In this document: piece after piece, positions 1 to 64,000 of the stretch
Layout of the letters: every line of letters begins with the position of its first letter
How positions within the stretch are numbered: the stretch's first letter is position 1
Origin: Escherichia coli
Lineage (GTDB): Bacteria; Pseudomonadota; Gammaproteobacteria; Enterobacterales; Enterobacteriaceae
Strand: one strand, 5' to 3'
Length of the DNA: 64,000 nt
Assembly: GCF_024223415.1 (NCBI RefSeq)
Contig: NZ_CP100500.1
Notes under the pieces: generated by a model
What the model saw: only the letters and a program-made list of their open reading frames with translations
Databases searched by the model: none
What the model was told of the DNA's origin: nothing
Translations under genes and position numbers: made by a program

Positions 1-240
1 TAAACATTAAGAATATTCATCTTGTTATCTGTCTGTATTTTAACCAGAATTAAATCAGTATTAGATGCCGTATGAATATCTCGAAATGTTGCTGTGTATC
101 ACATACAAATCATCACCGCAGGACCATAGTATTTACATAAGGTTTGTCCCCCGGAGGTAGTCATCGCAGCAATCGAGTAAATTAGCTTCACCACGGTATA
201 TTGTTTCCGTAGAATACCCATAATTATAAGAGAGGTTGTT

Positions 241-300
241 ATGATTGAACGTGAACTGGGGAACTGGAAAGACTTTATCGAAGTTATGCTTCGTAAGTAA
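241..300 (+). CDS. ypfM: small protein YpfM (19 aa, MIERELGNWKDFIEVMLRK)
   Basis: ATG at 241 preceded by a purine-rich RBS (agagaggttg); 19 codons to TAA; position downstream of acrD matches K-12 ypfM as recalled. Confidence 0.5.
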   Translation: MIERELGNWKDFIEVMLRK

Positions 301-360
301 TTCCTGAGACAAAGTACAAACAGCAAGAACCCGCTGAGCAGGTTCTTAATCGGAAAGTTG

Positions 361-394
361 AAAAAGGCGACACATTAGCATGTCGCCTTTTTTA
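361..394. terminator. bidirectional rho-independent terminator (acrD / ypfM)
   Basis: GC hairpin ggcgacacattagcatgtcgcc flanked by an A-run upstream and a T-run downstream. Confidence 0.6.
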
Positions 395-398
395 TTGC

Positions 399-3300
399 TT
401 ATTCCGGGCGCGGCTTCAGCGGGAAGCGGCGGCGCACCAGCACAAAGAACAGCGGCACGAAGTAAATAGCCAGAATAGTAGCTGAAATCATCCCGCCCAT
501 TACGCCAGTACCCACCGCATGCTGACCACCGGAACCGGCACCCGTGCTGGTTGCCATTGGCAATACGCCGAAGATAAATGCCAGCGAGGTCATCAGAATC
601 GGGCGTAAACGCTGACGGCAGGCGTGGAGCGTTGCTTCAAACAGGTCGTGGCCTTTTTGGTTCATCTCGTTAGCAAACTCGACGATCAGGATGGCGTTTT
701 TCGCCGATAAACCAATGACCGTTAACAGGCCCACCTGGAAGTAAACGTCGTTTTCCAGCCCGCGCATCCAGGTTGCCAGCAGCGCGCCGATTACCCCCAG
801 CGGCACGACCAGCATTACCGAGAACGGTACCGACCAGCTTTCATACAATGCAGCCAGACACAGGAATACCACCAGCAAGGAAATGGCGTACAGCGCCGGA
901 GCCTGCGCGCCGGAAAGCCGCTCCTGATACGACATCGCCGTCCACTCCAGACCAAAGCCGTTTGGCAGCTGCTTCACTAACGATTCCATAATATCCATCG
1001 CCGTACCGGTACTGACCCCCGGTGCGGCTTCCCCAACAATTTCAACCGCAGAATAACCGTTATAGCGTTCCAGACGCGGCGAGCCTGTCTCCCAGCGTGA
1101 GGTCGCGAAAGCAGAGAAGGGCACCATGCCGCCATCTTTATTTCGGACATACCAGAGATTGATGTCATCTGGCAGCATGCGATACGGCGCAGCTGCCTGC
1201 ACATAGACTTTCTTCACGCGACCGCGATCCATAAAGTCATTCACATAGCTCGAACCCCAGGCGGTTTGCAGTGTGTCGTTAATATCGTCGATAGCAACGC
1301 CCAGCGCCTGAGCTTTACGCTGGTCGATATCAATCTGCAACTGCGGACTGTCGTCGAGGCCGTTATGGCGCACACGGGTTAGCTCCGGGTTTTCCGCCGC
1401 CAGCGCCAGCAACTGGTTACGTGCTGCCATCAGCGCATCGTGACCTGCTCCAGCGTGGTCCTGCAACTCCATATCAAAACCCGCAGAACTACCAAGACCG
1501 CTAATTGCTGGCGGGCTGCTGGCGATAACGCGAGCTTCTTTAATCTTGTTAAACGCCTTCGTTGCACGCTCGATAATGGCAAATGAGGTGCCGGTCTTAC
1601 TGTCGCGTTCGCTCCAGTCTTTCAGGCGGATAAACATTCGCGCCACGTTTTGCCCGTTACCCCCAGGGCCAGAACCAACAGTGGCAAACACCGACATGAT
1701 GTTGTCTTTTTCATGGGTGAAGTAATATTTCTCGATTTGCTCAACGACTTTCAGGGTCTGTTGTTGGGTTGAACCGCTGGGCAATTGTACCGAGGTAGTA
1801 AACATGCCACGGTCTTCCAGCGGTAAGAACGACGTCGGTAAACGCAGGAACAGGAACACCATGCCGCCAAGCAGCAGGACATAAATCACAATCCAGCGCA
1901 GGCTGCGGTGGAGAATTTTCGCCACCCCTTTTTCGTAGCGTTCGGCGTTGCGGTTAAACATCTGGTTAAACCAGGCAAAAAAGCCTTTTTGCCCGTGATG
2001 CTCACCTTTTTTCAGTGGCTTAAGTAGTGTGGCACACAGAGCCGGAGTGAGGATCATCGCTACCAGTACTGACAGCACCATCGCCGCAACAATGGTAATA
2101 GAGAACTGGCGATAGATGGCACCGGTGGTGCCGCCGAAGAAGGCCATTGGTACAAATACCGCCGAAAGCACCATCGCAATCCCGACCAGTGCCCCCTGGA
2201 TCTGCCCCATCGATTTACGTGTGGCTTCGCGAGGACTGAGTCCTTCCTCACTCATAATACGTTCGACGTTTTCCACCACCACGATGGCGTCATCCACCAG
2301 CAGACCGATCGCCAGCACCATCGCGAACATGGTTAAGGTGTTGACGCTGTAACCGAAGGCGTAAAGTACGGAGAAGGTTCCCATCAACACCACCGGCACG
2401 GCGATAGTGGGTATCAGCGTGGCGCGGAAGTTTTGCAGGAACAGATACATAACGAGGAAAACCAGAGCGATAGCTTCCAGCAGCGTTTTCACCACGTCTT
2501 CAATGGAGGCTTTAACAAACGAGGTGGTTTCATACGCCACCTTGTATTCCAGTCCATGCGGGAAATACTGCGCCAGCTCGTCGAGACGATTGAGCACCAG
2601 CTCCGCTGTCGCCATTTCGTTAGCGCCGGAGGCCAGTTTTACCCCCAGCCCGGAGGCTGGCTTACCATTGAAGCGGCTAAGATAATCGTATTTCTCCGCC
2701 CCCATTTCGACGGTGGCGACATCGCCCAGCCTTACCTCTGAGCCGTCCTGATTCACCCGCAAGGTGATATCGCGGAACTGTTCTGGTGTTTGCAGCAGTG
2801 ACTGGGCGTTAATGGTGGCGTTGAGCGCCTGCTTATCGACGGAAGGTGTACCACCAAGTTGCCCAACCGCAATCTGCGCGTTCTGTGACTCAATGGCATC
2901 AGTGACATCTTTAGCCGTCATCTGGAAACTGTTGAGTTTCGCCGGGTCCAGCCAGATACGCATGGAATATTGCGAACCATAGGCATCGATATCCCCGACG
3001 CCATTCACGCGGCTTAACGGGTCCTGAATATTACTGGCAACATAATCGGCAATATCCTGTTTATCCATCGAACCATCGGTAGAGACGAAAGCAATGGTCA
3101 GAATATTGGTATCGCCGGTTTTACGCACCGTCACGCCCTGATTTTGCACCGCCTGCGGTAACTTTCGCATGGCTGATTGCAGCTGGTTTTGTACTTGCTG
3201 CACGGCTTCGTCCGGATCGGTGCCTGCTTTAAAACTTAAAGTGACAGATGCCTGACCGGTGCCACTGCTCTGAGATGACATATACATGAGATTATCGAGG

Positions 3301-3512
3301 CCGGTCATATTTTGCTCGATAACCTGGGTCACGGTGTTTTCCAGCGTCTGGGCCGATGCGCCGGGATAGTTAGCGGTCACTCGCACATTCGGTGGCGCGA
3401 GATCGGGGTATTGTTCAACGGGCAATGAAAAAATCGCCAGGGTACCTGTCAGACACAACAGGATTGCCAGCACCCAGGCAAAAATGGGGCGATCAATAAA
3501 GAAATTCGCCAT
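399..3512 (-). CDS. acrD: RND aminoglycoside/multidrug efflux pump AcrD (1037 aa)
   Basis: Full-length ORF; translation recognised as AcrB/AcrD-family RND transporter of the length expected for AcrD. Confidence 0.9.
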
Positions 3513-3582
3513 TAAAAGAGGACCTCGTGTTTCTGCGTATCGTTGTAGGCTTGACTTGCTTCACTGTAGCGGCAAGGTACGA

Positions 3583-3602
3583 GCCAATCGTGGAGAAAAA
3601 AA
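3583..3602 (-). promoter_or_regulatory. candidate BaeR box upstream of acrD
   Basis: Minus-strand sequence tttttttctccacgattggc resembles the BaeR consensus TTTTTCTCCATDATTGGC as recalled; lies about 70-90 bp upstream of the acrD start. Confidence 0.4.
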
Positions 3603-3675
3603 GGAGTTAATGTAAATTATCATGCCCTTTTATACTGAACCTTAAGTGCAAGTATTCTTTGGTCAGTAGGAGGCA

Positions 3676-5376
3676 TTACATTAACTGACTTTCCTCACCC
3701 TCCGCAGAGCGAAAGCTAATACTCACTAACGTGCCGCCGCCGGAAGGTTGTGAAAAAGTCAGCGTCCCACCCAGCCGTTCCGCGCGTTCGCGCATGATAT
3801 TCAGACCATAATGACCTTCGGGTTCTTTCGGTTCACCGATACCAATCCCGTTATCACGGATATAAACCGTGTGATTGCCGTCCGGCGCGGTGACGCAACT
3901 GACGGCGATTTCGCTGGCGTTGGCGTGCTTCATCGCATTCAGCACCGCTTCGCGAATAATTTGCAACAAATGCACCTGCATTTGCGCATCCAGTGCCAGG
4001 GTTGGCAGACGGCAGTCGAGGGTCAGTTTGGCGCTGGTTTGATTTTGTAACGTATCCAGCATTTCCCTCAACGCGGAGGGGAGATCCGCCTGCTGCAGCG
4101 TCAGGCGGAAAGTAGTCAACAGCTCGCGTAACTGCCGATAAGCATCATTCAACGCCTGGGAAAAATCGGCCATGATACTTTGTGCGGTGGCGTTATCTTC
4201 CGGTATCGAACGCTTAAGTAACGTCAACTGGATACGTAAGTAAGAAAGTACCTGAGCCAGCGAGTCGTGCAATTCGCGGGCGATGGTTGCACGTTCTTCC
4301 ATCAACAATAACTGCTGAAAATGCTTCTGCGCCTGATTAAAGTACAAACCGCGTCCCAGCATCGACGAAACGCTGTTAAGCAGCGGTTCTGATGATGAAA
4401 CGTGACTATTTTGCCAGTGCAGTTCGCCGTAAACCGTCTCTTGCATTGTCACCGGTAAAATCTGCATCGGCAATTCCGGGTTTGGTTGCCCTTCGCTAAT
4501 CCGCCAGTTTTCACCGACATTTAACTCCAGATATTCAGCCGCTTCATTGTCGCGAACAATCTGCAAAATATGGCGGAAACAATGCACATCAATCTGGCTA
4601 GTGTTCAGCGCCTGCGAACACTGATACAACACCTCCAGACGACGCTTGGCCTCGTGGAGATCGCGGGTCTTTTCTTCTACTGACGCTTCCAGCGAACGGT
4701 ACAATTTATGCAGCTCGCTCGACATCTGGTTAAAGGTTTTTGCAAGTAGACCAAGCTCATTCGGCAGACTGGTATCCAGCGGCGGCGAGTCGAACTGCCC
4801 GTGTTCAATACGCTGACTGGCGGTAACCAGCTGATTCAGCGGGGCAACCACCTGATGGCGTATGCGGCGCAAAGTAAAAAAGACCAGCGTGAAAATACCG
4901 ATGCCGCCAGCCAGGGAAATCGCCACCACCAGCAGCATTTTGCGTTCAGCGTAGTGCTGTAAAGCCAGCACGAACAGGTCTATCTGATTAACATAATTAT
5001 TAATATTGGCCTGATACCACGGCAAATCGCCCTTGCTGAGCCGATTATTCATCTCCAGCCAGTTGGCATTCAGATGCGCATAGCGAGTTTTTACTGCTTC
5101 TGGCACATACCAGACGTTGAGGTTGGTTAATACCGGTGAATGCAGTGCCTGCTGAAATAACTGGCGATGTGCATTGAGTTGTGGACTGCCACTTTGCAAG
5201 TCGTAGCCCAGGCGGTAACTCTGCATACGCAGCGATCCGGCAATATTGATAGCCTCAGCGTCGCGCAAACTGCTCGCCAGAGTTAGCAGAGCGATACCCG
5301 TGGAAAGAATCGACAGCAGCACAATGTAAAAAAAGGCCCGGGCCAGACTGGCCGAGACGGGTCGTTTAACAATCAC
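3676..5376 (-). CDS. narQ: nitrate/nitrite sensor histidine kinase NarQ (566 aa, GTG start inferred)
   Basis: ORF 3676-5391; translation recognised as NarQ (HAMP, H-box and ATPase motifs); start set at the codon giving MIVKRPVSAS. Confidence 0.85.
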   Translation of the reverse strand: MIVKRPVSASLARAFFYIVLLSILSTGIALLTLASSLRDAEAINIAGSLRMQSYRLGYDLQSGSPQLNAHRQLFQQALHSPVLTNLNVWYVPEAVKTRYAHLNANWLEMNNRLSKGDLPWYQANINNYVNQIDLFVLALQHYAERKMLLVVAISLAGGIGIFTLVFFTLRRIRHQVVAPLNQLVTASQRIEHGQFDSPPLDTSLPNELGLLAKTFNQMSSELHKLYRSLEASVEEKTRDLHEAKRRLEVLYQCSQALNTSQIDVHCFRHILQIVRDNEAAEYLELNVGENWRISEGQPNPELPMQILPVTMQETVYGELHWQNSHVSSSEPLLNSVSSMLGRGLYFNQAQKHFQQLLLMEERATIARELHDSLAQVLSYLRIQLTLLKRSIPEDNATAQSIMADFSQALNDAYRQLRELLTTFRLTLQQADLPSALREMLDTLQNQTSAKLTLDCRLPTLALDAQMQVHLLQIIREAVLNAMKHANASEIAVSCVTAPDGNHTVYIRDNGIGIGEPKEPEGHYGLNIMRERAERLGGTLTFSQPSGGGTLVSISFRSAEGEESQLM

Positions 5377-5581
5377 ACGCGTCTTCTCCACAAAAAATCA
5401 TGAATGTTCCAGTTCGCTGAAACGCAATTTAGTCAGTGATGGGATTATTTGATCTGCCACAGTTTATAGCGAAATAGTTACTTATTCTGGGCACATGAAC
5501 ATTGCCGATTCCCCTGTAAGTCGGGTAATAACAACACTCATATAAAGAATAAGGTTTTTACAACCAAAAAAGAAGGTCGTT

Positions 5582-7561
5582 ATGAATCGTTTTATTATGG
5601 CCAACAGTCAGCAATGTCTGGGTTGTCATGCTTGTGAAATCGCCTGTGTCATGGCTCACAATGATGAGCAACATGTCCTGAGCCAACACCATTTTCATCC
5701 CCGAATTACGGTTATCAAACATCAGCAGCAACGTAGTGCAGTGACCTGTCACCATTGTGAAGATGCGCCCTGCGCCCGTAGCTGCCCTAATGGCGCAATC
5801 AGCCACGTTGATGACAGCATTCAGGTCAATCAGCAAAAGTGTATTGGCTGTAAATCCTGCGTGGTGGCCTGTCCGTTTGGTACGATGCAAATCGTCCTGA
5901 CACCCGTCGCAGCGGGCAAGGTTAAAGCCACGGCGCATAAATGCGACCTTTGTGCAGGGCGCGAAAACGGTCCTGCCTGTGTCGAGAATTGCCCGGCGGA
6001 CGCGCTGCAGCTGGTCACTGACGCCGCACTCTCAGGCATGGCGAAATCCCGCCGCTTGCGTACCGCACGTCAGGAACATCAACCGTGGCATGCCAGTACC
6101 GCTGCACAAGAAATGCCGGTAATGAGTAAAGTCGAACAAATGCAGGCAACGCCCGCGCGTGGCGAGCCGGATAAACTGGCGATTGAAGCGCGCAAAACCG
6201 GTTTTGATGAAATTTATCTGCCATTCCGTGCCGATCAGGCACAACGGGAAGCCTCGCGCTGCCTTAAATGCGGCGAGCACAGCGTTTGTGAATGGACCTG
6301 CCCGCTGCATAACCATATACCGCAGTGGATTGAACTGGTGAAAGCCGGAAACATCGACGCCGCCGTCGAGCTTTCTCACCTGACCAACACCCTGCCGGAA
6401 ATTACCGGACGCGTTTGTCCGCAAGACCGTTTGTGTGAAGGTGCCTGTACTATTCGCGATGAGCACGGTGCGGTAACTATCGGCAACATTGAACGCTACA
6501 TTTCAGATCAGGCGTTGGCGAAAGGTTGGCGTCCTGACTTAAGCCATGTCACCAAAGTGGACAAGCGGGTGGCGATTATCGGTGCAGGTCCGGCAGGGCT
6601 GGCCTGTGCGGATGTTCTGATCCGCAATGGCGTGGCGGTGACGGTGTACGATCGCCATCCAGAAATCGGTGGCTTGCTCACTTTCGGCATTCCTTCTTTC
6701 AAACTGGATAAATCCCTGCTGGCACGTCGTCGGGAAATCTTCAGCGCGATGGGGATTCACTTCGAACTCAATTGTGAAGTGGGTAAAGATGTCTCTTTGG
6801 ATTCGCTTTTGGAACAATACGACGCGGTCTTCGTTGGCGTAGGCACTTACCGTTCCATGAAAGCGGGTTTACCCAATGAAGATGCGCCGGGCGTTTATGA
6901 CGCGCTGCCGTTCCTCATCGCCAACACTAAACAGGTGATGGGGCTCGAAGAGCTACCGGAAGAGCCGTTTATCAATACCGCCGGACTCAACGTCGTGGTA
7001 CTGGGCGGCGGCGACACCGCGATGGACTGTGTGTGTACTGCGCTGCGCCACGGCGCGAGTAACGTCACCTGCGCTTATCGTCGTGATGAAGCTAACATGC
7101 CAGGCTCGAAGAAAGAGGTGAAGAACGCCCGCGAAGAGGGGGCCAACTTCGAATTTAACGTCCAGCCGGTGGCGCTTGAGCTGAATGAACAAGGTCACGT
7201 TTGCGGGATTCGTTTCCTGCGTACGCGTCTTGGCGAGCCGGATGCCCAGGGGCGTCGGCGTCCAGTACCGGTGGAAGGCAGTGAATTTGTCATGCCAGCC
7301 GACGCGGTGATTATGGCGTTTGGCTTCAATCCGCACGGGATGCCGTGGCTGGAGTCGCACGGTGTAACGGTAGACAAATGGGGCCGCATCATCGCGGATG
7401 TGGAAAGCCAGTACCGTTACCAGACCACCAATCCGAAAATCTTCGCCGGTGGCGACGCCGTGCGTGGTGCGGATCTGGTGGTTACCGCAATGGCAGAAGG
7501 ACGTCATGCGGCACAGGGGATTATTGACTGGCTGGGGGTAAAATCAGTCAAATCTCACTGA
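5582..7561 (+). CDS. aegA: Fe-S / FAD-NAD(P) oxidoreductase AegA (GltD-like, 659 aa)
   Basis: N-terminal 4Fe-4S ferredoxin Cys clusters (CxxCxxCxxxCP) followed by a glutamate-synthase-small-subunit-like domain. Confidence 0.85.
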   Translation: MNRFIMANSQQCLGCHACEIACVMAHNDEQHVLSQHHFHPRITVIKHQQQRSAVTCHHCEDAPCARSCPNGAISHVDDSIQVNQQKCIGCKSCVVACPFGTMQIVLTPVAAGKVKATAHKCDLCAGRENGPACVENCPADALQLVTDAALSGMAKSRRLRTARQEHQPWHASTAAQEMPVMSKVEQMQATPARGEPDKLAIEARKTGFDEIYLPFRADQAQREASRCLKCGEHSVCEWTCPLHNHIPQWIELVKAGNIDAAVELSHLTNTLPEITGRVCPQDRLCEGACTIRDEHGAVTIGNIERYISDQALAKGWRPDLSHVTKVDKRVAIIGAGPAGLACADVLIRNGVAVTVYDRHPEIGGLLTFGIPSFKLDKSLLARRREIFSAMGIHFELNCEVGKDVSLDSLLEQYDAVFVGVGTYRSMKAGLPNEDAPGVYDALPFLIANTKQVMGLEELPEEPFINTAGLNVVVLGGGDTAMDCVCTALRHGASNVTCAYRRDEANMPGSKKEVKNAREEGANFEFNVQPVALELNEQGHVCGIRFLRTRLGEPDAQGRRRPVPVEGSEFVMPADAVIMAFGFNPHGMPWLESHGVTVDKWGRIIADVESQYRYQTTNPKIFAGGDAVRGADLVVTAMAEGRHAAQGIIDWLGVKSVKSH

Positions 7562-7628
7562 TAGCCTGCGCAGACAAACCCGACTTCACAGCGTAATATA
7601 ATTGTTCATTTCGCGCTGTGGAGTCGGT

Positions 7629-8204
7629 ATGACGCAACAAATCACCCTCATTAAAGACAAAATTCTCTCCGATAACTATTTCACCCTGCACAACATTACT
7701 TACGATCTCACGCGCAAAGATGGCGAAGTTATCCGCCATAAACGTGAAGTTTACGATCGCGGTAATGGTGCGACGATCCTCCTGTACAACGCGAAGAAAA
7801 AGACCGTGGTTCTGATTCGTCAGTTCCGTGTCGCTACCTGGGTTAATGGCAATGAAAGCGGGCAGCTGATTGAAACCTGCGCCGGGCTGCTGGATAACGA
7901 CGAACCGGAAGTGTGCATTCGCAAAGAAGCGATTGAAGAGACGGGCTATGAAGTGGGCGAAGTGCGCAAATTATTTGAACTGTATATGTCGCCAGGCGGT
8001 GTGACTGAGCTAATCCACTTTTTTATCGCCGAATACAGTGACAATCAGCGCGCTAACGCCGGTGGCGGTGTCGAAGATGAAGATATTGAAGTGCTCGAGC
8101 TGCCGTTCAGCCAGGCGCTGGAGATGATCAAAACCGGCGAGATACGTGACGGTAAGACGGTGTTATTGCTTAACTATTTGCAAATGTCACATTTAATGGA
8201 CTGA
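7629..8204 (+). CDS. nudK: GDP-mannose pyrophosphatase NudK (Nudix, 191 aa)
   Basis: ORF 7602-8204; start taken at [10 protein letters not shown]; Nudix box present. Confidence 0.85.
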
Positions 8205-8329
8205 AAAATAACAATAATATTTCGTTGTTTATTCTTGGCTCAATCCGACAAATCCGATTGAGCCACGCTACCTGCGCAACGAAGATACGACTTGTGCTGT
8301 TTGTTTGAACTTCTGGGGTCGTACCGTCC

Positions 8330-9373
8330 ATGCGCTATCGCATTTTCCTTCTCTTTTTTTTCGCTTTGTTGCCGACGTCTTTGGTGTGGGCGGCACCAGC
8401 GCAACGGGCGTTTTCCGACTGGCAGGTCACCTGTAATAACCAAAACTTCTGCGTGGCGCGTAATACGGGCGATCATAATGGACTGGTGATGACCCTGAGC
8501 CGCAGCGCCGGGGCGCATACCGATGCCGTTTTACGTATTGAGCGCGGCGGGTTGAAGTCGCCGGATGCGTCTGAAGGGGAAATTGCGCCACGGCTGCTGT
8601 TAGATGGCGAGCCGTTGGCGTTAAGTGGTGACAAGTGGCGGATTTCACCATGGTTATTAGTAACCGATGATACGGCAACCATCACCGCGTTTTTGCAGAT
8701 GATTCAGGAAGGGAAGGCGATCACCTTACGCGACGGCAATCAGACCATTTCTCTGAGTGGCTTAAAAGCGGCGTTGTTGTTTATTGATGCTCAGCAAAAG
8801 CGCGTTGGCAGTGAAACCGCGTGGATCAAGAAAGGGGACGAACCGCCGCTCAGCGTACCGCCCGCGCCTGCGCTGAAAGAGGTCGTGGTGGTTAACCCAA
8901 CGCCGACGCCACTCTCACTCGAAGAACGCAACGATTTGCTGGATTATGGAAACTGGCGGATGAATGGTCTGCGCTGCTCGCTTGATCCATTGCGTCGTGA
9001 GGTGAATGTCACTGCGCTGACTGATGATAAAGCGCTGATGATGATTAGCTGTGAGGCAGGGGCCTATAACACCATTGATTTGGCATGGATTGTGTCGCGT
9101 AAAAAGCCACTAGCCTCGCGTCCGGTTCGGTTGCGTTTGCCGTTCAACAACGGGCAGGAGACAAATGAACTGGAACTGATGAACGCAACATTTGATGAGA
9201 AATCGCGTGAACTGGTGACCTTAGCGAAAGGGCGCGGATTAAGCGATTGTGGCATTCAGGCGCGCTGGCGCTTTGACGGTCAGCGTTTTCGCCTGGTGCG
9301 TTACGCCGCAGAACCCACCTGCGATAACTGGCATGGGCCAGACGCCTGGCCCACGTTGTGGATCACCCGTTAA
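8330..9373 (+). CDS. ypfG: DUF1176 periplasmic protein YpfG (347 aa, signal peptide)
   Basis: ORF with N-terminal signal peptide; position and length match ypfG. Confidence 0.8.
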   Translation: MRYRIFLLFFFALLPTSLVWAAPAQRAFSDWQVTCNNQNFCVARNTGDHNGLVMTLSRSAGAHTDAVLRIERGGLKSPDASEGEIAPRLLLDGEPLALSGDKWRISPWLLVTDDTATITAFLQMIQEGKAITLRDGNQTISLSGLKAALLFIDAQQKRVGSETAWIKKGDEPPLSVPPAPALKEVVVVNPTPTPLSLEERNDLLDYGNWRMNGLRCSLDPLRREVNVTALTDDKALMMISCEAGAYNTIDLAWIVSRKKPLASRPVRLRLPFNNGQETNELELMNATFDEKSRELVTLAKGRGLSDCGIQARWRFDGQRFRLVRYAAEPTCDNWHGPDAWPTLWITR

Positions 9374-9389
9374 ACAAAATGGCGGGACA

Positions 9390-9473
9390 TGTAGGCCGGG
9401 TAAGACGCTGTAGGCCGGATAAGACGCGTCAGCGTCGCATCCGGCAATCAGCATCCGGCGATCACCATCAGGC
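9390..9473. repeat. REP/BIME cluster (tandem palindromic units)
   Basis: Repeated gccggataagacgc / gcgtcgcatccggc palindromic units typical of E. coli REP elements. Confidence 0.7.
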
Positions 9474-11471
9474 ACCTTTTACTCCCAGCACCTTATGCGC
9501 TTTTGCCACAATATTCTCGGCGGTAAAGCCAAAGAACGGGAACAGCTTATCCGCCGGAGCAGATTCCCCATAACCCGTCATCCCGACAATTGCCCCTTTC
9601 AGACCAACATACTTGTACCAGTAATCGGCAATACCTGCTTCCACCGCCACGCGAGCCGCAACGTTAGAAGGCAACACCGACTCCCGATATTCCTCATCCT
9701 GGGCGTCGAAAATATCGGTCGAGGGCAGGGAAACTACGCGTACATTGCGACCTTCTCCCGCTAATTTCTCTGCCGCTTGCAGGGTGATTTCCATCTCTGA
9801 ACCGGTGGCAATCAGAATAATATCCGGCTTGCCGCCGCTGTCTTTCAACACATAACCACCACGAGCAATCTCTTTAACCTGATCCGGCGTACGTTCTACC
9901 TGGGCCAGATTCTGCCTGGAGAGAATCAGTGCCGTCGGTCCGTTGTGGCGCTCAACCGCCAGCTTCCAGCCCACCGCCGCTTCCACCTGATCGCACGGTC
10001 GCCAGGTGCTGAAATTTGGCGTTAAGCGCAGGCTGGCCAGTTGCTCAACAGCCTGGTGCGTCGGACCATCTTCGCCCAGACCAATTGAGTCGTGGGTATA
10101 AACCATAATCTGCCGCGCTTTCATCAGTGCCGCCATCCGCGCGGCGTTACGGGCGTATTCAACAAACATCAGGAACGTTGCGGTATACGGCACAAAGCCG
10201 CCGTGGTGCGCAATGCCGTTGGCGATAGCGGTCATGCCAAATTCACGCACCCCGTAGTGAATGTAGTTGCCCGCCGGATCTTCCTTCAGCGAAACAGAAC
10301 CTTTCCAGATGGTCAGGTTGCTGGGAGCCAGATCCGCCGAACCGCCGAGCAGCTCCGGTAGTATCGGCCCGTAAGCGTTAAGCGTATTTTGCGAAGCCTT
10401 ACGGGTAGCGATTTTCGCCGGATTTGCCTGTAACTCATTGATATATTTCTGAGTCGTTTTCTCCCAGTCCTTCGGTAAACCACCGCTCATCCGACGGGTA
10501 AACTCTTCTGCCAGTTGCGGATGAGCCTTTTTATAGGCAGCAAACTTCTCATTCCAGCTCTGCTGCGCTTTTTCGCCTTTTTCGCGGGCATCCCAGGCGT
10601 GATAAATCTCTTTAGGGATTTCAAATGGCGGATGGTGCCAGCCCAGTTTTTGCCGTGCCAGCGCCACTTCTTCTTCCCCCAGTGGTGCGCCGTGCGCCTC
10701 TTCCTTACCTGCTTTATTCGGCGAACCAAAGCCTATTACCGTACGGCAGATAATCAGCGACGGCTTATCTTTCACGCTTTGCGCTTCAAGGATCGCTTCC
10801 TTCACCGCTTGCGGATCGTGACCGTCGATTTCATGGATCACATGCCAGTGATAGGCTTCAAAACGTTTTGCCGTATCGTCGGTAAACCAGCCTTCGGTTT
10901 CTCCATCAATCGAAATACCGTTGTGATCGTAAAAACCAATCAGCTTGCCCAGTCCCAGCGTGCCCGCCAGCGAACAGACTTCGTGGGAAATACCTTCCAT
11001 CAGGCAGCCGTCGCCCATAAACACATAGGTGAAGTGATCGACGATCTCATGGTCTGGCTGGTTAAACTGTGCAGCCAGCGTACGTTCCGCTATCGCCAGC
11101 CCGACGGCGTTCGCCAAACCTTGTCCAAGAGGACCGGTGGTGGTTTCAACTCCGGGCGTATAGCCGATTTCCGGGTGGCCAGGGGTTTTCGAATGCAGTT
11201 GACGAAAGTTCTTCAGCTCTTCCAGCGGCAGGTCGTAACCGGTCAGATGCAGCAAACTGTAGAGCAGCATCGACGCGTGACCGTTGGAAAGAATAAAGCG
11301 GTCGCGATCATACCAGGTTGGGTCGGTAGGGTTATGTTTAAGAAAATCGTTCCACAGCACTTCGGCAATATCAGCCATGCCCATCGGCGCGCCGGGATGA
11401 CCAGAATTGGCTTTTTGTACCGCATCCATACTGAGTGCGCGAATCGCATTGGCAAGGTCTTTTCGGGACAT
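9468..11471 (-). CDS. tktB: transketolase 2 (667 aa)
   Basis: ORF 9468-11534; start set at [13 protein letters not shown]; TPP-binding transketolase motifs; adjacent to talA. Confidence 0.9.
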
Positions 11472-11490
11472 ATAACACTCCGTGGCTGGT

Positions 11491-12441
11491 TTATAGTTTG
11501 GCGGCAAGAAGATCTTCCAGTTTGCGTTGATCAACGGCGAACAGACGAATGCCTTCAGACAGTTTTTCTACCGCCATCGCATCCTGATTGTGCTCCCAAC
11601 GGAACTCCGCTTCGCTCATGGGAGCTGGGCGTGGGAACGTCTGAGAAGGTGGGATTAATTTACGTACCACTGGCGAAACTTTTTCCTGCAGCTCCTTCAG
11701 CAAATTCGGTGCGATAGTCAGTCGATCGCAGCCGGTTAAGGCGAGGATTTGTTCGGTGCGACGGAAGCTCGCGCCCATCACAATGGTTTCATAGTGGTGT
11801 TGCTTATAGTAGTCGTAGATATTGCGCACCGATTTAACGCCCGGATCTTCTTCCACCACATACGGGTCCATCGGCTTGCGTGCCTGATACCAGTCATAAA
11901 TACGCCCGACAAACGGCGAAATCAGAAAAACGCCTGCTTCTGCACAGGCCCGTGCCTGCGCAAAAGAAAACAGCAGCGTCAGGTTGCAGTTAATACCTTC
12001 TTTTTCCAGCTCTTCTGCCGCGCGAATTCCTTCCCAGGTCGAAGCCAGCTTGATCAGAATGCGTGATTTCTCAACGCCTTGTTGCTGATACAAGTCCACC
12101 AGATGGCGCGCCTTCTCAATACTCTTTTCTTTATCAAAAGAGAGGCGTGCATCAACTTCTGTTGACACGCGACCGGGTACGATTTTGAGAATTTCAGCAC
12201 CGAAATTGACCGCCAGTTTGTCACACGCTGCGACCACCTGTTGTTCCTGGGTCTTGCCATTTTTTTTACCCCAGGCGACAGCATCGTCTATTAAATGCTC
12301 ATATTGTGATAATCCGGCAGCCTTGAGTAACAGCGAAGGATTGGTGGTGGCATCCTGGGGATGATAATGGCGAATGGACTCAATATCGCCGCTGTCTGCC
12401 ACGACAGTGGTGAACTGTTTGATGCCGTCTAACTCGTTCAT
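11491..12441 (-). CDS. talA: transaldolase A (316 aa)
   Basis: Full ORF; transaldolase signature; tktB-talA pairing. Confidence 0.9.
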
Positions 12442-12729
12442 AGGAAATACTCCTTGAAAAGTAAAGTGTTAGATGAGTGCGTTAATTCACACTTCTGAGA
12501 AATTTCGCTAAACGCATCAAAAAAGCATAGCAGACAGGCATGGTATTGCTGGATTAAGCAGGTAACATCAGTGTTATAGGATTATTACCAAAACATTATA
12601 TTAATGGTGAGAGTTTGGACTTGCTCAAAGTCTGTAGACTCCGGCAAGGTAATAATGTGCGCCACGTTGTGGGCAGGGGCTGTTGCCCACACACTTTATT
12701 TGTGAACGTTACGTGAAAGGAACAACCAA

Positions 12730-15009
12730 ATGGATGACCAGTTAAAACAAAGTGCACTTGATTTCCATGAATTTCCAGTTCCAGGGAAAATCCAGGTTTC
12801 TCCAACCAAGCCTCTGGCAACGCAGCGCGATCTGGCGCTGGCCTACTCACCAGGCGTTGCCGCACCTTGTCTTGAAATCGAAAAAGACCCGTTAAAAGCC
12901 TACAAATATACCGCGCGCGGTAACCTGGTGGCGGTGATCTCTAACGGTACGGCGGTGCTGGGGTTAGGCAACATTGGCGCGCTGGCAGGCAAACCGGTGA
13001 TGGAAGGCAAGGGCGTTCTGTTTAAGAAATTCGCCGGGATTGATGTATTTGACATTGAAGTTGATGAACTCGACCCGGACAAATTTATTGAAGTCGTCGC
13101 TGCGCTCGAACCGACCTTCGGCGGCATCAACCTCGAAGACATTAAAGCGCCAGAATGTTTCTATATTGAACAGAAACTGCGCGAGCGGATGAATATTCCG
13201 GTATTCCACGACGATCAGCACGGCACGGCAATTATCAGCACTGCCGCCATCCTCAACGGCTTGCGCGTGGTGGAGAAAAACATCTCTGACGTGCGTATGG
13301 TGGTTTCCGGCGCGGGTGCTGCAGCAATCGCCTGTATGAACCTGCTGGTAGCGCTGGGGCTGCAAAAACATAACATCGTGGTTTGTGATTCAAAAGGCGT
13401 TATCTATCAGGGCCGTGAGCCAAACATGGCGGAAACCAAAGCCGCATATGCGGTGGTGGATGACGGCAAACGTACCCTCGATGATGTGATTGAAGGCGCG
13501 GATATTTTCCTCGGCTGTTCCGGCCCGAAAGTGCTGACCCAGGAAATGGTGAAGAAAATGGCTCGTGCGCCAATGATCCTGGCGCTGGCGAACCCGGAAC
13601 CGGAAATTCTGCCGCCGCTGGCGAAAGAAGTGCGTCCGGATGCCATCATCTGTACCGGCCGTTCTGACTATCCAAACCAGGTCAACAACGTCCTTTGCTT
13701 CCCGTTTATCTTCCGTGGCGCGCTGGACGTTGGCGCAACCGCCATCAACGAAGAGATGAAACTGGCGGCGGTACGTGCGATTGCAGAACTGGCCCATGCG
13801 GAACAGAGTGAAGTGGTGGCTTCAGCGTATGGCGATCAGGATCTGAGCTTTGGTCCGGAATACATCATTCCAAAACCGTTTGATCCGCGCTTGATCGTTA
13901 AGATCGCTCCTGCGGTCGCGAAAGCGGCGATGGAGTCGGGCGTGGCGACGCGTCCGATTGCTGATTTCGACGTCTACATCGACAAGCTGACTGAGTTCGT
14001 TTACAAAACCAACCTGTTTATGAAGCCGATTTTCTCCCAGGCTCGCAAAGCGCCGAAGCGCGTAGTTCTGCCGGAAGGGGAAGAGGCGCGCGTTCTGCAT
14101 GCCACTCAGGAACTGGTAACGCTGGGACTGGCGAAACCGATCCTTATCGGTCGTCCGAACGTGATCGAAATGCGCATTCAGAAACTGGGCTTGCAGATCA
14201 AAGCGGGCGTTGATTTTGAGATCGTCAATAACGAATCCGATCCGCGCTTTAAAGAGTACTGGACCGAATACTTCCAGATCATGAAGCGTCGCGGCGTCAC
14301 TCAGGAACAGGCGCAGCGGGCGCTGATCAGTAACCCGACAGTGATCGGCGCGATCATGGTTCAGCGTGGCGAAGCCGATGCAATGATTTGCGGTACGGTG
14401 GGTGATTATCATGAACATTTTAGCGTGGTGAAAAATGTCTTTGGTTATCGCGATGGCGTTCACACCGCAGGTGCAATGAACGCGCTGCTGCTGCCGAGTG
14501 GTAACACCTTTATTGCCGATACCTACGTCAATGACGAACCAGACGCAGAAGAGCTGGCGGAGATCACCTTGATGGCGGCAGAAACTGTCCGTCGTTTTGG
14601 TATTGAGCCGCGCGTTGCTCTGTTGTCGCACTCCAACTTTGGTTCTTCTGACTGCCCGTCGTCGAGCAAAATGCGTCAGGCGCTGGAACTGGTCAGGGAA
14701 CGTGCGCCAGAACTGATGATTGATGGTGAAATGCACGGCGATGCAGCGCTGGTGGAAGCGATTCGCAACGACCGTATGCCGGACAGCCCTTTGAAAGGTT
14801 CCGCCAATATTCTGGTAATGCCAAACATGGAAGCTGCCCGCATTAGTTACAACTTACTGCGCGTTTCCAGCTCGGAAGGTGTGACTGTCGGTCCGGTGCT
14901 GATGGGCGTGGCGAAACCGGTTCACGTGTTAACGCCGATCGCATCGGTACGTCGTATCGTCAACATGGTGGCGCTGGCCGTGGTTGAAGCGCAAACCCAA
15001 CCGCTGTAA
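12730..15009 (+). CDS. maeB: NADP-dependent malic enzyme MaeB (759 aa, malic enzyme + PTA-like domain)
   Basis: Full ORF; malic enzyme N-domain plus C-terminal phosphotransacetylase-like domain. Confidence 0.9.
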
Positions 15010-15299
15010 TTCTTTTTTAACTCTCACGCTTACCCTGAATATTCAGGGTAAGCGGTCCAGCTGCAATATATTAGTAAAGATTATTACTGAGTTTACGAAT
15101 AATAAAAAAAGCAATATAAAATATCTCGATATTATTTTATTTATATTCATGCGTCGCATATGAAAGTTTATTCATAACAGTAAATATCTCTCCATTCTTA
15201 GTGATCTACCTCACCTTTTAAACGCGCTTGCCGAATTTTGTTATTTACTCTGACGAAAAATTGTCACGATACACGAAAGTTTTTCACAGGCGGCGACTC

Positions 15300-15635
15300 A
15301 TGGATAAAGAACGCATCATTCAGGAATTTGTGCCCGGCAAACAGGTCACGCTGGCGCATCTCATCGCGCATCCCGGCGAGGAACTGGCGAAGAAAATTGG
15401 CGTTCCGGATGCGGGCGCAATTGGCATTATGACGCTAACTCCTGGCGAAACGGCGATGATCGCCGGTGATTTAGCATTGAAAGCCGCTGATGTGCATATC
15501 GGTTTTCTCGACCGCTTCAGTGGTGCATTGGTGATTTATGGCTCGGTGGGCGCAGTAGAAGAAGCGTTATCACAAACCGTCAGTGGCTTAGGTCGCTTAT
15601 TAAATTATACGCTTTGTGAAATGACCAAAAGTTAA
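15300..15635 (+). CDS. eutS: BMC shell protein EutS (111 aa)
   Basis: ORF 15228-15635; start set at [10 protein letters not shown]; first gene of the eut operon. Confidence 0.85.
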
Positions 15636-15647
15636 TACGAGGCATTC

Positions 15648-16127
15648 ATGAAACGAATTGCGTTTGTGGGTACCGTCGGGGCAGGGAAAACAACGTTATT
15701 TAATGCGTTGCAGGGGAATTATACCCTCGCCAGAAAAACACAGGCCGTGGAATTTAATGATAAGGGCGATATTGATACGCCGGGTGAATATTTTAGCCAT
15801 CCCCGCTGGTATCACGCCTTAATTACCACGCTACAGGATGTGGACATGCTGATCTATGTCCACGGCGCGAATGACCCGGAAAGTCGGTTGCCTGCCGGGT
15901 TGCTGGATATTGGCGTCAGCAAACGGCAAATCGCCGTCATCAGTAAAACGGACATGCCAGATGCTGACGTCGCCGCAACGCGAAAGTTATTGCTTGAGAC
16001 GGGCTTCGAAGAGCCGATTTTCGAGCTAAACAGCCACGACCCGCAAAGCGTGCAGCAACTGGTGGATTATCTGGCATCTCTCACCAAACAGGAGGAAGCA
16101 GGTGAAAAAACTCATCACAGCGAATGA
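15648..16127 (+). CDS. eutP: EutP (P-loop GTPase-like, 159 aa)
   Basis: GTVGAGKT P-loop; operon position. Confidence 0.85.
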   Translation: MKRIAFVGTVGAGKTTLFNALQGNYTLARKTQAVEFNDKGDIDTPGEYFSHPRWYHALITTLQDVDMLIYVHGANDPESRLPAGLLDIGVSKRQIAVISKTDMPDADVAATRKLLLETGFEEPIFELNSHDPQSVQQLVDYLASLTKQEEAGEKTHHSE

Positions 16128-16803
16128 TATTCGTGAAGCACACGCGCGCGGCGAACAGGCAATGTCCGTGGTTCTGCGCGCCAGCATTATTACCCCGGAA
16201 GCCCGAGAAGTGGCGGATTTACTGGGTTTTACCATCACCGAATGTGATGAATCGATCCCGGTAACGGCGTCCGTGCCCGCCAGCGTGCCAGCCGATAAAA
16301 CCGAAAGCCAGCGCATCCGCGAAACCATCATTGCCCAGCTGCCGGAAGGCCAGTTTACCGAAAGCCTGGTCGCGCAGCTGATGGAAAAAGTGATGAAGGA
16401 AAAACAGTCGCTGGAGCAGGGTGCAATGCAGCCGAGCTTCAAATCGGTGACCGGCAAAGGCGGCATCAAAGTGATTGATGGCAGCAGCGTCAAGTTTGGT
16501 CGTTTCGACGGCGCAGAGCCGCATTGCGTGGGCTTGACTGATCTTGTGACCGGAGACGACGGCAGCAGCATGGCCGCCGGTTTTATGCAGTGGGAGAACG
16601 CATTCTTCCCGTGGACCCTGAACTACGACGAAATCGACATGGTGCTGGAAGGGGAGCTGCATGTTCGCCACGCAGGAGAAACCATGATCGCCAAAGCAGG
16701 CGACGTAATGTTTATCCCGAAAGGCTCCAGCATCGAATTTGGTACGACATCCAGCGTGAAATTCCTGTATGTCGCCTGGCCGGCTAACTGGCAATCCCTA
16801 TGA
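16102..16803 (+). CDS. eutQ: EutQ (cupin-domain acetate kinase, 233 aa)
   Basis: Operon position; 26-bp overlap with eutP. Confidence 0.85.
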   Translation: MKKLITANDIREAHARGEQAMSVVLRASIITPEAREVADLLGFTITECDESIPVTASVPASVPADKTESQRIRETIIAQLPEGQFTESLVAQLMEKVMKEKQSLEQGAMQPSFKSVTGKGGIKVIDGSSVKFGRFDGAEPHCVGLTDLVTGDDGSSMAAGFMQWENAFFPWTLNYDEIDMVLEGELHVRHAGETMIAKAGDVMFIPKGSSIEFGTTSSVKFLYVAWPANWQSL

Positions 16804-17603
16804 AAGATTTCATCACCGAAGCATGGCTAAGAGCGAACCATACGCTCAGCGAAGGCGCAGAGATCCATCTCCCTGCGGACAGTCGCCTGACGCCCTCTGC
16901 CCGGGAGTTGCTGGAAAGCCGCCATCTGCGCATCAAGTTTATTGACGAGCAGGGCCGCCTGTTTGTTGACGATGAACAGCAGCAGCCGCAGCCCGTTCAT
17001 GGGCTAACCAGTAGCGATGAACATCCGCAGGCGTGCTGCGAACTGTGCCGCCAGCCGGTGGCAAAAAAGCCGGATACGCTGACTCACCTGTCGGCGGAAA
17101 AAATGGTCGCCAAAAGCGATCCGCGTCTGGGTTTTCGCGCGGTTCTCGACAGCACCATTGCGCTGGCAGTGTGGCTGCAAATTGAACTGGCGGAACCGTG
17201 GCAGCCGTGGCTGGCGGATATCCGTTCGCGTCTTGGCAACATTATGCGCGCCGATGCGCTGGGGGAACCGCTGGGCGATCAAGCGATTGTCGGGCTTTCT
17301 GACGAAGATCTGCACCGGCTTTCTCATCAGCCGTTGCGTTATCTTGGTCACGATCATCTGGTGCCGGAAGCCAGCCACGGGCGCGATGCGGCGTTGCTGA
17401 ATCTGCTACGCACCAAAGTGCGGGAAACCGAAACCGTAGCGGCGCAGGTATTTATAACCCGCAGCTTTGAAGTATTACGCCCGGACATCTTGCAGGCGCT
17501 GAACCGCCTTTCGAGCACGGTCTACGTGATGATGATCCTGAGCGTAACGAAGCCGCCGCTAACGGTGAAGCAGATCCAACAACGACTGGGGGAAACGCAA
17601 TGA
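16800..17603 (+). CDS. eutT: EutT corrinoid adenosyltransferase (267 aa)
   Basis: Operon position; ATGA overlap with eutQ. Confidence 0.85.
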
Positions 17604-18616
17604 TTATTGAACGTTGTCGTGAACTGGCGTTGCGAGCGCCCGCCAGAGTGGTTTTTCCGGATGCGTTAGATCAACGTGTGCTGAAAGCTGCGCAATATTT
17701 ACATCAACAAGGTCTGGCAACGCCCATTCTGGTCGCCAATCCGTTTGAACTTCGTCAGTTTGCGCTCAGTCACGGCGTGGCGATGGACGGGCTACAGGTG
17801 ATAGATCCGCATGGCAACCTCGCAATGCGGGAAGAATTTGCTCATCGCTGGCTGGCCCGCGCGGGCGAAAAAACGCCGCCGGATGCGCTGGAAAAACTCA
17901 CCGAACCGCTGATGTTCGCCGCCGCAATGGTCAGCGCCGGTAAAGCGGATGTCTGTATCGCGGGCAACCTCTCTTCCACGGCGAATGTGCTGCGTGCCGG
18001 ATTACGCATTATTGGCTTGCAACCTGGCTGTAAAACGCTCTCTTCCATTTTCCTGATGCTGCCACAGTACAGTGGCCCCGCGTTGGGCTTTGCCGATTGC
18101 AGCGTGGTACCACAGCCGACGGCGGCGCAGCTGGCGGATATCGCGCTTGCCAGCGCCGAAACCTGGCGCGCCATCACCGGAGAAGAGCCGCGCGTGGCGA
18201 TGCTGTCGTTTTCCAGTAACGGTAGCGCCCGTCACCCCTGCGTTGCCAATGTCCAGCAGGCGACAGAAATCGTCCGTGAGCGCGCACCAAAGCTGGTAGT
18301 CGATGGCGAGTTGCAGTTTGACGCCGCCTTCGTGCCGGAAGTGGCGGCGCAAAAAGCGCCTGCCAGCCCGCTACAGGGCAAGGCCAATGTGATGGTTTTT
18401 CCGTCGCTGGAAGCCGGAAATATTGGCTACAAAATCGCACAACGACTCGGCGGATATCGTGCCGTCGGGCCATTGATACAAGGACTTGCCGCGCCGATGC
18501 ACGATCTCTCTCGTGGTTGTAGTGTGCAGGAAATTATCGAGCTGGCGCTGGTGGCAGCTGTGCCGCGTCAGACAGAAGTGAACCGCGAAAGCAGTTTACA
18601 AACACTGGTTGAATGA
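17600..18616 (+). CDS. eutD: EutD phosphotransacetylase (338 aa)
   Basis: PTA-family sequence; operon position. Confidence 0.85.
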
Positions 18617-18654
18617 ACGGTCCCGTTCTGGACCCTGATAAAGAGGAAAGCACA

Positions 18655-18948
18655 ATGGAAGCATTAGGAATGATCGAAACCCGGGGCCTGGTTGCACTGA
18701 TTGAGGCTTCTGACGCGATGGTGAAAGCTGCGCGCGTCAAGCTGGTTGGTGTTAAGCAGATTGGCGGCGGCCTGTGTACTGCCATGGTTCGTGGTGATGT
18801 TGCAGCCTGTAAAGCCGCGACCGATGCAGGTGCCGCAGCGGCACAGCGTATCGGCGAGCTGGTATCTGTACACGTTATCCCGCGTCCGCACGGCGACCTG
18901 GAAGAAGTCTTCCCGATCGGCCTGAAAGGCGATAGCAGCAACCTGTAA
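18655..18948 (+). CDS. eutM: BMC-H shell protein EutM (97 aa)
   Basis: ORF 18613-18948; start set at [13 protein letters not shown], the canonical BMC-domain N-terminus. Confidence 0.85.
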
Positions 18949-19054
18949 TCACCCTGTGTGACGTCGATTCGGGCGTCACGCTCTCTCCTTTTTCATTTTA
19001 CCTTCTGCGGAGGGTAGGGGGAGCTTTTACCTGAAATACGCCACGGAGGCGGGT

Positions 19055-19342
19055 ATGAAACTGGCAGTCGTCACTGGACAAATTGTTTGTACCGTACGCC
19101 ATCACGGACTGGCGCATGACAAATTGCTGATGGTGGAAATGATTGATCCACAAGGTAATCCTGACGGGCAATGCGCCGTCGCCATCGACAATATTGGCGC
19201 GGGAACCGGGGAGTGGGTGTTACTGGTGAGTGGCAGTTCCGCCCGCCAGGCGCATAAAAGCGAAACGTCACCGGTCGATCTGTGCGTGATTGGCATTGTC
19301 GATGAGGTGGTGTCTGGCGGTCAGGTAATTTTCCACAAATAA
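19055..19342 (+). CDS. eutN: BMC vertex protein EutN (95 aa)
   Basis: EutN/CcmL-family sequence. Confidence 0.85.
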   Translation: MKLAVVTGQIVCTVRHHGLAHDKLLMVEMIDPQGNPDGQCAVAIDNIGAGTGEWVLLVSGSSARQAHKSETSPVDLCVIGIVDEVVSGGQVIFHK

Positions 19343-19353
19343 GGCAGAACATC

Positions 19354-20757
19354 ATGAATCAACAGGATATTGAACAGGTGGTGAAAGCGGTACTGCTGAA
19401 AATGCAAAGCAGTGACACGCCGCCCGCCGCCGTTCATGAGATGGGCGTTTTCGCGTCCCTGGATGACGCCGTTGCGGCAGCCAAAGTCGCCCAGCAAGGG
19501 TTAAAAAGCGTGGCAATGCGCCAGTTAGCCATTGCTGCCATTCGTGAAGCAGGCGAAAAACACGCCAGAGATTTAGCGGAACTTGCCGTCAGTGAAACCG
19601 GCATGGGTCGCGTTGAAGATAAATTTGCCAAAAACGTCGCTCAGGCACGCGGCACGCCAGGCGTTGAGTGTCTCTCTCCGCAAGTGCTGACGGGCGACAA
19701 CGGCCTGACTTTAATTGAAAACGCGCCCTGGGGCGTGGTGGCTTCGGTGACGCCGTCCACTAACCCGGCGGCAACCGTAATTAATAACGCCATCAGCCTG
19801 ATTGCCGCGGGCAACAGCGTCATTTTTGCCCCGCATCCGGCGGCGAAAAAAGTCTCCCAGCGGGCGATCACGCTGCTCAACCAGGCGATTGTTGCCGCAG
19901 GCGGGCCGGAAAACTTACTGGTTACTGTGGCAAATCCGGATATCGAAACCGCGCAACGCTTGTTCAAGTTTCCGGGTATCGGCCTGCTGGTGGTGACCGG
20001 CGGCGAAGCGGTAGTAGAAGCGGCGCGTAAACACACCAATAAACGTCTGATTGCCGCAGGCGCTGGCAACCCGCCGGTAGTGGTGGATGAAACCGCTGAC
20101 CTCGCCCGTGCTGCTCAGTCCATCGTCAAAGGCGCGTCTTTCGATAACAACATCATTTGTGCCGACGAAAAGGTACTGATTGTTGTGGATAGCGTAGCCG
20201 ATGAACTGATGCGTCTGATGGAAGGCCAGCACGCGGTGAAACTGACCGCAGAACAGGCGCAGCAGCTGCAACCGGTGTTGCTGAAAAATATCGACGAGCG
20301 CGGAAAAGGCACCGTCAGCCGTGACTGGGTTGGTCGCGATGCGGCGAAAATCGCGGCGGCAATCGGCCTGAACGTGCCGCAAGAAACGCGCCTGCTGTTT
20401 GTGGAAACCACCGCAGAACATCCGTTTGCCGTGACTGAACTGATGATGCCGGTGTTGCCCGTCGTGCGCGTCGCCAACGTGGCGGATGCCATTGCGCTAG
20501 CGGTGAAACTGGAGGGCGGTTGCCACCACACGGCGGCAATGCACTCGCGCAACATCGAAAACATGAACCAGATGGCGAATGCTATTGATACCAGCATTTT
20601 CGTTAAGAACGGACCGTGCATTGCCGGGCTGGGGCTGGGCGGGGAAGGCTGGACCACCATGACCATCACCACGCCAACCGGTGAAGGGGTAACCAGCGCG
20701 CGTACGTTTGTCCGTCTGCGTCGCTGTGTATTAGTCGATGCGTTTCGCATTGTTTAA
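19354..20757 (+). CDS. eutE: EutE acetaldehyde dehydrogenase (467 aa)
   Basis: Aldehyde dehydrogenase family; operon position. Confidence 0.85.
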   Translation: MNQQDIEQVVKAVLLKMQSSDTPPAAVHEMGVFASLDDAVAAAKVAQQGLKSVAMRQLAIAAIREAGEKHARDLAELAVSETGMGRVEDKFAKNVAQARGTPGVECLSPQVLTGDNGLTLIENAPWGVVASVTPSTNPAATVINNAISLIAAGNSVIFAPHPAAKKVSQRAITLLNQAIVAAGGPENLLVTVANPDIETAQRLFKFPGIGLLVVTGGEAVVEAARKHTNKRLIAAGAGNPPVVVDETADLARAAQSIVKGASFDNNIICADEKVLIVVDSVADELMRLMEGQHAVKLTAEQAQQLQPVLLKNIDERGKGTVSRDWVGRDAAKIAAAIGLNVPQETRLLFVETTAEHPFAVTELMMPVLPVVRVANVADAIALAVKLEGGCHHTAAMHSRNIENMNQMANAIDTSIFVKNGPCIAGLGLGGEGWTTMTITTPTGEGVTSARTFVRLRRCVLVDAFRIV

Positions 20758-20767
20758 GGAGTAACCG

Positions 20768-21604
20768 ATGGCGCACGACGAACAATGGCTCACCCCACGT
20801 CTGCAAACAGCGGCAACGCTGTGTAACCAGACGCCCGCCGCGACGGAATCTCCGCTGTGGCTGGGGGTGGATCTGGGCACCTGCGATGTGGTGTCGATGG
20901 TTGTCGACCGCGACGGTCAGCCAGTGGCGGTATGCCTCGACTGGGCCGATGTGGTTCGCGACGGCATCGTCTGGGATTTCTTCGGCGCGGTCACCATTGT
21001 TCGTCGCCATCTCGACACGCTCGAGCAGCAATTCGGTCGCCGTTTTAGCCATGCGGCGACTTCATTTCCTCCAGGTACGGACCCGCGTATTTCCATCAAC
21101 GTGCTGGAGTCTGCTGGACTGGAAGTGAGCCATGTGCTGGATGAGCCAGCCGCAGTCGCGGATCTGCTGCAACTGGACAACGCCGGTGTAGTGGATATCG
21201 GCGGCGGCACTACCGGCATTGCCATCGTGAAAAAGGGCAAGGTGACGTACTCGGCGGATGAAGCAACCGGCGGACATCACATCTCTCTGACTCTCGCCGG
21301 AAATCGCCGTATTTCGCTGGAAGAGGCAGAGCAGTACAAGCGCGGTCACGGTGACGAGATTTGGCCCGCGGTGAAACCGGTGTACGAAAAAATGGCGGAC
21401 ATTGTCGCCCGGCATATTGAAGGGCAGGGCATTACTGATTTATGGCTGGCGGGCGGCTCCTGTATGCAACCGGGCGTGGCAGAACTGTTTCGCAAACAAT
21501 TCCCGGCGTTACAGGTGCATTTACCGCAGCACAGTTTGTTTATGACCCCGCTGGCGATCGCCAGTAGTGGGCGAGAGAAAGCGGAGGGGCTATATGCAAA
21601 ATGA
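20768..21604 (+). CDS. eutJ: EutJ chaperonin (Hsp70/actin-like, 278 aa)
   Basis: Operon position; actin-fold ATPase motifs. Confidence 0.85.
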   Translation: MAHDEQWLTPRLQTAATLCNQTPAATESPLWLGVDLGTCDVVSMVVDRDGQPVAVCLDWADVVRDGIVWDFFGAVTIVRRHLDTLEQQFGRRFSHAATSFPPGTDPRISINVLESAGLEVSHVLDEPAAVADLLQLDNAGVVDIGGGTTGIAIVKKGKVTYSADEATGGHHISLTLAGNRRISLEEAEQYKRGHGDEIWPAVKPVYEKMADIVARHIEGQGITDLWLAGGSCMQPGVAELFRKQFPALQVHLPQHSLFMTPLAIASSGREKAEGLYAK

Positions 21605-22781
21605 ATTGCAGACCGCGCTCTTTCAGGCGTTCGATACCCTGAATCTGCAACGGGTAAAAACATTTAGCGTTCCACCGGTGACGCTTTGCGGTCCGGGCTC
21701 GGTGAGCAGTTGCGGACAGCAAGCGCAAACGCGTGGGCTGAAACATCTGTTCGTGATGGCAGACAGCTTTTTGCATCAGGCAGGGATGACCGCCGGGCTG
21801 ACGCGTAGCCTGGCCGTTAAAGGTATCGCCATGACGCTCTGGCCATGTCCGGTGGGCGAACCGTGCATTACCGACGTGTGTGCAGCCGTGGCGCAGTTGC
21901 GTGAGTCAGGTTGTGACGGGGTGATCGCATTTGGCGGCGGCTCGGTGCTGGATGCGGCGAAAGCCGTGGCGTTGCTGGTGACGAACCCGGATAGCACGCT
22001 GGCAGAGATGTCAGAAACCAGCGTTCTGCAACCGCGCTTGCCGCTGATTGCCATTCCAACTACCGCCGGAACCGGCTCTGAAACCACCAATGTAACGGTG
22101 ATTATCGACGCGGTGAGCGGGCGCAAGCAGGTGTTAGCCCATGCCTCGCTGATGCCGGATGTGGCGATCCTCGACGCCGCATTGACCGAAGGTGTGCCGT
22201 CGCATGTCACGGCGATGACCGGCATTGATGCGTTAACCCATGCCATTGAAGCATACAGCGCCCTGAACGCTACACCGTTTACCGACAGTCTGGCGATTGG
22301 TGCCATTGCGATGATTGGCAAATCGCTGCCGAAAGCGGTGGGCTACGGTCACGACCTTGCCGCGCGCGAGAGCATGTTGCTGGCTTCATGTATGGCGGGA
22401 ATGGCGTTTTCCAGTGCGGGTCTTGGGTTGTGCCACGCGATGGCGCATCAGCCGGGCGCGGCGCTGCATATTCCACACGGTCTCGCGAACGCTATGTTGC
22501 TGCCAACGGTGATGGAGTTTAACCGGATGGTTTGTCGTGAACGCTTTAGTCAGATTGGTCGGGCACTGCGAACTAAAAAATCCGACGATCGTGACGCTAT
22601 TAACGCGGTAAGTGAGCTGATTGCGGAAGTTGGGATTGGTAAACGACTGGGCGATGTTGGCGCGACATCTGCGCATTACGGTGCATGGGCGCAGGCCGCG
22701 CAGGAAGATATTTGTCTGCGCAGCAACCCGCGTACCGCCAGCCTGGAACAGATTGTCGGCCTGTACGCAGCGGCGCAATAA
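21594..22781 (+). CDS. eutG: EutG iron-containing alcohol dehydrogenase (395 aa)
   Basis: ORF 21567-22781; start set at MQNELQTALF; Fe-ADH family. Confidence 0.85.
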   Translation: MQNELQTALFQAFDTLNLQRVKTFSVPPVTLCGPGSVSSCGQQAQTRGLKHLFVMADSFLHQAGMTAGLTRSLAVKGIAMTLWPCPVGEPCITDVCAAVAQLRESGCDGVIAFGGGSVLDAAKAVALLVTNPDSTLAEMSETSVLQPRLPLIAIPTTAGTGSETTNVTVIIDAVSGRKQVLAHASLMPDVAILDAALTEGVPSHVTAMTGIDALTHAIEAYSALNATPFTDSLAIGAIAMIGKSLPKAVGYGHDLAARESMLLASCMAGMAFSSAGLGLCHAMAHQPGAALHIPHGLANAMLLPTVMEFNRMVCRERFSQIGRALRTKKSDDRDAINAVSELIAEVGIGKRLGDVGATSAHYGAWAQAAQEDICLRSNPRTASLEQIVGLYAAAQ

Positions 22782-22801
22782 ATGCCGGATGCGACGCATG
22801 C

Positions 22802-23556
<755 letters not shown>

Positions 23557-23660
23557 ATCAGCATACTTGTCCTTAGCCTTCTGCAGTGACAGCTGGTAGT
23601 ACAGCGTGCTTCTGGCCAGCCCTGCAGCCTTTAACAGGTCAGACTGGCAGTGTCCGCACT

Positions 23661-24191
23661 TCAGGCTCTGGATGACTTTCGTTTTTTCTCCAGCTCCTGG
23701 CGCTTTTTTTCCAGGAGATGCTCCTGCATGGCTTTCAGATATGCATTTTCTGCGCGAAGATAACGCAGCTCATTCTTCATCTCTTCCGGCGTCATGTTTG
23801 CCTCGTTTTCATGGGTATCATCAGAACGGGTCATGCTTTTCTCCTTCCTGCGCCTGATAAAGGCCTCATTACCAGATTTGCGGTAGCCTTTTATCCAGTT
23901 TTTAACCATGTTGTGGCTGGGAATGTTAAACCGGGCAGCTACCCGGGGTAGAGACTCAGAATGCCCGAGAGCATAAAGAACCACGCAAAGTTTATCTTCA
24001 GGAGAATAGCTACGCTTGTGTCTGCAATCCAGTGCCTGAGGACCGTGAAGAAGAAAAAGATTAATCCAGTGTGAGAGGCTGGTGTGAGAAAGTTGAAAGA
24101 GTTTTGCCGTAGAAATGATGCCTGCATGACCGGCCAGGTAATGATTTACAGCGGCAAGTTTTACTTCAAATGAATGTTTCATAAACTGCAC
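23661..24191 (-). CDS. IS3-family transposase OrfA (HTH, 176 aa)
   Basis: Translation shows HTH plus leucine-zipper-like C-terminus; ends at LEKKRKSSRA just after an A6 slippery run. Confidence 0.8.
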   Translation of the reverse strand: MQFMKHSFEVKLAAVNHYLAGHAGIISTAKLFQLSHTSLSHWINLFLLHGPQALDCRHKRSYSPEDKLCVVLYALGHSESLPRVAARFNIPSHNMVKNWIKGYRKSGNEAFIRRRKEKSMTRSDDTHENEANMTPEEMKNELRYLRAENAYLKAMQEHLLEKKRQELEKKRKSSRA

Positions 24192-24236
24192 CTTCAGATG
24201 TCAGATTATGTCCAACATTTGGGGTGCAGTTCAATG

Positions 24237-24305
24237 TCGCGTCTTATCCGGCCTACGGGATTGCACATGTAGAGCGGATAAAGCGTTCACGCCGCATCCG
24301 CTAAT
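24237..24305. repeat. REP palindromic units (eutG-eutH intergenic, right of the IS)
   Basis: tcgcgtcttatccggcctac ... gcggataaagcg ... gccgcatccgc REP-like units; the left half gccggatgcgacgcatg sits at 22784-22800 on the other side of the IS. Confidence 0.65.
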
Positions 24306-24333
24306 AAATAACAACTAACAGGGAGTAAAGGCG

Positions 24334-25559
24334 ATGGGAATTAACGAAATCATCATGTACATCATGATGTTCTTTATGCTGATAGCTGCCGTAGACAGGA
24401 TCCTGTCGCAGTTCGGCGGTTCTGCTCGTTTCCTCGGTAAGTTCGGTAAAAGTATCGAAGGATCAGGCGGTCAGTTCGAAGAAGGCTTTATGGCAATGGG
24501 CGCTCTGGGTCTGGCGATGGTCGGTATGACCGCGCTGGCACCGGTACTGGCTCACGTACTCGGGCCGGTAATTATCCCGGTTTACGAAATGCTCGGCGCA
24601 AACCCGTCAATGTTCGCCGGAACGCTGCTGGCGTGCGATATGGGCGGCTTCTTCCTCGCCAAAGAGCTGGCGGGCGGCGACGTAGCCGCGTGGCTATACT
24701 CTGGGTTAATTCTCGGGTCGATGATGGGGCCAACGATTGTGTTTTCCATTCCGGTGGCGCTCGGCATTATCGAACCTTCTGACCGTCGTTATCTGGCGCT
24801 CGGCGTGCTGGCGGGCATTGTGACCATTCCGATTGGTTGTATCGCTGGTGGTCTGGTAGCTATGTACTCCGGTGTGCAGATCAACGGCCAGCCGGTGGAA
24901 TTCACTTTCGCCCTGATCCTGATGAACATGATCCCGGTGATCATTGTTGCGATTCTGGTGGCGCTGGGGCTGAAATTCATCCCGGAAAAAATGATCAACG
25001 GCTTCCAGATCTTCGCCAAATTCCTCGTTGCATTGATCACCCTCGGTCTTGCCGCTGCGGTAGTGAAATTCCTGCTTGGCTGGGAACTGATCCCCGGTCT
25101 GGATCCTATCTTTATGGCCCTGGCGATAAACCCGGTGAGGTGATGCGCGCCATTGAAGTTATCGGTTCTATCTCCTGCGTTCTGTTAGGGGCGTATCCGA
25201 TGGTGCTGCTGCTGACCCGCTGGTTTGAAAAACCGCTGATGAGCGTCGGTAAAGTGCTGAATATGAACAACATCGCGGCAGCCGGCATGGTGGCAACGCT
25301 TGCCAACAACATCCCGATGTTCGGCATGATGAAGCAGATGGATACCCGCGGCAAAGTCATCAACTGCGCCTTCGCCGTTTCTGCTGCTTTCGCCCTGGGC
25401 GACCACTTAGGCTTCGCCGCTGCCAACATGAATGCCATGATCTTCCCGATGATTGTCGGCAAGTTGATCGGCGGCGTAACGGCGATTGGCGTGGCGATGA
25501 TGCTGGTGCCAAAAGACGACGCGGCCGCAGCTAAAACCGAAGCGGAGGCACAATCGTGA
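24334..25559 (+). pseudogene. eutH: eutH ethanolamine permease, disrupted by a 1-bp frameshift
   Basis: 262 codons in frame from ATG 24334 to ...GLDPIFMA, then LAINPVR-stop at 25141-25143; the remaining 146 codons (PGDKPGEVMRAIEV... to stop 25557-25559) are in another frame; 262+146 = 408 aa, the canonical EutH length. Confidence 0.75.
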
Positions 25560-26959
25560 ACACTCGCCAGCTACTGAGCGTCGGTATCGATATCGGCACC
25601 ACCACCACTCAGGTGATTTTCTCCCACCTGGAACTGGTTAACCGTGCGGCGGTGTCGCAGGTGCCGCGCTACGAATTCATCAAACGCGAAATTAGCTGGC
25701 AAAGCCCGGTGTTCTTTACCCCTGTCGATAAACAGGGTGGTTTAAAAGAAGCGGAACTGAAATCGCTGATTTTAGAGCAATATCAGGCTGCGGGCATTGC
25801 GCCGGAAAGCGTTGATTCTGGTGCCATCATCATCACCGGTGAAAGCGCGAAAACCCGCAATGCTCGCCCGGCGGTGATGGCGCTCTCTCAGTCGCTGGGC
25901 GATTTTGTCGTCGCCAGCGCCGGGCCGCACCTCGAATCCGTGATCGCCGGTCACGGAGCCGGGGCACAAACCCTTTCTGAACAACGGCTGTGTCGGGTAC
26001 TGAATATCGACATTGGCGGTGGCACCGCGAACTACGCCCTGTTCGATGCCGGAAAAATCAGCGGCACTGCCTGCCTCAACGTCGGTGGTCGCCTGCTGGA
26101 AACCGACAGCCAGGGGCGCGTGGTTTACGCTCATAAACCGGGGCAGATGATTGTGGATGAGTGCTTCGGCGCAGGCACCGACGCCCGTTCGCTGACCGGC
26201 GCGCAGCTGGTGCAGGTTACCCGGCGGATGGCAGAGCTGATTGTCGAAGTGATTGACGGAACGCTCTCGCCGCTCGCGCAGGCATTAATGCAAACCGGTT
26301 TGCTCCCCGCAGGTGTTACGCCCGAAATCATTACGCTTTCTGGCGGCGTGGGCGAATGTTATCGCCACCAGCCCGCCGACCCGTTCTGTTTTGCCGATAT
26401 TGGCCCACTTCTGGCAACGGCGCTGCATGACCATCCGCGCCTGCGTGAGATGAATGTGCAGTTTCCGGCGCAAACCGTACGCGCCACGGTGATTGGCGCG
26501 GGGGCACATACCCTTTCGCTCTCTGGCAGCACAATCTGGCTGGAGGGCGTACAACTGCCGCTGCGCAATTTGCCGGTGGCGATCCCGATTGATGAAACGG
26601 ATCTGGTGGGTGCCTGGCAACAGGCGCTGATTCAGCTGGATCTTGATCCCAAAACTGACGCGTACGTGCTGGCGCTTCCCGCCTCGCTGCCTGTGCGTTA
26701 CGCCGCGGTACTGACGGTCATCAACGCGTTGGTCGATTTCGTCGCGCGTTTTCCGAATCCGCATCCCCTGCTGGTGGTGGCCGGGCAGGACTTTGGTAAA
26801 GCTCTGGGCATGTTGTTGCGCCCACAGCTACAACAACTCCCGTTGGCAGTCATTGACGAAGTGATTGTCCGCGCGGGGGACTATATCGACATTGGTACGC
26901 CTCTTTTTGGCGGATCGGTTGTGCCGGTGACGGTGAAATCACTCGCATTTCCTTCCTGA
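25556..26959 (+). CDS. eutA: EutA ethanolamine ammonia-lyase reactivase (467 aa)
   Basis: Operon position; recognised sequence. Confidence 0.85.
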   Translation: MNTRQLLSVGIDIGTTTTQVIFSHLELVNRAAVSQVPRYEFIKREISWQSPVFFTPVDKQGGLKEAELKSLILEQYQAAGIAPESVDSGAIIITGESAKTRNARPAVMALSQSLGDFVVASAGPHLESVIAGHGAGAQTLSEQRLCRVLNIDIGGGTANYALFDAGKISGTACLNVGGRLLETDSQGRVVYAHKPGQMIVDECFGAGTDARSLTGAQLVQVTRRMAELIVEVIDGTLSPLAQALMQTGLLPAGVTPEIITLSGGVGECYRHQPADPFCFADIGPLLATALHDHPRLREMNVQFPAQTVRATVIGAGAHTLSLSGSTIWLEGVQLPLRNLPVAIPIDETDLVGAWQQALIQLDLDPKTDAYVLALPASLPVRYAAVLTVINALVDFVARFPNPHPLLVVAGQDFGKALGMLLRPQLQQLPLAVIDEVIVRAGDYIDIGTPLFGGSVVPVTVKSLAFPS

Positions 26960-26970
26960 GGGAACGACTT

Positions 26971-28332
26971 ATGAAACTAAAGACCACATTGTTCGGCAAT
27001 GTATATCAGTTTAAGGATGTAAAAGAGGTGCTGGCTAAAGCCAACGAACTGCGTTCGGGGGATGTGCTGGCAGGCGTTGCAGCGGCAAGTTCACAGGAGC
27101 GCGTGGCGGCAAAGCAGGTGTTGTCGGAAATGACCGTAGCGGACATCCGCAATAATCCGGTGATTGCCTATGAAGATGACTGCGTGACGCGGCTGATTCA
27201 GGACGATGTTAACGAAACGGCCTACAACCAGATTAAAAACTGGAGCATCAGCGAACTGCGTGAGTATGTGCTGAGCGATGAAACCAGCGTGGACGACATT
27301 GCCTTTACCCGCAAAGGGCTGACCTCGGAAGTGGTCGCGGCGGTAGCGAAGATTTGCTCCAACGCGGACCTGATCTACGGCGCGAAGAAAATGCCGGTAA
27401 TCAAAAAGGCCAATACCACCATCGGTATTCCGGGCACCTTCAGCGCCCGTTTGCAGCCAAATGACACTCGTGACGACGTGCAAAGTATCGCCGCGCAAAT
27501 CTACGAAGGGCTTTCCTTCGGGGTGGGCGATGCGGTGATCGGCGTTAACCCGGTGACTGACGACGTGGAAAACTTAAGCCGCGTGCTGGATACCATTTAT
27601 GGCGTGATCGACAAATTCAACATCCCAACTCAGGGCTGCGTACTGGCGCACGTCACCACCCAGATCGAAGCGATTCGTCGCGGCGCGCCTGGCGGACTGA
27701 TTTTCCAGAGTATCTGTGGCAGCGAAAAAGGGCTGAAAGAGTTTGGCGTGGAACTGGCGATGCTCGACGAAGCGCGCGCAGTGGGCGCAGAGTTCAACCG
27801 TATCGCCGGGGAAAACTGCCTCTACTTCGAAACCGGACAAGGCTCTGCGCTATCCGCTGGCGCTAACTTCGGCGCTGACCAGGTGACGATGGAAGCACGT
27901 AACTATGGGCTGGCGCGTCATTACGATCCGTTTATCGTCAACACCGTGGTCGGTTTTATTGGGCCGGAGTATCTCTACAACGACCGCCAGATTATCCGTG
28001 CTGGCTTAGAAGATCACTTTATGGGCAAGCTGAGCGGCATCTCTATGGGCTGTGACTGCTGTTACACCAACCACGCTGACGCTGACCAGAACCTCAACGA
28101 AAACCTGATGATCCTGCTCGCCACCGCAGGCTGCAACTACATCATGGGGATGCCGTTGGGTGATGACATCATGCTCAACTACCAGACCACCGCATTCCAC
28201 GATACCGCCACTGTGCGTCAGTTACTCAACCTGCGCCCGTCACCGGAGTTTGAACGCTGGCTGGAAAGCATGGGCATTATGGCAAACGGTCGCCTGACCA
28301 AACGGGCGGGCGATCCGTCACTGTTCTTCTGA
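26971..28332 (+). CDS. eutB: EutB ethanolamine ammonia-lyase large subunit (453 aa)
   Basis: Recognised sequence; directly follows eutA with no intervening prophage. Confidence 0.9.
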   Translation: MKLKTTLFGNVYQFKDVKEVLAKANELRSGDVLAGVAAASSQERVAAKQVLSEMTVADIRNNPVIAYEDDCVTRLIQDDVNETAYNQIKNWSISELREYVLSDETSVDDIAFTRKGLTSEVVAAVAKICSNADLIYGAKKMPVIKKANTTIGIPGTFSARLQPNDTRDDVQSIAAQIYEGLSFGVGDAVIGVNPVTDDVENLSRVLDTIYGVIDKFNIPTQGCVLAHVTTQIEAIRRGAPGGLIFQSICGSEKGLKEFGVELAMLDEARAVGAEFNRIAGENCLYFETGQGSALSAGANFGADQVTMEARNYGLARHYDPFIVNTVVGFIGPEYLYNDRQIIRAGLEDHFMGKLSGISMGCDCCYTNHADADQNLNENLMILLATAGCNYIMGMPLGDDIMLNYQTTAFHDTATVRQLLNLRPSPEFERWLESMGIMANGRLTKRAGDPSLFF

Positions 28333-28352
28333 TGACGCGGAGATAACACATC

Positions 28353-29240
28353 ATGGATCAAAAACAGATTGAAGAAATTGTACGCAGCGTGATGGCGTCA
28401 ATGGGACAAACGGCCCCCGCGCCGTCAGAAGCAAAGTGCGCCACTACCACCTGTGCGGCACCGGTGACCTCGGAAAGCTGCGCGCTGGATTTAGGTTCTG
28501 CGGAAGCAAAAGCGTGGATTGGTGTTGAAAACCCACATCGTGCGGATGTGTTAACAGAACTGCGTCGCAGCACCGTGGCCCGCGTTTGTACCGGTCGTGC
28601 CGGTCCGCGTCCGCGTACCCAGGCGCTGCTGCGTTTCCTGGCCGATCACTCTCGTTCGAAAGATACCGTACTTAAAGAAGTGCCGGAAGAGTGGGTGAAA
28701 GCGCAGGGCTTGCTGGAAGTACGCTCTGAAATTAGCGACAAAAATCTCTACCTGACTCGCCCGGATATGGGCCGCCGCCTGTGTGCAGAAGCTGTTGAAG
28801 CGCTGAAAGCGCAGTGTGTTGCCAATCCGGACGTGCAGGTCGTTATTTCTGATGGCCTGTCAACTGATGCGATCACCGTGAACTACGAAGAGATCCTGCC
28901 ACCGCTGATGGCGGGCCTGAAACAGGCCGGGCTGAAAGTCGGTACACCATTCTTTGTTCGTTATGGTCGCGTGAAGATTGAAGATCAGATCGGTGAGATC
29001 CTCGGCGCGAAAGTGGTGATCCTGCTGGTGGGCGAACGTCCGGGGTTGGGTCAGTCAGAAAGCCTCTCCTGCTACGCCGTTTACTCGCCACGTATGGCGA
29101 CCACCGTTGAGGCCGATCGCACCTGTATCTCTAACATTCACCAGGGCGGCACGCCGCCGGTTGAAGCCGCAGCCGTCATTGTGGATTTGGCGAAACGTAT
29201 GCTGGAGCAGAAAGCATCCGGCATCAACATGACCCGATAA
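28353..29240 (+). CDS. eutC: EutC ethanolamine ammonia-lyase small subunit (295 aa)
   Basis: Recognised sequence. Confidence 0.9.
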
Positions 29241-29249
29241 GGAGGCATC

Positions 29250-29909
29250 ATGCCAGCTTTAGATTTGATTCGACCGTCTGTCACCGCTATGCGGGTGATT
29301 GCCTCCGTTAACGCCGATTTTGCGCGTGAACTAAAATTGCCGCCGCATATTCGTAGCCTCGGTCTGATTTCTGCCGACTCCGATGACGTCACCTACATTG
29401 CCGCTGATGAAGCGACCAAGCAGGCGATGGTGGAAGTGGTGTATGGCCGCTCGCTGTATGCGGGAGCGGCACACGGCCCGTCACCGACTGCCGGTGAAGT
29501 GCTGATTATGCTTGGTGGGCCAAACCCGGCGGAAGTGCGTGCAGGTCTGGATGCGATGGTTGCGCATATTGAAAATGGCGCTGCTTTCCAGTGGGCTAAT
29601 GATGCGCAAGATACGGCATTCCTGGCACATGTAGTTTCGCGTACCGGTTCTTATCTCTCATCAACCGCCGGGATCACGCTTGGCGATCCGATGGCGTATC
29701 TGGTGGCACCGCCGCTGGAAGCGACCTACGGCATTGATGCAGCGTTGAAATCTGCCGACGTACAGCTGGTGACCTATGTCCCGCCACCGTCTGAAACCAA
29801 CTACTCGGCAGCATTTTTAACCGGTAGCCAGGCCGCGTGTAAAGCAGCCTGTAACGCCTTTACCGATGCAGTGCTGGAAATCGCGCGTAATCCAATCCAG
29901 CGTGCGTAA
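29250..29909 (+). CDS. eutL: BMC-T shell protein EutL (219 aa)
   Basis: Recognised sequence. Confidence 0.85.
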
Positions 29910-29921
29910 TGGAGGTTGCCG

Positions 29922-30422
29922 ATGATCAATGCACTGGGATTGCTGGAAGTGGACGGCATGGTCGCTGCGATAGATGCAGCGGATGCCATGCTCAAAGCAG
30001 CTAACGTTCGTCTGCTCAGTCACGAAGTGCTTGACCCTGGTCGCTTAACGCTGGTGGTGGAAGGCGATCTGGCGGCGTGTCGTGCTGCGCTGGACGCAGG
30101 TTGTGCTGCCGCGATGCGTACCGGGCGTGTCATCAGCCGTAAGGAGATCGGTCGGCCAGACGATGACACCCAGTGGCTGGTTACTGGCTTTAACCGCCAG
30201 CCGAAGCAACCCGTAAAGGAACCCGACGCGCCAGTTATCGTCGCGGAATCTGCTGACGAGTTGTTGGCGCTGTTAACATCAGTACGTCAGGGAATGACGG
30301 CAGGAGAAGTGGCTGCCCACTTTGGCTGGCCGCTGGAAAAAGCCAGAAATGCGCTCGAACAGCTCTTTTCTGCCGGGACGTTACGTAAACGCAGTAGTCG
30401 TTATCGTCTCAAGCCCCATTAA
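29922..30422 (+). CDS. eutK: BMC shell protein EutK (about 166 aa)
   Basis: ORF 29916-30422; BMC domain plus C-terminal HTH-like tail; start uncertain between 29916 and 29922. Confidence 0.8.
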   Translation: MINALGLLEVDGMVAAIDAADAMLKAANVRLLSHEVLDPGRLTLVVEGDLAACRAALDAGCAAAMRTGRVISRKEIGRPDDDTQWLVTGFNRQPKQPVKEPDAPVIVAESADELLALLTSVRQGMTAGEVAAHFGWPLEKARNALEQLFSAGTLRKRSSRYRLKPH

Positions 30423-30467
30423 CCTGTCGGAGGTGCCGGGTGTCCTACAACACCCGGCATTAACATC

Positions 30468-31520
30468 ATGAAAAAGACCCGTACAGCCAATTTGCACCAT
30501 CTTTATCATGAACCCTTACCCGAAAACCTGAAGCTCACGCCGAAGGTCGAAGTGGATAATGTTCATCAACGACAGACAACGGATGTCTATGAACATGCTT
30601 TAACGATTACCGCCTGGCAGCAGATTTACGATCAGCTGCATCCGGGCAAGTTTCATGGTGAATTTACGGAAATTCTACTCGATGATATTCAGGTTTTTCG
30701 TGAATACACCGGTCTGGCGCTGCGTCAGTCGTGTCTGGTCTGGCCGAACTCGTTCTGGTTTGGCATTCCGGCGACGCGCGGTGAGCAGGGATTTATCGGT
30801 TCGCAATGTCTGGGAAGCGCAGAAATAGCGACGCGCCCTGGTGGAACCGAGTTTGAATTAAGTACGCCGGACGATTACACGATCCTGGGCGTAGTGCTTT
30901 CTGAAGATGTCATCACCCGTCAGGCTAACTTTTTGCATAATCCGGATCGGGTATTACATATGCTGCGTAGCCAGTCGGCGCTGGAAGTGAAAGAGCAGCA
31001 TAAAGCCGCGCTGTGGGGCTTTGTCCAACAGGCGCTGGCGACGTTTTGCGAGAACCCGGAAAATCTCCATCAGCCTGCAGTGCGAAAAGTGCTGGGGGAT
31101 AATTTGCTAATGGCGATGGGGGCGATGCTCGAAGACGCGCAACCAATGGTGACGGCGGAAAGCATCAGTCATCAGAGTTACCGTAGATTACTTTCCCGCG
31201 CCCGTGAATATGTGCTGGAAAACATGTCCGAACCGGTGACGGTGCTGGATTTGTGTAATCAACTGCATGTCAGCCGCCGCACGCTACAAAACGCGTTTCA
31301 CGCTATTTTAGGCATTGGCCCAAACGCGTGGCTGAAACGCATTCGCCTGAACGCCGTGCGCCGCGAACTAATAAGCCCGTGGTCGCAAAGCACAACGGTA
31401 AAAGACGCCGCCATGCAGTGGGGATTCTGGCATCTGGGGCAATTTGCCACGGATTACCAGCAGCTGTTTGCCGAGAAGCCGTCGTTGACGTTGCATCAGC
31501 GGATGCGGGAATGGGGGTGA
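30468..31520 (+). CDS. eutR: EutR AraC-family activator of the eut operon (350 aa)
   Basis: AraC-type HTH C-terminus; last gene of the operon. Confidence 0.85.
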
Positions 31521-31525
31521 GGGAG

Positions 31526-32428
<903 letters not shown>

Positions 32429-33298
32429 TTATCGCTTTTTCGAATGTGCTTTCTGGTTGTCGAACCAGTGGAAATAACTGATCACGCCTTCAGCAATCGC
32501 TGTGGCGATTTTCTGACGAAACGCCGCCGTGCCTAACAGTCGCTCTTCTTCCGGGTTGGTGATAAACGAGGTTTCCACCAGCACCGAAGGAACCGACGGC
32601 GATTTCAACACCACAAACGCGGCTTGTTCGGTGTTGCGGCTGTGCAGTTTATGCACCGGCTTAATCTTTTTCAGAATATGCGAGCCGAGCGTCAGGCTGT
32701 TTTTAATAGTATCGGTTTGCACCAGATCAAACAGCACTTGCTGCAATAGGTGATCCTTGTCAGTCGCCTTTTTACCGGCAACTTCATCGGCGCGGTTTTC
32801 GCGTTCAGACAGGTATTTCGCCATTGCGCTACTTGCCCCACGGTTAGAGAGGGCAAATACCGAAGCACCGGCAGCTTTCGGGTTGGTAAAGCCATCGGCA
32901 TGAATTGACATAAACAGATCTGCGCCATGTTTATGGGCGATTTCAACGCGATCGTAAAGTGGGATAAACGTATCGCCAGAACGCGTTAAACGCGCATCAA
33001 TCCCATGATTACGCAAAATGGAACGGACGTTTTTAGCAATCGCCAGCACCACATGTTTTTCTTTCGAACCGTTGCGTCCGATCGCTCCGGTATCAATTCC
33101 GCCGTGGCCTGGATCGAGAACAACGACACGTTTGCCGCCAGATTTTTTGGCTTTCGGCTTGCTGTGTCCGTTGCTGGTTTTTAAAGGTTCGTCTTTGGCG
33201 ATGGCTTGCGACATTCCTGACAACGTCAGGGCAGCCAAACCGGCTTTCAGCACCTGGCGGCGCGAAGTGAGTGTTTTTAGTGGTTTAAAAGTGCTCAT
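32429..33298 (-). CDS. amiA: N-acetylmuramoyl-L-alanine amidase AmiA (289 aa, Tat signal)
   Basis: Twin-arginine signal (SRRQVLKAG); Amidase_3 domain. Confidence 0.9.
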   Translation of the reverse strand: MSTFKPLKTLTSRRQVLKAGLAALTLSGMSQAIAKDEPLKTSNGHSKPKAKKSGGKRVVVLDPGHGGIDTGAIGRNGSKEKHVVLAIAKNVRSILRNHGIDARLTRSGDTFIPLYDRVEIAHKHGADLFMSIHADGFTNPKAAGASVFALSNRGASSAMAKYLSERENRADEVAGKKATDKDHLLQQVLFDLVQTDTIKNSLTLGSHILKKIKPVHKLHSRNTEQAAFVVLKSPSVPSVLVETSFITNPEEERLLGTAAFRQKIATAIAEGVISYFHWFDNQKAHSKKR

Positions 33299-33511
33299 AC
33301 GGCCTGAGTTGTAATAATAAAGTTCCAGATGTTATATCGTATCGCGTAATCCGTTACGACCGTTTGCTGTTGAGAATTGTTTTACTTTTCATTTCAATAG
33401 TTGACAACTCCCCATTATGCCACTTTTTCAACCGATTTTCGTCAGATATTGGCTAATTCGACCGTTCACGCCATAATCAGCCTTTTAACCCGCAAAAAGG
33501 TAACGAATACC

Positions 33512-33937
33512 ATGGAGATACGCGTATTTCGCCAGGAAGATTTCGAAGAGGTCATCACCCTTTGGGAGCGTTGCGACTTGCTGCGTCCGTGGAACGATCC
33601 GGAAATGGACATCGAGCGTAAGATGAACCATGACGTCAGTTTGTTTCTGGTCGCTGAGGTAAACGGTGAAGTGGTCGGAACGGTGATGGGCGGTTATGAC
33701 GGGCATCGCGGGTCTGCTTATTATCTTGGCGTGCATCCAGAGTTTCGTGGGCGTGGAATTGCCAATGCGTTGCTTAACCGGCTGGAGAAAAAGCTGATTG
33801 CTCGCGGCTGCCCGAAAATTCAGATCAACGTGCCGGAAGATAACGACATGGTGCTCGGAATGTATGAACGCCTGGGATATGAACACGCCGACGTGCTGAG
33901 TCTGGGTAAGCGTTTGATTGAAGATGAAGAGTACTGA
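33512..33937 (+). CDS. ypeA: GNAT acetyltransferase YpeA (141 aa)
   Basis: ORF 33401-33937; start set at [10 protein letters not shown]; GNAT motifs. Confidence 0.8.
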
Positions 33938-34373
33938 GTTTCATCCTGTCCATTATGATGCGCACGGTCGCCTGCGTTTACCCTTGCTCTTCTGGCTTGT
34001 GCTATTGCTTCAGGCGCGAACCTGGGTGCTGTTTGTCATTGCCGGTGCGTCGCGCGAGCAGGGTACTGCGCTGCTAAATCTGTTTTATCCCGATCACGAT
34101 AATTTCTGGCTGGGGCTGATTCCTGGCATTCCGGCGGTGCTGGCGTTTTTGTTGAGCGGTCGGCGGGCTACGTTTCCTCGCACCTGGCGTGTACTCTATT
34201 TTCTGTTGCTGTTGGCGCAGGTGGTTTTACTTTGCTGGCAACCGTGGCTGTGGCTGAACGGTGAATCCGTTAGCGGTTTCGGTCTGGCGCTGGTAGTGGC
34301 GGATATTGTGGCGTTAATCTGGCTGCTGACCAATCGACGTTTACGCGCTTGTTTTAATGAAGTAAAAGAATAA
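33924..34373 (+). CDS. yfeZ: inner-membrane protein YfeZ (about 149 aa)
   Basis: Hydrophobic ORF overlapping the ypeA 3-prime end; start uncertain between 33918 and 33924. Confidence 0.7.
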
Positions 34374-34433
34374 CGGCACTTTTTGGTGAATTTGCACTCC
34401 AAGCAACGTTATTGAATAACCAAAGGAAGTGAC

Positions 34434-35009
34434 ATGAAATCGCTGCGTTTAATGTTATGCGCTATGCCGTTGATGCTGACCGGCTGTTCCACGATGTCGT
34501 CAGTTAACTGGTCTGCTGCTAACCCGTGGAACTGGTTTGGTTCGTCCACCAAAGTGAGCGAGCAGGGCGTGGGTGAATTAACGGCGTCCACACCACTGCA
34601 AGAACAAGCCATTGCTGATGCGCTTGATGGCGATTATCGCCTGCGCAGCGGGATGAAAACCGCTAACGGTAATGTAGTGCGCTTTTTTGAAGTGATGAAA
34701 GGCGACAACGTGGCGATGGTGATTAACGGCGATCAGGGCACGATCAGCCGCATTGATGTGCTGGATAGCGATATTCCTGCTGACACCGGTGTTAAAATCG
34801 GTACACCGTTTAGCGACCTTTACAGCAAAGCATTTGGCAATTGCCAAAAAGCCGATGGTGATGATAATCGTGTCGTCGAATGTAAAGCCGAAGGCAGTCA
34901 ACATATTAGCTACCAGTTCAGCGGTGAATGGAGTGGTCCTGAAGGGTTAATGCCTTCGGACGATACCCTGAAAAACTGGAAAGTCAGTAAAATTATCTGG
35001 CGGCGTTAA
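34434..35009 (+). CDS. yfeY: lipoprotein YfeY (191 aa, lipobox LTGC)
   Basis: Signal peptide with lipobox. Confidence 0.8.
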   Translation: MKSLRLMLCAMPLMLTGCSTMSSVNWSAANPWNWFGSSTKVSEQGVGELTASTPLQEQAIADALDGDYRLRSGMKTANGNVVRFFEVMKGDNVAMVINGDQGTISRIDVLDSDIPADTGVKIGTPFSDLYSKAFGNCQKADGDDNRVVECKAEGSQHISYQFSGEWSGPEGLMPSDDTLKNWKVSKIIWRR

Positions 35010-35020
35010 TTTGCGTCTGA

Positions 35021-36004
<984 letters not shown>

Positions 36005-36028
36005 GCGTTTCTGATTCGATGATTCAAG

Positions 36029-36062
36029 GCCAGCCAGTAACACAACTGACTGGCCTTTTTAT
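36029..36062. terminator. terminator hairpin between convergent yfeX and yfeW
   Basis: ggccagccagtaacacaactgactggcc followed by a T-run. Confidence 0.5.
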
Positions 36063-37366
36063 TATTTCTGCTTTAACGCCGCATATACCTGATCAACCAC
36101 CCAACCATACGTTGCAATCGGCAGCTGACCGCTTTCGAACATATTGGGATTCTTTTGCGGATCGGCAACCGGCGAATGTGGCTTGTTGCTTAACATCACA
36201 ATCGCCATATGATTCACCGGATCGATAACGGTTACCGTCCCGGTCCAGCCAGTGTGACCGTAGGTTTGCGGGCTTGCCAGCGTGCCAAACGTCGGCGTCA
36301 TGGTGGCATTACCATTCACGCGCCAGCCGAGGCCAAAAGTGGCGTCTTCCTTAGAGCTGGTGGTGAACATCTTCACCGTTTCCGCACTGAACAGCTGCAC
36401 ATCGCCATAGCCCCCGCCGTTCAGCATCGTTTGCATTAACACCGCAATATCGCCGGTATTGGAAAACAAACCTGCGTGCCCGGAAACGCCGCCCATCGAA
36501 TAAAAGGCTTTTTCATCGTGCACCTGACCCCAGAGAGTGGAGGTGCGGATATTCGGGAAGTGGATCACTCCATCGCGGGTATTGCCGTTCAATTCCGTGG
36601 CGGCAATTTGCTGCGGTTTAAAGCCTTTCAGCAGCGGGTTAAATACCGTATGTGTCAGGCCGAGCGGGCGATAAATCGACTCTTCAACATAGCGGTCAAG
36701 CGGCTGACCGGTGACCGACTCGACGATAAATCCAAGCAGCATATAATCGACATCACTGTAAATATGCTTGCTGCCGGGCTGATACTCTAGCGGCGTGCGC
36801 TTGATCATCTCCAGCGTCTGGCCTTTATCCTGGGAATATAACGCGCCCGCGACCGCTTTATTCGGATATTGTGGGTCCGCCGGGAAACCGCCGCTGTGAT
36901 GCAGCAGGTCAGAAATCCGCAGCGTGTTTTTGCCTTTGATGGTGTCATTTGGACTATCGGCAAATCCCGGAATATATTTCGCAATCCGATCGTCAGGATG
37001 CAGCTTGCCTTCGCTCATTAGCTTTTGCAGAGCAAAGTTAGTGGCGTACATCTTGGTATTGGAAGCCAGGTCATACAGCGTCCCGGTGGTGGCTTTGACA
37101 GGCTGTTCCATCAATACGCTGCCATCGTACTTTTTCGTCGCTCCCCAGGCTTTGCGATACACAATCTGATTATCTTTTATAATCAGCAGGTTTACGCCGG
37201 GATAACCGGCGTCCACTTGCTGGCTAATCCAGCGATCCATCTGGTTAAGCCGTTCGACGTTGAACCCTGCTTTCTCTGGCGAACTTTCTGTCAGAACAGG
37301 GTATTTTGCGGCGCTGACGCTACAACTAACAGCCAGCAGAGAAAGATAGAGCATTGTCCGTTTCAT
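36062..37366 (-). CDS. yfeW: penicillin-binding protein 4B / beta-lactamase-family protein YfeW (about 434 aa)
   Basis: ORF 36062-37399; start set at MKRTMLYLSLLAVS; SxxK-type serine hydrolase. Confidence 0.8.
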   Translation of the reverse strand: MKRTMLYLSLLAVSCSVSAAKYPVLTESSPEKAGFNVERLNQMDRWISQQVDAGYPGVNLLIIKDNQIVYRKAWGATKKYDGSVLMEQPVKATTGTLYDLASNTKMYATNFALQKLMSEGKLHPDDRIAKYIPGFADSPNDTIKGKNTLRISDLLHHSGGFPADPQYPNKAVAGALYSQDKGQTLEMIKRTPLEYQPGSKHIYSDVDYMLLGFIVESVTGQPLDRYVEESIYRPLGLTHTVFNPLLKGFKPQQIAATELNGNTRDGVIHFPNIRTSTLWGQVHDEKAFYSMGGVSGHAGLFSNTGDIAVLMQTMLNGGGYGDVQLFSAETVKMFTTSSKEDATFGLGWRVNGNATMTPTFGTLASPQTYGHTGWTGTVTVIDPVNHMAIVMLSNKPHSPVADPQKNPNMFESGQLPIATYGWVVDQVYAALKQK

Positions 37367-37370
37367 AATA

Positions 37371-38795
<1,425 letters not shown>

Positions 38796-38798
38796 GGG

Positions 38799-39695
38799 TT
38801 ATTCCTTGTCTAAAACCTGACGAATAAAGCCGCCGTGTTGATCCAGGCGTTTTTTAGCTTCTGCGGCATCGAGATTTTTCAGCACCATCACAATGGCCGT
38901 TTTACAGTTGCGCTCGCAGGCAATTAACGCTGCTTCCGCTTGTTCGGCATTACATCCGGTGGCGTTTTTAACGATATTGACCTGGCGCACATGCAGTTTT
39001 TCGTTGGTGGCGACCACATCGACCATCAGGTTGCCGAACACTTTGCCGGATTTAATCATCAGCCCGGTGGAAAGCATGTTGAGCACCAGTTTCTGCGCCG
39101 TACCTGCTTTCATTCGCGAAGAACCTGTGACCACTTCGGCCCCAACTACCGGCGTAATGGCAAACTCTGCGGTAGTTGAAACAGCGCTCCCGGGATTACA
39201 GGAAATTCCCACTGTGCGGCAGCCGAGCTGGCGTGCGTATTCCAGTCCGGCAATCACATACGGCGTGCGTCCGCTGGCCGCAATACCAACCACCACATCC
39301 TGTGCCGTTAAATTAATATTTTTCAGATCGTTAATACCACCTTCCCGGCTATCTTCCGCGCCTTCCACCGCGTGCTGAATGGCATATTCGCCGCCAGCAA
39401 TCAAACCAACCACCAAACCCGGTTTCACGCCGTAGGTGGGCGGACATTCGCTGGCATCCAGAATCCCCAGACGACCGGATGTTCCCGCACCGAGATAAAT
39501 CAGACGACCGCCGCCGCTTACCTGGGCGTGGATAACATCGATCGCCGCGGCGATATCCGGCAGTACGCGCTCAACGGCAAGCGGTACGGTTTTATCTTCA
39601 TCGTTGATAATCCGGCACATTTCCAGCGTTGATACGCGGTCAATTTCAGCCGAGGCGGCGTTCGAGCCTTCGGTAATCATCTTTTCAAGTTGCAT
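38799..39695 (-). CDS. murQ: N-acetylmuramic acid 6-phosphate etherase MurQ (298 aa)
   Basis: SIS-domain etherase. Confidence 0.9.
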
Positions 39696-39858
39696 CGGTG
39701 GTGACCTTACTATTTACGATCAAATAATTGCAGATGTATGGAATCATATATCCCGAATTGACAGACTTAAAGGAATCATTGAGTCTACACTCGCAGAGTG
39801 TGAAGAGCGTCATAAGAACTTAAGCGGAATTTTTGCTGCCAGCCCAGGAGAGTGGAAG

Positions 39859-40716
39859 ATGTTGTACCTGACGAAAATACGCAATGCGGAAAGTGAATTT
39901 ACCGAGAACGAGCAAAAAATTGCTGACTTTCTGCGGGCCAACGTGAGTGAGCTGAAATCCGTCTCTTCGCGCAAGATGGCGAAACAGCTCGGCATCAGCC
40001 AGTCGAGTATTGTGAAGTTTGCCCAGAAGCTCGGCGCACAAGGATTTACTGAATTGCGTATGGCGTTAATAGGCGAATACAGTGCCAGCCGGGAGAAAAC
40101 GAATGCCACGGCGCTGCACCTGCACAGTTCGATTACCAGTGATGATTCGCTGGAAGTGATTGCCCGCAAATTGAATCGCGAAAAAGAGCTGGCGCTGGAG
40201 CAAACCTGTGCGTTGTTCGACTACGCGCGGCTGCAAAAAATCATTGAGGTCATCAGTAAAGCACCGTTTATCCAGATAACGGGCCTGGGCGGATCGGCGC
40301 TGGTGGGGCGCGATCTGTCGTTCAAACTGATGAAAATTGGATATCGCGTGGCCTGCGAAGCCGACACGCACGTACAAGCCACCGTTTCCCAGGCGTTGAA
40401 AAAAGGCGATGTACAAATCGCTATCTCTTACAGCGGCAGTAAAAAAGAGATTGTCTTGTGCGCAGAAGCGGCACGAAAGCAGGGGGCAACGGTGATTGCC
40501 ATTACTTCTCTGGCTGACTCTCCGCTGCGGCGGCTGGCGCATTTCACGCTCGATACCGTTTCCGGTGAAACCGAATGGCGTAGCTCGTCGATGTCTACCC
40601 GCACGGCGCAAAATTCTGTTACCGATTTACTGTTTGTTGGTCTTGTGCAACTCAATGATGTGGAGTCATTGAAAATGATTCAGCGCAGCAGTGAGCTAAC
40701 ACAACGCCTGAAATGA
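39859..40716 (+). CDS. murR: RpiR-family repressor MurR (285 aa)
   Basis: ORF 39604-40716; start set at [11 protein letters not shown]; HTH plus SIS domain; divergent from murQP. Confidence 0.85.
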
Positions 40717-40844
40717 TGCATAAAGCAGCGACTGGATTGAGATTTTCCTGAATTAGTGAGCTGATCCGCAGCAATATTTTGTTTATCCTGTATTTTCAGA
40801 GGGAATGGAGTGTAACGCTCTGTATTAACAAGGAGAGCATTAAA

Positions 40845-41636
40845 ATGGGTAAACTCACGGGCAAGACAGCACTGATTACGGGCGCATTGCAGGGAATTGG
40901 CGAAGGAATTGCCAGAACTTTTGCGCGTCATGGCGCAAACCTAATCTTGCTGGATATCTCCCCTGAGATCGAAAAGCTGGCGGACGAACTGTGTGGTCGT
41001 GGTCATCGCTGTACGGCGGTTGTCGCCGATGTGCGTGACCCGGCGTCGGTAGCCGCAGCTATCAAACGCGCGAAGGAAAAAGAAGGGCGCATTGATATCC
41101 TGGTGAATAACGCAGGCGTTTGTCGTCTGGGCAGTTTCCTCGATATGAGCGATGACGATCGCGATTTCCATATTGACATCAATATTAAAGGCGTATGGAA
41201 CGTCACGAAGGCGGTGCTGCCGGAGATGATTGCCCGCAAAGATGGTCGCATTGTGATGATGTCTTCAGTCACTGGTGATATGGTGGCCGATCCGGGTGAA
41301 ACGGCGTACGCCTTAACGAAAGCGGCGATTGTTGGCCTGACAAAATCGCTGGCGGTGGAGTACGCGCAATCCGGTATTCGCGTTAACGCCATCTGCCCAG
41401 GATACGTCCGCACGCCAATGGCGGAAAGCATTGCCCGCCAGTCGAACCCGGAAGATCCAGAGTCGGTGCTGACTGATATGGAAAAAGCAATCCCGCTGCG
41501 TCGCCTCGCCGATCCGCTGGAAGTCGGCGAACTGGCGGCCTTCCTGGCATCGGATGAATCCAGCTATTTAACCGGTACACAGAATGTGATTGATGGCGGC
41601 AGCACACTGCCGGAGACGGTTAGCGTCGGTATCTGA
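40845..41636 (+). CDS. ucpA: short-chain dehydrogenase/reductase UcpA (263 aa)
   Basis: ORF 40779-41636; start set at MGKLTGKTAL; Rossmann TGALQGIG motif. Confidence 0.85.
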   Translation: MGKLTGKTALITGALQGIGEGIARTFARHGANLILLDISPEIEKLADELCGRGHRCTAVVADVRDPASVAAAIKRAKEKEGRIDILVNNAGVCRLGSFLDMSDDDRDFHIDINIKGVWNVTKAVLPEMIARKDGRIVMMSSVTGDMVADPGETAYALTKAAIVGLTKSLAVEYAQSGIRVNAICPGYVRTPMAESIARQSNPEDPESVLTDMEKAIPLRRLADPLEVGELAAFLASDESSYLTGTQNVIDGGSTLPETVSVGI

Positions 41637-41793
41637 TTCACCTCTGTTTCCTCCCTGCATGTGTGGGGAGGATTTCGTCTTATTCCCTTTTCAACTTCCA
41701 AATCACCAAACGGTATATAAAACCGTTACTCCTTTCACGTCCGTTATAAATATGATGGCTATTAGAAAGTCATTAAATTTATAAGGGTGCGCA

Positions 41794-42810
41794 ATGGCCG
41801 TTAACTTACTGAAAAAGAACTCACTCGCGCTGGTCGCTTCTCTGCTGCTGGCGGGCCATGTACAGGCAACGGAACTGCTGAACAGTTCTTATGACGTCTC
41901 CCGCGAGCTGTTTGCCGCCCTGAACCCGCCGTTTGAGCAACAATGGGCCAAAGATAACGGCGGCGACAAACTGACGATAAAACAATCTCATGCCGGGTCA
42001 TCAAAACAGGCGCTGGCGATTTTGCAGGGCTTAAAAGCAGACGTTGTCACTTATAACCAGGTGACCGACGTACAAATCCTGCACGACAAAGGCAAGCTGA
42101 TCCCGGCGGACTGGCAAACGCGCCTGCCGAATAACAGCTCGCCGTTCTACTCCACCATGGGCTTCCTGGTGCGTAAGGGCAACCCGAGGAATATCCACGA
42201 CTGGAACGACCTGGTGCGCTCCGATGTGAAGCTAATTTTTCCGAACCCGAAAACCTCCGGTAACGCGCGTTACACCTACCTTGCGGCATGGGGCGCAGCG
42301 GATAAAACTGACGGTGGCGATAAAGCCAAAACCGAACAGTTTATGACTCAGTTCCTGAAAAACGTTGAAGTGTTCGATACCGGCGGTCGTGGCGCGACCA
42401 CCACTTTTGCCGAGCGCGGCCTGGGCGATGTGCTGATTAGCTTTGAATCGGAAGTGAACAACATCCGCAAACAGTATGAAGCGCAGGGCTTTGAAGTGGT
42501 GATTCCGAAAACCAACATTCTGGCGGAATTCCCGGTGGCGTGGGTCGATAAAAACGTGCAGGCCAACGGTACGGAAAAAGCCGCAAAAGCCTACCTGAAC
42601 TGGCTCTACAGCCCGCAGGCGCAAACCATCATCACCGACTATTACTACCGCGTAAACAACCCGGAAGTCATGGACAAACTGAAAGACAAATTCCCGCAGA
42701 CCGAGCTGTTCCGCGTGGAAGACAAATTTGGCTCCTGGCCGGAAGTGATGAAAACCCACTTCACCAGCGGCGGCGAGTTAGACAAGCTGTTAGCGGCGGG
42801 GCGTAACTGA
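41794..42810 (+). CDS. cysP: thiosulfate-binding periplasmic protein CysP (338 aa)
   Basis: Recognised sequence. Confidence 0.9.
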
Positions 42811-43643
42811 TGTTTGCTGTCTCCTCCAGACGCGTGTTGCCGGGCTTTACCTTAAGCCTCGGCACCAGTCTGCTGTTTGTGTGCCTGATTTTGCTGCTGC
42901 CGCTCTCCGCGCTGGTGATGCAACTGGCTCAGATGAGCTGGGCGCAGTACTGGGAGGTGATCACCAACCCGCAGGTGGTCGCGGCCTATAAAGTGACGCT
43001 GCTGTCGGCGTTTGTGGCATCGATTTTTAACGGCGTTTTCGGTCTGCTGATGGCGTGGATCCTAACCCGCTATCGCTTCCCAGGCCGCACGCTGCTTGAT
43101 GCGCTGATGGATTTACCCTTTGCGCTGCCAACGGCAGTCGCCGGTTTGACGCTGGCCTCGCTCTTCTCCGTGAACGGTTTTTACGGTGAATGGCTGGCGA
43201 AGTTTGATATCAAAGTCACCTATACCTGGCTTGGGATTGCGGTGGCGATGGCCTTTACCAGCATTCCGTTTGTGGTGCGTACCGTGCAGCCGGTGCTGGA
43301 AGAGTTAGGCCCGGAATATGAAGAAGCGGCAGAAACGCTTGGCGCAACGCGCTGGCAGAGTTTCTGCAAAGTGGTGCTACCGGAGCTTTCTCCGGCGCTG
43401 GTGGCGGGCGTGGCGCTGTCGTTTACCCGTAGCCTCGGTGAGTTTGGCGCGGTGATTTTTATCGCCGGGAACATCGCCTGGAAGACGGAAGTGACGTCGC
43501 TGATGATTTTCGTTCGCTTACAGGAGTTTGATTACCCGGCGGCGAGCGCGATTGCTTCGGTGATCCTCGCGGCATCCCTGCTGCTGCTGTTCTCAATTAA
43601 CACTCTGCAAAGTCGCTTTGGTCGGCGTGTGGTAGGTCATTAA
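42810..43643 (+). CDS. cysU: sulfate/thiosulfate ABC permease CysU (CysT) (277 aa)
   Basis: Recognised sequence. Confidence 0.9.
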   Translation: MFAVSSRRVLPGFTLSLGTSLLFVCLILLLPLSALVMQLAQMSWAQYWEVITNPQVVAAYKVTLLSAFVASIFNGVFGLLMAWILTRYRFPGRTLLDALMDLPFALPTAVAGLTLASLFSVNGFYGEWLAKFDIKVTYTWLGIAVAMAFTSIPFVVRTVQPVLEELGPEYEEAAETLGATRWQSFCKVVLPELSPALVAGVALSFTRSLGEFGAVIFIAGNIAWKTEVTSLMIFVRLQEFDYPAASAIASVILAASLLLLFSINTLQSRFGRRVVGH

Positions 43644-44518
43644 TGGCGGAAGTTACCCAATTGAAGCGTTATGACGCGCGCCCGATTAACTGGGGCAAAT
43701 GGTTTCTGATTGGCACCGGGATGCTGGTTTCGGCGTTCATCCTGCTGGTGCCGATGATTTACATCTTCGTACAGGCATTCAGCAAAGGGCTGATGCCAGT
43801 TTTACAGAATCTGGCTGACCCGGACATGCTGCACGCCATCTGGCTGACGGTGATGATTGCGCTGATTGCCGTACCGGTAAACCTGGTGTTCGGCATTCTG
43901 CTGGCCTGGCTGGTGACGCGCTTTAACTTCCCCGGACGCCAGTTACTGCTGACGCTACTGGACATTCCGTTTGCCGTGTCGCCAGTGGTTGCCGGTCTGG
44001 TCTATCTGCTGTTCTACGGCTCTAACGGCCCGCTCGGCGGCTGGCTGGATGAACATAATCTGCAAATTATGTTCTCCTGGCCGGGAATGGTACTGGTGAC
44101 CATCTTCGTGACGTGTCCGTTTGTGGTGCGCGAACTGGTGCCGGTGATGTTAAGCCAGGGTAGCCAGGAAGACGAAGCGGCGATTTTGCTTGGCGCGTCT
44201 GGCTGGCAGATGTTCCGCCGCGTCACATTGCCGAACATTCGCTGGGCGCTGCTTTACGGCGTGGTGCTGACCAACGCCCGCGCGATTGGCGAGTTTGGCG
44301 CGGTGTCGGTGGTTTCCGGCTCGATTCGCGGCGAAACCCTGTCGCTGCCGTTACAGATTGAATTGCTGGAGCAGGACTACAACACCGTCGGCTCCTTTAC
44401 CGCCGCCGCGCTGTTAACGCTGATGGCGATTATCACCCTGTTTTTAAAAAGTATGTTGCAGTGGCGCCTGGAGAATCAGGAAAAACGCGCACAGCAGGAG
44501 GAACATCATGAGCATTGA
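43643..44518 (+). CDS. cysW: sulfate/thiosulfate ABC permease CysW (291 aa)
   Basis: Recognised sequence. Confidence 0.9.
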
Positions 44519-45605
44519 GATTGCCAATATTAAGAAGTCGTTTGGTCGTACCCAGGTGCTGAACGATATCTCACTGGATATTCCTTCTGGTCAGATGGTC
44601 GCGTTGCTGGGGCCGTCCGGTTCCGGGAAAACCACGCTGCTGCGCATTATCGCTGGGCTGGAGCATCAAACCAGCGGGCATATTCGCTTCCACGGCACCG
44701 ACGTGAGCCGCCTGCACGCACGTGATCGTAAAGTCGGTTTCGTGTTCCAGCATTACGCGCTGTTCCGCCATATGACGGTGTTCGACAATATCGCTTTTGG
44801 CCTGACGGTGCTGCCGCGTCGCGAGCGCCCGAATGCCGCGGCGATCAAAGCGAAAGTGACAAAATTGCTGGAAATGGTCCAGCTTGCCCATCTGGCGGAT
44901 CGTTATCCGGCGCAGCTTTCCGGCGGCCAGAAACAGCGTGTAGCGCTGGCGCGTGCGCTTGCTGTAGAACCGCAAATTCTGCTGCTTGATGAACCGTTTG
45001 GCGCGCTGGATGCGCAGGTGCGTAAAGAGCTGCGTCGCTGGCTGCGTCAACTGCATGAAGAGCTGAAATTCACCAGCGTGTTCGTGACCCACGACCAGGA
45101 AGAAGCGACCGAAGTAGCTGATCGTGTAGTGGTGATGAGCCAGGGCAATATCGAGCAGGCTGACGCGCCGGATCAGGTATGGCGCGAACCGGCGACCCGT
45201 TTTGTGCTCGAATTTATGGGCGAAGTGAACCGCCTGCAGGGAACCATTCGCGGCGGGCAGTTCCATGTTGGCGCGCATCGCTGGCCGCTGGGCTACACAC
45301 CTGCGTATCAGGGGCCGGTGGATCTCTTCCTGCGCCCTTGGGAAGTGGATATCAGCCGCCGTACCAGCCTCGATTCGCCGCTGCCGGTACAGGTACTGGA
45401 AGCCAGCCCGAAAGGTCACTACACCCAATTAGTGGTGCAGCCGCTGGGGTGGTACAACGAACCGCTGACGGTCGTGATGCATGGCGACAATGCCCCGCAG
45501 CGTGGCGAGCGTTTATTCGTTGGTCTGCAACATGCGCGGCTGTATAACGGCGACGAGCGTATCGAAACCCGAGATGAGGAACTTGCTCTCGCACAAAGCG
45601 CCTGA
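44508..45605 (+). CDS. cysA: sulfate/thiosulfate ABC ATPase CysA (365 aa)
   Basis: Walker [10 protein letters not shown]; ABC signature LSGGQKQR. Confidence 0.9.
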
Positions 45606-45619
45606 TAGGTTGAGTGAAT

Positions 45620-45716
45620 GTTAAACGCCCGGAGGCGCTTCCCGCGATCCGGGCTTTTTAATGGCAAGGTTTGTAACCTGTAGGCCTGATAAGACGCGCA
45701 AGCGTCGCATCAGGCA
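45620..45716. repeat. hairpin terminator plus REP unit between cysA and cysM
   Basis: cccggaggcgcttcccgcgatccgggcttttt hairpin followed by REP gcctgataagacgcgcaagcgtcgcatcaggc. Confidence 0.6.
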
Positions 45717-45738
45717 ACACCACGTATGGATAGAGATC

Positions 45739-46650
45739 GTGAGTACATTAGAACAAACAATAGGCAATACGCCTCTGGTGAAGTTGCAGCGAATGGGGCC
45801 GAATAACGGCAGTGAAGTGTGGTTAAAACTGGAAGGCAATAACCCGGCAGGTTCGGTAAAAGATCGTGCGGCGCTTTCGATGATCGTCGAGGCGGAAAAG
45901 CGCGGGGAAATTAAACCGGGTGATGTGTTAATCGAAGCCACCAGTGGTAACACCGGCATTGCGCTGGCAATGATTGCCGCGCTTAAAGGCTATCGCATGA
46001 AATTGCTGATGCCCGACAACATGAGCCAGGAACGCCGTGCGGCGATGCGTGCTTATGGTGCGGAACTGATTCTGGTCACCAAAGAGCAGGGCATGGAAGG
46101 TGCGCGCGATCTGGCGCTGGAGATGGCGGATCGTGGTGAAGGAAAGCTGCTCGATCAGTTCAATAATCCCGATAACCCTTACGCCCATTACACCACTACC
46201 GGGCCGGAAATCTGGCAGCAGACTGGCGGGCGCATTACCCATTTTGTCTCCAGCATGGGAACAACCGGCACTATCACCGGCGTTTCACGCTTTATGCGCG
46301 AACAATCCAAACCGGTGACCATTGTTGGCCTGCAGCCGGAAGAGGGCAGTAGCATTCCCGGCATTCGCCGCTGGCCTGCGGAATATCTGCCGGGGATTTT
46401 CAACGCTTCTCTGGTAGATGAGGTGCTGGATATTCATCAGCGCGATGCGGAAAACACCATGCGCGAACTGGCGGTGCGGGAAGGAATATTCTGTGGCGTC
46501 AGCTCCGGCGGCGCGGTTGCCGGAGCACTGCGGGTGGCAAAAGCTAACCCTGGTGCGGTGGTGGTAGCGATCATCTGCGATCGTGGCGATCGCTACCTTT
46601 CCACCGGGGTGTTTGGGGAAGAGCATTTTAGTCAGGGGGCGGGGATTTAA
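45739..46650 (+). CDS. cysM: cysteine synthase B CysM (303 aa, GTG start)
   Basis: ORF 45661-46650 crosses the REP; start set at GTG giving MSTLEQTIGNTPLV; PLP-dependent. Confidence 0.85.
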   Translation: MSTLEQTIGNTPLVKLQRMGPNNGSEVWLKLEGNNPAGSVKDRAALSMIVEAEKRGEIKPGDVLIEATSGNTGIALAMIAALKGYRMKLLMPDNMSQERRAAMRAYGAELILVTKEQGMEGARDLALEMADRGEGKLLDQFNNPDNPYAHYTTTGPEIWQQTGGRITHFVSSMGTTGTITGVSRFMREQSKPVTIVGLQPEEGSSIPGIRRWPAEYLPGIFNASLVDEVLDIHQRDAENTMRELAVREGIFCGVSSGGAVAGALRVAKANPGAVVVAIICDRGDRYLSTGVFGEEHFSQGAGI

Positions 46651-46652
46651 GA

Positions 46653-47112
<460 letters not shown>

Positions 47113-47125
47113 GAGAAAAAATTAA

Positions 47126-47977
47126 ATGAGTAGTTTGTTGTTGTTTAACGATAAGAGCAGGGCGCTGCAGGCGGATATCGTCGCCGTGCAGTCGCAGGTG
47201 GTTTACGGCAGCGTGGGCAACAGCATTGCCGTGCCTGCTATCAAACAGAACGGCCTGAATGTCTTTGCCGTGCCGACGGTATTGCTGAGCAATACGCCGC
47301 ATTATGACACTTTCTACGGTGGTGCGATTCCGGACGAATGGTTTAGCGGCTATTTGCGTGCGCTTCAGGAGCGTGATGCGCTGCGCCAACTTCGAGCTGT
47401 AACCACGGGCTATATGGGAACGGCATCGCAAATCAAAATCCTTGCCGAGTGGCTGACTGCGCTACGCAAAGACCATCCTGACCTATTGATCATGGTCGAT
47501 CCGGTGATTGGCGATATTGATAGCGGAATTTATGTCAAACCTGACCTTCCCGAGGCGTATCGACAATATTTACTGCCGCTGGCGCAGGGAATTACCCCCA
47601 ATATCTTTGAGCTGGAAATCCTGACCGGTAAAAATTGCCGCGATCTCGACAGTGCCATTGCTGCCGCAAAAAGTCTGCTTTCAGACACATTAAAATGGGT
47701 GGTGATTACCAGCGCCTCCGGTAATGAAGAAAATCAGGAGATGCAGGTTGTAGTGGTCACTGCCGACAGCGTGAATGTCATTTCCCATTCACGGGTAAAA
47801 ACCGACCTGAAAGGGACTGGCGACCTGTTTTGTGCTCAGCTCATCAGTGGCTTGCTGAAAGGGAAGGCGTTAACCGATGCAGTGCACCGAGCGGGGTTGC
47901 GCGTACTGGAAGTGATGCGCTACACCCAGCAGCATGAGAGCGATGAATTGATTTTGCCGCCGCTGGCGGAAGCATAA
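47126..47977 (+). CDS. pdxK: pyridoxal/pyridoxine/pyridoxamine kinase PdxK (283 aa)
   Basis: Recognised sequence. Confidence 0.9.
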
Positions 47978-48006
47978 AAAATGGCGCCGATGGGCGCCAT
48001 TTTTCA
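47978..48006. terminator. bidirectional terminator between pdxK and crr
   Basis: aaaaa-atggcgccgatgggcgccat-ttttt. Confidence 0.7.
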
Positions 48007-48018
48007 CTGCGGCAAGAA

Positions 48019-48528
48019 TTACTTCTTGATGCGGATAACCGGGGTTTCACCCACGGTTACGCTACCGGACAGTTTGATCAGTTCTTTGATTTCGTCCATG
48101 TTGGAGATAACAACCGGAGTCAGGGTAGACTTGGCTTTCTCTTCCAGCAGCGGCAGATCAAATTCAATGACAGTATCGCCAACTTTCACGCGCTGACCTT
48201 CTTCAGCAATACGCTTGAAGCCTTCGCCTTTCAGTTCAACGGTGTCGATACCGAAGTGGACGAACAGTTCAACGCCGCTATCAGATTCGATAGAGAATGC
48301 GTGGTTGGTTTCAAAGATTTTACCAATGGTGCCGTCTACAGGCGCGACCATTTTGTTACCCGTTGGTTTGATAGCAATACCATCACCAACGATTTTTTCC
48401 GCAAAAACGACATCCGGCACGTCTTCGATATTGACGATCTCGCCAGAGAGCGGAGCAATGATCTCAATAGTTCCGGTATCCTTCTTGTCGTCGGAAACCA
48501 GAGATTTCAGTTTATCGAACAAACCCAT
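48019..48528 (-). CDS. crr: PTS glucose-specific EIIA (169 aa)
   Basis: Recognised sequence. Confidence 0.95.
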
Positions 48529-48568
48529 GATCTTCTCCTAAGCAGTAAATTGGGCCGCATCTCGTGGA

Positions 48569-50296
48569 TTAGCAGATTGTTTTTTCTTCAATGAACTTGT
48601 TAACCAGCGTCATTAACTCGTCCGTTGTCGGTTGAGCAAGAGCCTGCTCTGCTAACACCTTCGCATCTTCGAAGTTCGTGTTACGGATAATCTTCTTAAT
48701 GCGCGGGATAGAAATGGCGCTCATAGAGAATTCGTCCAGACCCATCCCCAGCAACAGAAGTGTAGCACGTTCATCGCCAGCAAGCTCACCACACATGCCA
48801 GTCCATTTGCCTTCAGCATGAGAAGCATCAATAACTTGCTTGATCAAGTTCAGCACGGACGGTGACATTGGCTGGTAAAGGTGTGAAATCATATCATTAC
48901 CACGGTCAACTGCCAGAGTGTACTGCGTTAAATCATTGGTGCCGATACTAAAGAAATCAACTTCTTTGGCTAAATGACGTGCAATTGTTGCGGCAGCCGG
49001 TGTTTCCACCATTACGCCGATTTCAATTGACTCGTCAAACGCTTTACCTTCGTCGCGCAGTTCCTGTTTGTAGATTTCGATCTCTTTGCGCAGTGCACGC
49101 ACTTCTTCAACAGAGATGATCATCGGGAACATAATGCGCAATTTACCGAAAGCCGAGGCACGCAGGATAGCGCGGAGCTGATCGCGCAGGATCTCTTTAC
49201 GATCCATTGCGATACGGATAGCGCGCCAGCCGAGGAACGGGTTCTCTTCTTTCGGGAAGTTCATGTATGGCAGCTCTTTGTCGCCGCCGATGTCCATGGT
49301 ACGAACGATAACCGCCTGCGAGCCACACGCTTCAGCCACTGCTTTGTAAGCAGCAAACTGTTCTTCTTCAGTGGGCAGCGCGTCGCGGTCCATGAACAGG
49401 AACTCAGTACGATACAGACCAACGCCTTCAGCGCCGTTACGCTCTGCACCTTCAACGTCACGAACCGTACCAATGTTAGCGCATACTTCTACCTGGTGAC
49501 CGTCCAGCGTAATAGCTGGCAGATCTTTCAGTTTAGCAAGCTCTGCTTTTTCAGAAGCCACTTGCTCCTGAACAGCGCGCATTTTATCAATAACTTCGTT
49601 GGTTGGATTGACGTAAACCTGATTATTTACGGCATCCAGAATCAGATAGTCGTCATTTTTCACCTGAGAGGTGACGCTACCGGTACCCACGATAGCAGGC
49701 AGTTCCAGAGAACGCGCCATGATAGAGGTGTGGGAAGTACGGCCACCCGCGTCGGTGATGAAACCCAGCACCTTCTTCAGGTTCAGCTGTGCGGTTTCGG
49801 ACGGCGTCAGGTCAGCGGCAACCAGAATGACTTCATCCTGAATGGCGCTCAGGTCGATAATCTTCAGGCCCAGGATGTTGCGCAGCAGGCGCTTACCGAT
49901 ATCACGTACGTCAGCCGCACGTTCTTTCAGGTATTCATCATCCAGCTCTTCCAGGGCAGAAGCCTGACCTTCGATAACTTCATGAGCAGCTGCGTCAGCT
50001 GTCATGTGTTTATCTTTAATCAGGGCTATGATTTCCTGCTCCAGCTCCTCATCTTCGAGCAGCATAATATGCCCTTCAAAGATGGCTTCTTTTTCTTCAC
50101 CGAACGTTTCACCAGCTTTCGTTTTGATCGTTTCCAGCTGGGCTGATGCCTTGGCACGACCGCTCAGAAAACGTTCAACTTCCTGATCAACCTGGTCGGC
50201 AGAAATTTTTTTCCGGTCAATGACAATTTCGTCTTCTTTCAGAAGCAGAGCTTTACCGAAAGCGATACCCGGGGATGCTAAAATGCCTGAAATCAT
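48569..50296 (-). CDS. ptsI: PTS enzyme I (575 aa)
   Basis: Recognised sequence. Confidence 0.95.
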
Positions 50297-50340
50297 AACC
50301 CTACCTTACTTGTGACTGATTTTTAAAAGAACCCGGGAAA

Positions 50341-50598
50341 TTACTCGAGTTCCGCCATCAGTTTAACCAGATGTTCAACCGCTTTCTGCTCGTCTTCGCC
50401 TTCTGCGGAGATAGTCACAACGGTACCTTGAGTCAGGCCCAGAGTCTGCAGTTTAAACAGGCTTTTCGCGCTGGCGCTTTTGCCGTTGGAAGTCACAGTA
50501 ATTTCAGAAGTGAAGCCCTTAGCTTCTTTTACAAACTGGGCAGCAGGGCGGGTGTGCAGACCGTTCGGAGCGGTAATGGTAACTTCTTGCTGGAACAT
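50341..50598 (-). CDS. ptsH: phosphocarrier protein HPr (85 aa)
   Basis: [23 protein letters not shown]. Confidence 0.95.
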
Positions 50599-50931
50599 TG
50601 TATTTCCCCAACTTATAGGTTTAGTGTTGTGGAACTAAAGTCTAGCCTGGCGGTTCGACTTTAGCCTGTATTGTTAGCGCCAGTTTTTAACAGACGCGAC
50701 GCACGAAGAGCGCAATACAGTCCATTGCTGGCGGGTGTTGACCGCTGACGTTTCGTACGTCATTAAACATTATGCCGCTAAAGGAAGAATTGAACCAAAT
50801 CATAAAATCGATTCAGCTTTGGCTTTTCCTGTAACGATTAATTTCGCGCATCAAAATAATTAGTCTGGTTAAATACCAGTTCCGACAGGCTGAATCAATG
50901 CCAGGAGGGGCGAAAGTTTGAAGCAGGCCAC

Positions 50932-50960
50932 AAAAAAGCACCTGAAAAGGTGCTTTTTTA
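50932..50960. terminator. rho-independent terminator downstream of cysK
   Basis: aaaaaa-gcacctgaaaaggtgc-tttttt. Confidence 0.7.
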
Positions 50961-50981
50961 CGCATTTTTAACAAGCTGGCA

Positions 50982-51953
50982 TTACTGTTGCAATTCTTTC
51001 TCAGTGAAGAGATCGGCAAACAATGCGGTGCTTAAATAACGCTCACCCGATGATGGTAGAATAACCACAATATTCTTGTTGGTAAAGCTTTCATCTTCTT
51101 GTAGTTTCAACGCCGCGGCAACAGCTGCTCCAGAAGAGATACCTGCAAGAATACCTTCTTCTTCCATTAGACGACGGGCGGTAGAAATGGCTTCTTCATT
51201 GGTGATGCCAATGACTTTATCGACCAGCTTGAGATCGAGGTTAGCCGGGATAAAACCAGCGCCAATACCCTGAATTTTATGCGGGCCAGGTTTAATCTCT
51301 TCACCTGCCAGCGCCTGGGCGATAACTGGAGAATCGGTTGGCTCAACGGCGACAGAGATAAGATCGGTCTTGCCTTTGGTGCCTTTAATGTAGCGGCTGA
51401 CGCCAGTCAGCGTACCGCCAGTCCCAACGCCAGCAATAAATACATCAACCTGACCGTCGGTATCTTCCCAGATCTCCGGACCGGTGGTTTTTTCGTGAAT
51501 TTCAGGGTTTGCCGGATTGCTGAATTGTTGCAGCAGCAGGTATTTCTCTGGATTGCTGGCGACAATTTCTTCTGCTTTTTGGATTGCGCCTTTCATGCCT
51601 TTAGCACCTTCGGTCAGCACCAGGTTTGCACCTAACGCTTTCAGCAGCTTGCGGCGTTCAATACTCATGGTTTCTGGCATGGTCAGGGTGAGTTTGTAAC
51701 CGCGAGCGGCAGCGACATAGGCCAGTGCAATCCCGGTATTACCGCTGGTCGGTTCAACCAGTTCAACGCCTGGTTTCAGCACGCCGCGCTTTTCGGCATC
51801 CCAAATCATGTTGGCACCGATACGGCACTTAACGCTGAAGCTGGGGTTACGAGATTCCACCTTCGCCAGAATGCGTCCGTTACCGATGCGATTCAGGCGA
51901 ACCAGCGGCGTGTGACCGATAGTCAGCGAGTTATCTTCAAAAATCTTACTCAT
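50982..51953 (-). CDS. cysK: cysteine synthase A CysK (323 aa)
   Basis: Recognised sequence. Confidence 0.95.
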
Positions 51954-52137
51954 GGCCTGTCCTTAACTGTATGAAATTGGGATACAACAGGTAGCATACC
52001 CGCTCAGAGAATATGCGGAAGTAAGGATTTAGCATATCTATATACAGAAGGGAAATAATGACATGCAAGATGGAATAAGGGGCGGCATAAGCCACCCCTG
52101 TTTCACACAAACGGTTTACAAAATAACCGGTAGATTG

Positions 52138-52899
52138 TTACCGCCACATCGCGTGTTTATCGCGATAGCAATCGACCCACATCGCCGTCGCGCCACAAAC
52201 GGCAACGGGCATAATGAACAGATTAAGCAGCGGGATCATCGTAAACAGGCTGGTTAAAGCACCAAACTGCATATTGGTGATTTTGCGTGTGCGCAGGGCG
52301 GTGCGCATCTCTTTAAACGGCACTTTGTGGTTATCGAAGGGGTAATCGCAATACTGGATGGCTAACATCCAGGCGCTAAACAGGAACCACAGTACCGGCG
52401 CGACGGTTTGCCCAATACCAGGGATGAAGTAAAGAATTAGTAATACAATTGCGCGCGGCAGATACCAGGCAAATTTTTGCCATTCGCGTTTCATGATTCG
52501 CGGCACATCTTTCATGATACCGAAAATCCCGGTATCCGGCGGTGTAGCGCCAGTCAATCGTGCTTCCAGTTGTTCAGCCAATAAACCGTTGAACGGAGCG
52601 GCAATCCAGTTAGCAATCGTTGAGAAGAAATAGCCAAACACTAACAGCACAGAGATGACAGCCAGGGGCCACAACAGATAGCTCAGCCATTGTAACCAGT
52701 CCGGAACATAACTCATGAGAGTCGGGATCCAGACATCGAGTTGCGTAAAGAGCCACCAGAATGCGCCCCCCATCAACAAAATATTGACCAGCAGCGGTAA
52801 AATAACGAAACGCCGAATCCCAGGTTGCGAGACGAGCTTCCAGCCTTGCGCAAAATAGTAAAAACCGCTGCGTGGGGCAGATGTGAATGATGAAACCAT
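52138..52899 (-). CDS. cysZ: sulfate transporter CysZ (253 aa)
   Basis: Recognised sequence. Confidence 0.9.
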
Positions 52900-53128
52900 A
52901 ATCAGGATGAGCTCCTTTTGACCAATCCCAGGAAAATTCTGCGTATTTTACCGGGTAATTGCGCAATGGACAGTTAGGATATGTTCGAAAAAACAGCAAA
53001 AAGCACGATTTCATCTATCTTTGTGCTGTGAAAGTTAATAGTGCACTTGCACTTGAGGTAATCGGCAAATACTCTTAGTGAGTAAATGTTTGCCGTGGTG
53101 GCAAGGTGTTAGAACAACAGAGAATATA

Positions 53129-54127
53129 ATGATGCAGGATTTGCGTCTGATATTAATCATTGTTGGCGCGATCGCCATAATCGCTTTACTGGTACATGGT
53201 TTCTGGACCAGCCGTAAAGAACGATCTTCTATGTTCCGCGATCGGCCATTAAAACGAATGAAGTCAAAACGTGACGACGATTCTTATGACGAGGATGTCG
53301 AAGATGATGAGGGCGTTGGTGAGGTTCGTGTTCACCGCGTGAATCATGCCCCGGCTAACGCCCAGGAGCATGAGGCTGCTCGTCCGTCGCCGCAACACCA
53401 GTACCAACCGCCTTATGCGTCTGCGCAGCCGCGTCAACCGGTCCAGCAGCCGCCTGAAGCGCAGGTACCGCCGCAACATGCTCCGCGTCCAGCGCAGCCG
53501 GTGCAGCAACCCGTGCAGCAGCCTGCCTATCAGCCGCAGCCTGAACAGCCGTTGCAGCAGCCAGTTTCGCCACAGGTCGCGCCAGCGCCGCAGCCAGTGC
53601 ATTCAGCACCGCAACCGGCACAACAGGCTTTCCAGCCTGCAGAACCCGTAGCGGCACCACAGCCTGAGCCTGTAGCGGAACCGGCTCCAGTTATGGATAA
53701 ACCGAAGCGCAAAGAAGCGGTGATTATCATGAACGTCGCGGCGCATCATGGTAGCGAGCTAAACGGTGAACTGCTTCTTAACAGCATTCAACAAGCGGGC
53801 TTCATTTTTGGCGATATGAATATTTACCATCGTCATCTTAGCCCGGATGGCAGCGGCCCGGCGTTATTCAGCCTGGCGAATATGGTGAAACCGGGAACCT
53901 TTGATCCTGAAATGAAGGATTTCACTACTCCGGGTGTCACTATCTTTATGCAGGTACCGTCTTACGGTGACGAGCTGCAGAACTTCAAGCTGATGCTGCA
54001 ATCTGCGCAGCATATTGCCGATGAAGTGGGCGGTGTCGTGCTTGACGATCAGCGCCGTATGATGACTCCGCAGAAATTGCGTGAGTACCAGGACATCATC
54101 CGCGAAGTCAAAGACGCCAACGCCTGA
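53129..54127 (+). CDS. zipA: cell division protein ZipA (328 aa) with P/Q-rich linker
   Basis: ORF 53078-54127; start set at [14 protein letters not shown]; long Pro/Gln-rich linker; FtsZ-binding C-domain. Confidence 0.9.
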
Positions 54128-54188
54128 TACACTTAAGGCAAATTAACTCCTCTTCGAACCCCCGCTTGTCGGGGGTTTTTAGCATTGA

Positions 54189-56213
<2,025 letters not shown>

Positions 56214-56214
56214 G

Positions 56215-56433
56215 ATGGAAAAAGAGCAGCTGATTGAAATAGCCAATACGATAATGCCGTTTGGCAAATACAAAGGGCGTCGCTTAATCGACCTGCCGGA
56301 GGAGTATCTGCTGTGGTTTGCCCGCAAAGATGAGTTCCCGGCAGGGAAGCTCGGTGAGCTAATGCAAATCACGCTGCTGATTAAAACCGAGGGGCTGACG
56401 CAACTGGTCCAGCCCCTGAAGCGTCCGCTTTAA
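56215..56433 (+). CDS. ypeB: small protein YpeB (DUF3820, 72 aa)
   Basis: ORF 56122-56433; start set at MEKEQLIEIA directly after the ligA stop. Confidence 0.7.
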   Translation: MEKEQLIEIANTIMPFGKYKGRRLIDLPEEYLLWFARKDEFPAGKLGELMQITLLIKTEGLTQLVQPLKRPL

Positions 56434-57428
56434 GCTTTATCGGTGCTGCTTTCCTGCTGCGCCTGTAACTGTTCGGTCTGGCGTTTGTATCGACGCGCCA
56501 GCACCGCACAGACCATCAATTGGATCTGATGGAAAATCATCAGGGGCAGCACCATCATACCGATCACCGATGTGGGGAACAGAATGTTTGCCATCGGGAT
56601 GCCATTTGCCAGACTCTTTTTCGAACCACAAAAGACGATAGTAATTTCATCTGCCTTATTGAAGCCCAGTCGGCGTGCCATAAAGACGTTAACTACAATC
56701 ACGATAGCCAGAAGAACGCAGCTGACCACCACGATAAACAGCAATGATCCCCAGCCAACTTTATGCCAGATACCATTAACGACGGCTTCGCTGAACGCTG
56801 TATAAACCACCAACAGAATGGACGTCTGGTCAGTTTTCGCAATCCATTTTTTATTGCGCGACACCCAGTCACCAATCCACGGCCGGGAAAGATGCCCCAA
56901 CACAAACGGCAGCAGCAGTTGCAGCATAATTTTACCGACCTGCTCAAGGCTGCCCCCTGCACCGTGAACATTCATCACCAGACCAACCAGCAATGGTGAA
57001 AGGAAAATCCCCAGCAGGCTGGATGCTGACGCAGAACAAACCGCCGCCGCGACGTTACCGCCCGCCATTGACGTGAAGGCGATTGCAGACTGCACGGTAG
57101 CCGGGAGAATGCACAAGTAGAGAAAACCGGAGTAGAGCATCGGGTCGACATTTACCGGTTTCCACCAGGCAAACAGTACACCCAGAATCGGAAACAGCAC
57201 GAAGGTGCTGCACATTACCCACAAATGCAGTCGCCAGTGACCACCGCCAGCAATAATCGCCTCACGCGACAACTTCGCGCCGTGCATAAAGAACAGCAGG
57301 GCAATAGCTGCGGTGGTCAGATTTTCAAAGAAGGGGACGAAATCGCCTCTGGCCGGAAAGAAAGAGGCCAGCAGCACCACCGTGATCAGGGTTAAGGTGA
57401 AAGGATCGAGGATACGAAAAAGTTTCAT
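56430..57428 (-). CDS. yfeH: bile acid:sodium symporter-family transporter YfeH (332 aa)
   Basis: Polytopic membrane ORF. Confidence 0.85.
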   Translation of the reverse strand: MKLFRILDPFTLTLITVVLLASFFPARGDFVPFFENLTTAAIALLFFMHGAKLSREAIIAGGGHWRLHLWVMCSTFVLFPILGVLFAWWKPVNVDPMLYSGFLYLCILPATVQSAIAFTSMAGGNVAAAVCSASASSLLGIFLSPLLVGLVMNVHGAGGSLEQVGKIMLQLLLPFVLGHLSRPWIGDWVSRNKKWIAKTDQTSILLVVYTAFSEAVVNGIWHKVGWGSLLFIVVVSCVLLAIVIVVNVFMARRLGFNKADEITIVFCGSKKSLANGIPMANILFPTSVIGMMVLPLMIFHQIQLMVCAVLARRYKRQTEQLQAQQESSTDKA

Positions 57429-57517
57429 AAAGACTCCAGATGATCGATGGTTCTATTGTGCTTCTTCCAGTTTGAGAAATAAAATTGATTTATTGCATCC
57501 ATTCATGAAGAAAACAG

Positions 57518-58444
57518 ATGAATTATTCTTTAAAACAATTAAAGGTTTTCGTCACAGTAGCGCAGGAGAAAAGTTTTAGTCGTGCAGGAGAGCGTATCGG
57601 CCTGAGCCAGTCGGCAGTAAGTCACAGTGTGAAGGAGCTGGAAAATCATACTGGTGTTCGCCTGCTGGACAGAACCACGCGTGAAGTGGTGCTTACAGAT
57701 GCAGGGCAGCAGTTGGCTTTGCGTCTTGAGCGACTGCTGGATGAACTTAACAGCACGTTGCGCGATACCGGGCGTATGGGGCAACAACTGAGCGGAAAAG
57801 TTCGGGTCGCTGCCAGCCAGACCATTTCCGCGCATCTTATTCCGCAATGCATTGCTGAAAGCCATCGCCGCTATCCAGATATTCAGTTTGTCCTGCACGA
57901 TCGTCCGCAGCAGTGGGTGATGGAAAGTATTCGCCAGGGAGATGTCGACTTTGGCATCGTCATCGATCCAGGCCCAGTGGGCGATCTGCAATGTGAAGCG
58001 ATTCTTTCCGAGCCTTTCTTTCTGCTTTGCCATCGGGATAGCGCTTTGGCCGCGGAAGATTATGTACCCTGGCAGGCATTACAGGGAGCGAAATTGGTGT
58101 TGCAGGATTACGCGTCAGGCAGCCGACCGCTGATTGACGCAGCGCTGGCGCGCAATGGTATTCAGGCGAATATTGTGCAGGAGATTGGACATCCGGCGAC
58201 GCTGTTCCCGATGGTAGCCGCAGGCATCGGCATCAGTATTCTTCCCGCACTGGCGCTACCATTGCCTGAAGGTAGCCCACTGGTGGTAAAGCGCATTACG
58301 CCGGTTGTTGAACGCCAGTTGATGCTGGTGCGCAGGAAGAACCGTTCACTTTCCACCGCCGCTGAAGCGTTATGGGACGTGGTACGAGACCAGGGCAATG
58401 CGCTAATGGCTGGTCGGGAAGGGGATCCGTTGTATCAGATATAG
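57518..58444 (+). CDS. yfeR: LysR-family transcriptional regulator YfeR (308 aa)
   Basis: N-terminal LysR HTH; divergent from yfeH. Confidence 0.85.
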
Positions 58445-58776
58445 ATATCGATATGAGTCGTATTTTCAACAGGATTTAGAAGGGATACATTCAGAGACAA
58501 ACGCTGCTCTTTCTCCTGCGCCTTTTCTGCCTGCTGTCTCTGCAACTGCGCCAGTTGTGTTTCCAGTAGGGTGATTTGCTGTTGAATCAATTCGGCCTGT
58601 TTTTGCTTGTCTTCAGCACTGCCGCCAGTGTCTACAATCTCTTTAATTTGTTGAGTGAGTTTGATGATTTGCTGACTTATCCGCGCGATTTGTGAAGCAA
58701 CATCGCTACCTTGTGATGCCCTGTTACTACTCTGTGTTTGTATGGAAGGAATTGAAGTTGAAGAGATAGTGGCCAT
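58435..58776 (-). CDS. FlxA-like small coiled-coil protein (113 aa)
   Basis: ATG 58776 with SD gagga 8 nt upstream; S/T/Q-rich N-terminus then Q-rich coiled coil, resembling the FlxA family; AT-rich relative to neighbours; 10-bp convergent overlap with yfeR. Confidence 0.6.
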
Positions 58777-58804
58777 TGTTCAGTCCTCGTCACTGTACGA
58801 GGTA

Positions 58805-58831
58805 ATATCGGTAGAAGAACAAGGAACTTGA
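58805..58831 (-). promoter_or_regulatory. candidate sigma28 (FliA) promoter for the FlxA-like ORF
   Basis: Coding-strand TCAAGTTC-N11-ACCGATAT versus consensus TAAAGTTT-N11-GCCGATAA (6/8 and 6/8, correct spacer), about 28 nt upstream of the ATG. Confidence 0.4.
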
Positions 58832-58852
58832 GAAGAAAAATCAATCTTACAA

Positions 58853-58913
58853 ATCGCAGATAGCAAAAAAGCGCCTTTAGGGCGCTTTTTTACATTGGTG
58901 GGTCGTGCAGGAT
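58853..58913. repeat. 61-bp direct repeat, copy 1 (lysV 3-prime end plus terminator)
   Basis: Identical to 59009-59069: atcgcagatagcaaaaaagcgcctttagggcgcttttttacattggtgggtcgtgcaggat. Confidence 0.85.
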
Positions 58914-59008
58914 GACTCGCTTCGCTCGCCCTTCGGGCCGTCGCCGCGAGCGGCTCCGTTGTTTCGCTGCGCTCAACTCGAACCTGCTGCAGGTTCGAAT
59001 CTTTGAGT

Positions 59009-59069
59009 ATCGCAGATAGCAAAAAAGCGCCTTTAGGGCGCTTTTTTACATTGGTGGGTCGTGCAGGAT
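59009..59069. repeat. 61-bp direct repeat, copy 2 (authentic lysV 3-prime end plus its terminator)
   Basis: Includes the last 18 nt of tRNA-Lys and the rho-independent terminator hairpin gcgcctttagggcgc with its T/A runs. Confidence 0.85.
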
Positions 59070-59127
59070 TCGAACCTGCGACCAATTGATTAAAAGTCAA
59101 CTGCTCTACCAACTGAGCTAACGACCC
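59052..59127 (-). tRNA. lysV: tRNA-Lys (UUU)
   Basis: Minus strand reads GGGTCGTTAGCTCAGTTGGTAGAGCAGTTGACTTTTAATCAATTGGTCGCAGGTTCGAATCCTGCACGACCCACCA. Confidence 0.95.
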
Positions 59128-59131
59128 GAAG

Positions 59132-59207
59132 TGGTGGGTGATGACGGGATCGAACCGCCGACCCCCTCCTTGTAAGGGAGGTGCTCTCCCAGCTGAGCTA
59201 ATCACCC
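59132..59207 (-). tRNA. valY: tRNA-Val (UAC)
   Basis: Minus strand reads GGGTGATTAGCTCAGCTGGGAGAGCACCTCCCTTACAAGGAGGGGGTCGGCGGTTCGATCCCGTCATCACCCACCA. Confidence 0.9.
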
Positions 59208-59253
59208 ACTTCGGTACTTCACATTTTTACAAGAAATTTAGCTGGTGAGAAAG

Positions 59254-59329
59254 TGGTGGGTGATGACGGGATCGAACCGCCGACCCCCTCCTTGTAAGGG
59301 AGGTGCTCTCCCAGCTGAGCTAATCACCC
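59254..59329 (-). tRNA. valX: tRNA-Val (UAC)
   Basis: Identical tRNA-Val(UAC) sequence, second copy. Confidence 0.9.
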
Positions 59330-59373
59330 ACTTCTCAATTTCTTGCTACACGGCGGAGACTACATATAGTAGT

Positions 59374-59449
59374 TGGTGGGTGATGACGGGATCGAACCGC
59401 CGACCCCCTCCTTGTAAGGGAGGTGCTCTCCCAGCTGAGCTAATCACCC
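59374..59449 (-). tRNA. valU: tRNA-Val (UAC)
   Basis: Identical tRNA-Val(UAC) sequence, promoter-proximal copy. Confidence 0.9.
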
Positions 59450-59466
59450 CCGCTGTGTGGAGTCGC

Positions 59467-59494
59467 ATTATAGGGAGAGTTCAAAATGAGTCAA
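59467..59494 (-). promoter_or_regulatory. sigma70 promoter of the valU-valX-valY-lysV operon
   Basis: Minus strand TTGACT-N16-TATAAT followed by a GC-rich discriminator (gcgactcc), about 18 bp upstream of valU. Confidence 0.6.
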
Positions 59495-59707
59495 CGCATT
59501 TTCTAAAGAAATTGTTCGTTCGTCGTAAATTTAAGCAAGATGATCGCAAAACAGACCGTGTTGCGCAATTTGTCAACGAAAACAATAATGCGTAAGGTTG
59601 CAACCCGAACTACATTGAGGAATCAGGCGGGAGTGATAGAATATCGCCCACTCAATTTTTCCAGGATTTGCCGGTTGTCGGCATCTTTCTAAACGTAAGG
59701 CCATTTC

Positions 59708-61123
59708 ATGAAAATCAAAACTCGCTTCGCGCCAAGCCCAACAGGCTATCTGCACGTTGGCGGCGCGCGTACTGCTCTTTACTCCTGGCTTTTTGCACGT
59801 AATCACGGCGGTGAGTTCGTGCTGCGTATTGAAGACACCGATCTTGAGCGTTCCACGCCGGAAGCTATCGAAGCCATTATGGATGGCATGAACTGGCTGA
59901 GCCTGGAGTGGGATGAAGGTCCGTACTACCAGACCAAACGTTTTGATCGCTACAACGCGGTGATCGATCAGATGCTGGAAGAGGGCACTGCTTATAAATG
60001 CTATTGCTCTAAAGAGCGCCTGGAAGCGCTGCGCGAAGAGCAAATGGCGAAAGGTGAGAAGCCGCGTTATGACGGTCGCTGCCGCCACAGTCATGAGCAT
60101 CACGCTGATGATGAGCCGTGTGTCGTACGTTTTGCTAACCCGCAGGAAGGTTCTGTTGTTTTTGACGATCAGATCCGTGGTCCGATCGAGTTCAGCAACC
60201 AGGAACTGGACGATCTTATTATCCGCCGTACCGATGGTTCCCCAACCTATAACTTCTGTGTGGTTGTCGATGACTGGGATATGGAAATCACCCACGTTAT
60301 CCGTGGCGAAGACCATATCAACAACACGCCACGCCAGATCAACATTCTTAAAGCCCTGAAAGCGCCGGTACCGGTTTATGCGCACGTTTCTATGATCAAC
60401 GGCGATGACGGCAAAAAACTGTCCAAACGTCACGGGGCAGTCAGCGTAATGCAGTATCGTGATGACGGTTATTTGCCAGAAGCACTGCTGAACTATCTGG
60501 TGCGTCTGGGCTGGTCCCACGGCGATCAGGAAATCTTCACTCGTGAAGAGATGATCAAATACTTCACTTTGAATGCCGTCAGCAAATCTGCCAGTGCGTT
60601 CAACACCGACAAGCTGCTGTGGCTGAACCATCACTACATTAACGCGCTGCCGCCGGAGTATGTAGCTACTCACTTACAGTGGCACATTGAGCAGGAAAAT
60701 ATCGATACCCGTAACGGCCCGCAGCTGGCTGATCTGGTGAAACTGCTGGGTGAACGCTGCAAGACGCTGAAAGAGATGGCACAGAGCTGCCGTTATTTCT
60801 ACGAAGATTTTGCTGAGTTCGATGCCGATGCGGCGAAAAAACATCTGCGTCCGGTAGCGCGTCAGCCGCTGGAAGTGGTTCGTGACAAACTGGCCGCGAT
60901 TACTGACTGGACAGCTGAAAACGTTCATCACGCTATTCAGGCGACGGCGGATGAGCTGGAAGTGGGTATGGGTAAAGTTGGTATGCCGCTGCGTGTCGCC
61001 GTAACCGGTGCGGGGCAGTCTCCGGCGCTGGACGTTACCGTTCACGCGATCGGTAAGACCCGCAGTATCGAGCGTATCAACAAAGCGCTGGCTTTTATTG
61101 CGGAACGCGAAAATCAGCAGTAA
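59708..61123 (+). CDS. gltX: glutamyl-tRNA synthetase (471 aa)
   Basis: HIGH-type motif ([15 protein letters not shown]), KMSKS-like KLSKR. Confidence 0.95.
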
Positions 61124-61651
61124 TTAGCGCATAAAAGATAAACGGCAGGAGAGATACCCCTGCCGTTTTTTATTTATCCGGTGCGCCGTAAAACCCCGTC
61201 CTTCAGGGCGGGGATATAAGGCGCGGTTTTCCACCTGACCAGGTGTTTGCTGTTGTTCAATGTATTGGCGGATGACGGATATTGGCGCACCTCCGCAGCT
61301 ACTGGCAAAATAGCCAGGACTCCACAAAACGCCTTTGTAGTAATACCTGACTGCAATATCTGGTCGATCTCGTCGCAGTAACCTACCCGATACGCCTTTG
61401 AGGCTGTTTACCAGACTGGATATCGCCAGTTTGGAAGGATAGTTAATTAACAAATGGACGTGATCTGGTTCGCCATCCATTTCAACCAGTTCAGCTTCAA
61501 AATCAGCACATACATTTGAAAAGTAAGTGCGTAGTTTTTCTGTCGCGTCATAGTCAAAAATCTGACGTCGGTATCTGGTGACAAAGACCAGATGAACATG
61601 CATCAGGAAAACACAATGCCTTCCCCGTCGGATATCGGTTTCTTTATTCAT
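61124..61651 (-). CDS. tnpA: IS200-like HuH (Y1) transposase TnpA
   Basis: HVHLVF...PDHVHLLINYP (HuH motif) and GYFASS catalytic-Tyr region; the ORF runs without a stop through the gltX terminator so the true 3-prime end is uncertain; start at MNKETD or nearby. Confidence 0.7.
   Translation of the reverse strand: MNKETDIRRGRHCVFLMHVHLVFVTRYRRQIFDYDATEKLRTYFSNVCADFEAELVEMDGEPDHVHLLINYPSKLAISSLVNSLKGVSGRLLRRDRPDIAVRYYYKGVLWSPGYFASSCGGAPISVIRQYIEQQQTPGQVENRALYPRPEGRGFTAHRINKKRQGYLSCRLSFMR
61140..61172. terminator. rho-independent terminator downstream of gltX
   Basis: aaa-cggcaggagagatacccctgccg-ttttttatt. Confidence 0.7.
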
Positions 61652-62920
61652 AGACCAAAGTATCATTTGGCCGGTGAAACGACTACAGGCATTTAAATTC
61701 CAGTTAAGACCAGGTGGTCAACAGGAGCGTGAAATGAGGCGCTTCGCAGGCGCATGTCGTTTCGTTTTCAATCGTGTTCTGGCGCTTCAGAATGAGAATC
61801 ATGAGGCCGGTAATAAATACATCCCTTACGGGAAAATGGCTTCCTGGCTGGTTGAGTGGAAAAACGCACTGAAACGCAATGGCTTAAAGATTCGCCCTCA
61901 CAGCCATTGCAACAGTCACTGAAAGACCTTGAGCGGGCTTACAAAAACTTCTTCCGGAAGCGGGCTGCTTTTCCCCGATTCAAAAAAGCGGGGACAGAAT
62001 GATGCATTCCGCTACCCGCAGGGCGTTAAGCTCGATCAGGAAAACAGCCGTATTTTTCTGCCGAAACTTGGCTGGATGCGCTACCGGAACAGCCGTCAGG
62101 TCACGGGAGTTGTGAAAAATGTCACTGTCAGCCAGTCCTGCGGTAAGTGGTACATCAGTATTCAGACAGAAAGTGAAGTATCAACTCCGGTTCACCCTTC
62201 AGCATCAATGATCGGGCTGGATGCTGGCGTGGCTAAACTCGCCACGCTGTCAGATGGCACAGTCTTTGAGCCTGTAAACAGTTTTCAGAAAAACCAGAAG
62301 ACGCTGGCGAGACTTCAGCGACAGTTAAGCCGCAAGGTCAAATTCAGCAATAACTGGCAGAAGCAGAAACGCAAAATACAGCGACTGCATTCCTGTACCG
62401 CAAATATCCGCAGAGACTACCTTCACAAAGTTACAACGACCGTCAGCAAAAAACACGCAATGATAGTCATTGAGGATTTGAAGGTCAGCAACATGTCAAA
62501 GTCAGCAGCGGGTACGGTCAGCCAGCCGGGGCGCAATGTCCGGGCAAAATCAGGTTTAAACCGTTCGATACTGGATCAGGGCTGGTATGAAATGCGCCGC
62601 CAGCTTGAGTACAAGCAGCTCTGGCGTGGCGGTCAGGTGCTTGCTGTTCCGCCAGCGTACACAAGCCAGCGTTGCGCGTGCTGTGGTCATACAGCGAAAG
62701 AAAATCGCCTGTCACAAAGTAAATTCAGATGCCAGGTATGTGGATATACAGCGAACGCCGATGTAAACGGCGCTCGTAACATTTTAGCGGCGGGGCACGC
62801 CGTTCTTGCCTGTGGAGGGATGGTGCAGTCAGGCCGCTCGTTGAAGCAGGAACCCACCGAAATGATTCAGGCGACAGCCTGAACGTAGCAGGGATCCTCG
62901 TCATTCAGGGCGTGGAGGAT
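61175..62920. mobile_element. IS200/IS605-family element (divergent tnpA / tnpB); boundaries approximate
   Basis: HuH Y1 transposase gene divergent from a TnpB gene, inserted between the gltX terminator and the yfeD stop; ends not determinable by eye. Confidence 0.7.
61674..62882 (+). pseudogene. tnpB: IS605-family TnpB (RuvC-like, Zn-finger) with two compensating frameshifts
   Basis: N-terminus in frame 0 to TGA at 61920-61922; conserved block [39 protein letters not shown] is encoded at 61871-61987 in another frame; frame 0 resumes at the A6 run 61982-61987 and continues to 62882 with a CxxC...CxxC zinc finger. Confidence 0.7.
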
Positions 62921-62921
62921 G

Positions 62922-63314
62922 TCAAGCTGATTCATCTATGTCGAGACGAGCAAGGAAATTACGAATTCCTTCGCGTGACAAAAATTGCGCAACTTTTTCC
63001 TGCTCACTGTGAGTCATGTTGTCTATTGCGCTGATGATTTGCCGATAAGCAGGAGTGCGAATCCCCGGTGCGTATTCGGCAAGGGGTTCTTCGGCTTCCA
63101 GAAGCATCGGTGTGTTATGGAAGGCTGGCGTGTTCTGAATAAACTCGCAAACTTGTGTATCGACCAGAATAAGTCTGGCACGACCGCCTTTCACGCCGGG
63201 AAATTTTTCCGTTTTCCAGCCTTTTTCTCTGATCCAACGGTTAACAGTTTGTTTAGCCACACCGAGGCATTCAGCCAGTTCTTCGGTGGTCATTTTATTG
63301 CGTAATCTTTTCAT
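62922..63314 (-). CDS. yfeD: small DNA-binding protein YfeD (DUF1323, 130 aa)
   Basis: Recognised sequence; paralogue of yfeC. Confidence 0.8.
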   Translation of the reverse strand: MKRLRNKMTTEELAECLGVAKQTVNRWIREKGWKTEKFPGVKGGRARLILVDTQVCEFIQNTPAFHNTPMLLEAEEPLAEYAPGIRTPAYRQIISAIDNMTHSEQEKVAQFLSREGIRNFLARLDIDESA

Positions 63315-63315
63315 A

Positions 63316-63660
63316 TTATTTGCTATCGCGAATCCCTAAGCGTTGTAACAATCCGATAATCCCTTCCCGCAGAAGCAAGGATGTAAACTGTTTTTGTTCA
63401 ACTGGCGTCATCTCTTTCGCCAGTGTCACCAGCAATACTTCAAGCGGCGCATCACCAGAAAGGGCAGGCGCTTCTCCCTGACCTTCTGGACGTTCAGCAT
63501 TACGAATATATTCACGAACCTGTTCATTGACGTGAACCAGTCGGGCTTTGCCACCCTGGACGCCAGGTTTTGGTGACGTTGTCCAGCCTTCCTTGCGTAC
63601 CCATTTATTAATGGTCTGGCGGCTATAGCCGGTCAGTCTGGCAAGTTCATCTGGCGTCAT
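63316..63660 (-). CDS. yfeC: small DNA-binding protein YfeC (DUF1323, 114 aa)
   Basis: ORF 63316-63675; start set at MTPDELARLTGY. Confidence 0.8.
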   Translation of the reverse strand: MTPDELARLTGYSRQTINKWVRKEGWTTSPKPGVQGGKARLVHVNEQVREYIRNAERPEGQGEAPALSGDAPLEVLLVTLAKEMTPVEQKQFTSLLLREGIIGLLQRLGIRDSK

Positions 63661-63834
63661 CCTCTCCTTGAACATAACAATTCCCTGAATGTATGTGGGT
63701 CTATTAGTAGTTCATTTTATAGCACCACTTTACAGGAAACCGTGACATGAATAACTACTGAATGCGAGCGGTTTTCCAAAATTGTTCATTTGCCTGATTT
63801 TTCAGCGATTGAAACTACACGTTGCAATTTGCCG

Positions 63835-63863
63835 TTGACACATTCGGGCGGAATTCATATGAT
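63835..63863 (+). promoter_or_regulatory. sigma70 promoter of the tRNA-Ala operon
   Basis: TTGACA-N17-TATGAT followed by a GC-rich discriminator (gccgcccg), about 30 bp upstream of the tRNA. Confidence 0.6.
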
Positions 63864-63895
63864 GCCGCCCGTCAACTCGACAAGCTTTACGTGAC

Positions 63896-63971
<76 letters not shown>

Positions 63972-64000
63972 AATTTTGCACCCAGCAAATTTGGTACGTA

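Follow-up and report, generated by a model that had tools for sequence, protein, structure and literature searches.

Thirty-three nucleotides past the stop codon of nudK (8202-8204), this Escherichia coli genome carries a perfect inverted repeat that can be read as the 3′ stem-loop of the nudK mRNA or as a palindromic site for a DNA-binding protein, and the locus thus raises the question of which of these it is and which of its two neighbours it serves. In the window, that is, the whole 64,000-nt stretch analysed here, aegA (5582-7561), nudK (7629-8204) and ypfG (8330-9373) follow one another and tktB lies beyond them on the other strand. Both ORFs flanking the repeat are annotated as nudK and ypfG in RefSeq E. 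coli, in agreement with the names proposed by a first-pass annotation of this DNA. The nudK-ypfG spacer is 125 nt long, and over the 251 bp that we compared, identity is 100% with strain SCU-316 and 98.4-98.8% with K-12 derivatives. The features needed first are these:

7629-8204, plus strand: nudK, GDP-mannose hydrolase, the upstream neighbour, to which the element is not tied
8237-8264, no strand given: inverted repeat GGCTCAATC-N10-GATTGAGCC, with a long stem only in Escherichia and three other lineages and without covariation
8315-8318, plus strand: Shine-Dalgarno-like GGGG in the conserved block CyGGGGTTGTaCC, upstream of the ypfG ATG
8330-9373, plus strand: ypfG, DUF1176 protein with a signal-peptide-like N-terminus, the gene that the element appears to serve

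The inverted repeat and its RNA fold

The two arms, GGCTCAATC (8237-8245) and GATTGAGCC (8256-8264), are perfect reverse complements that form nine pairs around a 10-nt loop, just as first described, and they correspond to positions 2582843-2582870 on the minus strand of NC_000913.3. In this strain a tenth pair, T8236-A8265, can be added, and within the loop G8247 can pair with C8254 and A8248 with U8253. Taken as RNA, the 43-nt segment has a folding energy of -16.4 kcal/mol, as compared with -4.1 ± 1.9 kcal/mol for its shuffles (z -6.4; none of 200 shuffles was as good). The 64-kb window has 14 sites with a perfect inverted repeat whose stem is at least 9 bp and whose loop is 3-12 nt long; about half of these are terminators of the A-tract/GC-stem/T-tract type, and the 8237-8264 repeat belongs to the remainder. 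The fold statistics and this census therefore identify the inverted repeat as real and beyond chance. The allele in the window is rare, with only six records at least 99% identical over 71 nt, and in most E. coli, K-12 included, 8234 is A and 8265 is G, and the tenth pair is then a T-G wobble.

The stem is directly followed by ACGCTACCTGCGC, hence by no T-run, and the terminator scan made no call at this position, which bears out the earlier view that the hairpin lacks a U-tract and is not an intrinsic terminator. An Rfam scan of 7400-9600 at E ≤ 10 gave no match at the hairpin and only weak, REP-like naRNA4 matches downstream of ypfG. The latter fall in a cluster of REP/BIME-type repeats between ypfG and tktB (9380-9466), where naRNA4 (RF02564) is matched on both strands with 38 and 27 bits, below the gathering score of 59.5.

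Other palindromic features of the window were recorded alongside. Further perfect inverted repeats of at least 9 bp without A/T tracts lie at 15027-15054, 30434-30459, 35063-35085, 44051-44074 and 63968-63995 (CGCTTACCCTGAATATTCAGGGTAAGCG and GAACATAATCTGCAAATTATGTTC are examples), and these too may serve as operators and not as terminators. At 58865-58891 and 59021-59047, 156 bp apart, stands a pair of identical palindromes, AAAAAAGCGCCTTTAGGGCGCTTTTTT, that resemble bidirectional terminators. The ypfG start codon itself is covered by a 5-bp hairpin (ATGCG-CTAT-CGCAT) that precedes a T-rich run (8330-8353); the scan flagged it as terminator-like, at chance level (one found, 1.0 expected), and its sequence differs in other genera. 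Within ypfG, a Salmonella sigma-54 ChIP-chip site, TGGCAGGTCACCTGCAAT, has been reported (PMC3844500), and its E. coli counterpart at 8420-8437 reads TGGCAGGTCACCTGTAAT, with the -12 GC changed to GT.

Conservation of sequence and of pairing

A NudK scan with one genome per species yielded 80 Enterobacteriaceae loci, 77 of which have ypfG downstream of nudK; 74 species loci and the window, aligned on the conserved core, made up the anchored set (n = 75). The spacer between the two genes measures ~120-129 nt in about half of the species and ~65-110 nt in most others. The consensus of the anchored set reads ctATCcGAtaAaTCcGATTGAGc, then 17 variable nucleotides of fixed length, then gAAgATAc, and it is made of the conserved blocks ATCcGAyaAaTCyGA, TTGAG(c), the fixed-length spacer and gAAGAT. 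In terms of the hairpin, the right arm and the loop are near-invariant and the left arm beyond ATC is not conserved.

Conservation had been proposed as a check on the hairpin, and its outcome is divided, strongly positive for the DNA sequence and negative for the stem. Across 50 distinct species covariation was absent (score 0.037; the shuffles averaged 0.050, and 488 of the 500 scored at least as high) and the outer five pairs formed in 12-44% of the species, while the inner pairs are invariant and therefore uninformative on structure. Folds of the 43-nt segment that are at least as stable as -11.8 kcal/mol are confined to Escherichia and three other lineages, and the median MFE for the family is -5.1 kcal/mol. 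Compensatory changes that keep pairing, the mark of a conserved structured RNA, were not seen. A second helix predicted in the E. coli spacer, between 8287-8293 and the Shine-Dalgarno region, was also discarded as a conserved structure: RNAalifold gave no consensus helix for it, and the per-species folds were no better than those of shuffles (mean z +0.64).

An RcsB-like box beside a putative ypfG promoter

What is conserved instead can be read, from nudK towards ypfG, as an activator box followed by a weak promoter:

8244-8257, plus strand: 14-bp RcsB-box-like dyad TCCGACAAATCCGA, agreeing with TN(G/A)GAN4TC(T/C)NA at seven of eight specified positions
8258-8263, plus strand: putative -35 TTGAGC (4/6), directly adjoining the box, with TTGAG invariant in the 75 anchored sequences
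8264-8280, plus strand: 17-nt spacer, variable in sequence and almost fixed in length in the box-anchored alignment
8281-8286, plus strand: putative -10 GAAGAT (3/6, weak), with A2 and T6 in 75/75
8293-8294, plus strand: predicted ypfG transcription start, from hexamer spacing and analogy with rprA, which would place the box at -49 to -36

The RcsB box TN(G/A)GAN4TC(T/C)NA was published on the basis of crystal structures and EMSA (PMC7913699). At ypfG, the promoter-proximal half follows this consensus, whereas the distal half has C or T where a purine is expected. The box pattern is matched in 75 of the 77 ypfG-bearing Enterobacteriaceae sequences, and the other two carry a recognisable variant. 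Positions G4, A5, T10, C11 and A14 are invariant; position 12 is only C or T across species, within the consensus, and position 3, where a purine is expected, is a pyrimidine (C or T) throughout the species. A strict search therefore finds nothing at this site, and the strict RcsB consensus has no match elsewhere in the 64-kb window either. By our own arithmetic, ~0.16 matches at 7/8 are expected by chance per 125 bp, so that the consensus match taken alone is weak. A second 7/8 match, TTGGCTCAATCCGA at 8235-8248, overlaps the main box from 9 bp upstream in E. coli and has a TCCGA half-site in common with it; this match is not conserved beyond Escherichia.

The -35-like hexamer starts at 8258, immediately after the last base of the box (8257), which is the position expected of an activator site if the predicted start is correct. 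No indel interrupts the box-anchored stack of 75 sequences, and the best-scoring spacer between the hexamers is 17 nt in nearly all of them and 16 or 18 nt in six. Positions 1, 3 and 4 of the -10 drift (GAACAT, GAATAT, GATGAT, TAGAGT, CAGGAT), and the retention of A2 and T6 amid this drift reads as the evolutionary pattern of a real -10. Hexamers 16-18 nt apart with conserved A-11 and T-7 are what a sigma-70 promoter would display. TTGAGC-17-GAAGAT scores 7/12, short of the scan threshold of 9/12, and hexamers this weak (4/6 and 3/6) fit an activator-dependent promoter. The published TSS tables that we examined have no entry for the region. Readings as sigma-28 (GCCGATAA), sigma-54, sigma-E or sigma-S promoters were dropped by eye, the spacing or key bases being unfit.

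The hairpin is thus very probably best explained at the level of DNA, as a ypfG promoter with an activator dyad adjoining its -35. Of the alternatives first offered, the protein-binding palindrome is the one favoured by sequence conservation, fixed spacing and the junction of box and -35. The axis of the inverted repeat, between 8250 and 8251, is also the dyad axis of the 14-bp box, from which it follows that the right side of the stem would consist of the box edge and the -35, and the left side would be their mirror image. The right arm would accordingly start with the final two box bases, continue through the -35 hexamer and end one base past it, and the rest of the box would supply the loop and inner pairs. 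Outside the box, the left arm would be an extension of the Escherichia lineage that happens to mirror the -35, and the RNA hairpin in read-through nudK transcripts would be a by-product.

Comparison of the loci further indicates that the element belongs to the downstream gene, ypfG, and not to nudK, to which it had at first been tied: it is lost with ypfG, and it follows ypfG where nudK is not adjacent. E. albertii has kept nudK (96% identical) and lost ypfG, and in its spacer remnant a 9-nt deletion merges the two half-sites into one, the -35 is changed and the fold amounts to -3.9 kcal/mol. In two Pluralibacter genomes without ypfG the motif is absent and a GC-rich hairpin follows nudK. A Pluralibacter MAG with ypfG (L072) has undergone a deletion that joined the last nudK codons to the right half-site, and the result, aTGGACTAATCCGA/TTGAGC, has no left hairpin arm and shows the GA-N4-TC pattern of the box with a distal half of consensus type. 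Box and nudK stop codon overlap in Klebsiella and Raoultella. A clustered representative search added YpfG homologues that are more distant: one of 44% identity has an unrelated divergent gene upstream and yet keeps TCCGATAAATCTTA/TTGAGT/18/CAGGAT; another of 47% identity has TCCGATAAATCTGA/TTGAGG/17/CATGAT, ~500 nt past the nudK stop and 113 nt before the ypfG ATG; in a third of 42% identity the box is absent.

Two insertions were encountered at the locus. In one of 5,426 genomes, that of E. coli G5, IS1A lies between the nudK stop and the element (L002, 2251-2948; about 8200-8204 in the window), and box and promoter are still joined to ypfG. Buttiauxella massiliensis carries a ~120-nt insertion with inverted repeats of its own in the predicted ypfG 5′ UTR (L082, ~3150-3270), downstream of the -10, with the unit from box to -10 intact.

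The rprA promoter has a matching layout. It reads TGAGACGAATCTGA/TCGACG/17 nt/TACTAT, with 6 nt to +1 and the box at -49 to -36 from the annotated RNA start, and a 23-mer spanning -33 to -53 was crystallised with RcsB (PMC7913699). Like rprA, ypfG has a GA-N4-TC pseudo-palindrome of 14 bp that runs straight into a -35-like hexamer, which a 17-nt spacer follows, and with the start taken 7 nt past the -10 (~8293, predicted) its box would fall at the same distance as that of rprA. The promoter-proximal halves are near-identical (AATCTGAT in rprA; AATCCGAT or AATCTGAT in ypfG), and both genes are induced by envelope stress. Unlike rprA, ypfG has TCYGA in place of TNRGA as its distal half in every species, its -10 GAAGAT is weaker than TACTAT, and in Escherichia its dyad is extended to a 28-30-bp perfect palindrome mirroring the -35. 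In the rcsA and wca (cps) promoters, the RcsAB box (TaAGaatatTCctA) belongs to the same half-site family as the ypfG box, and the RcsB-bound rcsA site TAAGGTTTATCCGA contains the same ATCCGA half. However, RcsAB boxes are located far upstream (-275 to -247 in rcsA) and need RcsA, whereas the ypfG box adjoins the -35. The osmB and bdm genes are also described as RcsB-activated.

Candidate regulators and what they mean for ypfG

Published transcriptomes tie ypfG expression to RcsB and Rcs signalling. Inhibition of LolCDE raised ypfG 38-44-fold, in a list dominated by osmB, ycfJ, bdm, wca, ypeC, ivy and rcsA (PMC5105897), and in an O157:H7 isolate with a disrupted rcsB, ypfG was down 4.6-fold, together with ycfJ (-25-fold) and ypeC (-24-fold) (PMC5343319). 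Serum induced ypfG only when complement was active, along with ycfJ and ygaC (PMC4145685), and upon RP4 conjugation ypfG was among 13 genes induced in two recipient species, again with ypeC. This link to Rcs could be indirect. Combining it with the box, we infer that the palindrome is regulatory DNA of ypfG, and that its dyad probably receives an activator, most likely RcsB. At 8244-8257 the dyad would be occupied by a dimeric activator of the FixJ/NarL type, phosphorylated RcsB being the most likely one, directly beside the -35 TTGAGC, from which 17 nt lead to the poor -10 GAAGAT. Centred near -42.5, the activator would touch RNA polymerase and make up for the weak core promoter, so that ypfG would be turned on in envelope stress.

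The pyrimidine at position 3 of the box opens another possibility, in which the site is still a ypfG promoter/operator and the protein is different: either another regulator of the direct repeat ATCCGAy-N2-ATCCGAT, or a heterodimer in which RcsB holds only the promoter-proximal half and the partner is RcsA, BglJ, GadE or MatA. Found in all sequences, this conserved departure from TN(G/A)GA makes the halves a direct repeat, TCYGA-N4-TCYGA, for which a different protein or a heterodimer could be responsible, and conservation in fact reaches out to A-TCCGA-y, so that two direct repeats of 7 nt stand at a period of 9 bp. Sites for BglJ-RcsB resemble ypfG in that their RcsB-type half (wwTTCykA) faces the promoter and the partner reads the other half (PMC3950696). 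Moreover, the literature searched contains no report of direct, physical binding of RcsB~P at the ypfG site, and the supplements of PMC7913699 and PMC2731931 have no ypfG entry. Against a change of protein, ypfG co-varies with the RcsB-homodimer targets osmB, bdm and ivy and drops on rcsB disruption, its sequence is close to the rprA box, and the distal half is replaced by consensus-type GGAC in L072, where the promoter is kept. RcsB, besides, accepts variant halves of lower affinity, and its read-out has been described as weak and tolerant (PMC7913699). On this evidence, we consider a different protein or a heterodimer the main rival reading, yet an unlikely one, and RcsB remains the preferred candidate.

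An addition to the RcsB reading concerns the left arm of the hairpin, which creates a -35-like hexamer on the opposite strand:

8214-8243, minus strand: candidate mirror promoter, TTGAGC (8243-8238), 18 nt, TATTAT (8219-8214), from a consensus scan only and speculative

Such a promoter would fire antisense into the nudK 3′ end. In Escherichia, and perhaps Salmonella, one RcsB dimer on the dyad might then drive a bidirectional promoter, with ypfG transcribed rightward and a nudK-antisense RNA leftward from a start at ~8207. The minus-strand hexamers score well only in these two genera, and promoter-like sites numbered two against 1.3 expected per kb, so that a single match lies within chance; we regard the bidirectional arrangement as a long shot. 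GDP-mannose, which NudK hydrolyses, is the precursor of the sugars of colanic acid, and Rcs induces the synthesis of these sugars. Were the arrangement real, the antisense RNA could lower NudK and spare GDP-mannose while capsule is made.

It is very improbable that the element acts as an RNA stem-loop at the 3′ end of the nudK mRNA that blocks 3′-to-5′ exonucleases once transcription has terminated through Rho or past a read-through, or otherwise sets that end, the first of the two alternatives originally named. As in terminators and 3′ protective stem-loops, a stable, GC-containing stem lies soon after a stop codon; no intrinsic terminator separates nudK from ypfG, the stem is kept in three Escherichia species, and the trimming of Rho-dependent transcripts is known to end at stable stems. 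Unlike those structures, however, this one has neither a U-tract nor conserved pairing, it is lost beyond Escherichia save in three other lineages, and it is linked to the downstream gene: the E. albertii stem has decayed although nudK is intact, and the conserved part follows ypfG. Nor does a stem require that the right arm be far more conserved than the left. The mapping of 3′ ends, suggested at the outset as a check, points the same way, since, among the ends listed in the tables of one E. coli Term-seq data set (PMC7815308), none is assigned to nudK and none falls at 2,582,700-2,583,099; low expression of nudK could hide one, so this negative carries little weight. The sole ypfG-labelled end in those tables is on the opposite strand at 2,581,778, within the ypfG 3′ end and just downstream of tktB (PMC7815308).

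Finally, that the palindrome is a Fur operator and ypfG iron-regulated can be all but dismissed: a study of ExPEC in serum assigns ypfG a predicted Fur box and enters Fur, as a prediction, for its regulation (PMC4145685), but in the spacer GATAATGATAATCATTATC is matched at no more than 11/19, at 8207-8225, outside the palindrome and within A/T-rich sequence that is not conserved, this score is reached 320 times in the 64-kb window and is thus background, and the ypfG response needed active complement and came with ycfJ and ygaC, which are among the genes most strongly co-induced with known Rcs targets under the LolCDE inhibitor.

The ypfG site, with RcsB as its most probable ligand, is therefore of a well-known kind, and we did not find this instance described in the literature searched that mentions ypfG. 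For genome scans it carries a caution, in that a highly stable hairpin just past a stop codon may represent the -35 and palindromic operator of the gene that follows. The two cases can be separated quickly by arms that differ in conservation, by a spacer that varies in sequence and not in length, and by the disappearance of the element along with the downstream gene. Searches for RcsB sites by consensus alone would likewise overlook those conserved sites in which the distal half does not conform to TN(G/A)GA. The earlier assignment of ypfG to Fur is probably wrong, and control by RcsB would account for the recurrence of ypfG beside ypeC, ycfJ and ygaC in envelope-stress transcriptomes. YpfG, an uncharacterised and widely conserved periplasmic DUF1176 protein, would thereby gain a concrete regulatory input, probably RcsB.

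Follow-up and report, generated by a model that had tools for sequence, protein, structure and literature searches.

Stable stem-loops that close a gene without a U-tract are a described class in E. coli, where Rho-dependent transcripts end right after such energetically terminator-like structures, to which PNPase and RNase II trim them back (Dar and Sorek 2018, PMC6061677). The same study predicted that terminators can switch type via a change in their U content (PMC6061677). A dual role has also been proposed for REP elements, as partly Rho-dependent 3'UTR terminators and as mRNA stabilisers (bioRxiv 10.64898/2026.03.23.713779). Here, we analysed a 64-kb stretch of E. coli DNA (the window, in which all positions are given) where a long palindrome follows maeB, and found at this gene end a stable stem-loop without a U-tract. 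Like the protective stem-loops of Dar and Sorek (PMC6061677), it comes after a CDS, has neither a U-rich tract nor an upstream A-tract, and precedes untranslated RNA that includes a C>G stretch. It differs in that this stretch begins only ~75 nt downstream, in a spacer that is mostly A+U, and in that Rho dependence and trimming are predictions for maeB. With REP elements in 3'UTRs it shares the nature of an extragenic palindrome after a gene, but it occurs at a single locus. We propose, with a probability of about 0.7, that the palindrome is a terminator/stabiliser stem-loop at the 3' end of the maeB mRNA, with a degenerate U-tract and with Rho probably helping release. It is in this sense an ordinary feature, a gene-end stem-loop of a known class, and we found no individual description of it in the literature.

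The maeB gene, coding for NADP-dependent malic enzyme, occupies 12730-15009 on the + strand (a 759-aa open reading frame annotated as maeB in matching E. coli genomes), with talA upstream on the - strand and eutS starting at 15300. A T-rich 17-nt spacer, read directly from the sequence (15010-15026, + strand), leads from the TAA stop codon (15007-15009) to the palindrome at 15027-15054, CGCTTACCCTGAATATTCAGGGTAAGCG (cgcttaccctgaatattcagggtaagcg), which is perfect over 28 bp (14 + 14); in K-12 the spacing is 16 nt. An earlier note on this DNA had described a perfect 28-bp palindrome with 12-bp arms around ATAT, directly following the maeB stop, and both points are correct, the first to the exact coordinate and the second with a start 17 nt after TAA. 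As RNA of the maeB-sense (+) strand, the palindrome forms a 12-bp stem with seven G-C pairs and a 4-nt AUAU loop. Folded by itself it reaches -20.4 kcal/mol, and within 81 nt of context -24 kcal/mol (z = -4.2); the hairpin is also kept in a 341-nt fold. One hallmark of an intrinsic terminator, a stable stem-loop just 3' of the gene on the sense strand, is thus present.

This palindrome is real, non-random and far beyond chance. It is the longest perfect palindrome in the window, where the runner-up measures 16 bp, while in 100 shuffles of the window the longest palindrome spanned 12-22 bp and by analytic expectation 2.5e-4 palindromes of 28 bp or more would occur per window. A single copy of the palindrome is present in the window, even when up to three mismatches are allowed. 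With a 40-nt query, 5409 of 5426 complete E. coli genomes gave two BLAST places, a single palindromic site being matched on both of its strands. We therefore rejected identity with REP/BIME repeats, which occur in many copies, since the site is a single locus per E. coli genome; it does not match the REP consensus either. Searches of plasmid and phage collections returned no meaningful relatives of the palindrome, the plasmid matches being mislabelled chromosomes and the phage matches 31-nt AT-rich noise, and with a single-copy site in E. coli and no real plasmid or phage match we also rejected an origin from a mobile element or repeat family. A scan against Rfam 15 gave chance-level matches only, such as rli38 (23 bits against a gathering threshold of 49, E = 1.7) and a 16-nt petD fragment. 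Elsewhere in the window, the canonical terminator hairpin AAAAAAGCGCCTTTAGGGCGCTTTTTT occurs twice in identical form, at 58865-58891 and, 156 nt further on, at 59021-59047.

How the same position looks in other genera is central to our reading. Using the last 200 MaeB residues as an anchor, we compared 80 loci of different Enterobacteriaceae species, and a stable hairpin lies within 90 nt of the maeB stop in all 80. Outside Escherichia, eutS follows maeB at 22 of these loci, and at 19 of the 22 a GC-rich hairpin starts 14-20 nt past the stop, with at least five T in the next eight bases. These canonical terminators, typically GGCGCGGG-loop-CCCGCGCC and then TTTTTATTTT, have a median energy of -17.1 kcal/mol and a median T-tail score of 4.7 (range 4.2-5.3; the score is our own implementation of a d'Aubenton-Carafa-type weighting), and a terminator scan calls those of Citrobacter portucalensis and Salmonella enterica. 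The maeB terminators of Citrobacter, Klebsiella, Pseudocitrobacter, Yokenella and Salmonella are like the hairpin in the window in gene, strand and the 14-20 nt spacing, are of comparable or weaker energy, and are in most cases followed by the eut promoter block. In contrast, they have a short GC-only stem with six to seven T in the next eight bases, whereas the window has a longer, mixed stem with two T in eight. The palindrome is thus found where other genera have the intrinsic terminator of maeB. The conservation across Enterobacteriaceae that the earlier note had proposed to check extends to a hairpin at the maeB end, which is found at all 80 loci, but not to the palindrome itself, which is missing from Citrobacter, Klebsiella, Salmonella and Yokenella. 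Because the Escherichia stem has no sequence similarity to the GC-rich stem of the other genera, it may be a functional replacement that arrived together with the AT-rich spacer rather than a direct descendant, and a history of U-tract decay would accordingly be read from four Escherichia lineages.

Several other arrangements were seen after maeB. In two Citrobacter loci (L012 and L021), an insertion of ~125-210 nt just after the maeB hairpin (at about locus position 2143) splits the T-run, so that the canonical hairpin is kept with TTC only and the rest of the T-run, TTTTTATTTC, lies beyond the insert. This is an independent parallel of a maeB terminator losing its U-tract. In Enterobacter and Leclercia loci without eut (L040, L044, L048, L067, L080 and others), REP-like elements (GTCGGGTGGCGC..GCTTACCCGACCTAC) are found in the first 90 nt past maeB, and other such loci carry CCCTCACCCTAACCCTCTCCC...GGGAGAGGG palindromic repeats after the gene. 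Since most of these elements lack a T-run, gene-end hairpins without a U-tract are common for maeB. A 9-nt match, CGCTTACCC, between the E. coli stem and the Enterobacter REP-like elements was considered as a sign of kinship and set aside, being compatible with chance (~0.15 by a rough count). In E. coli 19AR0656 (L006), an IS1 lies just after maeB (2611-3723 of the locus) and a deletion has removed the hairpin along with eutS and the 5' part of eutP; the strain has thereby lost the eut promoter. In two Salmonella enterica subsp. arizonae loci (L103 and L104), the gene upstream of eutS is not maeB but an opposite-strand radical-SAM/SPASM gene, in a eut upstream region that is otherwise S. enterica-like. 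EutS (111 aa) shares its 90% identity cluster with many EutP (159 aa), and the representative of that cluster has 159 aa, which looks like a clustering artefact in the collection.

Could the hairpin terminate transcription on its own? A Rho-independent terminator, with a long stable stem offsetting a poor U-tract and release occurring at the hairpin, would fit the stem, which at -20.4 kcal/mol is more stable than the canonical maeB median of about -17 kcal/mol. It would not fit the tail. In the window allele, the stem is followed by GTCCAGCTG (GTCCAGCT), with two T in the first eight bases, where a U-rich tract would have about five or more U in the eight bases directly 3' of the stem. The U-tract position itself (15055-15066, + strand), which reads GTCCAGCTGCAA in this allele, is degenerate. 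A terminator scan of 14800-15500 detected no terminator-like or promoter-like site on either strand, and the T-tail score is 0.58, against 4.2-5.3 at canonical sites. The earlier note had stated that there was no downstream T-run, and both the count of two T in eight and the absence of a scan call on either strand agree with it. Its corollary, that this is not a canonical intrinsic terminator, is accurate for the window allele but overlooks that the hairpin is the Escherichia counterpart of one.

This counterpart status becomes apparent when other Escherichia alleles are inspected. The exact 52-nt window allele is carried by 112 of 5426 E. coli genomes and the perfect 28-mer by 4049 of them, while ~1200 or more have one mismatch, consistent with the K-12 type, in which the last stem base is changed from G to A. 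E. coli tails read GTTTAG, GTTTGG or GTTTTCC, or GTCCAG as in the window, so that most alleles keep GUUUAG, GUUUGG or GUUUUCC, which speaks for release at the hairpin. The sister species do so too, since they keep four to five U and pass the scan. In E. whittamii, the orthologous hairpin CGCTTACCCTGAGTAATTCGGGGTAAGCG is followed by the tail ATTTTTATAT (ATTTTTATATT; ATTTTTAT), and in Escherichia sp. MOD1-EC7003 the hairpin CGCTTACTCTGGATTATTCGGGGTAAGCG is followed by GTTTTATTGC; the scan calls both terminator-like on the + strand. These two orthologues (L007 and L009) have a U-rich tract as defined above, and in E. ruysiae an identical 28-mer is followed by GTTTATCG. T-tail scores descend from 2.65 in E. 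whittamii to 1.56 for the GTTTAG allele, 0.94 in K-12 and the 0.58 of the window. Since E. albertii and E. fergusonii are absent from the 80 loci and from both protein-cluster listings, the ancestral tail state within Escherichia is one that we infer from the lineages compared. No part of the region is less conserved than the tail (8-77% identity), suggesting that a U-tract is under little selection, and this again argues against release by the hairpin alone. While the near absence of Eut proteins in uninduced cells (PMC11334477) would be expected of an efficient terminator, we consider it unlikely that the hairpin works unaided in this way.

In contrast to the tail, the stem is strongly conserved. 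Between the window and E. ruysiae, the hairpin is identical at 28 of 28 positions, while identity is 54% in the 12-nt tail, 73% in the AT-rich spacer, 90% in the eut promoter block and 95% in the 3' coding sequence of maeB. In a genome labelled E. coli SCPM-O-B-8794 (L008), the hairpin is again 28/28 and the spacer, owing to a deletion, only 42% identical. This pattern suggests that selection acts on the stem and not on the tail. In an alignment of eight sequences, 99% of the stem cells are paired, and three pairs vary, each on one side only and to U·G or G·U; the sole unpaired cell is the terminal C·A of K-12. On the opposite strand, the same substitutions are A·C mismatches. The maeB-sense strand is accordingly the more stable, with -17.9 vs. 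-8.5 kcal/mol in MOD1-EC7003 and -20.7 vs. -16.3 kcal/mol in E. whittamii. Since the wobbles pair only in maeB-sense RNA, they point to a structure used in that RNA, with a strand bias that, at three variable pairs against one opposite case (the terminal C·A of K-12), is statistically weak. No double-sided compensatory change was seen in the stem of the eight sequences, which makes covariation shuffles uninformative.

These observations also bear on whether the palindrome might be a relic without function, kept by chance, such as a remnant end of an earlier insertion through which the AT-rich spacer arrived. Both the hairpin and the spacer are Escherichia-specific and replace an ancestral GC-rich terminator, and the Citrobacter insertions in L012 and L021 show that independent insertions have occurred at the same spot. 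However, a relic would hardly be identical at 28 of 28 positions in E. ruysiae next to sequence that is 54-73% identical, the changes seen in the stem preserve pairing, and the element neither has a plasmid or phage relative nor belongs to a repeat family, which leaves a relic very improbable. That the palindrome is an RNA hairpin at the maeB 3' end, one of two possibilities raised by the earlier note, is supported by the terminators at the same position in other genera, the T-runs in sister species, the conservation of the stem and the pairing in the maeB sense.

The palindrome might also be a DNA operator bound by a dimeric transcription factor that regulates eut or maeB, and the earlier note had raised a dimeric regulator, with EutR as a candidate. 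In favour of this, the dyad symmetry runs unbroken through the loop, conservation in E. coli and E. ruysiae is strong, and the half-site CTGAAT looks similar to those of LacI-family regulators such as Cra. The likeness to Cra-type operators is confined to the perfect dyad and the CTGAAT-like half-site, while the palindrome lies at a gene end, outside the promoter block, and its symmetry is not conserved in sister species; nor does its centre have the CG spacing of LacI-family sites. One stem position breaks the dyad in E. whittamii and three do so in MOD1-EC7003; in both, symmetric positions differ (T vs. C and similar) and the centre gains a base. The perfection of the dyad across the loop is best regarded as accidental, a self-complementary 4-nt loop having a chance probability of 1/16; together with the series of tail alleles, it is all that is unusual about the feature. 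There is, moreover, a single locus per genome with no second site, which lies 2.3 kb past the start of maeB and ~140 nt short of the eut promoter block, and our literature search returned no paper linking a regulator to the maeB-eutS spacer.

Cross-genus alignment of the intergenic regions revealed a strongly conserved eut promoter block (~15195-15299) that runs up to the eutS ATG, which includes TTCTTAGTGATCTACCTCACCTTTTAAA...CTTGCCGAATTTTGTTATTTACTC and is common to Escherichia, Citrobacter, Klebsiella, Pseudocitrobacter, Yokenella and Salmonella. In Citrobacter, the Klebsiella oxytoca group, Pseudocitrobacter and Yokenella, it comes directly after the terminator, in an intergenic region of ~160 nt. 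EutR is an AraC-family activator, and this family typically uses non-palindromic sites. Within the block, GTGATCTACCTCAC at 15201-15214, then followed by CTTGCCGAATTTTGTTATTTACTC, closely matches the CRP core TGTGA-N6-TCACA. EutR binds the eutS promoter (PMC4643982), and the papers that we found on EutR and this promoter give no mapped EutR site. The block, not the palindrome, is likely the seat of CRP and EutR control. The palindrome is entirely absent from genera that share this promoter block and its regulator; it is thus not co-conserved with the promoter that it would regulate and is unlikely to be part of eut control. A role as a dimeric regulator or EutR site is hence not supported, considering also the dyad broken in sister species, and an operator of any kind appears highly improbable.

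Between the hairpin and this block lies an AT-rich, untranslated spacer of about 140 nt (15055-15194, + strand; 75% A+T). The palindrome had been placed at the upstream edge of an AT-rich eutS promoter region; AT-rich sequence does follow it, but the promoter block starts only at ~15195, about 140 nt away. The spacer is Escherichia-specific in the cross-genus alignment, with none in Citrobacter or Klebsiella, where the intergenic region measures ~160 nt, and it has no relatives in the plasmid and phage collections. It evolves fast, with 42-89% identity within Escherichia, and is partly deleted in L008, whose intergenic region is 236 nt. An imperfect inverted repeat at 15146-15164, TTCATGCGTCGCATATGAA, is kept across Escherichia species, with improved pairing in E. 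ruysiae (7-8 pairs in TTCATGTGCTGTACATGAA). Lying ~140 nt upstream of eutS, it may represent either another small structure or a site for a protein.

We regard this spacer as a candidate zone for Rho loading and release. In 78-nt windows, the C/G ratio is 0.7-0.9 for starts at 15030-15090 and 1.5-2.25 for starts at 15130-15210, with a low absolute C content throughout, so that the C>G stretch (~15130-15230) begins only ~75 nt downstream of the hairpin. C/G stays below 1 in the first 80 nt past the hairpin, and with so little C in the region as a whole a rut site, if there is one, would be weak. On the model that we favour, Escherichia has in this hairpin its counterpart of the maeB transcription terminator, and the 12 bp would fold just beyond the reach of the terminating ribosome, as the 17-nt spacing presumably allows. 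With its degenerate U-tract (GUCCAG), the hairpin should by itself be inefficient at releasing RNA polymerase. The polymerase would then run into the untranslated AT-rich spacer and be released there by Rho, maybe after some weak intrinsic termination; 3'-to-5' exonucleases would trim the RNA back to the hairpin, which would set and protect the steady-state maeB 3' end and would insulate the eut operon from maeB transcription. In K-12 W3110, MaeB can be quantified and stays constant, but when ethanolamine and B12 are not supplied there is hardly any detectable Eut protein, EutS included (PMC11334477). This scarcity beside MaeB indicates that little productive read-through reaches eut, and lends indirect support to an effective insulation. 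A full-text literature search for maeB with Term-seq, Rho, bicyclomycin, Hfq or 3'UTR returned nothing relevant.

The spacing between stop codon and stem also bears on a possible action on translation, in which the hairpin would stall the terminating ribosome and lower MaeB output via trans-translation, like REP elements near stop codons. Liang, Rudd and Deutscher reportedly described in 2015 such a stalling effect of a REP near the stop codon, for which the stem is said to be needed within ~15 nt of the stop. A stable stem does lie close to the maeB stop codon (17 nt here, 16 nt in K-12), but this spacing equals the 14-20 nt of ordinary terminators in other genera, and we give a role in translation almost no credence.

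Taken together, these findings clarify that a striking palindrome beside a virulence-related operon is, on the reading that we prefer, gene-end punctuation rather than a hidden regulator site, which saves effort on EMSA and pull-down experiments. More speculatively, the Escherichia maeB gene end might be a natural series switching terminator type, with a U-tract in sister species, UUU in most E. coli and UCC in a minority, in which tail alleles tune maeB-to-eut read-through. We hold this to be a doubtful proposition; if true, differing read-through from maeB, which is transcribed constitutively, into eutS-R would give a strain-specific, EutR-independent basal expression of the eut genes for ethanolamine utilisation, a trait linked to gut colonisation. 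The wider value of the locus is modest: it offers a clean comparative example, with alleles within one species and an independent parallel in Citrobacter, that illustrates how terminators may drift between Rho-independent and Rho-dependent modes, the U-tract being lost and a protective stem-loop kept.

Follow-up and report, generated by a model that had tools for sequence, protein, structure and literature searches.

A conserved, folded RNA spacer separates eutM from eutN in the ethanolamine utilization operon of Escherichia coli

Microcompartment shells contain hundreds of hexamers for every set of 12 pentamers. How so unequal a ratio can be encoded is a question raised by the eutM-eutN junction of the ethanolamine utilization (eut) operon of Escherichia coli, since the EutM:EutN ratio has been measured at about 100:1 from this single operon, and the spacer between the two genes may bear on the answer. 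Across all the proteobacterial eut operons that were sampled, eutM-eutN is the one junction at which a long, folded spacer is always kept in the RNA.

The eut operon is the content of the window (the whole stretch of 64,000 nucleotides that was analyzed), and the spacer lies in its eutD(pta)-eutM-eutN-eutE stretch (Table 1). The coordinates and the length of 106 bp that had been given in the earlier note, which was made from the sequence alone, are exact. That note had also set this junction apart from the compact remainder of the operon, and most eut junctions indeed overlap or span 9-20 bp, but eutM-eutN is not the sole long gap. The eutD-eutM junction has 38 bp, and the eutG-eutH junction has 116 bp in ordinary E. 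coli strains and 1,552 bp in this window, because IS1397 has inserted there; this second long gap of the operon is a BIME.

Table 1. Features of the eutM-eutN junction. Positions are those of the window; empty cells, no entry.
Feature	Position	Strand	Description and basis
eutM	18655..18948	+	Gene for the major BMC-H shell protein; RefSeq annotation of identical sequence, translation
eutM stop codon	18946-18948	+	TAA
eutM-eutN spacer	18949-19054		106 nt
Hairpin 1	18956..18981	+	10-bp stem; begins 7 nt past the eutM stop codon
Hairpin 1, stem	18956-18965 with 18972-18981		GUGUGACGUC pairs with GGCGUCACGC
Hairpin 1, loop	18966-18971		GAUUCG, 6 nt
Pyrimidine/T-rich tract	18981..18999	+	MFE fold and RNAalifold consensus
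Parts of the tract in Hairpin 2	18983-18989; 18990-18998		CUCUCCU, 5' arm of the outer stem; internal loop
Hairpin 2	18983..19023	+	Bipartite
Hairpin 2, outer stem	18983-18989 with 19017-19023		CU tract with GGGGGAG
Hairpin 2, inner stem	18999-19005 with 19010-19016		7 bp
Hairpin 2, apical loop	19006-19009		UGCG
Conserved box UUUUACCUGAAAU	19025..19037	+	Predicted unpaired; alignments, folds
eutN ribosome-binding region	19039..19054	+	
eutN Shine-Dalgarno (SD) motif	19045-19049		GGAGG, 5 nt upstream of ATG
Small SD hairpin	19040-19042 with 19048-19050		GCC with GGC
Predicted pairing	19051-19054 with 18951-18954		GGGU with ACCC
eutN start codon	19055	+	ATG
eutN	19055..19342	+	Gene for the BMC-P pentamer (vertex) protein; annotation, translation

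Of 5426 complete E. coli genomes, 5408 matched an 801-bp query around the spacer at 95-100% identity, and 5407 contain the spacer itself, at a median of one place per genome (range 1-2; blastn, word size 11). A repeat family or mobile element could be rejected, since the spacer is single-copy in E. coli and its hairpin pattern is unique in the window. The spacer carries no annotation in E. coli genomes, and no Rfam 15 covariance model matched either strand of positions 14000-24000, even at E <= 10. A small open reading frame was likewise rejected: by eye, a GTG-initiated frame of 19 codons is present in E. coli, but it has no SD motif, and in Citrobacter it is disrupted by frameshifting indels in the loop.

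In silico folding of the spacer gave a minimum free energy of -43.5 (z -2.86) for the sense strand, while the complementary strand reached a z of only -1.2. The gtgacg/cgtcac hairpin that had been noticed before (18958-18963 with 18974-18979) is real, but its stem is longer, with 10 bp, six of which are G-C pairs. This Hairpin 1 has a folding energy of -16.2 kcal/mol (z -4.4), which none of 200 shuffled sequences equaled, compared with -8.0 kcal/mol (z -1.8) on the antisense strand, and its pattern, GTGACGYC-N4-30-GRCGTCAC, occurs once in 64 kb, with an expectation of 0.00. The T-rich tract is not a free tail of this hairpin; it is instead predicted to form the 5' arm and the internal loop of a second, bipartite hairpin, with a folding energy of -17.3 kcal/mol (z -2.8) in the sense and -6.0 kcal/mol (z -0.2) in the antisense orientation. 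The G.U pairs of both hairpins would become A.C mismatches on the opposite strand. Given the poor folding of the complementary strand and the many G.U pairs, it is the sense mRNA that carries the structure. A switch in which the CU tract would sequester the eutN SD motif was considered and rejected, as this pairing comprises only about 5 bp, compared with 7-8 bp in Hairpin 2, and was favored in none of the folds.

Four-fold degenerate sites of eutM, eutN and eutE served as a neutral yardstick for the divergence between E. coli and Citrobacter, and were found to be 53-57% identical. In comparison, E. coli and the C. freundii group have 93-95% identity over Hairpin 2, and between E. coli and Citrobacter the last 30 nt of the spacer, that is, the eutN leader, are 93-97% identical, the stems of Hairpin 1 are 70-90% identical, and the loop of Hairpin 1 has an identity of only 25-33% together with indels. 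The sequence CUCUCUCCUUUU within the pyrimidine tract is invariant across Escherichia, Citrobacter and K. spallanzanii. All 21 aligned homologues, which come from six genera, retain the stem of Hairpin 1; six of its pairs are invariant and one varies between CG, UG and UA, and the loop, with a length of 5 to about 26 nt, shows no conservation of the sequence. Compensatory changes in Hairpin 2 include AU to GC and CG to UA in the inner stem, as well as a base pair that is either CG or GC. Of the cells in an alignment of 22 homologues, 92% are paired, compared with 43-61% when the partners are slid; double changes occur at eight pairs, and none of 500 column shuffles reached the observed covariation score. 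RNAalifold recovered both hairpins and the small SD hairpin from 14 sequences, in all 14 of which the GCC/GGC pairing of the latter is invariant. All the sampled E. coli variants have an unaltered Hairpin 1 stem; they differ mainly in the loops, the internal loop and the slip-tolerant CU/G arms. Taken together, the comparisons of sequences indicate that the spacer is a sense-strand RNA structure under purifying selection. As its stems and the leader are far above the four-fold sites in identity, the element is judged to be functional and to be constrained partly at the level of the sequence.

The junction was followed beyond E. coli by scanning one genome per GTDB species with EutN, which yielded 42 loci with adjacent eutM and eutN genes. 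At all 42 proteobacterial junctions the gap has 52-211 nt and contains strong hairpins, the first of which starts, by an approximate measure, about 6-12 nt past the eutM stop codon in most lineages. Three kinds of spacer were found. The GUGACGYC-loop-GRCGUCAC hairpin is present at 24 loci (Escherichia, the C. freundii complex, K. spallanzanii, Buttiauxella, Entomohabitans and Yokenella), and is usually followed by the pyrimidine tract, the second hairpin, the box core UACCUGAA and the SD motif. This core is kept in most spacers of the hairpin type, out to Buttiauxella and Entomohabitans, the exceptions being one Buttiauxella with UAUCUGAA and Yokenella, from which it is absent. REP/BIME elements occupy the gap at 14 loci (Salmonella, other Klebsiella, C. 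koseri, C. amalonaticus, C. sedlakii, Pseudocitrobacter and Pluralibacter), and other GC-rich hairpins are found at the remaining four (Intestinirhabdus, Pseudomonas nitroreducens and two Rhodocyclales). The REP consensus (GCCGGATG...CTTATCCGGCCTAC) is absent from positions 18949-19054; it occurs at positions 9391, 9410, 24243 and 45680 of the window, and 14 other species have it in their eutM-eutN spacer. REPs have documented roles both as mRNA stabilizers and as transcription attenuators, although their presence in this gap may merely reflect a permissive site.

Published quantitative proteomics of E. coli K-12 on ethanolamine gave values of 100 for EutQ, 96 for EutM and 1 for EutN; the proteins encoded upstream of the spacer were found at 11 (EutS), 7 (EutP) and 10 (EutD), and those encoded downstream at 27 (EutE), 37 (EutB), 24 (EutC) and 39 (EutL). 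The spacer separates the most abundant Eut shell protein from the least abundant one, and because of this position between EutM (96) and EutN (1) the suggested role in setting an expression ratio is plausible. However, the fall is specific to EutN, and the later proteins are not low as a group. Nor can EutS and EutM be paired as abundant hexamers, as the earlier note had done, with EutS at 11 and EutM at 96. A dip that is specific to EutN points to translation rather than to transcription. It should be noted that the low level of EutN could also stem from instability of the protein or from weak detection of a protein of 95 amino acids by mass spectrometry.

The eutN ribosome-binding site itself would be compatible with a translational effect. 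The predicted energy that is required to open the region from -15 to +6 around the start codon, in a context of 110 nt upstream and 60 nt downstream, is 11.9 kcal/mol for eutN, compared with 4.8 kcal/mol for both eutM and eutE, so that a site that is strong in sequence (GGAGG) is predicted to be among the two least accessible ones of the operon. In other species, with either kind of spacer, the predicted value for eutN exceeded that for eutM in 23 of 23 cases and that for eutE in 21 of 23. The opening energies of the 11 quantified genes showed a Spearman correlation of -0.59 with protein abundance (p = 0.056), and eutL is a counter-example, which is poorly accessible (11.1) yet abundant (39). 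The predicted contrast is supportive only, given the relatedness of the sequences and the GC-rich SD region.

The literature searched, outside which the 1999 eut operon paper lay, contained no description of the spacer, no experiment on it and nothing relevant on 3' ends or processing of eutM, and thus we infer the functional steps from the structure, from its strand specificity, from its conservation and covariation, and from its replacement by REPs. The mechanism that we favor, by analogy and with a confidence that falls somewhat short of an even chance, is that of a REP-like intercistronic stabilizer and insulator that acts together with a eutN ribosome-binding site of poor accessibility, with termination that is at most leaky. 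The two stable stem-loops, which begin 7 nt past the eutM stop codon, would separate the expression of eutM from that of eutN. They would block 3'-to-5' exonucleases, which would make the eutM-containing 5' portion of the mRNA long-lived after a downstream end or cut, and the conserved single-stranded box UUUUACCUGAAAU would be the likely site of such a cut. The sequence GAGC/UUUU at the 5' edge of the box fits the RNase E motif, RN/WUU, and is regarded as a candidate site only. The untranslated stretch of about 100 nt would be kept folded and would offer poor entry for Rho and RNase E. In addition, the hairpins would stop the many ribosomes that leave eutM from re-initiating at eutN, whose translation would then rely entirely on its own, partly occluded ribosome-binding site. 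The outcome would be an EutM:EutN ratio of about 100:1, with good expression of eutE and the later genes from open ribosome-binding sites, and termination of transcription at the hairpins would be at most leaky.

Hairpin 1, a stable stem-loop of the sense strand that starts 7 nt past the TAA within an operon, lies where a stabilizer would be expected. The proposed stabilizer and insulator would account for the long gap in every lineage, for the interchange of hairpins and REPs, for the 96:1:27 pattern of EutM, EutN and EutE, and for the read-through that is needed. Nevertheless, several points count against it. Stabilization alone leaves unexplained why EutS, EutP and EutD, which are encoded on the same upstream RNA, are about 10-fold below EutM, and therefore translation of the individual genes must dominate. 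Furthermore, the conservation of Hairpin 2, of the GUGACG/CGUCAC stem and of UACCUGAA exceeds the need of a generic hairpin, an excess that the mechanism does not fully explain and that hints at a small chance of a specific partner. Finally, Liang, Rudd and Deutscher reportedly found in 2015 that a hairpin less than 15 nt from the stop codon lowers the expression of the upstream gene, which would fit poorly with the abundance of EutM.

By analogy, the spacer would be a fresh instance of a familiar device, acting most like REP stabilizers, the puf hairpins or the hairpins behind fimbrial major-subunit genes. The intercistronic REP/BIME elements of malE-malF and pstS-pstC are similarly stable sense-strand stem-loops that closely follow the stop codon of the gene with the highest expression in the operon, and genuine REPs are found at the exact eutM-eutN position in sister genera. 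Unlike these elements, the E. coli spacer is single-copy, lacks the REP consensus, is inherited vertically with the operon, and adds a bipartite second hairpin and a conserved single-stranded box. The Rhodobacter puf hairpins protect the upstream segment of their mRNA and thereby fix the stoichiometry of abundant and rare proteins. They have no sequence relationship to the eut spacer, and segmental decay has been demonstrated for puf, whereas for eut it is a proposal.

If the spacer does set the ratio, it would provide a natural case of unrelated hairpin elements that substitute for one another at one site, and a simple design rule for engineered Eut compartments, for which eutS, eutM, eutN, eutL and eutK are usually re-cloned without their native spacers.

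The earlier note had read the hairpin and the T-rich tract as a partial terminator or attenuator, and we regard this alternative to the stabilizer as unlikely. Hairpin 1, and perhaps Hairpin 2 with the UUUU behind it, would act as a leaky Rho-independent terminator that releases some of the polymerases, so that transcripts of eutS-eutM would exceed those of eutN-eutR. As the hairpin lies only 7 nt past the stop codon, a close ribosome would suppress Hairpin 1, and read-through would be set by the coupling of transcription and translation. The GC-rich stem of 10 bp with its loop of 6 nt has the form of a terminator stem-loop (5-14 bp, short loop), and it is the longest stem among 12 terminator-like matches in 8 kb; yet 10.1 +/- 3.6 such sites are expected in shuffled sequences. 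Behind Hairpin 1, Escherichia, Citrobacter, K. spallanzanii and Buttiauxella have a pyrimidine- or U-rich run, but the eight bases directly behind the E. coli stem are UCUCUCCU, and the run of five U residues begins 8 nt away and belongs to Hairpin 2, in which it is paired and out of register. UUUU does directly follow Hairpin 2. In other lineages the hairpin has been kept and the tail has not, as exemplified by CCCAGAUU in Yokenella, UCGCUUUCCC in Entomohabitans and the REP-type spacers without a U-tract. A score of the d'Aubenton-Carafa type was -20 for Hairpin 1 and -44 for Hairpin 2, compared with +30 for the trp terminator; a roughly delimited rrnB T1 control was also negative, and thus the scores are not robust and are of qualitative use only. 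The only case with a positive classical score is UUUCUUU in B. noackiae.

A leaky terminator could also draw on the abundance of EutM as the most abundant shell protein and on the fact that the BIMEs found at this site in other genera can attenuate transcription. However, EutE, EutB, EutC and EutL, which are encoded downstream, exceed EutS, EutP and EutD, which are encoded upstream. All eut genes, including the last gene, eutR, depend on promoter P1, and autoinduction of eutR requires that P1 transcripts cross the gap. RNA-seq of EHEC revealed equal induction on both sides of it (4.37 for eutM, 4.30 for eutN and 4.14 for eutE, apparently as log2 fold change), which describes relative and not absolute levels. 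The Term-seq tables of Adams et al. (2021) list no sense 3' end at the spacer, for cultures in which eut was uninduced. Thus, an efficient terminator at the spacer is unlikely, and the earlier proposal is supported in part, by the selected sense-strand structure and by the REPs at the site in sister genera, while the spacer makes a poor intrinsic terminator.

The comparison with known internal terminators leads in the same direction. In the rplL-rpoB attenuator, rpsU-dnaG T1 and the post-papA fimbrial hairpins, a hairpin lies between the genes of an abundant and a minor component, and the eut hairpin similarly follows an abundant structural gene within one transcription unit. Leaky terminators within operons have a functional U-tract or mapped 3' ends. 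In contrast, the U-tract of the eut spacer is displaced, paired within Hairpin 2 and not conserved, and the proteins encoded past eutN stay abundant.

An improbable alternative to the stabilizer is that the spacer is the site of a trans-acting factor, either a protein or an sRNA, that regulates the translation of eutN or the fate of the eut mRNA, with Hairpin 2, the GUGACG/CGUCAC stem and the UACCUGAA box as recognition elements. The identities of Hairpin 2 (93-95%) and of the leader (93-97%), compared with about 55% at neutral sites, would be in line with such a site, as would the six invariant pairs of Hairpin 1 and the retention of UACCUGAA out to Buttiauxella and Entomohabitans. CsrA recognizes GGA motifs, and such motifs occur both near the Hairpin 2 apex and within the SD loop; they are, however, simply the SD sequence. 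According to the literature, EutK has an orphan helix-turn-helix domain of unknown function. On the other hand, the Rfam search between 14000 and 24000 returned nothing even at E <= 10, and an exact-match search of the sense strand across the operon region (positions 15001-31600 of the window) gave no hit for the complementary UUCAGGUA. Moreover, Salmonella, Klebsiella and several Citrobacter species have the same eut genes but carry REPs in place of the whole module, and because it is lost where these genes stay, an indispensable specific partner is not likely. A very improbable version would make of Hairpin 2, the GUGACG/CGUCAC stem and UACCUGAA a dedicated cis-regulatory RNA of enterobacterial eut operons, read by a partner in trans that tunes the ratio of pentamers to hexamers or tethers translation to nascent microcompartments. 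Candidate partners would be the nucleic-acid-binding domain of EutK, CsrA or an sRNA, and this tier of regulation would have been lost from the lineages with REPs.

A two-hairpin RNA upstream of a gene within an ethanolamine utilization cluster brings to mind the ANTAR (EutV) sites of Firmicute eut loci, in which two hairpins with hexanucleotide loops overlap a terminator and require EutV/EutW; the E. coli operon is regulated by EutR. An ANTAR site was rejected, as the loops of 6 nt and 4 nt in E. coli, and of 4 to about 26 nt in homologues, do not fit, and neither eutV nor eutW is annotated in the E. coli operon through eutL. The loop GAUUCG lacks the A1/G4 pattern of ANTAR loops.

It is extremely improbable that the spacer acts instead as DNA or through an antisense RNA, be it as an internal eutN promoter, as an antisense promoter or terminator, or as a protein-binding palindrome (TGACGTCA-like). 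A published Term-seq 3' end on the minus strand, antisense to eutM and 78 nt past Hairpin 1, would agree with an antisense RNA, and some species have a perfect DNA palindrome, GTGACGTCAC. However, neither strand of the spacer gave a promoter-like hit in a consensus scan, a TGAAAT-like hexamer is not conserved in Buttiauxella, and the G.U-dependent structures collapse on the minus strand (-8.0 and -6.0 kcal/mol). The spacing of the half-sites, from 5 to about 26 nt, is unlike that of a dimeric DNA-binding protein, and the arm of the C. freundii group, GACGCC, is not palindromic. A CRP-like or MetJ-like site (TGTGA, GACGTC) was rejected by eye on account of the variable spacing and the lack of tandem boxes.

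Least credible of all is that the spacer has no function and is a tolerated remnant or a chance hairpin in a mere gap: REPs and IS elements do insert there, including an IS911 in strain 90-1, and its length varies four-fold between lineages, but it is under strong purifying selection relative to four-fold sites and has compensatory substitutions, none of the 200 shuffled sequences folds equally well, 5407 of 5426 E. coli genomes carry it, and all 42 junctions are long and structured while the other eut junctions are compact.

In the E. coli Term-seq table published by Adams et al. (2021), one RNA 3' end falls at 18878, on the minus strand opposite the 3' portion of eutM, which implies an antisense transcript that begins within the eutM-eutN spacer or beyond it. 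A search of both strands of the spacer found no promoter for such a transcript.

E. coli strain 90-1 carries IS911 in the eutM-eutN spacer directly after hairpin 2, the second of the two spacer hairpins, with GGGGGAGCTTT on one side of the insertion point and GAAGTGG on the other. In strain EC931 (NZ_CP049118.1, match H12), the 801-bp query around the spacer was matched over its first 223 bases only, and in the annotation a 'BMC domain-containing protein' adjoins the aldehyde dehydrogenase, which together suggest a deletion that took out eutN along with the spacer and the 3' end of eutM.

In Citrobacter and K. spallanzanii, the spacer ends (final ~22 nt) in a six-codon mini-ORF (AUG CCA CGG AGG CGG GUA UGA) whose stop overlaps the start codon of eutN; in E. 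coli the mini-ORF AUG is replaced by ACG. Because the nearest SD-like run lies 13 nt off, the mini-ORF is probably not translated.

The REP consensus CTTATCCGGCCTAC, with at most two mismatches allowed, occurs five times in the window versus 0.15 copies expected, and two of the copies form a tandem pair (9391 and 9410) downstream of the tkt/tal genes. The first ~25 nt of the spacer in C. amalonaticus and C. koseri (loci L015 and L018), GGCTACGTCGGATCG, resemble E. coli hairpin 1 over its 5' arm and loop, ACGTCGATTCG, a likeness judged by eye only; GGCTACGTCGGATCG may be the leftover of an E. coli-type two-hairpin module otherwise replaced by REPs.

The 116-bp eutG-eutH gap is normally occupied by a BIME, and here IS1397 has inserted into the first REP of that BIME; the palindromic units of BIMEs are a known target of this element. 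Strain NCTC10444 is 99.9% identical over this entire region, IS1397 included. The element is oriented antisense within the eut operon and may have a polar effect on eutH through eutR. A single-base deletion breaks eutH into two frames that overlap, 24334-25143 and 24837-25559; either the gene is a true pseudogene or the deletion is a sequencing error. Both frames match Pfam EutH, each in part.

Features in and around the eut operon (window positions; L-numbers denote eutM-eutN loci compared across genomes)
Feature	Position	Strand	Details
Antisense 3' end feature	18878-18938	minus	Published Term-seq table, Adams et al. 2021
Further REP copies	9391-9423, 9879, 45680		Consensus match, up to 2 mismatches
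IS1397 (IS3 family)	22782-24333	minus (ORFs)	ORFs 22834-23556 and 23661-24191; eutG-eutH gap
Mini-ORF	equivalent of 19037-19058		L007, L009, L012, L043 and similar loci
IS911 insertion, strain 90-1	equivalent of ~19027		L055 ~679/680
eutH	24334-25559		1-bp deletion at ~25118 relative to NCTC10444

Follow-up and report, generated by a model that had tools for sequence, protein, structure and literature searches.

The ethanolamine permease EutH (PF04346) belongs to the eut operon of Escherichia coli and Salmonella. According to a passage of PMC7677406 that cites Anderson et al. 2018, EutH matters when ethanolamine is protonated, as it is under acidic conditions, and is dispensable at neutral pH. 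A mobile element found at the same locus, IS1397 of the IS3 family, has a documented specificity for REPs (Clement et al. 1999; Wilde et al. 2001, 2003; both as cited in PMC1525189). Homopolymer-slippage pseudogenes of E. coli accessory genes consist of a one-base contraction of a run in a dispensable gene, within one clone and with no other decay. Phase-variable loci carry a long mononucleotide or short tandem tract, typically of 7 or more units, and switch reversibly.

The DNA analysed here is a 64-kb stretch, referred to below as the window. It is E. coli chromosome, with the order acrD-narQ-aegA ... maeB, the eut operon, hemF ... cys/pts ... gltX according to the annotation of its relatives. 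Its eutH has the same place in the operon as the described permease gene, and both of its halves match the family profile. In contrast to the intact E. coli EutH of strains SCU-316 and NCTC10444, in which the 408-codon frame is whole, the frame in the window is broken after codon 262. Compared with homopolymer-slippage pseudogenes there is no material difference; the one additional feature is recurrence of the allele, which is not exceptional by the control described below. Unlike the tract of a phase-variable locus, the run concerned was 4 C and is now 3, and its C5 product is present on 1 public contig versus 84 for the deletion. Upstream of eutH lies a copy of IS1397 that conforms to the known REP/BIME targeting of this element, being likewise in a REP, with IS3-type HTH and rve domains and a 3-bp duplication; it is the context of the eutH lesion and not the lesion itself. 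The locus is very probably a genuine, recent, lineage-fixed eutH pseudogene in an E. coli clone close to NCTC10444 and SCU-316.

A single missing base breaks the eutH frame

The genes around the break, and the break itself, are as follows.

21594-22781, plus strand: eutG (ethanol dehydrogenase), intact; Fe-ADH domains, 100% identical to SCU-316, 395 aa in relatives
24334-25143, plus strand: eutH 5' part; 262 native codons, 7 out-of-frame codons (LAINPVR) and a premature TGA at 25141-25143 (ORF list, Pfam)
25118-25120, plus strand: lesion site; CCC, corresponding to CCCC in intact eutH at gene positions 785-788 (SCU-316 alignment, three-way comparison)
25119-25559, plus strand: eutH 3' part in the native frame; 146 codons and a stop (sequence, Pfam)
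25556-26959, plus strand: eutA, intact (ORF list; Pfam EutA, E 2e-179)

The gene lies between eutG and eutA, and the gene order is that of annotated relatives. In the ORF list the 5' ORF encodes 269 aa with the C-terminal end ...DPIFMALAINPVR, and a second frame carries ...GPGDKPGEVMRAIEVIG... up to the stop at 25559; the remainder of EutH, ...PGDKPGEVMRAIEVIG...AEAQS, is thus in the other frame and ends at 25559. Of the 351 positions of PF04346, the 5' product aligns with 1-236 (E 9e-80, 268.9 bits) and the 3' product with 230-351 (E 4e-50, 171.5 bits); the curated Pfam cut-off for EutH is 25 bits. The two halves abut and jointly cover profile positions 1-351. It had been predicted that 262 intact codons are followed by a shift and a TGA, and that 262 and 146 codons sum to 408 aa. 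The ORF list, Pfam and alignment all confirm the former, and the intact eutH of SCU-316 does translate to 408 aa. With the frame interrupted after codon 262, standard translation cannot yield full-length EutH, and the window eutH is a pseudogene of the EutH family and not a working member. Inspection of the sequence between the lesion and the stop revealed no X XXY YYZ slippery motif, and frame-restoring programmed -1 frameshifting is therefore unlikely.

Alignment to the intact eutH of SCU-316, a check that the original prediction had proposed, places the lesion precisely. The lone difference in 122 aligned columns is one missing C, GGCCCCTGG in SCU-316 being GGCCCTGG in the window at 25116-25123, so that GG-CCCC-TGG has become GG-CCC-TGG with the shortened run at 25118-25120. 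The inactivating one-base deletion was accordingly found where it had been expected, near 25116-25121. Over the whole gene, eutH matches five complete genomes at 1226/1227 positions, with the gap as the sole difference. Both SCU-316 and NCTC10444 have CCCC at the site and are otherwise identical to the window in eutH (intact allele WP_000512369.1). Because the ancestral run is C4, the lesion is a homopolymer contraction; the earlier statement that no homopolymer longer than 3 occurs here is correct for the mutated sequence but not for the ancestral allele, with its four C. Part of the run also belongs to a CCTGG (Dcm) motif at 25119-25123.

The deletion is shared by other assemblies of the clone

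A search with the exact 138-aa C-terminal ORF, a sequence peculiar to the C-terminus of the window lineage, identified two further, independent assemblies with the same lesion. The first (L024; contig UDHK01000033.1 of GCA_900482235.1), a 37-kb draft contig that ends inside the IS, has 0 differences from window positions 24086-35559, with the deletion and the IS end included. The second (L026; Logan SRR19977217), a 1.5-kb contig, matches positions 24204-25721 with 0 differences, again with the deletion and the IS end included. Both are short-read-style assemblies and are identical to the window through the deletion, which effectively rules out the sequencing error that had been offered as an alternative. 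They could share an isolate or reads with the window assembly, in which case short-read data would still support the C3 allele. As judged from these assembled sequences, the deletion is genuine and has become fixed in a clone. Additionally, 84 contigs across NCBI, ENA and Logan encode the exact 269-aa product, which is public under SRA13882.1 and STK39527.1 with the name 'putative ethanolamine transporter [Escherichia coli]'. A real single-base frameshift can be told from an assembly error, without access to reads, by searching public assemblies for the exact truncated product.

Among complete RefSeq E. coli genomes, eutH is present in 5,410 of 5,426, and the C3 allele was found in none (n=5,426): a 65-mer centred on the lesion has no match of ≥99% in any of the 3,137 genomes matched, and every 65-mer hit has the extra C. 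Between the window and SCU-316, only 9 positions differ across the 64 kb, in addition to the IS; the window has only 2 indels relative to SCU-316, and no other gene is broken. In a three-way comparison of the 64 kb with NCTC10444 and SCU-316, 6 substitutions and 2 single-C deletions are private to the window, compared with 7 private changes in NCTC10444 and 1 in SCU-316. The substitutions are acrD L574L, acrD T442S, aegA R497C, ucpA A244E, cysZ P137P and one intergenic change, and the deletions are those in eutH at 25118 and at 61867. UcpA A244E and AegA R497C are found in other runs in public data (on 2 and 11 contigs, respectively), and are thus markers of a sequenced clone.

IS1397 and the rest of the eut cluster

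The insertion in the eutG-eutH spacer comprises the following features.

22798-22800, no strand assigned: left copy of the target duplication, ATG (3-bp overlap of the SCU-316 alignment blocks, junction alignments)
22801-24233, minus strand: IS1397 (IS3 family), in a REP palindromic unit of the eutG-eutH spacer (HTH and rve domains, NCTC10444 annotation)
24234-24236, no strand assigned: right copy of the target duplication, ATG (SCU-316 alignment)

The boundaries were taken from the breaks in the alignment to SCU-316, in which the empty site reads GCCGGATGCGACGC-ATG-TCGCGTCTTATCCGGC; the ATG is duplicated in the window, and the element sits in the REP loop. Its transposase frames are antisense to the eut operon. 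According to Pfam, the ORF at 23661-24191 has HTH_28/HTH_Tnp_1 domains and the ORF at 22834-23556 has rve, rve_2 and HTH_21 domains, and RefSeq annotates the same place in NCTC10444 as 'IS3-like element IS1397 family transposase, programmed frameshift'. A promoter and terminator consensus scan of 22700-25700 yielded nothing above shuffled expectation.

The frameshift had been placed immediately downstream of the IS, but the element ends at 24233, about 880 bp upstream of the lesion. Furthermore, IS1397 occupies the same REP next to an intact eutH in four complete genomes, NCTC10444 and the unrelated genomes BH100N, 1162C and SK0189; the combination in NCTC10444 shows that the insertion and the frameshift are separate events. 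At its left junction NCTC10444 has one extra T, giving a 4-bp duplication (ATGT) versus the 3-bp ATG of the window, and the two insertions could be independent, or one base could have been lost. Contig L022, of window-like background, has the deletion without the IS, NCTC10444 has the IS without the deletion, and the window has both, which implies that one of the two events occurred twice or that recombination took place. A second copy of IS1397 (1,433 bp) is present in the ypfG-tkt spacer of NCTC10444, equivalent to window positions of about 9428-9431, and is missing from the window and SCU-316; the element has thus been recently active in this strain group.

The eut cluster differs from that of SCU-316 in three respects only: the IS, the eutH deletion and an intergenic SNP at 15080. 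All 17 eut genes are annotated as intact in SCU-316, and the other 16 of the window match these intact copies. Any decay is thus limited to two lesions. The earlier suggestion that the locus may be decaying is weakly supported by these two, the IS and the deletion. The SNP at 15080 falls between maeB and eutS, some 220 bp ahead of eutS, where the main eut promoter and the EutR site would be expected; here the window has a private A, versus C in NCTC10444, SCU-316 and L022.

Proposed origin and predicted consequences

One C was lost from the CCCC at codons 262-263, most simply by replication slippage. The frame then shifts after Ala262 and translation stops 7 codons later. Around the break, hydropathy drops into a trough (KD19 about -0.1 over residues 260-264) flanked by hydrophobic peaks at about 232-244 and 282-289, and the break is thus predicted to fall in a hydrophilic loop between hydrophobic segments, with loss of the last 146 residues, or roughly the last three hydrophobic segments. 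The truncated EutH is most likely non-functional and the permease probably lost. Because EutH is needed in acid and dispensable at neutral pH, the phenotype should be conditional: ethanolamine uptake would be expected to suffer when the pH is acidic or ethanolamine is scarce, and to be little affected at neutral pH, at which ethanolamine diffuses in. This expectation derives from published work on Salmonella and Listeria.

Effects on the neighbouring genes can also be predicted. The native stop of eutH and the GTG with which eutA starts overlap (GTGA), which is the normal position for translational coupling; ribosomes would now stop 413 nt before the eutA start, and coupling may be partly lost. 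Of the two changes, the greater influence on eutH-eutR expression probably comes from the antisense IS1397. An operon transcript interrupted by this element may already have meant lower expression of these genes and, with it, relaxed selection on eutH.

What the window contains is an ordinary, real and recent homopolymer-slippage pseudogene in one clone, the product of which is already in public protein databases. Its importance lies mainly in correct annotation, eutH in this clone being one frameshifted pseudogene and not two genes. In strains of the clone, ethanolamine uptake may be poor under acidic conditions, and this, together with the interruption of the operon by IS1397, could affect fitness in the gut or inside cells.

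Recurrence of eutH frameshifts in public data

The C4 run could be a mutational hotspot, or loss of EutH could be selected in some niches, such that the loss is recurrent or adaptive. This is unlikely, and it draws on a number of observations in public data. The identical C4 to C3 allele is found on at least three eutH haplotype groups, 9-19 nt apart: a K-12-type group (L005, L006, L009 and L013), L007/L014, and the window with L024 and L022. Independent lesions lie nearby, since L023 and L025, both of window-like background, have a different deletion 10 nt downstream (CCC to CC, in the run at 25131-25133). L023 (Logan SRR31140305) is a near-identical strain without the IS that also has a 57-bp in-frame deletion in eutR, equivalent to about 30780-30827, and it is a second example of eut lesions on the genetic background of the window; L025 (SRR22360841) shares its eutH lesion. 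Lastly, 84 contigs carry the present allele, versus 2-20 for the other 4-base runs of eutH.

These observations were set against a control, in which ten simulated eutH homopolymer frameshift products (eight single-base deletions and two insertions) were looked up in the same way in public data.

deletion, G4 at 393: 13 contigs
deletion, T4 at 409: 2 contigs
deletion, G4 at 633: 11 contigs
deletion, A6 at 653: 265 contigs
deletion, C4 at 759: 16 contigs
deletion, C3 at 799: 4 contigs
deletion, G4 at 856: 20 contigs
deletion, A5 at 896: 17 contigs
insertion, C5 at 785: 1 contig
insertion, A7 at 653: 3 contigs

All ten products exist publicly, on 1-265 contigs each; these counts are of contigs and not of independent events, and are inflated by clones and error-prone assemblies. 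Frameshifts anywhere in eutH are thus common among sequenced E. coli, which argues against a recurrence peculiar to this run, and the same inflation applies to its own count. A value of 84 contigs is high for a 4-base run but not clearly exceptional relative to the control, and, as every simulated homopolymer frameshift is also public, no special hotspot is claimed here. Additionally, the look-up of the 138-aa fragment finds solely lesions inside a 52-nt stretch, and the clustering of lesions is therefore partly a matter of ascertainment. A run of 4 bases is also too short for classical phase variation.

Six K-12-type NCBI assemblies (L008-L013) have the eutH C3 allele. Over 5.6 kb, L009 and L013 are otherwise identical to MG1655, while further indels number 1 in L011, 3 in L008 and 6-7 in L010 and L012. 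One possibility is that a laboratory subline of K-12 has a genuine eutH frameshift and has been sequenced repeatedly; among complete RefSeq K-12 genomes, none with the C3 allele was found.

A more elaborate version, which we regard as very improbable, would treat the C4 run, with some 15 nt around it, as a favoured site at which several E. coli lineages converge on the loss of EutH. The TGATG overlap might then preserve a split, re-initiated EutH, or at a minimum the flow of ribosomes into eutA, and in that case the lesion would tune the operon instead of abolishing the gene. The lineages brought together in that version are the K-12 subline, wild phylogroup-A-like strains, a third background and the window clone.

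A split gene or an assembly artefact

Whether the two fragments might still function together was considered separately. Re-initiation at TGATG could yield 138-aa and 269-aa fragments that form a permease, or could bring ribosomes to eutA, or both. The arrangement at the break is suited to this: the ATG at 25143-25145 is native Met271, in the native frame, it overlaps the premature stop, and GAGG lies just upstream. The 138-aa ORF that starts there is predicted by gene callers, in other assemblies too. The break is moreover located in a loop between hydrophobic segments, and the 3' part has no further lesions. That last point is explained equally well by a very recent lesion (9 positions differ from SCU-316 in 64 kb). 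Further evidence against a functional split gene is that the split would cost eight residues of the native loop (263-270) and introduce 7 foreign ones, and that L022 has a further substitution right at the eutH lesion, consistent with neutrality. To our knowledge there is no experimental precedent for a split EutH, which also counts against it. On balance, there is only a slim chance that the split gene is functional, and a plain pseudogene is the preferred reading.

Finally, it is extremely doubtful that the gene is intact and that its C4 was undercalled as C3 in a long-read assembly, an error that Dcm methylation of the overlapping CCTGG might have aggravated. In favour of this reading, the contraction overlaps CCTGG, another single-C deletion private to the window lies at 61867, the same allele occurs in K-12-like long-read assemblies rich in homopolymer deletions (L008, L010 and L012) and no complete RefSeq genome carries it. 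Such an artefact is nevertheless rejected for the window because two independent short-read-type assemblies of the same clone have the exact allele on the exact background with zero differences, the window is otherwise clean (2 indels relative to SCU-316 in 64 kb), and the deletion at 61867 falls in an insQ/TnpB pseudogene that was already frameshifted, as expected of real neutral mutations. Some other public occurrences of C3 may be artefacts. Four error-ridden long-read assemblies with this allele (L008, L010, L012 and L014) have many homopolymer deletions, and in the first three some of these are at Dcm or Dam motifs.

Other differences in the window

Outside the eut cluster, the second private deletion changes GCCAC to GCAC at 61867, in an IS200/IS605-type insQ/TnpB gene (61674-62882) that is frameshifted already in NCTC10444 and SCU-316. 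It is shared by no complete RefSeq genome, and no record of the resulting frameshifted 82-aa insQ fragment was found. A tnpA remnant is located nearby on the minus strand (61124-61666). Compared with NCTC10444 and SCU-316, the window has 156 more bases at 58853-59069, adjoining tRNA-Lys (59052-59127). This stretch consists of a 95-bp unit flanked by a 61-bp direct repeat (tRNA 3' end and terminator), and is annotated as 'RtT sRNA' in other E. coli. Its junction is matched at 100% in many genomes, and the difference is thus ordinary copy-number variation of an RtT-like repeat.

Follow-up and report, generated by a model that had tools for sequence, protein, structure and literature searches.

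A FlxA-family gene with a predicted sigma28 promoter between yfeR and the lysV operon of Escherichia coli

A small gene of the FlxA family occupies the interval between the regulator gene yfeR and the valU-lysV tRNA operon in the analysed DNA, a stretch of 64,000 nucleotides from E. coli (the window). It is likely a positional orthologue of genes found at this site in other enterobacteria, transcribed from a sigma28 promoter of its own, and K-12-type genomes carry a xap cassette in its place. The gene, its family membership, its synteny, the purifying selection acting on it and the conservation of its promoter were demonstrated in the analysis. The finding itself is modest, since this family member had been annotated before and its promoter is a prediction.

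The gene and its neighbourhood

The features of the locus are the following.
57518..58444, plus strand: yfeR, LysR-family regulator, conserved convergent neighbour
58435..58776, minus strand: coding sequence of the FlxA-like family protein, 113 aa, ATG start (ORF list, Pfam, RefSeq naming)
58446..58849, no strand: variable cassette of ~404 bp, holding only the ORF and its promoter (genome comparison)
58788-58784, minus strand: Shine-Dalgarno sequence GAGGA, 7 nt 5' of the ATG (read from the sequence)
58865..58891, minus strand: proximal terminator hairpin, A6-GCGCC-CUAAA-GGCGC-U6, 3' of lysV/RtT (folding: -16 kcal/mol, z -4.1)
58896..59021, minus strand: RtT-type repeat element (Rfam RF00391) with a partial copy of the tRNA-Lys 3' end
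59021..59047, minus strand: distal copy of the same terminator hairpin, directly 3' of lysV (folding: -19.1 kcal/mol, z -5.9)
59052..59127, minus strand: lysV, tRNA-Lys(UUU), in the same direction as the FlxA-like gene

The preliminary description had noticed a 113-aa ORF between yfeR and lysV with a good ribosome binding site, an AT-rich composition and a FlxA-like product. These observations hold. The ORF lies at 58435-58776 on the minus strand and its 3' end overlaps that of the convergent yfeR by 10 bp. GAGGA precedes the ATG by 7 nt, and purine-rich AGGAG-like sequences are present at the matching position in orthologues. The GC content is ~42-46%, compared with 52-58% in the neighbouring genes. 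The protein is identical to RefSeq WP_000201409.1 (strain EC1515), which carries the product name "FlxA-like family protein". The proposed HMM search gave a significant match to Pfam PF14282 (FlxA; i-Evalue 1.2e-13, 51.5 bits) over residues 15-92, corresponding to model positions 4-82 of 101. PF14282 was matched by all 49 aligned relatives (49/49) and no other family was matched consistently. K-12 FlxA shares 43% identity over 74 residues (BLASTP, E 2e-12). Between genera, dN/dS is 0.10-0.20; by this ratio the gene is under purifying selection.

Other searches added little. The word-indexed protein search for relatives yielded only eight matches, the exact-sequence cluster look-up found neither of the E. 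coli FlxA-like proteins, and the term 'FlxA-like' did not occur in the literature searched. PHROGs returned one family without known function (phrog_11044, 2.7e-8), which is uninformative. Matches in NCBIfam were coiled-coil noise far under the curated cut-offs, and PDB sequences, searched with a profile, gave only coiled coils of designed or generic type. A Flagellin_C match in Pfam occurred in a single relative (1/49) and was rejected as coiled-coil noise.

The gene order gltX-tRNAs-FlxA-like gene-yfeR-yfeH-ypeB-ligA was present at at least 33 enterobacterial loci. All 33 listed homologues (33/33), from ~15 genera including Pantoea, are located in the same gltX/tRNA/ypeB/ligA neighbourhood, and yfeR and yfeH also adjoin the gene in nearly all listed loci. 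The Pseudocitrobacter faecalis locus, reached by exact-protein look-up, and a 34%-identical relative have the same surroundings. The genome scan used an alignment of eight sequences; Salmonella, Citrobacter and Klebsiella are not among the matches listed, which says nothing on their gene content.

Within E. coli, the requested comparison of the yfeR-lysV interval revealed two alternative cassettes. The 404-bp form was present in 1316 of 5426 complete genomes (24%), and the ORF is intact at 113 aa in the window and in BL21, ST69 and O157-type genomes. In the K-12-type and B2 genomes examined, a 4.4-kb yfeN-xapA-xapB-DUF1427-xapR block stands in its place, in agreement with the earlier statement that K-12 carries yfeN-xapABR here. 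This block serves xanthosine catabolism and encodes an OmpK-type porin; it is ten times longer and has no sequence in common with the FlxA-like cassette, yet it fills the same interval from the yfeR stop codon to the RtT/lysV terminator. Both junctions are sharp: one immediately follows the stop codon of yfeR, the other lies near window position 58850. The flanks of the two forms are ~99% identical.

The predicted sigma28 promoter

58831-58824, minus strand: sigma28 -35 element TCAAGTTC, 11 nt 5' of the -10 element (matrix scan)
58812-58805, minus strand: sigma28 -10 element ACCGATAT (matrix scan, orthologue comparison)
58796..58798, minus strand: predicted transcription start, G58798 or A58796, 7-9 nt past the -10 element (from general promoter geometry)

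The sigma28 matrix was built from FliA ChIP-seq sites (Fitzgerald et al. 2014; PMC4183435, Table 2). The motif TCAAGTTC-N11-ACCGATAT (58831-58805) reached 16.3-16.7 bits, about the median of the ChIP-mapped FliA sites, and only one site on either strand of the 64-kb window scored higher. Over 443,000 control positions, scores of at least 16 bits occurred at a rate of 2e-6 per position and scores of at least 12 bits at 3e-5. Compared with the consensus TAAAGTTT-N11-GCCGATAA, each element matches at six of eight positions, at a workable distance 5' of the gene. The preliminary description had reported this 6/8 + 6/8 match with the right spacer, and the N11 spacing was borne out. A sigma70-like promoter was not found in 58200-59150. 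The E. coli motif substitutions TCAAG, ACCGATA and GATATT each occur in validated FliA promoters, those of flgKL, ycgR, fliD, motAB and modA (PMC4183435). These FliA ChIP-seq and RNA-seq data come from K-12, a strain without the chromosomal FlxA-like gene (PMC4183435).

The proposed wiring to sigma28 had started as a match in a single sequence. It became strong by comparison: a sigma28 motif precedes the gene in 33/33 syntenic homologues among the matches listed, with a GCCGATA-type -10 element ending 26-34 nt before the ATG. Motif scores of these listed orthologues range from 11.7 to 20.6 bits; spacers and leaders have diverged, and the -10 element GCCGATA[ACT] is kept. A non-syntenic relative carries TCAAGTTT-N11-GACGATAA. 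Across the 33 listed syntenic orthologues, further relatives and K-12 flxA, the motif is located 23-37 nt before the ATG. Every orthologue examined retains the promoter although the sequence around it has diverged, and this conservation speaks for a genuine function within the flagellar programme. We infer that the gene is wired to the flagellar class 3 regulon and depends on FliA in vivo.

Transcription would start at the gene's own sigma28 (FliA) promoter and give a leader of ~20 nt. With this promoter, class 3 expression is expected, after completion of the hook-basal body frees FliA from FlgM. Two terminator hairpins would insulate the gene from the tRNA operon valU-valX-valY-lysV, of which lysV is the last gene; both were missed by the terminator scan and confirmed by folding. 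The promoter of the window may be weaker than those of the orthologues, since the -10 element of its allele begins with A instead of G and the -35 element deviates at two positions. The -10 element is ACCGATAT in the window and BL21 alleles and GCCGATAT in other alleles; GCCGATA(A/T/C) is found in the ST69-type E. coli allele and in nearly all orthologues.

The closest known system is flxA of K-12 (b1566), located in the Qin cryptic prophage. Its product is the founding member of PF14282, with 110 aa compared with 113 aa here, and has the same layout of a polar N-terminus, two heptad helices and a C-terminal IDIY(V/I). The promoter TAAAGATT-N11-GCCGATAG is of the same type and, at 23 nt before the ATG, leaves a similarly short leader. 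FliA binds at K-12 flxA, and deletion of fliA lowers the RNA of this gene from 280 to 2 (PMC4183435, Table 2). In the citation of Ide and Kutsukake (1997) given in PMC4183435, it is reported as dispensable for motility. The two genes are paralogues, not alleles: K-12 flxA sits in a prophage beside relBE and hokD, the FlxA-like gene in a chromosomal slot common to many genera. A sigma28 promoter before a gene that is not needed for building flagella is also known from modA, ynjH, yjcZ and ves. The modA promoter, TCAACTTC-N11-GCCGATAT, has nearly the same sequence as that of the FlxA-like gene. A cross-genus promoter check comparable to the present one was not found for modA, ynjH, yjcZ or ves.

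Predicted protein architecture and possible export

The predicted layout comprises a disordered polar N-terminus (residues 1-21), a helix (23-49), a G-S-x-E/D turn, a second helix (54-96) and a disordered tail. AlphaFold2 assigned pLDDT values above 88 to the two helices and below 50 to residues 1-21 and 99-113. The model suggests a two-helix antiparallel coiled-coil hairpin with disordered ends. The tail ends in the conserved hydrophobic motif IDIYI, in the family (Q)ID(I/V)Y(I/V). Alignments and the AlphaFold2 model show that the protein shares the layout of the family: ~100-125 aa with a polar N-terminus, two heptad helices and (I/V)D(I/V)Y(I/V) at the C-terminus. A Foldseek search against the PDB gave nothing at E <=0.001; the best E was 0.2 and the matches were generic hairpins. 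The top match, the type III stalk protein CdsO (E 0.2), was set aside because any helical hairpin would give such a match.

Tentatively, we propose that this small protein might belong to the late-class substrates of the flagellar type III export apparatus. The hairpin would be made only after completion of the hook-basal body and sent out through the flagellum by means of the disordered N-terminus, which would act as export signal. Handling would resemble that of FlgM and the hook-associated proteins, and the hairpin together with the C-terminal motif could form the binding surface for a putative partner. Residues 1-21 are polar, uncharged and rich in S, T and Q, which is compatible with an export signal and not specific to one. 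In the exoproteome of E. coli DH5alpha cultures, FlxA rose together with FlgK, FliD, FliC, FlgL, FlgM and FlgE, all flagellar export substrates (PMC6391000, Table 1). The same list also holds the cytoplasmic CheY and isocitrate lyase, so cell lysis is a possible source of FlxA, and the FlxA detected there is the prophage paralogue (PMC6391000). At 42 C, when FlgM secretion is inefficient, flxA protein and mRNA were regulated oppositely, with the direction for the protein not stated in the source (PMC6551532). These two observations on K-12 FlxA suggest, without proving it, late flagellar export for the family.

FlgM is an analogue in this respect and not a relative: the Pfam, NCBIfam and PDB searches detected no sequence similarity between it and the FlxA-like protein. 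It is likewise small (~100 aa), and its expression from a sigma28 promoter and its disordered N-terminal part parallel what is predicted for the FlxA-like protein. After the late-substrate switch, FlgM leaves the cell through the flagellar type III apparatus, the route proposed here for the FlxA-like protein. FlxA-like proteins differ from FlgM in their modelled coiled-coil hairpin, which looks stable. FlgM is listed beside FlxA in the exoproteome (PMC6391000).

A cytoplasmic role has a real, if minority, chance of being correct. The protein would then be a class 3 component that is not exported, a coiled-coil adaptor, chaperone or regulator with an intracellular partner. FliJ and the export chaperones FlgN and FliT are comparable in being small and helical, and the ~75-residue helical hairpin is also the shape of CdsO, the non-significant best Foldseek match. 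The conserved C-terminal IDIYI resembles a docking peptide, and the promoter evidence fits a cytoplasmic component equally well. However, FlxA in the supernatant co-varies with exactly the exported flagellar proteins, and CheY is the only other protein of the motility regulon there (PMC6391000). A purely cytoplasmic adaptor would have no obvious use for the conserved disordered segment at the N-terminus. None of these points against a cytoplasmic role is decisive.

Export may, again tentatively, be extended to the whole family: FlxA proteins would be conserved, so far unrecognised late export substrates, with the chromosomal gene ancestral and K-12 FlxA a copy captured by a prophage.

Ancestry of the gene and its leader

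The preliminary description had called the gene a horizontally acquired orphan. Neither part agrees with the genome comparison. The same gltX-tRNA/yfeR slot is occupied in ~15 enterobacterial genera, mobility genes do not flank the gene, it evolves under purifying selection as estimated from dN/dS, and the family is nearly absent from phage records. The synteny at one site, the conserved promoter and dN/dS of 0.1-0.2 therefore identify an old positional orthologue and not a recent orphan.

A recent acquisition would have brought a small island next to a tRNA gene that by chance plugged into the flagellar regulon; we consider this improbable. The low GC content would fit such an origin, but the abundance of Q, K, I, S and T in the protein accounts for most of it. 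The gene adjoins lysV and a repeat with a partial tRNA 3' end, yet the RtT repeat is also present in K-12-type genomes without the FlxA-like gene. The 404-bp cassette comprises only ORF and promoter, with no integrase, transposase or form-specific flanking direct repeat, and the two forms share ~99% identity in yfeR as far as its stop codon. The distribution is patchy (24% of E. coli genomes), but the same gene occupies the same site in ~15 genera including Pantoea. The E. coli alleles differ by 3.5% (dS 0.056), which we take to be approximately species depth, and in 50,697 phage records the family hardly occurs. One Pseudocitrobacter MAG has an allele with 93.6% identity to that of E. coli, compared with ~80% in the flanking ligA and yfeH, which indicates exchange of the segment between these genera. 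This one sign of exchange amounts to in-place replacement of an orthologue and not to the arrival of a foreign gene. It is likelier that the FlxA-like gene is the older occupant and that the xap-yfeN cassette replaced it in most E. coli. K-12-type E. coli would lack the gene because the 404-bp cassette was replaced by the 4.4-kb yfeN-xapABR block between the yfeR stop codon and the RtT/lysV terminator.

Decay in the lineage of the window is similarly doubtful. The sigma28 motif would then be a relic and the gene silent or decaying. The window and BL21 alleles have ACCGATAT where other alleles have GCCGATAT, and 76% of E. coli genomes are without the gene. Frameshifted E. coli variants of 159 aa and 95 aa in protein databases suggest that it is dispensable in some lineages. 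However, the ORF is intact at 113 aa in the four genome types named above, and the matrix score is still at the median of bound sites. The ycgR promoter, which depends strongly on FliA, and the fliD promoter also have an A at the first -10 position.

Control by a leader hairpin has equally little in its favour. The structure concerned is the following.
58785..58802, minus strand: inverted repeat cctcgt (58802-58797) / acgagg (58790-58785) with a 6-nt loop (folding)
The stem had been described as partly occluding the Shine-Dalgarno sequence. It does exist there (-8.6 kcal/mol), with a 3' arm covering GAGG, but its stability is ordinary (z -1.39; 14 of 200 shuffles fold as well) and covariation was not seen. 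Such a hairpin could act as riboregulator or thermosensor, or could allow translation only of sigma28 transcripts lacking the 5' arm and silence read-through from the tRNA operon. The stem is kept in two Pseudocitrobacter loci with a loop substitution, and pyrimidine-rich CTCY follows the -10 element in many orthologues and could pair with the Shine-Dalgarno sequence. However, native pairing was no better than pairing with partners exchanged between orthologues (mean -3.94 vs -3.67 kcal/mol, permutation p = 0.14), and the hairpin is confined to the E. coli/Pseudocitrobacter clade. Relative to the predicted sigma28 start, the 5' arm spans about -4 to +2, and initiation 7-9 nt past the -10 element would leave most of it outside the transcript. 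If the hairpin forms at all, it probably does so in read-through transcripts only, and read-through is already blocked by two strong terminators.

The positional orthologue with its own sigma28 promoter changes the view of the family. FlxA has reportedly been known since 1997 as a FliA-dependent gene with an unexplained purpose. In a 2024 review of the K-12 'y-ome' it is still among the uncharacterised genes (PMC11551758). A role at the yfeR-lysV locus was invisible to K-12 studies because K-12 has the xap cassette there. The broad chromosomal lineage and the rarity of the family in phage records make the prophage copy more likely the derived one. If FlxA proteins are indeed late export substrates, their role would be that of a secreted factor or, as with FlgM, of a regulator that signals by its export how assembly stands. 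FlxA has so far been treated as a prophage curiosity; the family has its main home in the chromosome, at a conserved site that many motile enteric genera have in common.

Gene content of the interval and family membership

The FlxA-like gene lies among the following features of the window:

57518-58444, yfeR, convergent with the FlxA-like ORF, 10-bp overlap
58776 down to 58435, minus strand, FlxA-like ORF, 113 codons, ATG start
7 nt 5' of this ATG, minus strand, Shine-Dalgarno sequence (SD) GAGGA
58812-58805, minus strand, sigma28 -10 element ACCGATAT
58831-58824, minus strand, sigma28 -35 element TCAAGTTC, followed by an 11-nt spacer
58891-58865, minus strand, proximal terminator hairpin copy, -16 kcal/mol
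58896-59021, minus strand, RtT-type repeat (Rfam RF00391, 51.6 bits)
59047-59021, minus strand, distal terminator hairpin copy, -19.1 kcal/mol
59052-59449, minus strand, valU-valX-valY-lysV tRNA genes, upstream on the strand of the FlxA-like ORF

Every element of the preliminary description was found at the position given there: the ORF, its SD, the low GC content (~42-46% against 52-58% in the surroundings), the promoter motif and the leader repeat. The gene already carries an annotated name: for the identical stretch of strain EC1515, RefSeq lists a "FlxA-like family protein" (WP_000201409.1). The convergent overlap of the stop regions with yfeR (58435-58444) is kept in the checked E. coli, Pseudocitrobacter and Pluralibacter-like loci. 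No terminator was detected for the FlxA-like gene, so transcription from the sigma28 promoter may continue through yfeR in antisense. 3' of gltX, the annotation of EC1515 lists an IS200/IS605 tnpA that is truncated and a TnpB/InsQ gene with a frameshift (window ~61240-62880, from positions 6942-8584 of its locus L001); both are missing from the K-12-type locus.

Recognition of the product as FlxA-like was borne out by a match to Pfam FlxA (PF14282) at 1.2e-13. Over 74 residues the protein is 43% identical to K-12 FlxA (E 2e-12). Searching 1.84 billion cluster representatives yielded 73 relatives at E ≤0.001, and PF14282 was matched by all 49 aligned sequences, with no second family matched consistently. 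Membership of PF14282 is thus secure. The aligned relatives share an M-T-T-I-type start with ~20 polar, uncharged S/T/G/Q-rich residues, then two heptad-repeat helices around a G-S-x-(E/D) turn, a variable linker and a conserved C-terminus, G-V-N-x-P-x4-Q-I-D-I-Y-I. The AlphaFold2 model from the 49-sequence alignment matches this layout. Its two helices, 23-49 and 54-96, pair into a hairpin of high confidence, and both ends of the protein (residues 1-21 and 99-113) are predicted to be disordered (pLDDT <50). Profile searches of PDB sequences and Foldseek returned generic coiled coils only. The flxA gene was still uncharacterised in a 2024 review (PMC11551758).

Some E. coli-derived sequences are frameshifted (database proteins P0001, 159 aa, and P0007, 95 aa). 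One frameshift loses the C-terminal IDIYI motif and continues the frame antisense to yfeR; another cuts the product off beyond residue 59. One E. coli chromosome bears, away from this site, a fragment that is 86% identical to the gene and has no annotation (NZ_CP116409.1, near 1714046).

Origin and probable allele exchange

The gene had been described as a horizontally acquired orphan. This reading gave way to the comparison of loci. One scan of representative genomes found at least 33 enterobacterial loci; genera among the matches listed were Pseudocitrobacter, Kluyvera, Pluralibacter, Cedecea, Enterobacter, Lelliottia, Leclercia, Superficieibacter, Buttiauxella, Pantoea, Phytobacter, Kosakonia, Siccibacter and others. 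The gltX/tRNA/ypeB/ligA neighbourhood surrounds the gene in 33/33 loci listed, and yfeR and yfeH adjoin it in nearly all of them. The same neighbourhood was found for Pseudocitrobacter faecalis, by exact-protein look-up, and for a 34%-identical relative. Between genera, dN/dS is 0.10-0.20. The 404-bp cassette holds the ORF and its promoter, nothing else. Among 50,697 phage records, the window protein had no match and K-12 FlxA one. Presence at the same site, dN/dS, the bare cassette and the near-absence from phage records together mark the gene as a positional orthologue of long standing among Enterobacterales. The derived copy is more likely the K-12 prophage flxA than the chromosomal gene.

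Among 5426 complete E. coli genomes, 1316 have the cassette; BL21, O157:H7, O145, B7A and ST69 are examples. As the preliminary description had indicated for K-12, the examined K-12-type genomes, and also B2 genomes, carry yfeN-xapA-xapB-DUF1427-xapR in its place. Both junctions are exact: one directly follows the yfeR stop codon, the other lies at window ~58850. The flanks of both forms are ~99% identical. E. coli FlxA-like alleles differ by ≤3.5% (dS 0.056), which we take to be about species depth.

The E. coli gene is 93.6% identical (dS ~0.10) to that of an uncultured Pseudocitrobacter (630-1100 of its locus L006 against window 58435-58900), whereas the flanking ligA, ypeB and yfeH of the same genome pair are ~80% identical. 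Two Pseudocitrobacter genomes diverge more in this gene than in its flanks. These patterns, the single hint of lateral transfer, point to an orthologous allele swapped in place between the genera, in one direction or the other, and not to a foreign orphan's arrival. YfeR proteins of E. coli and Pseudocitrobacter are 95-96% identical, against 62-83% with other genera; for LigA, identity is 79-94% throughout E. coli, Pseudocitrobacter and those genera. The region of unusual closeness may therefore reach beyond the FlxA-like gene and into yfeR (57518-58444).

Predicted sigma28 promoter and leader

For scoring the promoter, a position weight matrix was derived from sites mapped by FliA (sigma28) ChIP-seq (Fitzgerald et al. 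2014, Table 2; PMC4183435). The site reached 16.3-16.7 bits, mid-range of the leave-one-out scores of real sites, and ranked second when the 64-kb window was scanned on both strands. The top match, GAAATATATTCCGGGATTTGCCGATAGT (18.5 bits, 36953-36980, minus strand), lies within a coding region of the pbp4b/murP area and resembles the numerous FliA sites reported inside K-12 genes. The non-consensus variants have precedents in validated FliA promoters: TCAAG in flgKL and modA, ACCGATA in ycgR and fliD, GATATT in motAB and modA (PMC4183435). Since a lone site of such quality would only be suggestive, orthologue promoters were compared. In 33/33 loci listed, the best upstream match scored 11.7-20.6 bits; at 443,000 control positions of the same loci, ≥12 bits occurred at 3e-5 per position. 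Throughout these loci the -10 element is GCCGATA(A/T/C), in Pantoea TCCGATAA, and stops 26-34 nt short of the ATG; spacers and leaders diverged freely. A 37%-identical relative in another neighbourhood (rpsU-tsaD-plsY-folB) has TCAAGTTT-N11-GACGATAA 37 nt upstream, and the 34%-identical syntenic relative has TCAAGTCG-N11-GCCGATAA. K-12 flxA, with experimental FliA dependence, has the same promoter arrangement (PMC4183435). No sigma70-like promoter was found in 58200-59150. The proposed sigma28 promoter is thus predicted with good confidence to be functional. Published work on FliA dependence was done in K-12; for the window gene, dependence on FliA in vivo is a prediction.

Two strong terminator copies stand between the tRNA operon and the gene. 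These near-identical hairpins result from a duplication of the tRNA-Lys 3' end and terminator around the RtT element (58860-59050). RtT copy number at lysV varies in E. coli (none in BL21/ST69, one or two elsewhere), and the Pseudocitrobacter MAG locus has the tRNA-Lys 3' end in four copies.

An SD-occluding leader hairpin had also been proposed. The repeat cctcgt/acgagg does exist, and the GAGG of the SD lies within the 3' arm, but the stability is ordinary (-8.6 kcal/mol, z = -1.39; 14/200 shuffles equally stable). The hairpin is kept in Pseudocitrobacter and missing from more distant orthologues. In many orthologues a pyrimidine-rich stretch 3' of the -10 element is a potential pairing partner of the SD; native pairing among orthologues was no stronger than with species-swapped partners (p = 0.14). 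Transcription usually starts 7-9 nt after the -10 element. The predicted start, G58798 or A58796, would leave most of the 5' arm outside the transcript. The hairpin is probably incidental; that it silences read-through transcripts only is very unlikely.

Proposed function

FliA dependence of K-12 FlxA is textbook knowledge. In the searchable literature, the term "FlxA-like" occurred in no paper, and neither a widespread, positionally conserved chromosomal lineage nor retention of the sigma28 promoter in all examined orthologues was found described.

The analysis shows a conserved coding gene, shielded from upstream transcription, whose sigma28 promoter is also conserved and whose leader is very short. 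Class 3 expression following completion of the hook-basal body would be expected. This timing, the small size and the conserved disordered N-terminus suggest, tentatively, that the protein might be one of the late substrates that the flagellar type III apparatus exports. Two published data sets on the K-12 paralogue FlxA point the same way. In the culture exoproteome of E. coli DH5alpha, FlgK, FliD, FliC, FlxA, FlgL, FlgM and FlgE rose jointly; FlxA aside, all of these belong to the flagellar proteins that are exported (PMC6391000 Table 1). At 42 °C, a temperature of inefficient FlgM secretion, flxA stood out because its protein and mRNA levels changed in opposite directions, the source leaving unstated which goes up (PMC6551532). 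The exoproteome list also holds some cytoplasmic proteins (PMC6391000). A purely cytoplasmic adaptor or regulator is a marginally likelier alternative to export, itself short of probable. The export hypothesis, if true, would merit more interest than the gene itself.

Follow-up and report, generated by a model that had tools for sequence, protein, structure and literature searches.

The lysV locus and the unit behind it

The window analysed here, the whole stretch of 64,000 nucleotides of Escherichia coli DNA, carries on its minus strand the tRNA operon valU-valX-valY-lysV. The three tRNA-Val(UAC) genes valY, valX and valU (59132-59449; ARAGORN) lie upstream of lysV, the final gene, which specifies tRNA-Lys(UUU) (59052-59127; ARAGORN, and 79.2 bits with the Rfam tRNA model). 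A putative sigma-70-like operon promoter, TTGACT-16-TATAAT, was recognized by its consensus match (11 of 12 positions) at 59467-59494, on the same strand. Downstream of the operon, a FlxA-like open reading frame (58435-58776, minus strand) replaces the xapR-xapB-xapA-yfeN genes of K-12; it is part of the context and lies outside the repeat described below.

The end of lysV is duplicated. As the first-pass annotation had reported, a direct repeat of 61 nt occurs at 59009-59069 and 58853-58913 (minus strand), the two copies being 100% identical and 156 nt apart from start to start; by chance, an estimated ~1e-27 perfect repeats of this length would be expected in 64 kb. The proximal copy, delineated by repeat search and by its sequence, consists of the final 18 nt of lysV (nt 59-76) and 43 nt of downstream sequence, namely AATG, the terminator hairpin and GCTATCTGCGAT. 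K-12-type genomes match 58850-59200 at >99% identity, contrary to the earlier suggestion that the window departs from K-12 at this very point; beyond the distal copy, similarity to these genomes is recognizable for ~11 nt more, after which the flanks diverge.

Both copies include what is, by sequence, a Rho-independent terminator, that is, a GC-rich stem-loop followed by a U run (A6-GCGCC-CTAAA-GGCGC-T6). The first hairpin, AAAAAAGCGCC-CTAAA-GGCGCTTTTTT, occupies 59021-59047 and, being symmetrical, could work in both directions; the second, identical to it, lies at 58865-58891 and closes the unit. A consensus terminator scan missed both, because the A/T extension of the stem consumes the T run, and the calls rest on the sequence and on published work in K-12 (PMC4176162), where the ~438-nt valU-valX-valY-lysV transcript ends at the first terminator, RNase P removes this terminator 3 nt after the CCA and no read-through species were reported on northern blots.

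The 156-bp module comprises a terminator, remnants of a T-arm, four hairpins forming a 64-nt core and, once more, tRNA-Lys nt 59-76. Within the 95 nt that separate the repeats (58914-59008), the palindrome noticed in the first pass is present on the minus strand as GATTCGAACCTGC-A-GCAGGTTCGA (59001-58978). Its first arm, GATTCGAACCTGC (58989-59001), is complementary to lysV nt 49-61 and, from the inverted repeat and by comparison, resembles a T-loop with the 3' half of the T-stem. The second arm, GCAGGTTCGA (58978-58987), equals tRNA-Lys nt 49-58, i.e. the 5' T-stem and the first five T-loop bases, as judged by its sequence and by alignment to R1, a covariance model built from Lys-linked units only. 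It is followed by the GC-rich core (58914-58977; 78 bits with R1), in which hairpins A (58961-58977), B (58939-58958), C (GCCC-GAA-GGGC, 58928-58938) and D (GCGAAGC, 58919-58925) succeed one another on the minus strand. The displaced copy of tRNA-Lys nt 59-76, ATCCTGCACGACCCACCA (58896-58913), is identical to the end of lysV at 18/18 positions and defines the 3' end of the element. The geometry of intact tRNA, repeat, short insert and displaced 3' tRNA fragment had been read correctly from the start.

Membership in the tRNA-linked repeat family

The element downstream of lysV is one copy of a known family, that of the tRNA-linked repeats (TLR; Rfam RtT, RF00391), and not a new one. The Rfam search that had been proposed for this region recovers RtT at 58896-59021 (minus strand) with 51.6 bits, above the gathering score of 45, and the match spans the full model (positions 1-130 of 130). 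The NCBI RefSeq annotation names the element ‘RtT sRNA’ in K-12-like and identical genomes. Egan and Landy reportedly gave an early description of tRNA-linked repeats in E. coli K-12 in 1978, and Rudd is said to have catalogued 22 copies in K-12 in 1999. By the published definition, a TLR lies downstream of a tRNA gene and its last 18-19 nt are identical to the 3' end of that gene (PMC8144298); the element starts 31 nt past the CCA end of lysV, on the same, minus strand, and this position together with the 18/18 identity of its 3' end places it among the TLR so defined. A mobilome preprint reported raised coverage of rttR only and no circular DNA.

Related cores are found elsewhere, after internal genes of the lysT operon and after tyrT/tyrV, argV-Q and 5S rRNA genes. 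Despite its derivation from Lys-linked units, R1 aligns all four hairpins in the four RtT copies of tyrT and scores these at 64-71 bits; it also matches the arg TLR at 39-47 bits and, weakly, the 5S-linked TLR of rrnB (14.6 bits, E = 0.011). A further match within the window, at 33532-33600, was taken as chance (11.9 bits, E = 0.4). The first-pass guesses of a tRNA pseudogene or a small structured RNA pointed in the right direction, given tRNA-Lys nt 49-58, the covarying core, nt 59-76 and the RtT match, but neither ARAGORN nor the Rfam tRNA model finds a cloverleaf in 58853-59051.

K-12 has the same arrangement at lysV as this genome. Among 5426 complete E. coli genomes, 2309 carry at least one unit at lysV and 2507 a near-identical unit after lysQ, with one or the other site occupied in 3242; the element is missing at lysV from 57% of the genomes and is therefore dispensable. 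The arrangement, whose universality in E. coli including K-12 had been proposed as a sign of ancestral duplication rather than integration, is thus present in K-12 but not universal. The lysV alleles hold 0, 1 or 2 tandem units, on both xapR and FlxA-like flank backgrounds, these occupant types being read from sampled classes among the 5426 genomes rather than from every genome. Their lengths are exactly one or more 156-bp units apart, and one repeat persists in the 0-copy allele. Two-copy alleles are cited as examples only (F437, H8, H18, H193), since a synthetic insert-repeat-insert query joins two overlapping pieces, such that single-copy alleles also reach 100% coverage and a two-copy count is unusable. 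The structure of the alleles suggests that E. coli would gain and lose copies when the 61-bp repeats undergo homologous recombination with each other. The structural variation between 0, 1 and 2 copies at lysV and lysQ is small in size and prone to recombination, and it may mislead genome assembly, strain comparison and the prediction of att sites at tRNA genes.

Among the matches listed for other taxa, units of terminator and TLR follow val-val-val-lys in Enterobacter cloacae, Leclercia, Citrobacter and a Klebsiella sp., and tandem arrays reach three or more units in other genera. This taxonomic distribution is a sample, with a bias against decayed copies because the search pattern needed an intact Lys 3' end. 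Judged from these comparisons, the module is shown to be old at the lysV position in Enterobacteriaceae.

The structured core and its possible origin in the T-loop

Covariation was tested on two alignments (A2 and A3) with a hand-written four-hairpin structure and the covariance model. In the 25-sequence alignment, 92.8% of the cells in the four hairpins are paired, compared with 25-38% when the 3' partners are slid, and 13 of the 21 pairs display changes on both sides, a number reached by none of 500 shuffles. The figures for 150 model-aligned copies are 94.4% paired and 15 of 21 pairs changing on both sides. With a plain MAFFT alignment of 104 units, in which loops of unequal length threw the arms out of register, RNAalifold recovered almost no structure. 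The body of the element also folds more stably than shuffled sequence (z = -2.6). In a test of strand, the sense orientation contains 22 G.U cells and 76 cells with A.C mismatches, 72 of the latter falling in two columns and probably representing inherited states. The core is structurally constrained across Enterobacterales. The covariation between genera argues for some selected structure, be it of RNA or of single-stranded DNA, and fits poorly with a purely neutral relic.

Comparison with more complete units suggests where the core came to lie. Among the matches listed, units of Photorhabdus, Chimaeribacter and one metagenome-assembled genome consist of tRNA-Lys nt 1-58, the core and nt 59-76, and those of Pectobacterium keep the tRNA sequence from the anticodon loop onward, whereas the E. 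coli unit retains of tRNA-Lys just nt 49-58 and 59-76, split by the core. The junction in the tyrT RtT is identical in form (GGTTCGA|core|ATCCTTC). Set against the full-length interrupted forms, TLR look like 5'-eroded, T-loop-interrupted tRNA copies. In Photorhabdus, nine or more complete interrupted tRNA-Lys genes form arrays with no terminators between the units. Stems are broken in 30 of the 43 full-length units examined, which therefore resemble pseudogenes; the minimum free energy fold of one full-length Photorhabdus unit forms the acceptor stem and no clean cloverleaf, and carries no weight either way. These full-length forms could alternatively be secondary, having arisen by recombination of a real tRNA T-arm with a TLR. 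The additional T-arm-like segment at 58989-59001 is a feature of the E. coli unit outside what a T-loop origin explains.

We tentatively extend this reading to the family as a whole, as a serious possibility that we stop short of favouring: TLR would be 5'-eroded copies of tRNA genes with a covarying four-hairpin module of ~65 nt between T-loop nt 58 and 59, the module being either an insertion element directed at the T-loop or, on a tRNA scaffold, a structural domain kept by selection. The insert between T-loop nt 58 and 59 of full-length tRNA-Lys genes in Photorhabdus and Chimaeribacter may be a new finding. The literature searched, which left out Rudd 1999 and the 1978-1991 tyrT papers, yielded no statement of a T-loop origin of TLR and nothing on T-loop-interrupted or pseudogene tRNA units in Photorhabdus. 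If true, such an origin would explain a 48-year-old puzzle, namely, why each TLR ends in the 18-19 nt of the upstream gene. An insert in tandem tRNA copies offers a concrete and testable source of the copied 3' end, and the Photorhabdus arrays are a natural system in which to ask whether interrupted tRNA-Lys RNAs are made, processed and used.

Taken together, these observations make it very probable that the sequence following lysV is an old, copy-variable TLR copy, presumably the eroded and T-loop-split remainder of a tandem tRNA-Lys copy, which would be expressed by read-through only. The proposed history starts from a tandem copy of the tRNA-Lys gene, which the conserved structured insert of ~65 nt would have divided at the junction of T-loop nt 58 and 59; by comparison with the longer units, the present module would be its eroded leftover. 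If the module descends from a tRNA-Lys gene copy, the 3' end that it shares with lysV reflects common descent and not an att site. Given its location between twin intrinsic terminators, the element would be transcribed only when polymerase passes the first of them. The enzymes responsible for lysV maturation would probably trim such a transcript at its copied tRNA 3' end, and the predicted product is an RtT-like RNA of roughly 125 nt.

Competing explanations and comparison with known systems

A functional small RNA gene, whose product would serve as an RNA sponge or as a ligand of Hfq, CsrA or another global regulator and thereby couple some process to transcription of the tRNA operon, is unlikely, although several features are compatible with it. 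Compensatory changes keep the four hairpins across Enterobacterales, the fold of the body exceeds shuffled sequence in stability and the twin-terminator layout recurs in rrnA, rrnB and rrnD, the TLR of which are transcribed into RNAs that undergo processing and, in vitro, are bound by Hfq and CsrA (PMC8144298). However, the covariation fits RNA and DNA structure alike, the element varies in copy number and is missing at lysV from more than half of the complete E. coli genomes (the 57% given above), and the K-12 operon transcript stops at the first terminator (PMC4176162). Furthermore, deletion or overexpression of the rrn TLR produced modest phenotypes only, and the phenotype originally attributed to RtT was retracted (PMC8144298).

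It is rather improbable that the ~65-nt core is, or was, a non-autonomous mobile element that inserts 3' of TTCGA in the T-arm loop without target duplication, TLR being its products and one candidate mover an IS200/IS605- or RAYT-type transposase that acts in trans on single-stranded DNA. Lys- and Tyr-derived units do carry the same core at exactly T-loop position 58/59 and show no target-site duplication, several RNA genes have copies, and the core is made of short GC-rich hairpins with GNA loops, a type of structure that single-strand DNA enzymes recognize. Yet neither the 64-kb window nor ~0.9 Mb of loci chosen as tRNA-linked showed a core away from tRNA or rRNA operons, no candidate transposase was identified, and TTCGA is far too common to account for the restriction to tRNA genes. 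The positions are moreover orthologous across genera, and vertical descent fits this better than active movement.

Still less can be said for a simple back-up terminator that would shield the next gene (FlxA-like or xapR) from a very strong tRNA promoter, with the 95 bp as meaningless spacer, which appears highly improbable. Two identical strong hairpin and U-tract terminators do lie 156 nt apart, and rrnA, rrnB and rrnD have twin terminators as well, but the 95 bp belong to a conserved, covarying family and over half of the E. coli genomes have a single terminator at lysV.

The first-pass annotation had favoured a decayed attL/attR scar of a phage or island integrated at lysV, the 61-bp repeats being the att cores and the 95 bp a remnant; this is hardly tenable. 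The repeat begins inside the T-loop, at nt 59, where many P4-type integrases reportedly cross over, as Williams is said to have described in 2002, and the flank adjoining the element varies by strain (xapR or FlxA-like). However, K-12 has the same unit, both flank backgrounds carry it, and it occurs in tandem, with 0, 1 or 2 copies at lysV and, among the matches listed, up to three or more in other genera. The repeat continues 43 nt past the tRNA end, terminator included, and the T-arm halves are split by the core, whereas an attR would keep them contiguous. Homologous cores after Tyr, Arg and 5S genes, along with the near-identical unit after lysQ, mean that the unit is not specific to one locus. 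There is no integrase, and the islands sought at lysV did not appear in the sampled classes of the 5426 complete genomes, the occupants being 0 to 2 copies of the same unit. An attP counterpart was sought in viral contigs, where two stretches matched, both host flank and neither phage-borne: one is a val-val-val-lys operon, and the other adjoins the end of a Mu-like transposable phage. The lysV element is to be reported neither as the scar of an integration nor as a difference specific to this strain. Finally, an arginine-rich peptide resembling the ‘protamine-like protein’ tpr annotated inside the tyrT RtT of K-12 was rejected as next to inconceivable: the 28-codon frame at 58976-58890 shares its register and the motif RPEGR with tpr, but it could start only at a TTG that no visible ribosome-binding site precedes, it crosses the tRNA 3' copy, nucleotide homology of the core accounts for the similarity and substitutions in the family preserve base pairing.

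For the window itself, recognition of a TLR copy after lysV is of little consequence, the family having been catalogued decades earlier and this annotated member being present in K-12 as well; more broadly, the element is of use as a way into the under-studied TLR family. The resemblance to the attL/attR junctions of elements that integrate into tRNA genes by P4-like integrases lies in the direct repeat from T-loop to CCA end and the displaced 3' fragment; unlike these junctions, the lysV unit has no integrase, cargo or phage counterpart, occurs in tandem, extends its repeat past the gene and holds the T-arm halves apart. The Photorhabdus-type units invite comparison with intervening sequences and introns of stable RNAs, such as the 23S rRNA intervening sequences of Salmonella and Yersinia and the archaeal non-canonical tRNA introns, with which they have in common a compact structured insert in a loop of an otherwise complete gene, but they give no evidence of excision or splicing. 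To our knowledge, the archaeal splicing endonuclease is absent from bacteria.

Closer parallels are found within the family. The 5S-linked TLR rrA, rrB and rrF, located between T1 and T2 of rrnA, rrnB and rrnD, share with the lysV unit the twin-terminator layout with a repeat in between, a 3' end copied from the upstream RNA gene and hairpins B to D that are recognizably, if weakly, related (14.6 bits). They differ in that the terminators are identical copies at lysV whereas T1 and T2 are not, in that the copied 3' end is that of 5S rather than tRNA-Lys, and in that Hfq and CsrA binding has been demonstrated for the rrn copies only. Compared with the short internal Lys and Arg TLR, which lost both, the lysV unit retains the 5' half of the T-arm and hairpin A; in contrast to the tyrT and internal lysT-operon TLR, it sits behind an intrinsic terminator, outside the main transcript. 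Its repeat measures 61 nt instead of the 18-19 nt of the TLR definition because the unit also contains a terminator. Nevertheless, like the TLR/RtT of K-12 (rttR, tyrT operon; Egan and Landy, 1978; Rudd, 1999; Stenum et al., 2021; PMC8144298), it immediately follows a tRNA gene, the last 18 nt of which it reproduces at its own 3' end; it has the four-hairpin core in common with the tyrT RtT copies, and K-12 itself carries the lysV element at the identical locus.

Identity and anatomy of the lysV repeat

The valU-valX-valY-lysV operon, comprising three tRNA-Val(UAC) genes and one tRNA-Lys(UUU) gene (lysV, 59052-59127), was recovered on the minus strand by both ARAGORN and Rfam, and a consensus scan placed a near-consensus promoter upstream of it (59494-59467, minus strand). 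A repeat search revealed a perfect 61-nt direct repeat at 58853-58913 and 59009-59069, with a spacing of 156 nt, in agreement with the first-pass annotation, which had described the same repeat at the same positions; a 61-mer repeat cannot be due to chance. Read on the minus strand, it consists of ATCCTGCACGACCCACCA (lysV nt 59-76), AATG, the hairpin AAAAAAGCGCC-CTAAA-GGCGCTTTTTT and GCTATCTGCGAT. Both terminator copies (59021-59047 and 58865-58891) are of the textbook type and went unreported by the promoter/terminator scanner because no T tail is left once the stem is carried on into the A and T runs on either side.

It had been suggested that the insert might be a small structured RNA, and an Rfam check of the region (58400-59600) matched 59021-58896 (minus strand) to RF00391 (RtT RNA) over its full length at 51.6 bits, the gathering score being 45; the whole-window run at the gathering threshold returned the same match. 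In a BLAST search against 5426 complete E. coli genomes, the stretch carried the RefSeq label ‘RtT sRNA’, for instance, in a K-12-like genome in which xapR adjoins the element and in EC974, which is 100% identical to window 58700-59200. The lysV repeat structure is a tRNA-linked repeat (TLR), an already known and annotated element. The class was first noticed downstream of tyrT in 1978, and a 1999 catalogue listed 22 copies from ten K-12 loci. The hallmark of the class is a final 18-19 nt identical to the upstream tRNA or rRNA gene at its 3' end (PMC8144298). At the window edge, a tRNA-Ala(GGC) gene (63896-63971, plus strand), which probably opens the alaX-alaW pair that other genomes have near the val-lys operon, has no RtT match beside it within the window.

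From the proximal repeat onwards, the minus strand carries ACTCAAA at the start of the body (59008-59002), the T-arm-like remnant GATTCGAACCTGC (59001-58989), a single A (58988), GCAGGTTCGA, which is identical to tRNA-Lys nt 49-58 (58987-58978), the 64-nt core (58977-58914) and, directly after it, the copy of tRNA-Lys nt 59-76 (58913-58896). Given that nt 49-58 precede the core and nt 59-76 follow it, the tRNA-Lys T-arm is present, split by the core between nt 58 and 59. An equivalent junction, in tRNA-Tyr terms, occurs in the RtT copies at tyrT (AAGGTTCGA, core, ATCCTTCCCCCACCACCA).

Structure of the core

A hand-written structure with four hairpins in succession (A to D) and two T-stem pairs was evaluated on 25 units of less than 90% identity. 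Standard pairs occupied 92.8% of the cells, versus 25-38% with the 3' partners shifted by one to three columns; both sides had changed in 13 of the 21 pairs, and no shuffle out of 500 attained the paired or double-change values. The covariance model built from this Lys-linked alignment was used to realign 150 copies, in which 94.4% of cells were paired and 15 of 21 pairs showed double changes, values that lean towards the structure, the alignment having been fitted to the model. With the Lys-only model, the window copy scored 78 bits, the four tyrT copies 64-71 bits, three arg-linked TLRs 39-47 bits and the rrnB 5S-linked TLR 14.6 bits. Both at tyrT and in the short forms, the stretch 5' of the core is reverse-complementary to the local 3' copy over the first 8-10 nt of the latter (GGGGAAGGAT versus ATCCTTCCCC for Tyr, GGGAGGAT versus ATCCTCCC for Arg and GTG(A/T)AGGAT versus ATCCTGCAC for Lys) and, therefore, the closing helix follows the tRNA identity. 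To judge from the aligned sequences, these patterns show the core to be under structural constraint, at the level of either RNA or single-stranded DNA.

In K-12, the argV-argQ cluster, which sits beside csrA, contains or is followed by three short-form repeats that end in tRNA-Arg 3' sequence (locus L129, 2163-2931). The window core contains mini-hairpins with GNA loops, GCGAAGC (58919-58925), GCCC-GAA-GGGC (58928-58938) and GC-GCA-GC (58961-58977), and hairpins A and B each include a tandem G.A/A.G mismatch. The oligonucleotide d(GCGAAGC) forms an unusually stable DNA hairpin, and the core structure is possibly relevant as single-stranded DNA.

Relatives and the T-loop junction

Representative genomes of 100,044 bacterial and archaeal species, one per species, were scanned with the core motif plus the Lys 3' end as the query, which yielded at least 120 stretches. 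Among the matches listed, the named records are almost all from Enterobacterales, with Photorhabdus, Citrobacter, Enterobacter, Klebsiella, Pantoea, Erwinia, Serratia, Pectobacterium, Dickeya, Edwardsiella, Providencia and others represented, and a few are MAGs labelled merely Proteobacteria. When aligned at the junction, the units form a gradient of 5' tRNA retention. In several Photorhabdus species, Chimaeribacter and one MAG, the 58 nt 5' of the core constitute a complete tRNA-Lys 5' part (GGGTCGTTAGCTCAG...GCAGGTTCGA); such units are full-length tRNA-Lys genes interrupted in the T-loop by the core and are arrayed in nine or more copies with a period of ~175 nt and no terminators in between. 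Pectobacterium units are retained from the anticodon loop onward, those of Enterobacteriaceae and Erwiniaceae retain the T-arm half alone, and the short TLRs located within the lysT operon or between arg genes have lost both the T-arm half and hairpin A. The arrays are located at the 3' ends of orthologous operons, as in L068, where val-val-val-lys-lys is followed by five units.

Photorhabdus arrays of ~5 to 13 complete interrupted tRNA-Lys genes were observed at L069 8672-10420, L011 5424-7855, L068 1588-2392 and L009/L010, and ARAGORN called two interrupted Photorhabdus units as 73-nt tRNA-Lys genes. All four stems and the UUU anticodon are intact in 13 of 43 full-length units, the acceptor or D stems being broken in the other 30, in a sample biased by a search that demanded an intact 3' end. 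These interrupted units look like decaying pseudogenes rather than working tRNAs.

On the simplest reading, TLRs would derive from tandem tRNA gene copies with an insert at T-loop position 58/59 that were later eroded from the 5' side, and their copied 3' end would be a consequence of this descent. Alternatively, the full-length forms might be secondary, having arisen when a genuine T-arm recombined with a TLR. No description of the T-loop junction or of the full-length interrupted tRNA-Lys arrays was found in the literature searched, which excluded Rudd 1999 and the early tyrT papers, and there is a moderate probability that both are new.

Expression, copy number and alternative readings

The lysV and lysQ terminators are identical, and in K-12 the operon transcript stops at the first terminator, which is removed by an RNase P cut three nt after CCA (PMC4176162). 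The lysV unit would be transcribed solely when transcription passes the first terminator, and the resulting RNA would end at the second terminator and be trimmed by tRNA-maturing enzymes at the copied 3' end. That this RNA is a functional sRNA, which is compatible with the TLR reading, appears rather unlikely; a mobile mini-element targeting T-loops is improbable, and a mere back-up terminator is less probable still. Any role of the lysV unit would be dispensable, given that 57% of genomes lack it at this locus.

The lysV alleles contain no unit in Nissle (xapR background) and O157 (FlxA-like background), one in K-12 and the window, and two in F437 (xapR) and H8 (FlxA-like); they differ by exact 156-bp multiples, and exactly one repeat remains in the 0-copy allele, a pattern that fits unequal homologous recombination between direct repeats rather than arrival and departure of an island. 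Locus-specific queries identified at least one unit at lysV in 2309 and after lysQ in 2507 of the 5426 genomes, with 3242 carrying a unit at either locus; by arithmetic from these counts, ~1574 carry units at both and 2184 at neither. The lysQ unit (156 bp; L007 2654-2809, the K-12 lysQ-nadA spacer, and also locus L133) is near-identical to that of lysV, terminators included. Homology in the 0-copy lysQ allele stops at ...TTTTTTGCTAT; the next heptamer, CTGCGAT, corresponding to the first 7 nt of the unit, is flank sequence in 0-copy lysV alleles and occurs at lysQ only within the unit, a distribution suggesting that units may have been exchanged between the two loci via the common tRNA-plus-terminator homology. 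Terminator-plus-TLR units are also found at this position, behind val-val-val-lys, in Enterobacter cloacae (two copies), Leclercia, Citrobacter and a Klebsiella sp.; hence, the element is old at the lysV locus, and the E. coli 0-copy lysV alleles are most simply losses.

The first-pass annotation had raised a decayed attL/attR integration scar as one possibility and had placed the structure where this genome differs from K-12. The scar reading is not supported, and the placement is incorrect. K-12-type genomes are >99% identical over window 58850-59200, so that the entire structure lies within a K-12-conserved segment. The flanks (FlxA-like in the window, xapR in K-12) retain recognisable similarity for ~11 nt beyond the distal repeat and diverge thereafter, and, as both flank types carry 0, 1 or 2 units, the exchange of flanks is unconnected with the repeat. 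Neither an integrase nor cargo nor an attP counterpart was found; K-12 carries the structure, and alleles vary by whole 156-bp units, making an att scar very unlikely. A viral contig scan returned only two stretches, both host flank: one is a val-val-val-lys operon and the other adjoins a Mu-like transposable phage end. At L132 (7595-12712), such an end (MuA-like, 696 aa; MuB-like, 308 aa; repressor-like, 182 aa) abuts three Lys-type units and looks like ordinary transposition beside the array, not site-specific integration. A 113-aa FlxA-like ORF (58435-58776, minus strand; noted together with 57518-58444, plus strand) sits in the interval from yfeR to the lysV repeat, which in K-12 is occupied by xapR-xapB-xapA-yfeN. 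Finally, a tpr-like peptide is hardly credible: the arginine-rich 28-codon TTG frame (LSAAKQRSRSRRRPEGRAKRVILHDPPM; 58890-58976, minus strand) is in the same register as K-12 tpr and has RPEGR in common with it, but lacks an ATG or ribosome-binding site and probably merely reflects nucleotide homology.

Family membership, the modular 156-bp unit, copy-number polymorphism, cross-genus conservation of position and core covariation are established for the element. We are highly confident in the TLR explanation as regards identity and DNA-level behaviour, the origin and the RNA steps being less certain. In the analogous 5S-linked TLRs, T1 stops ~87% of transcripts, read-through yields an RNA that undergoes processing and that binds Hfq and CsrA in vitro, and deletion or overexpression has only modest effects (PMC8144298).
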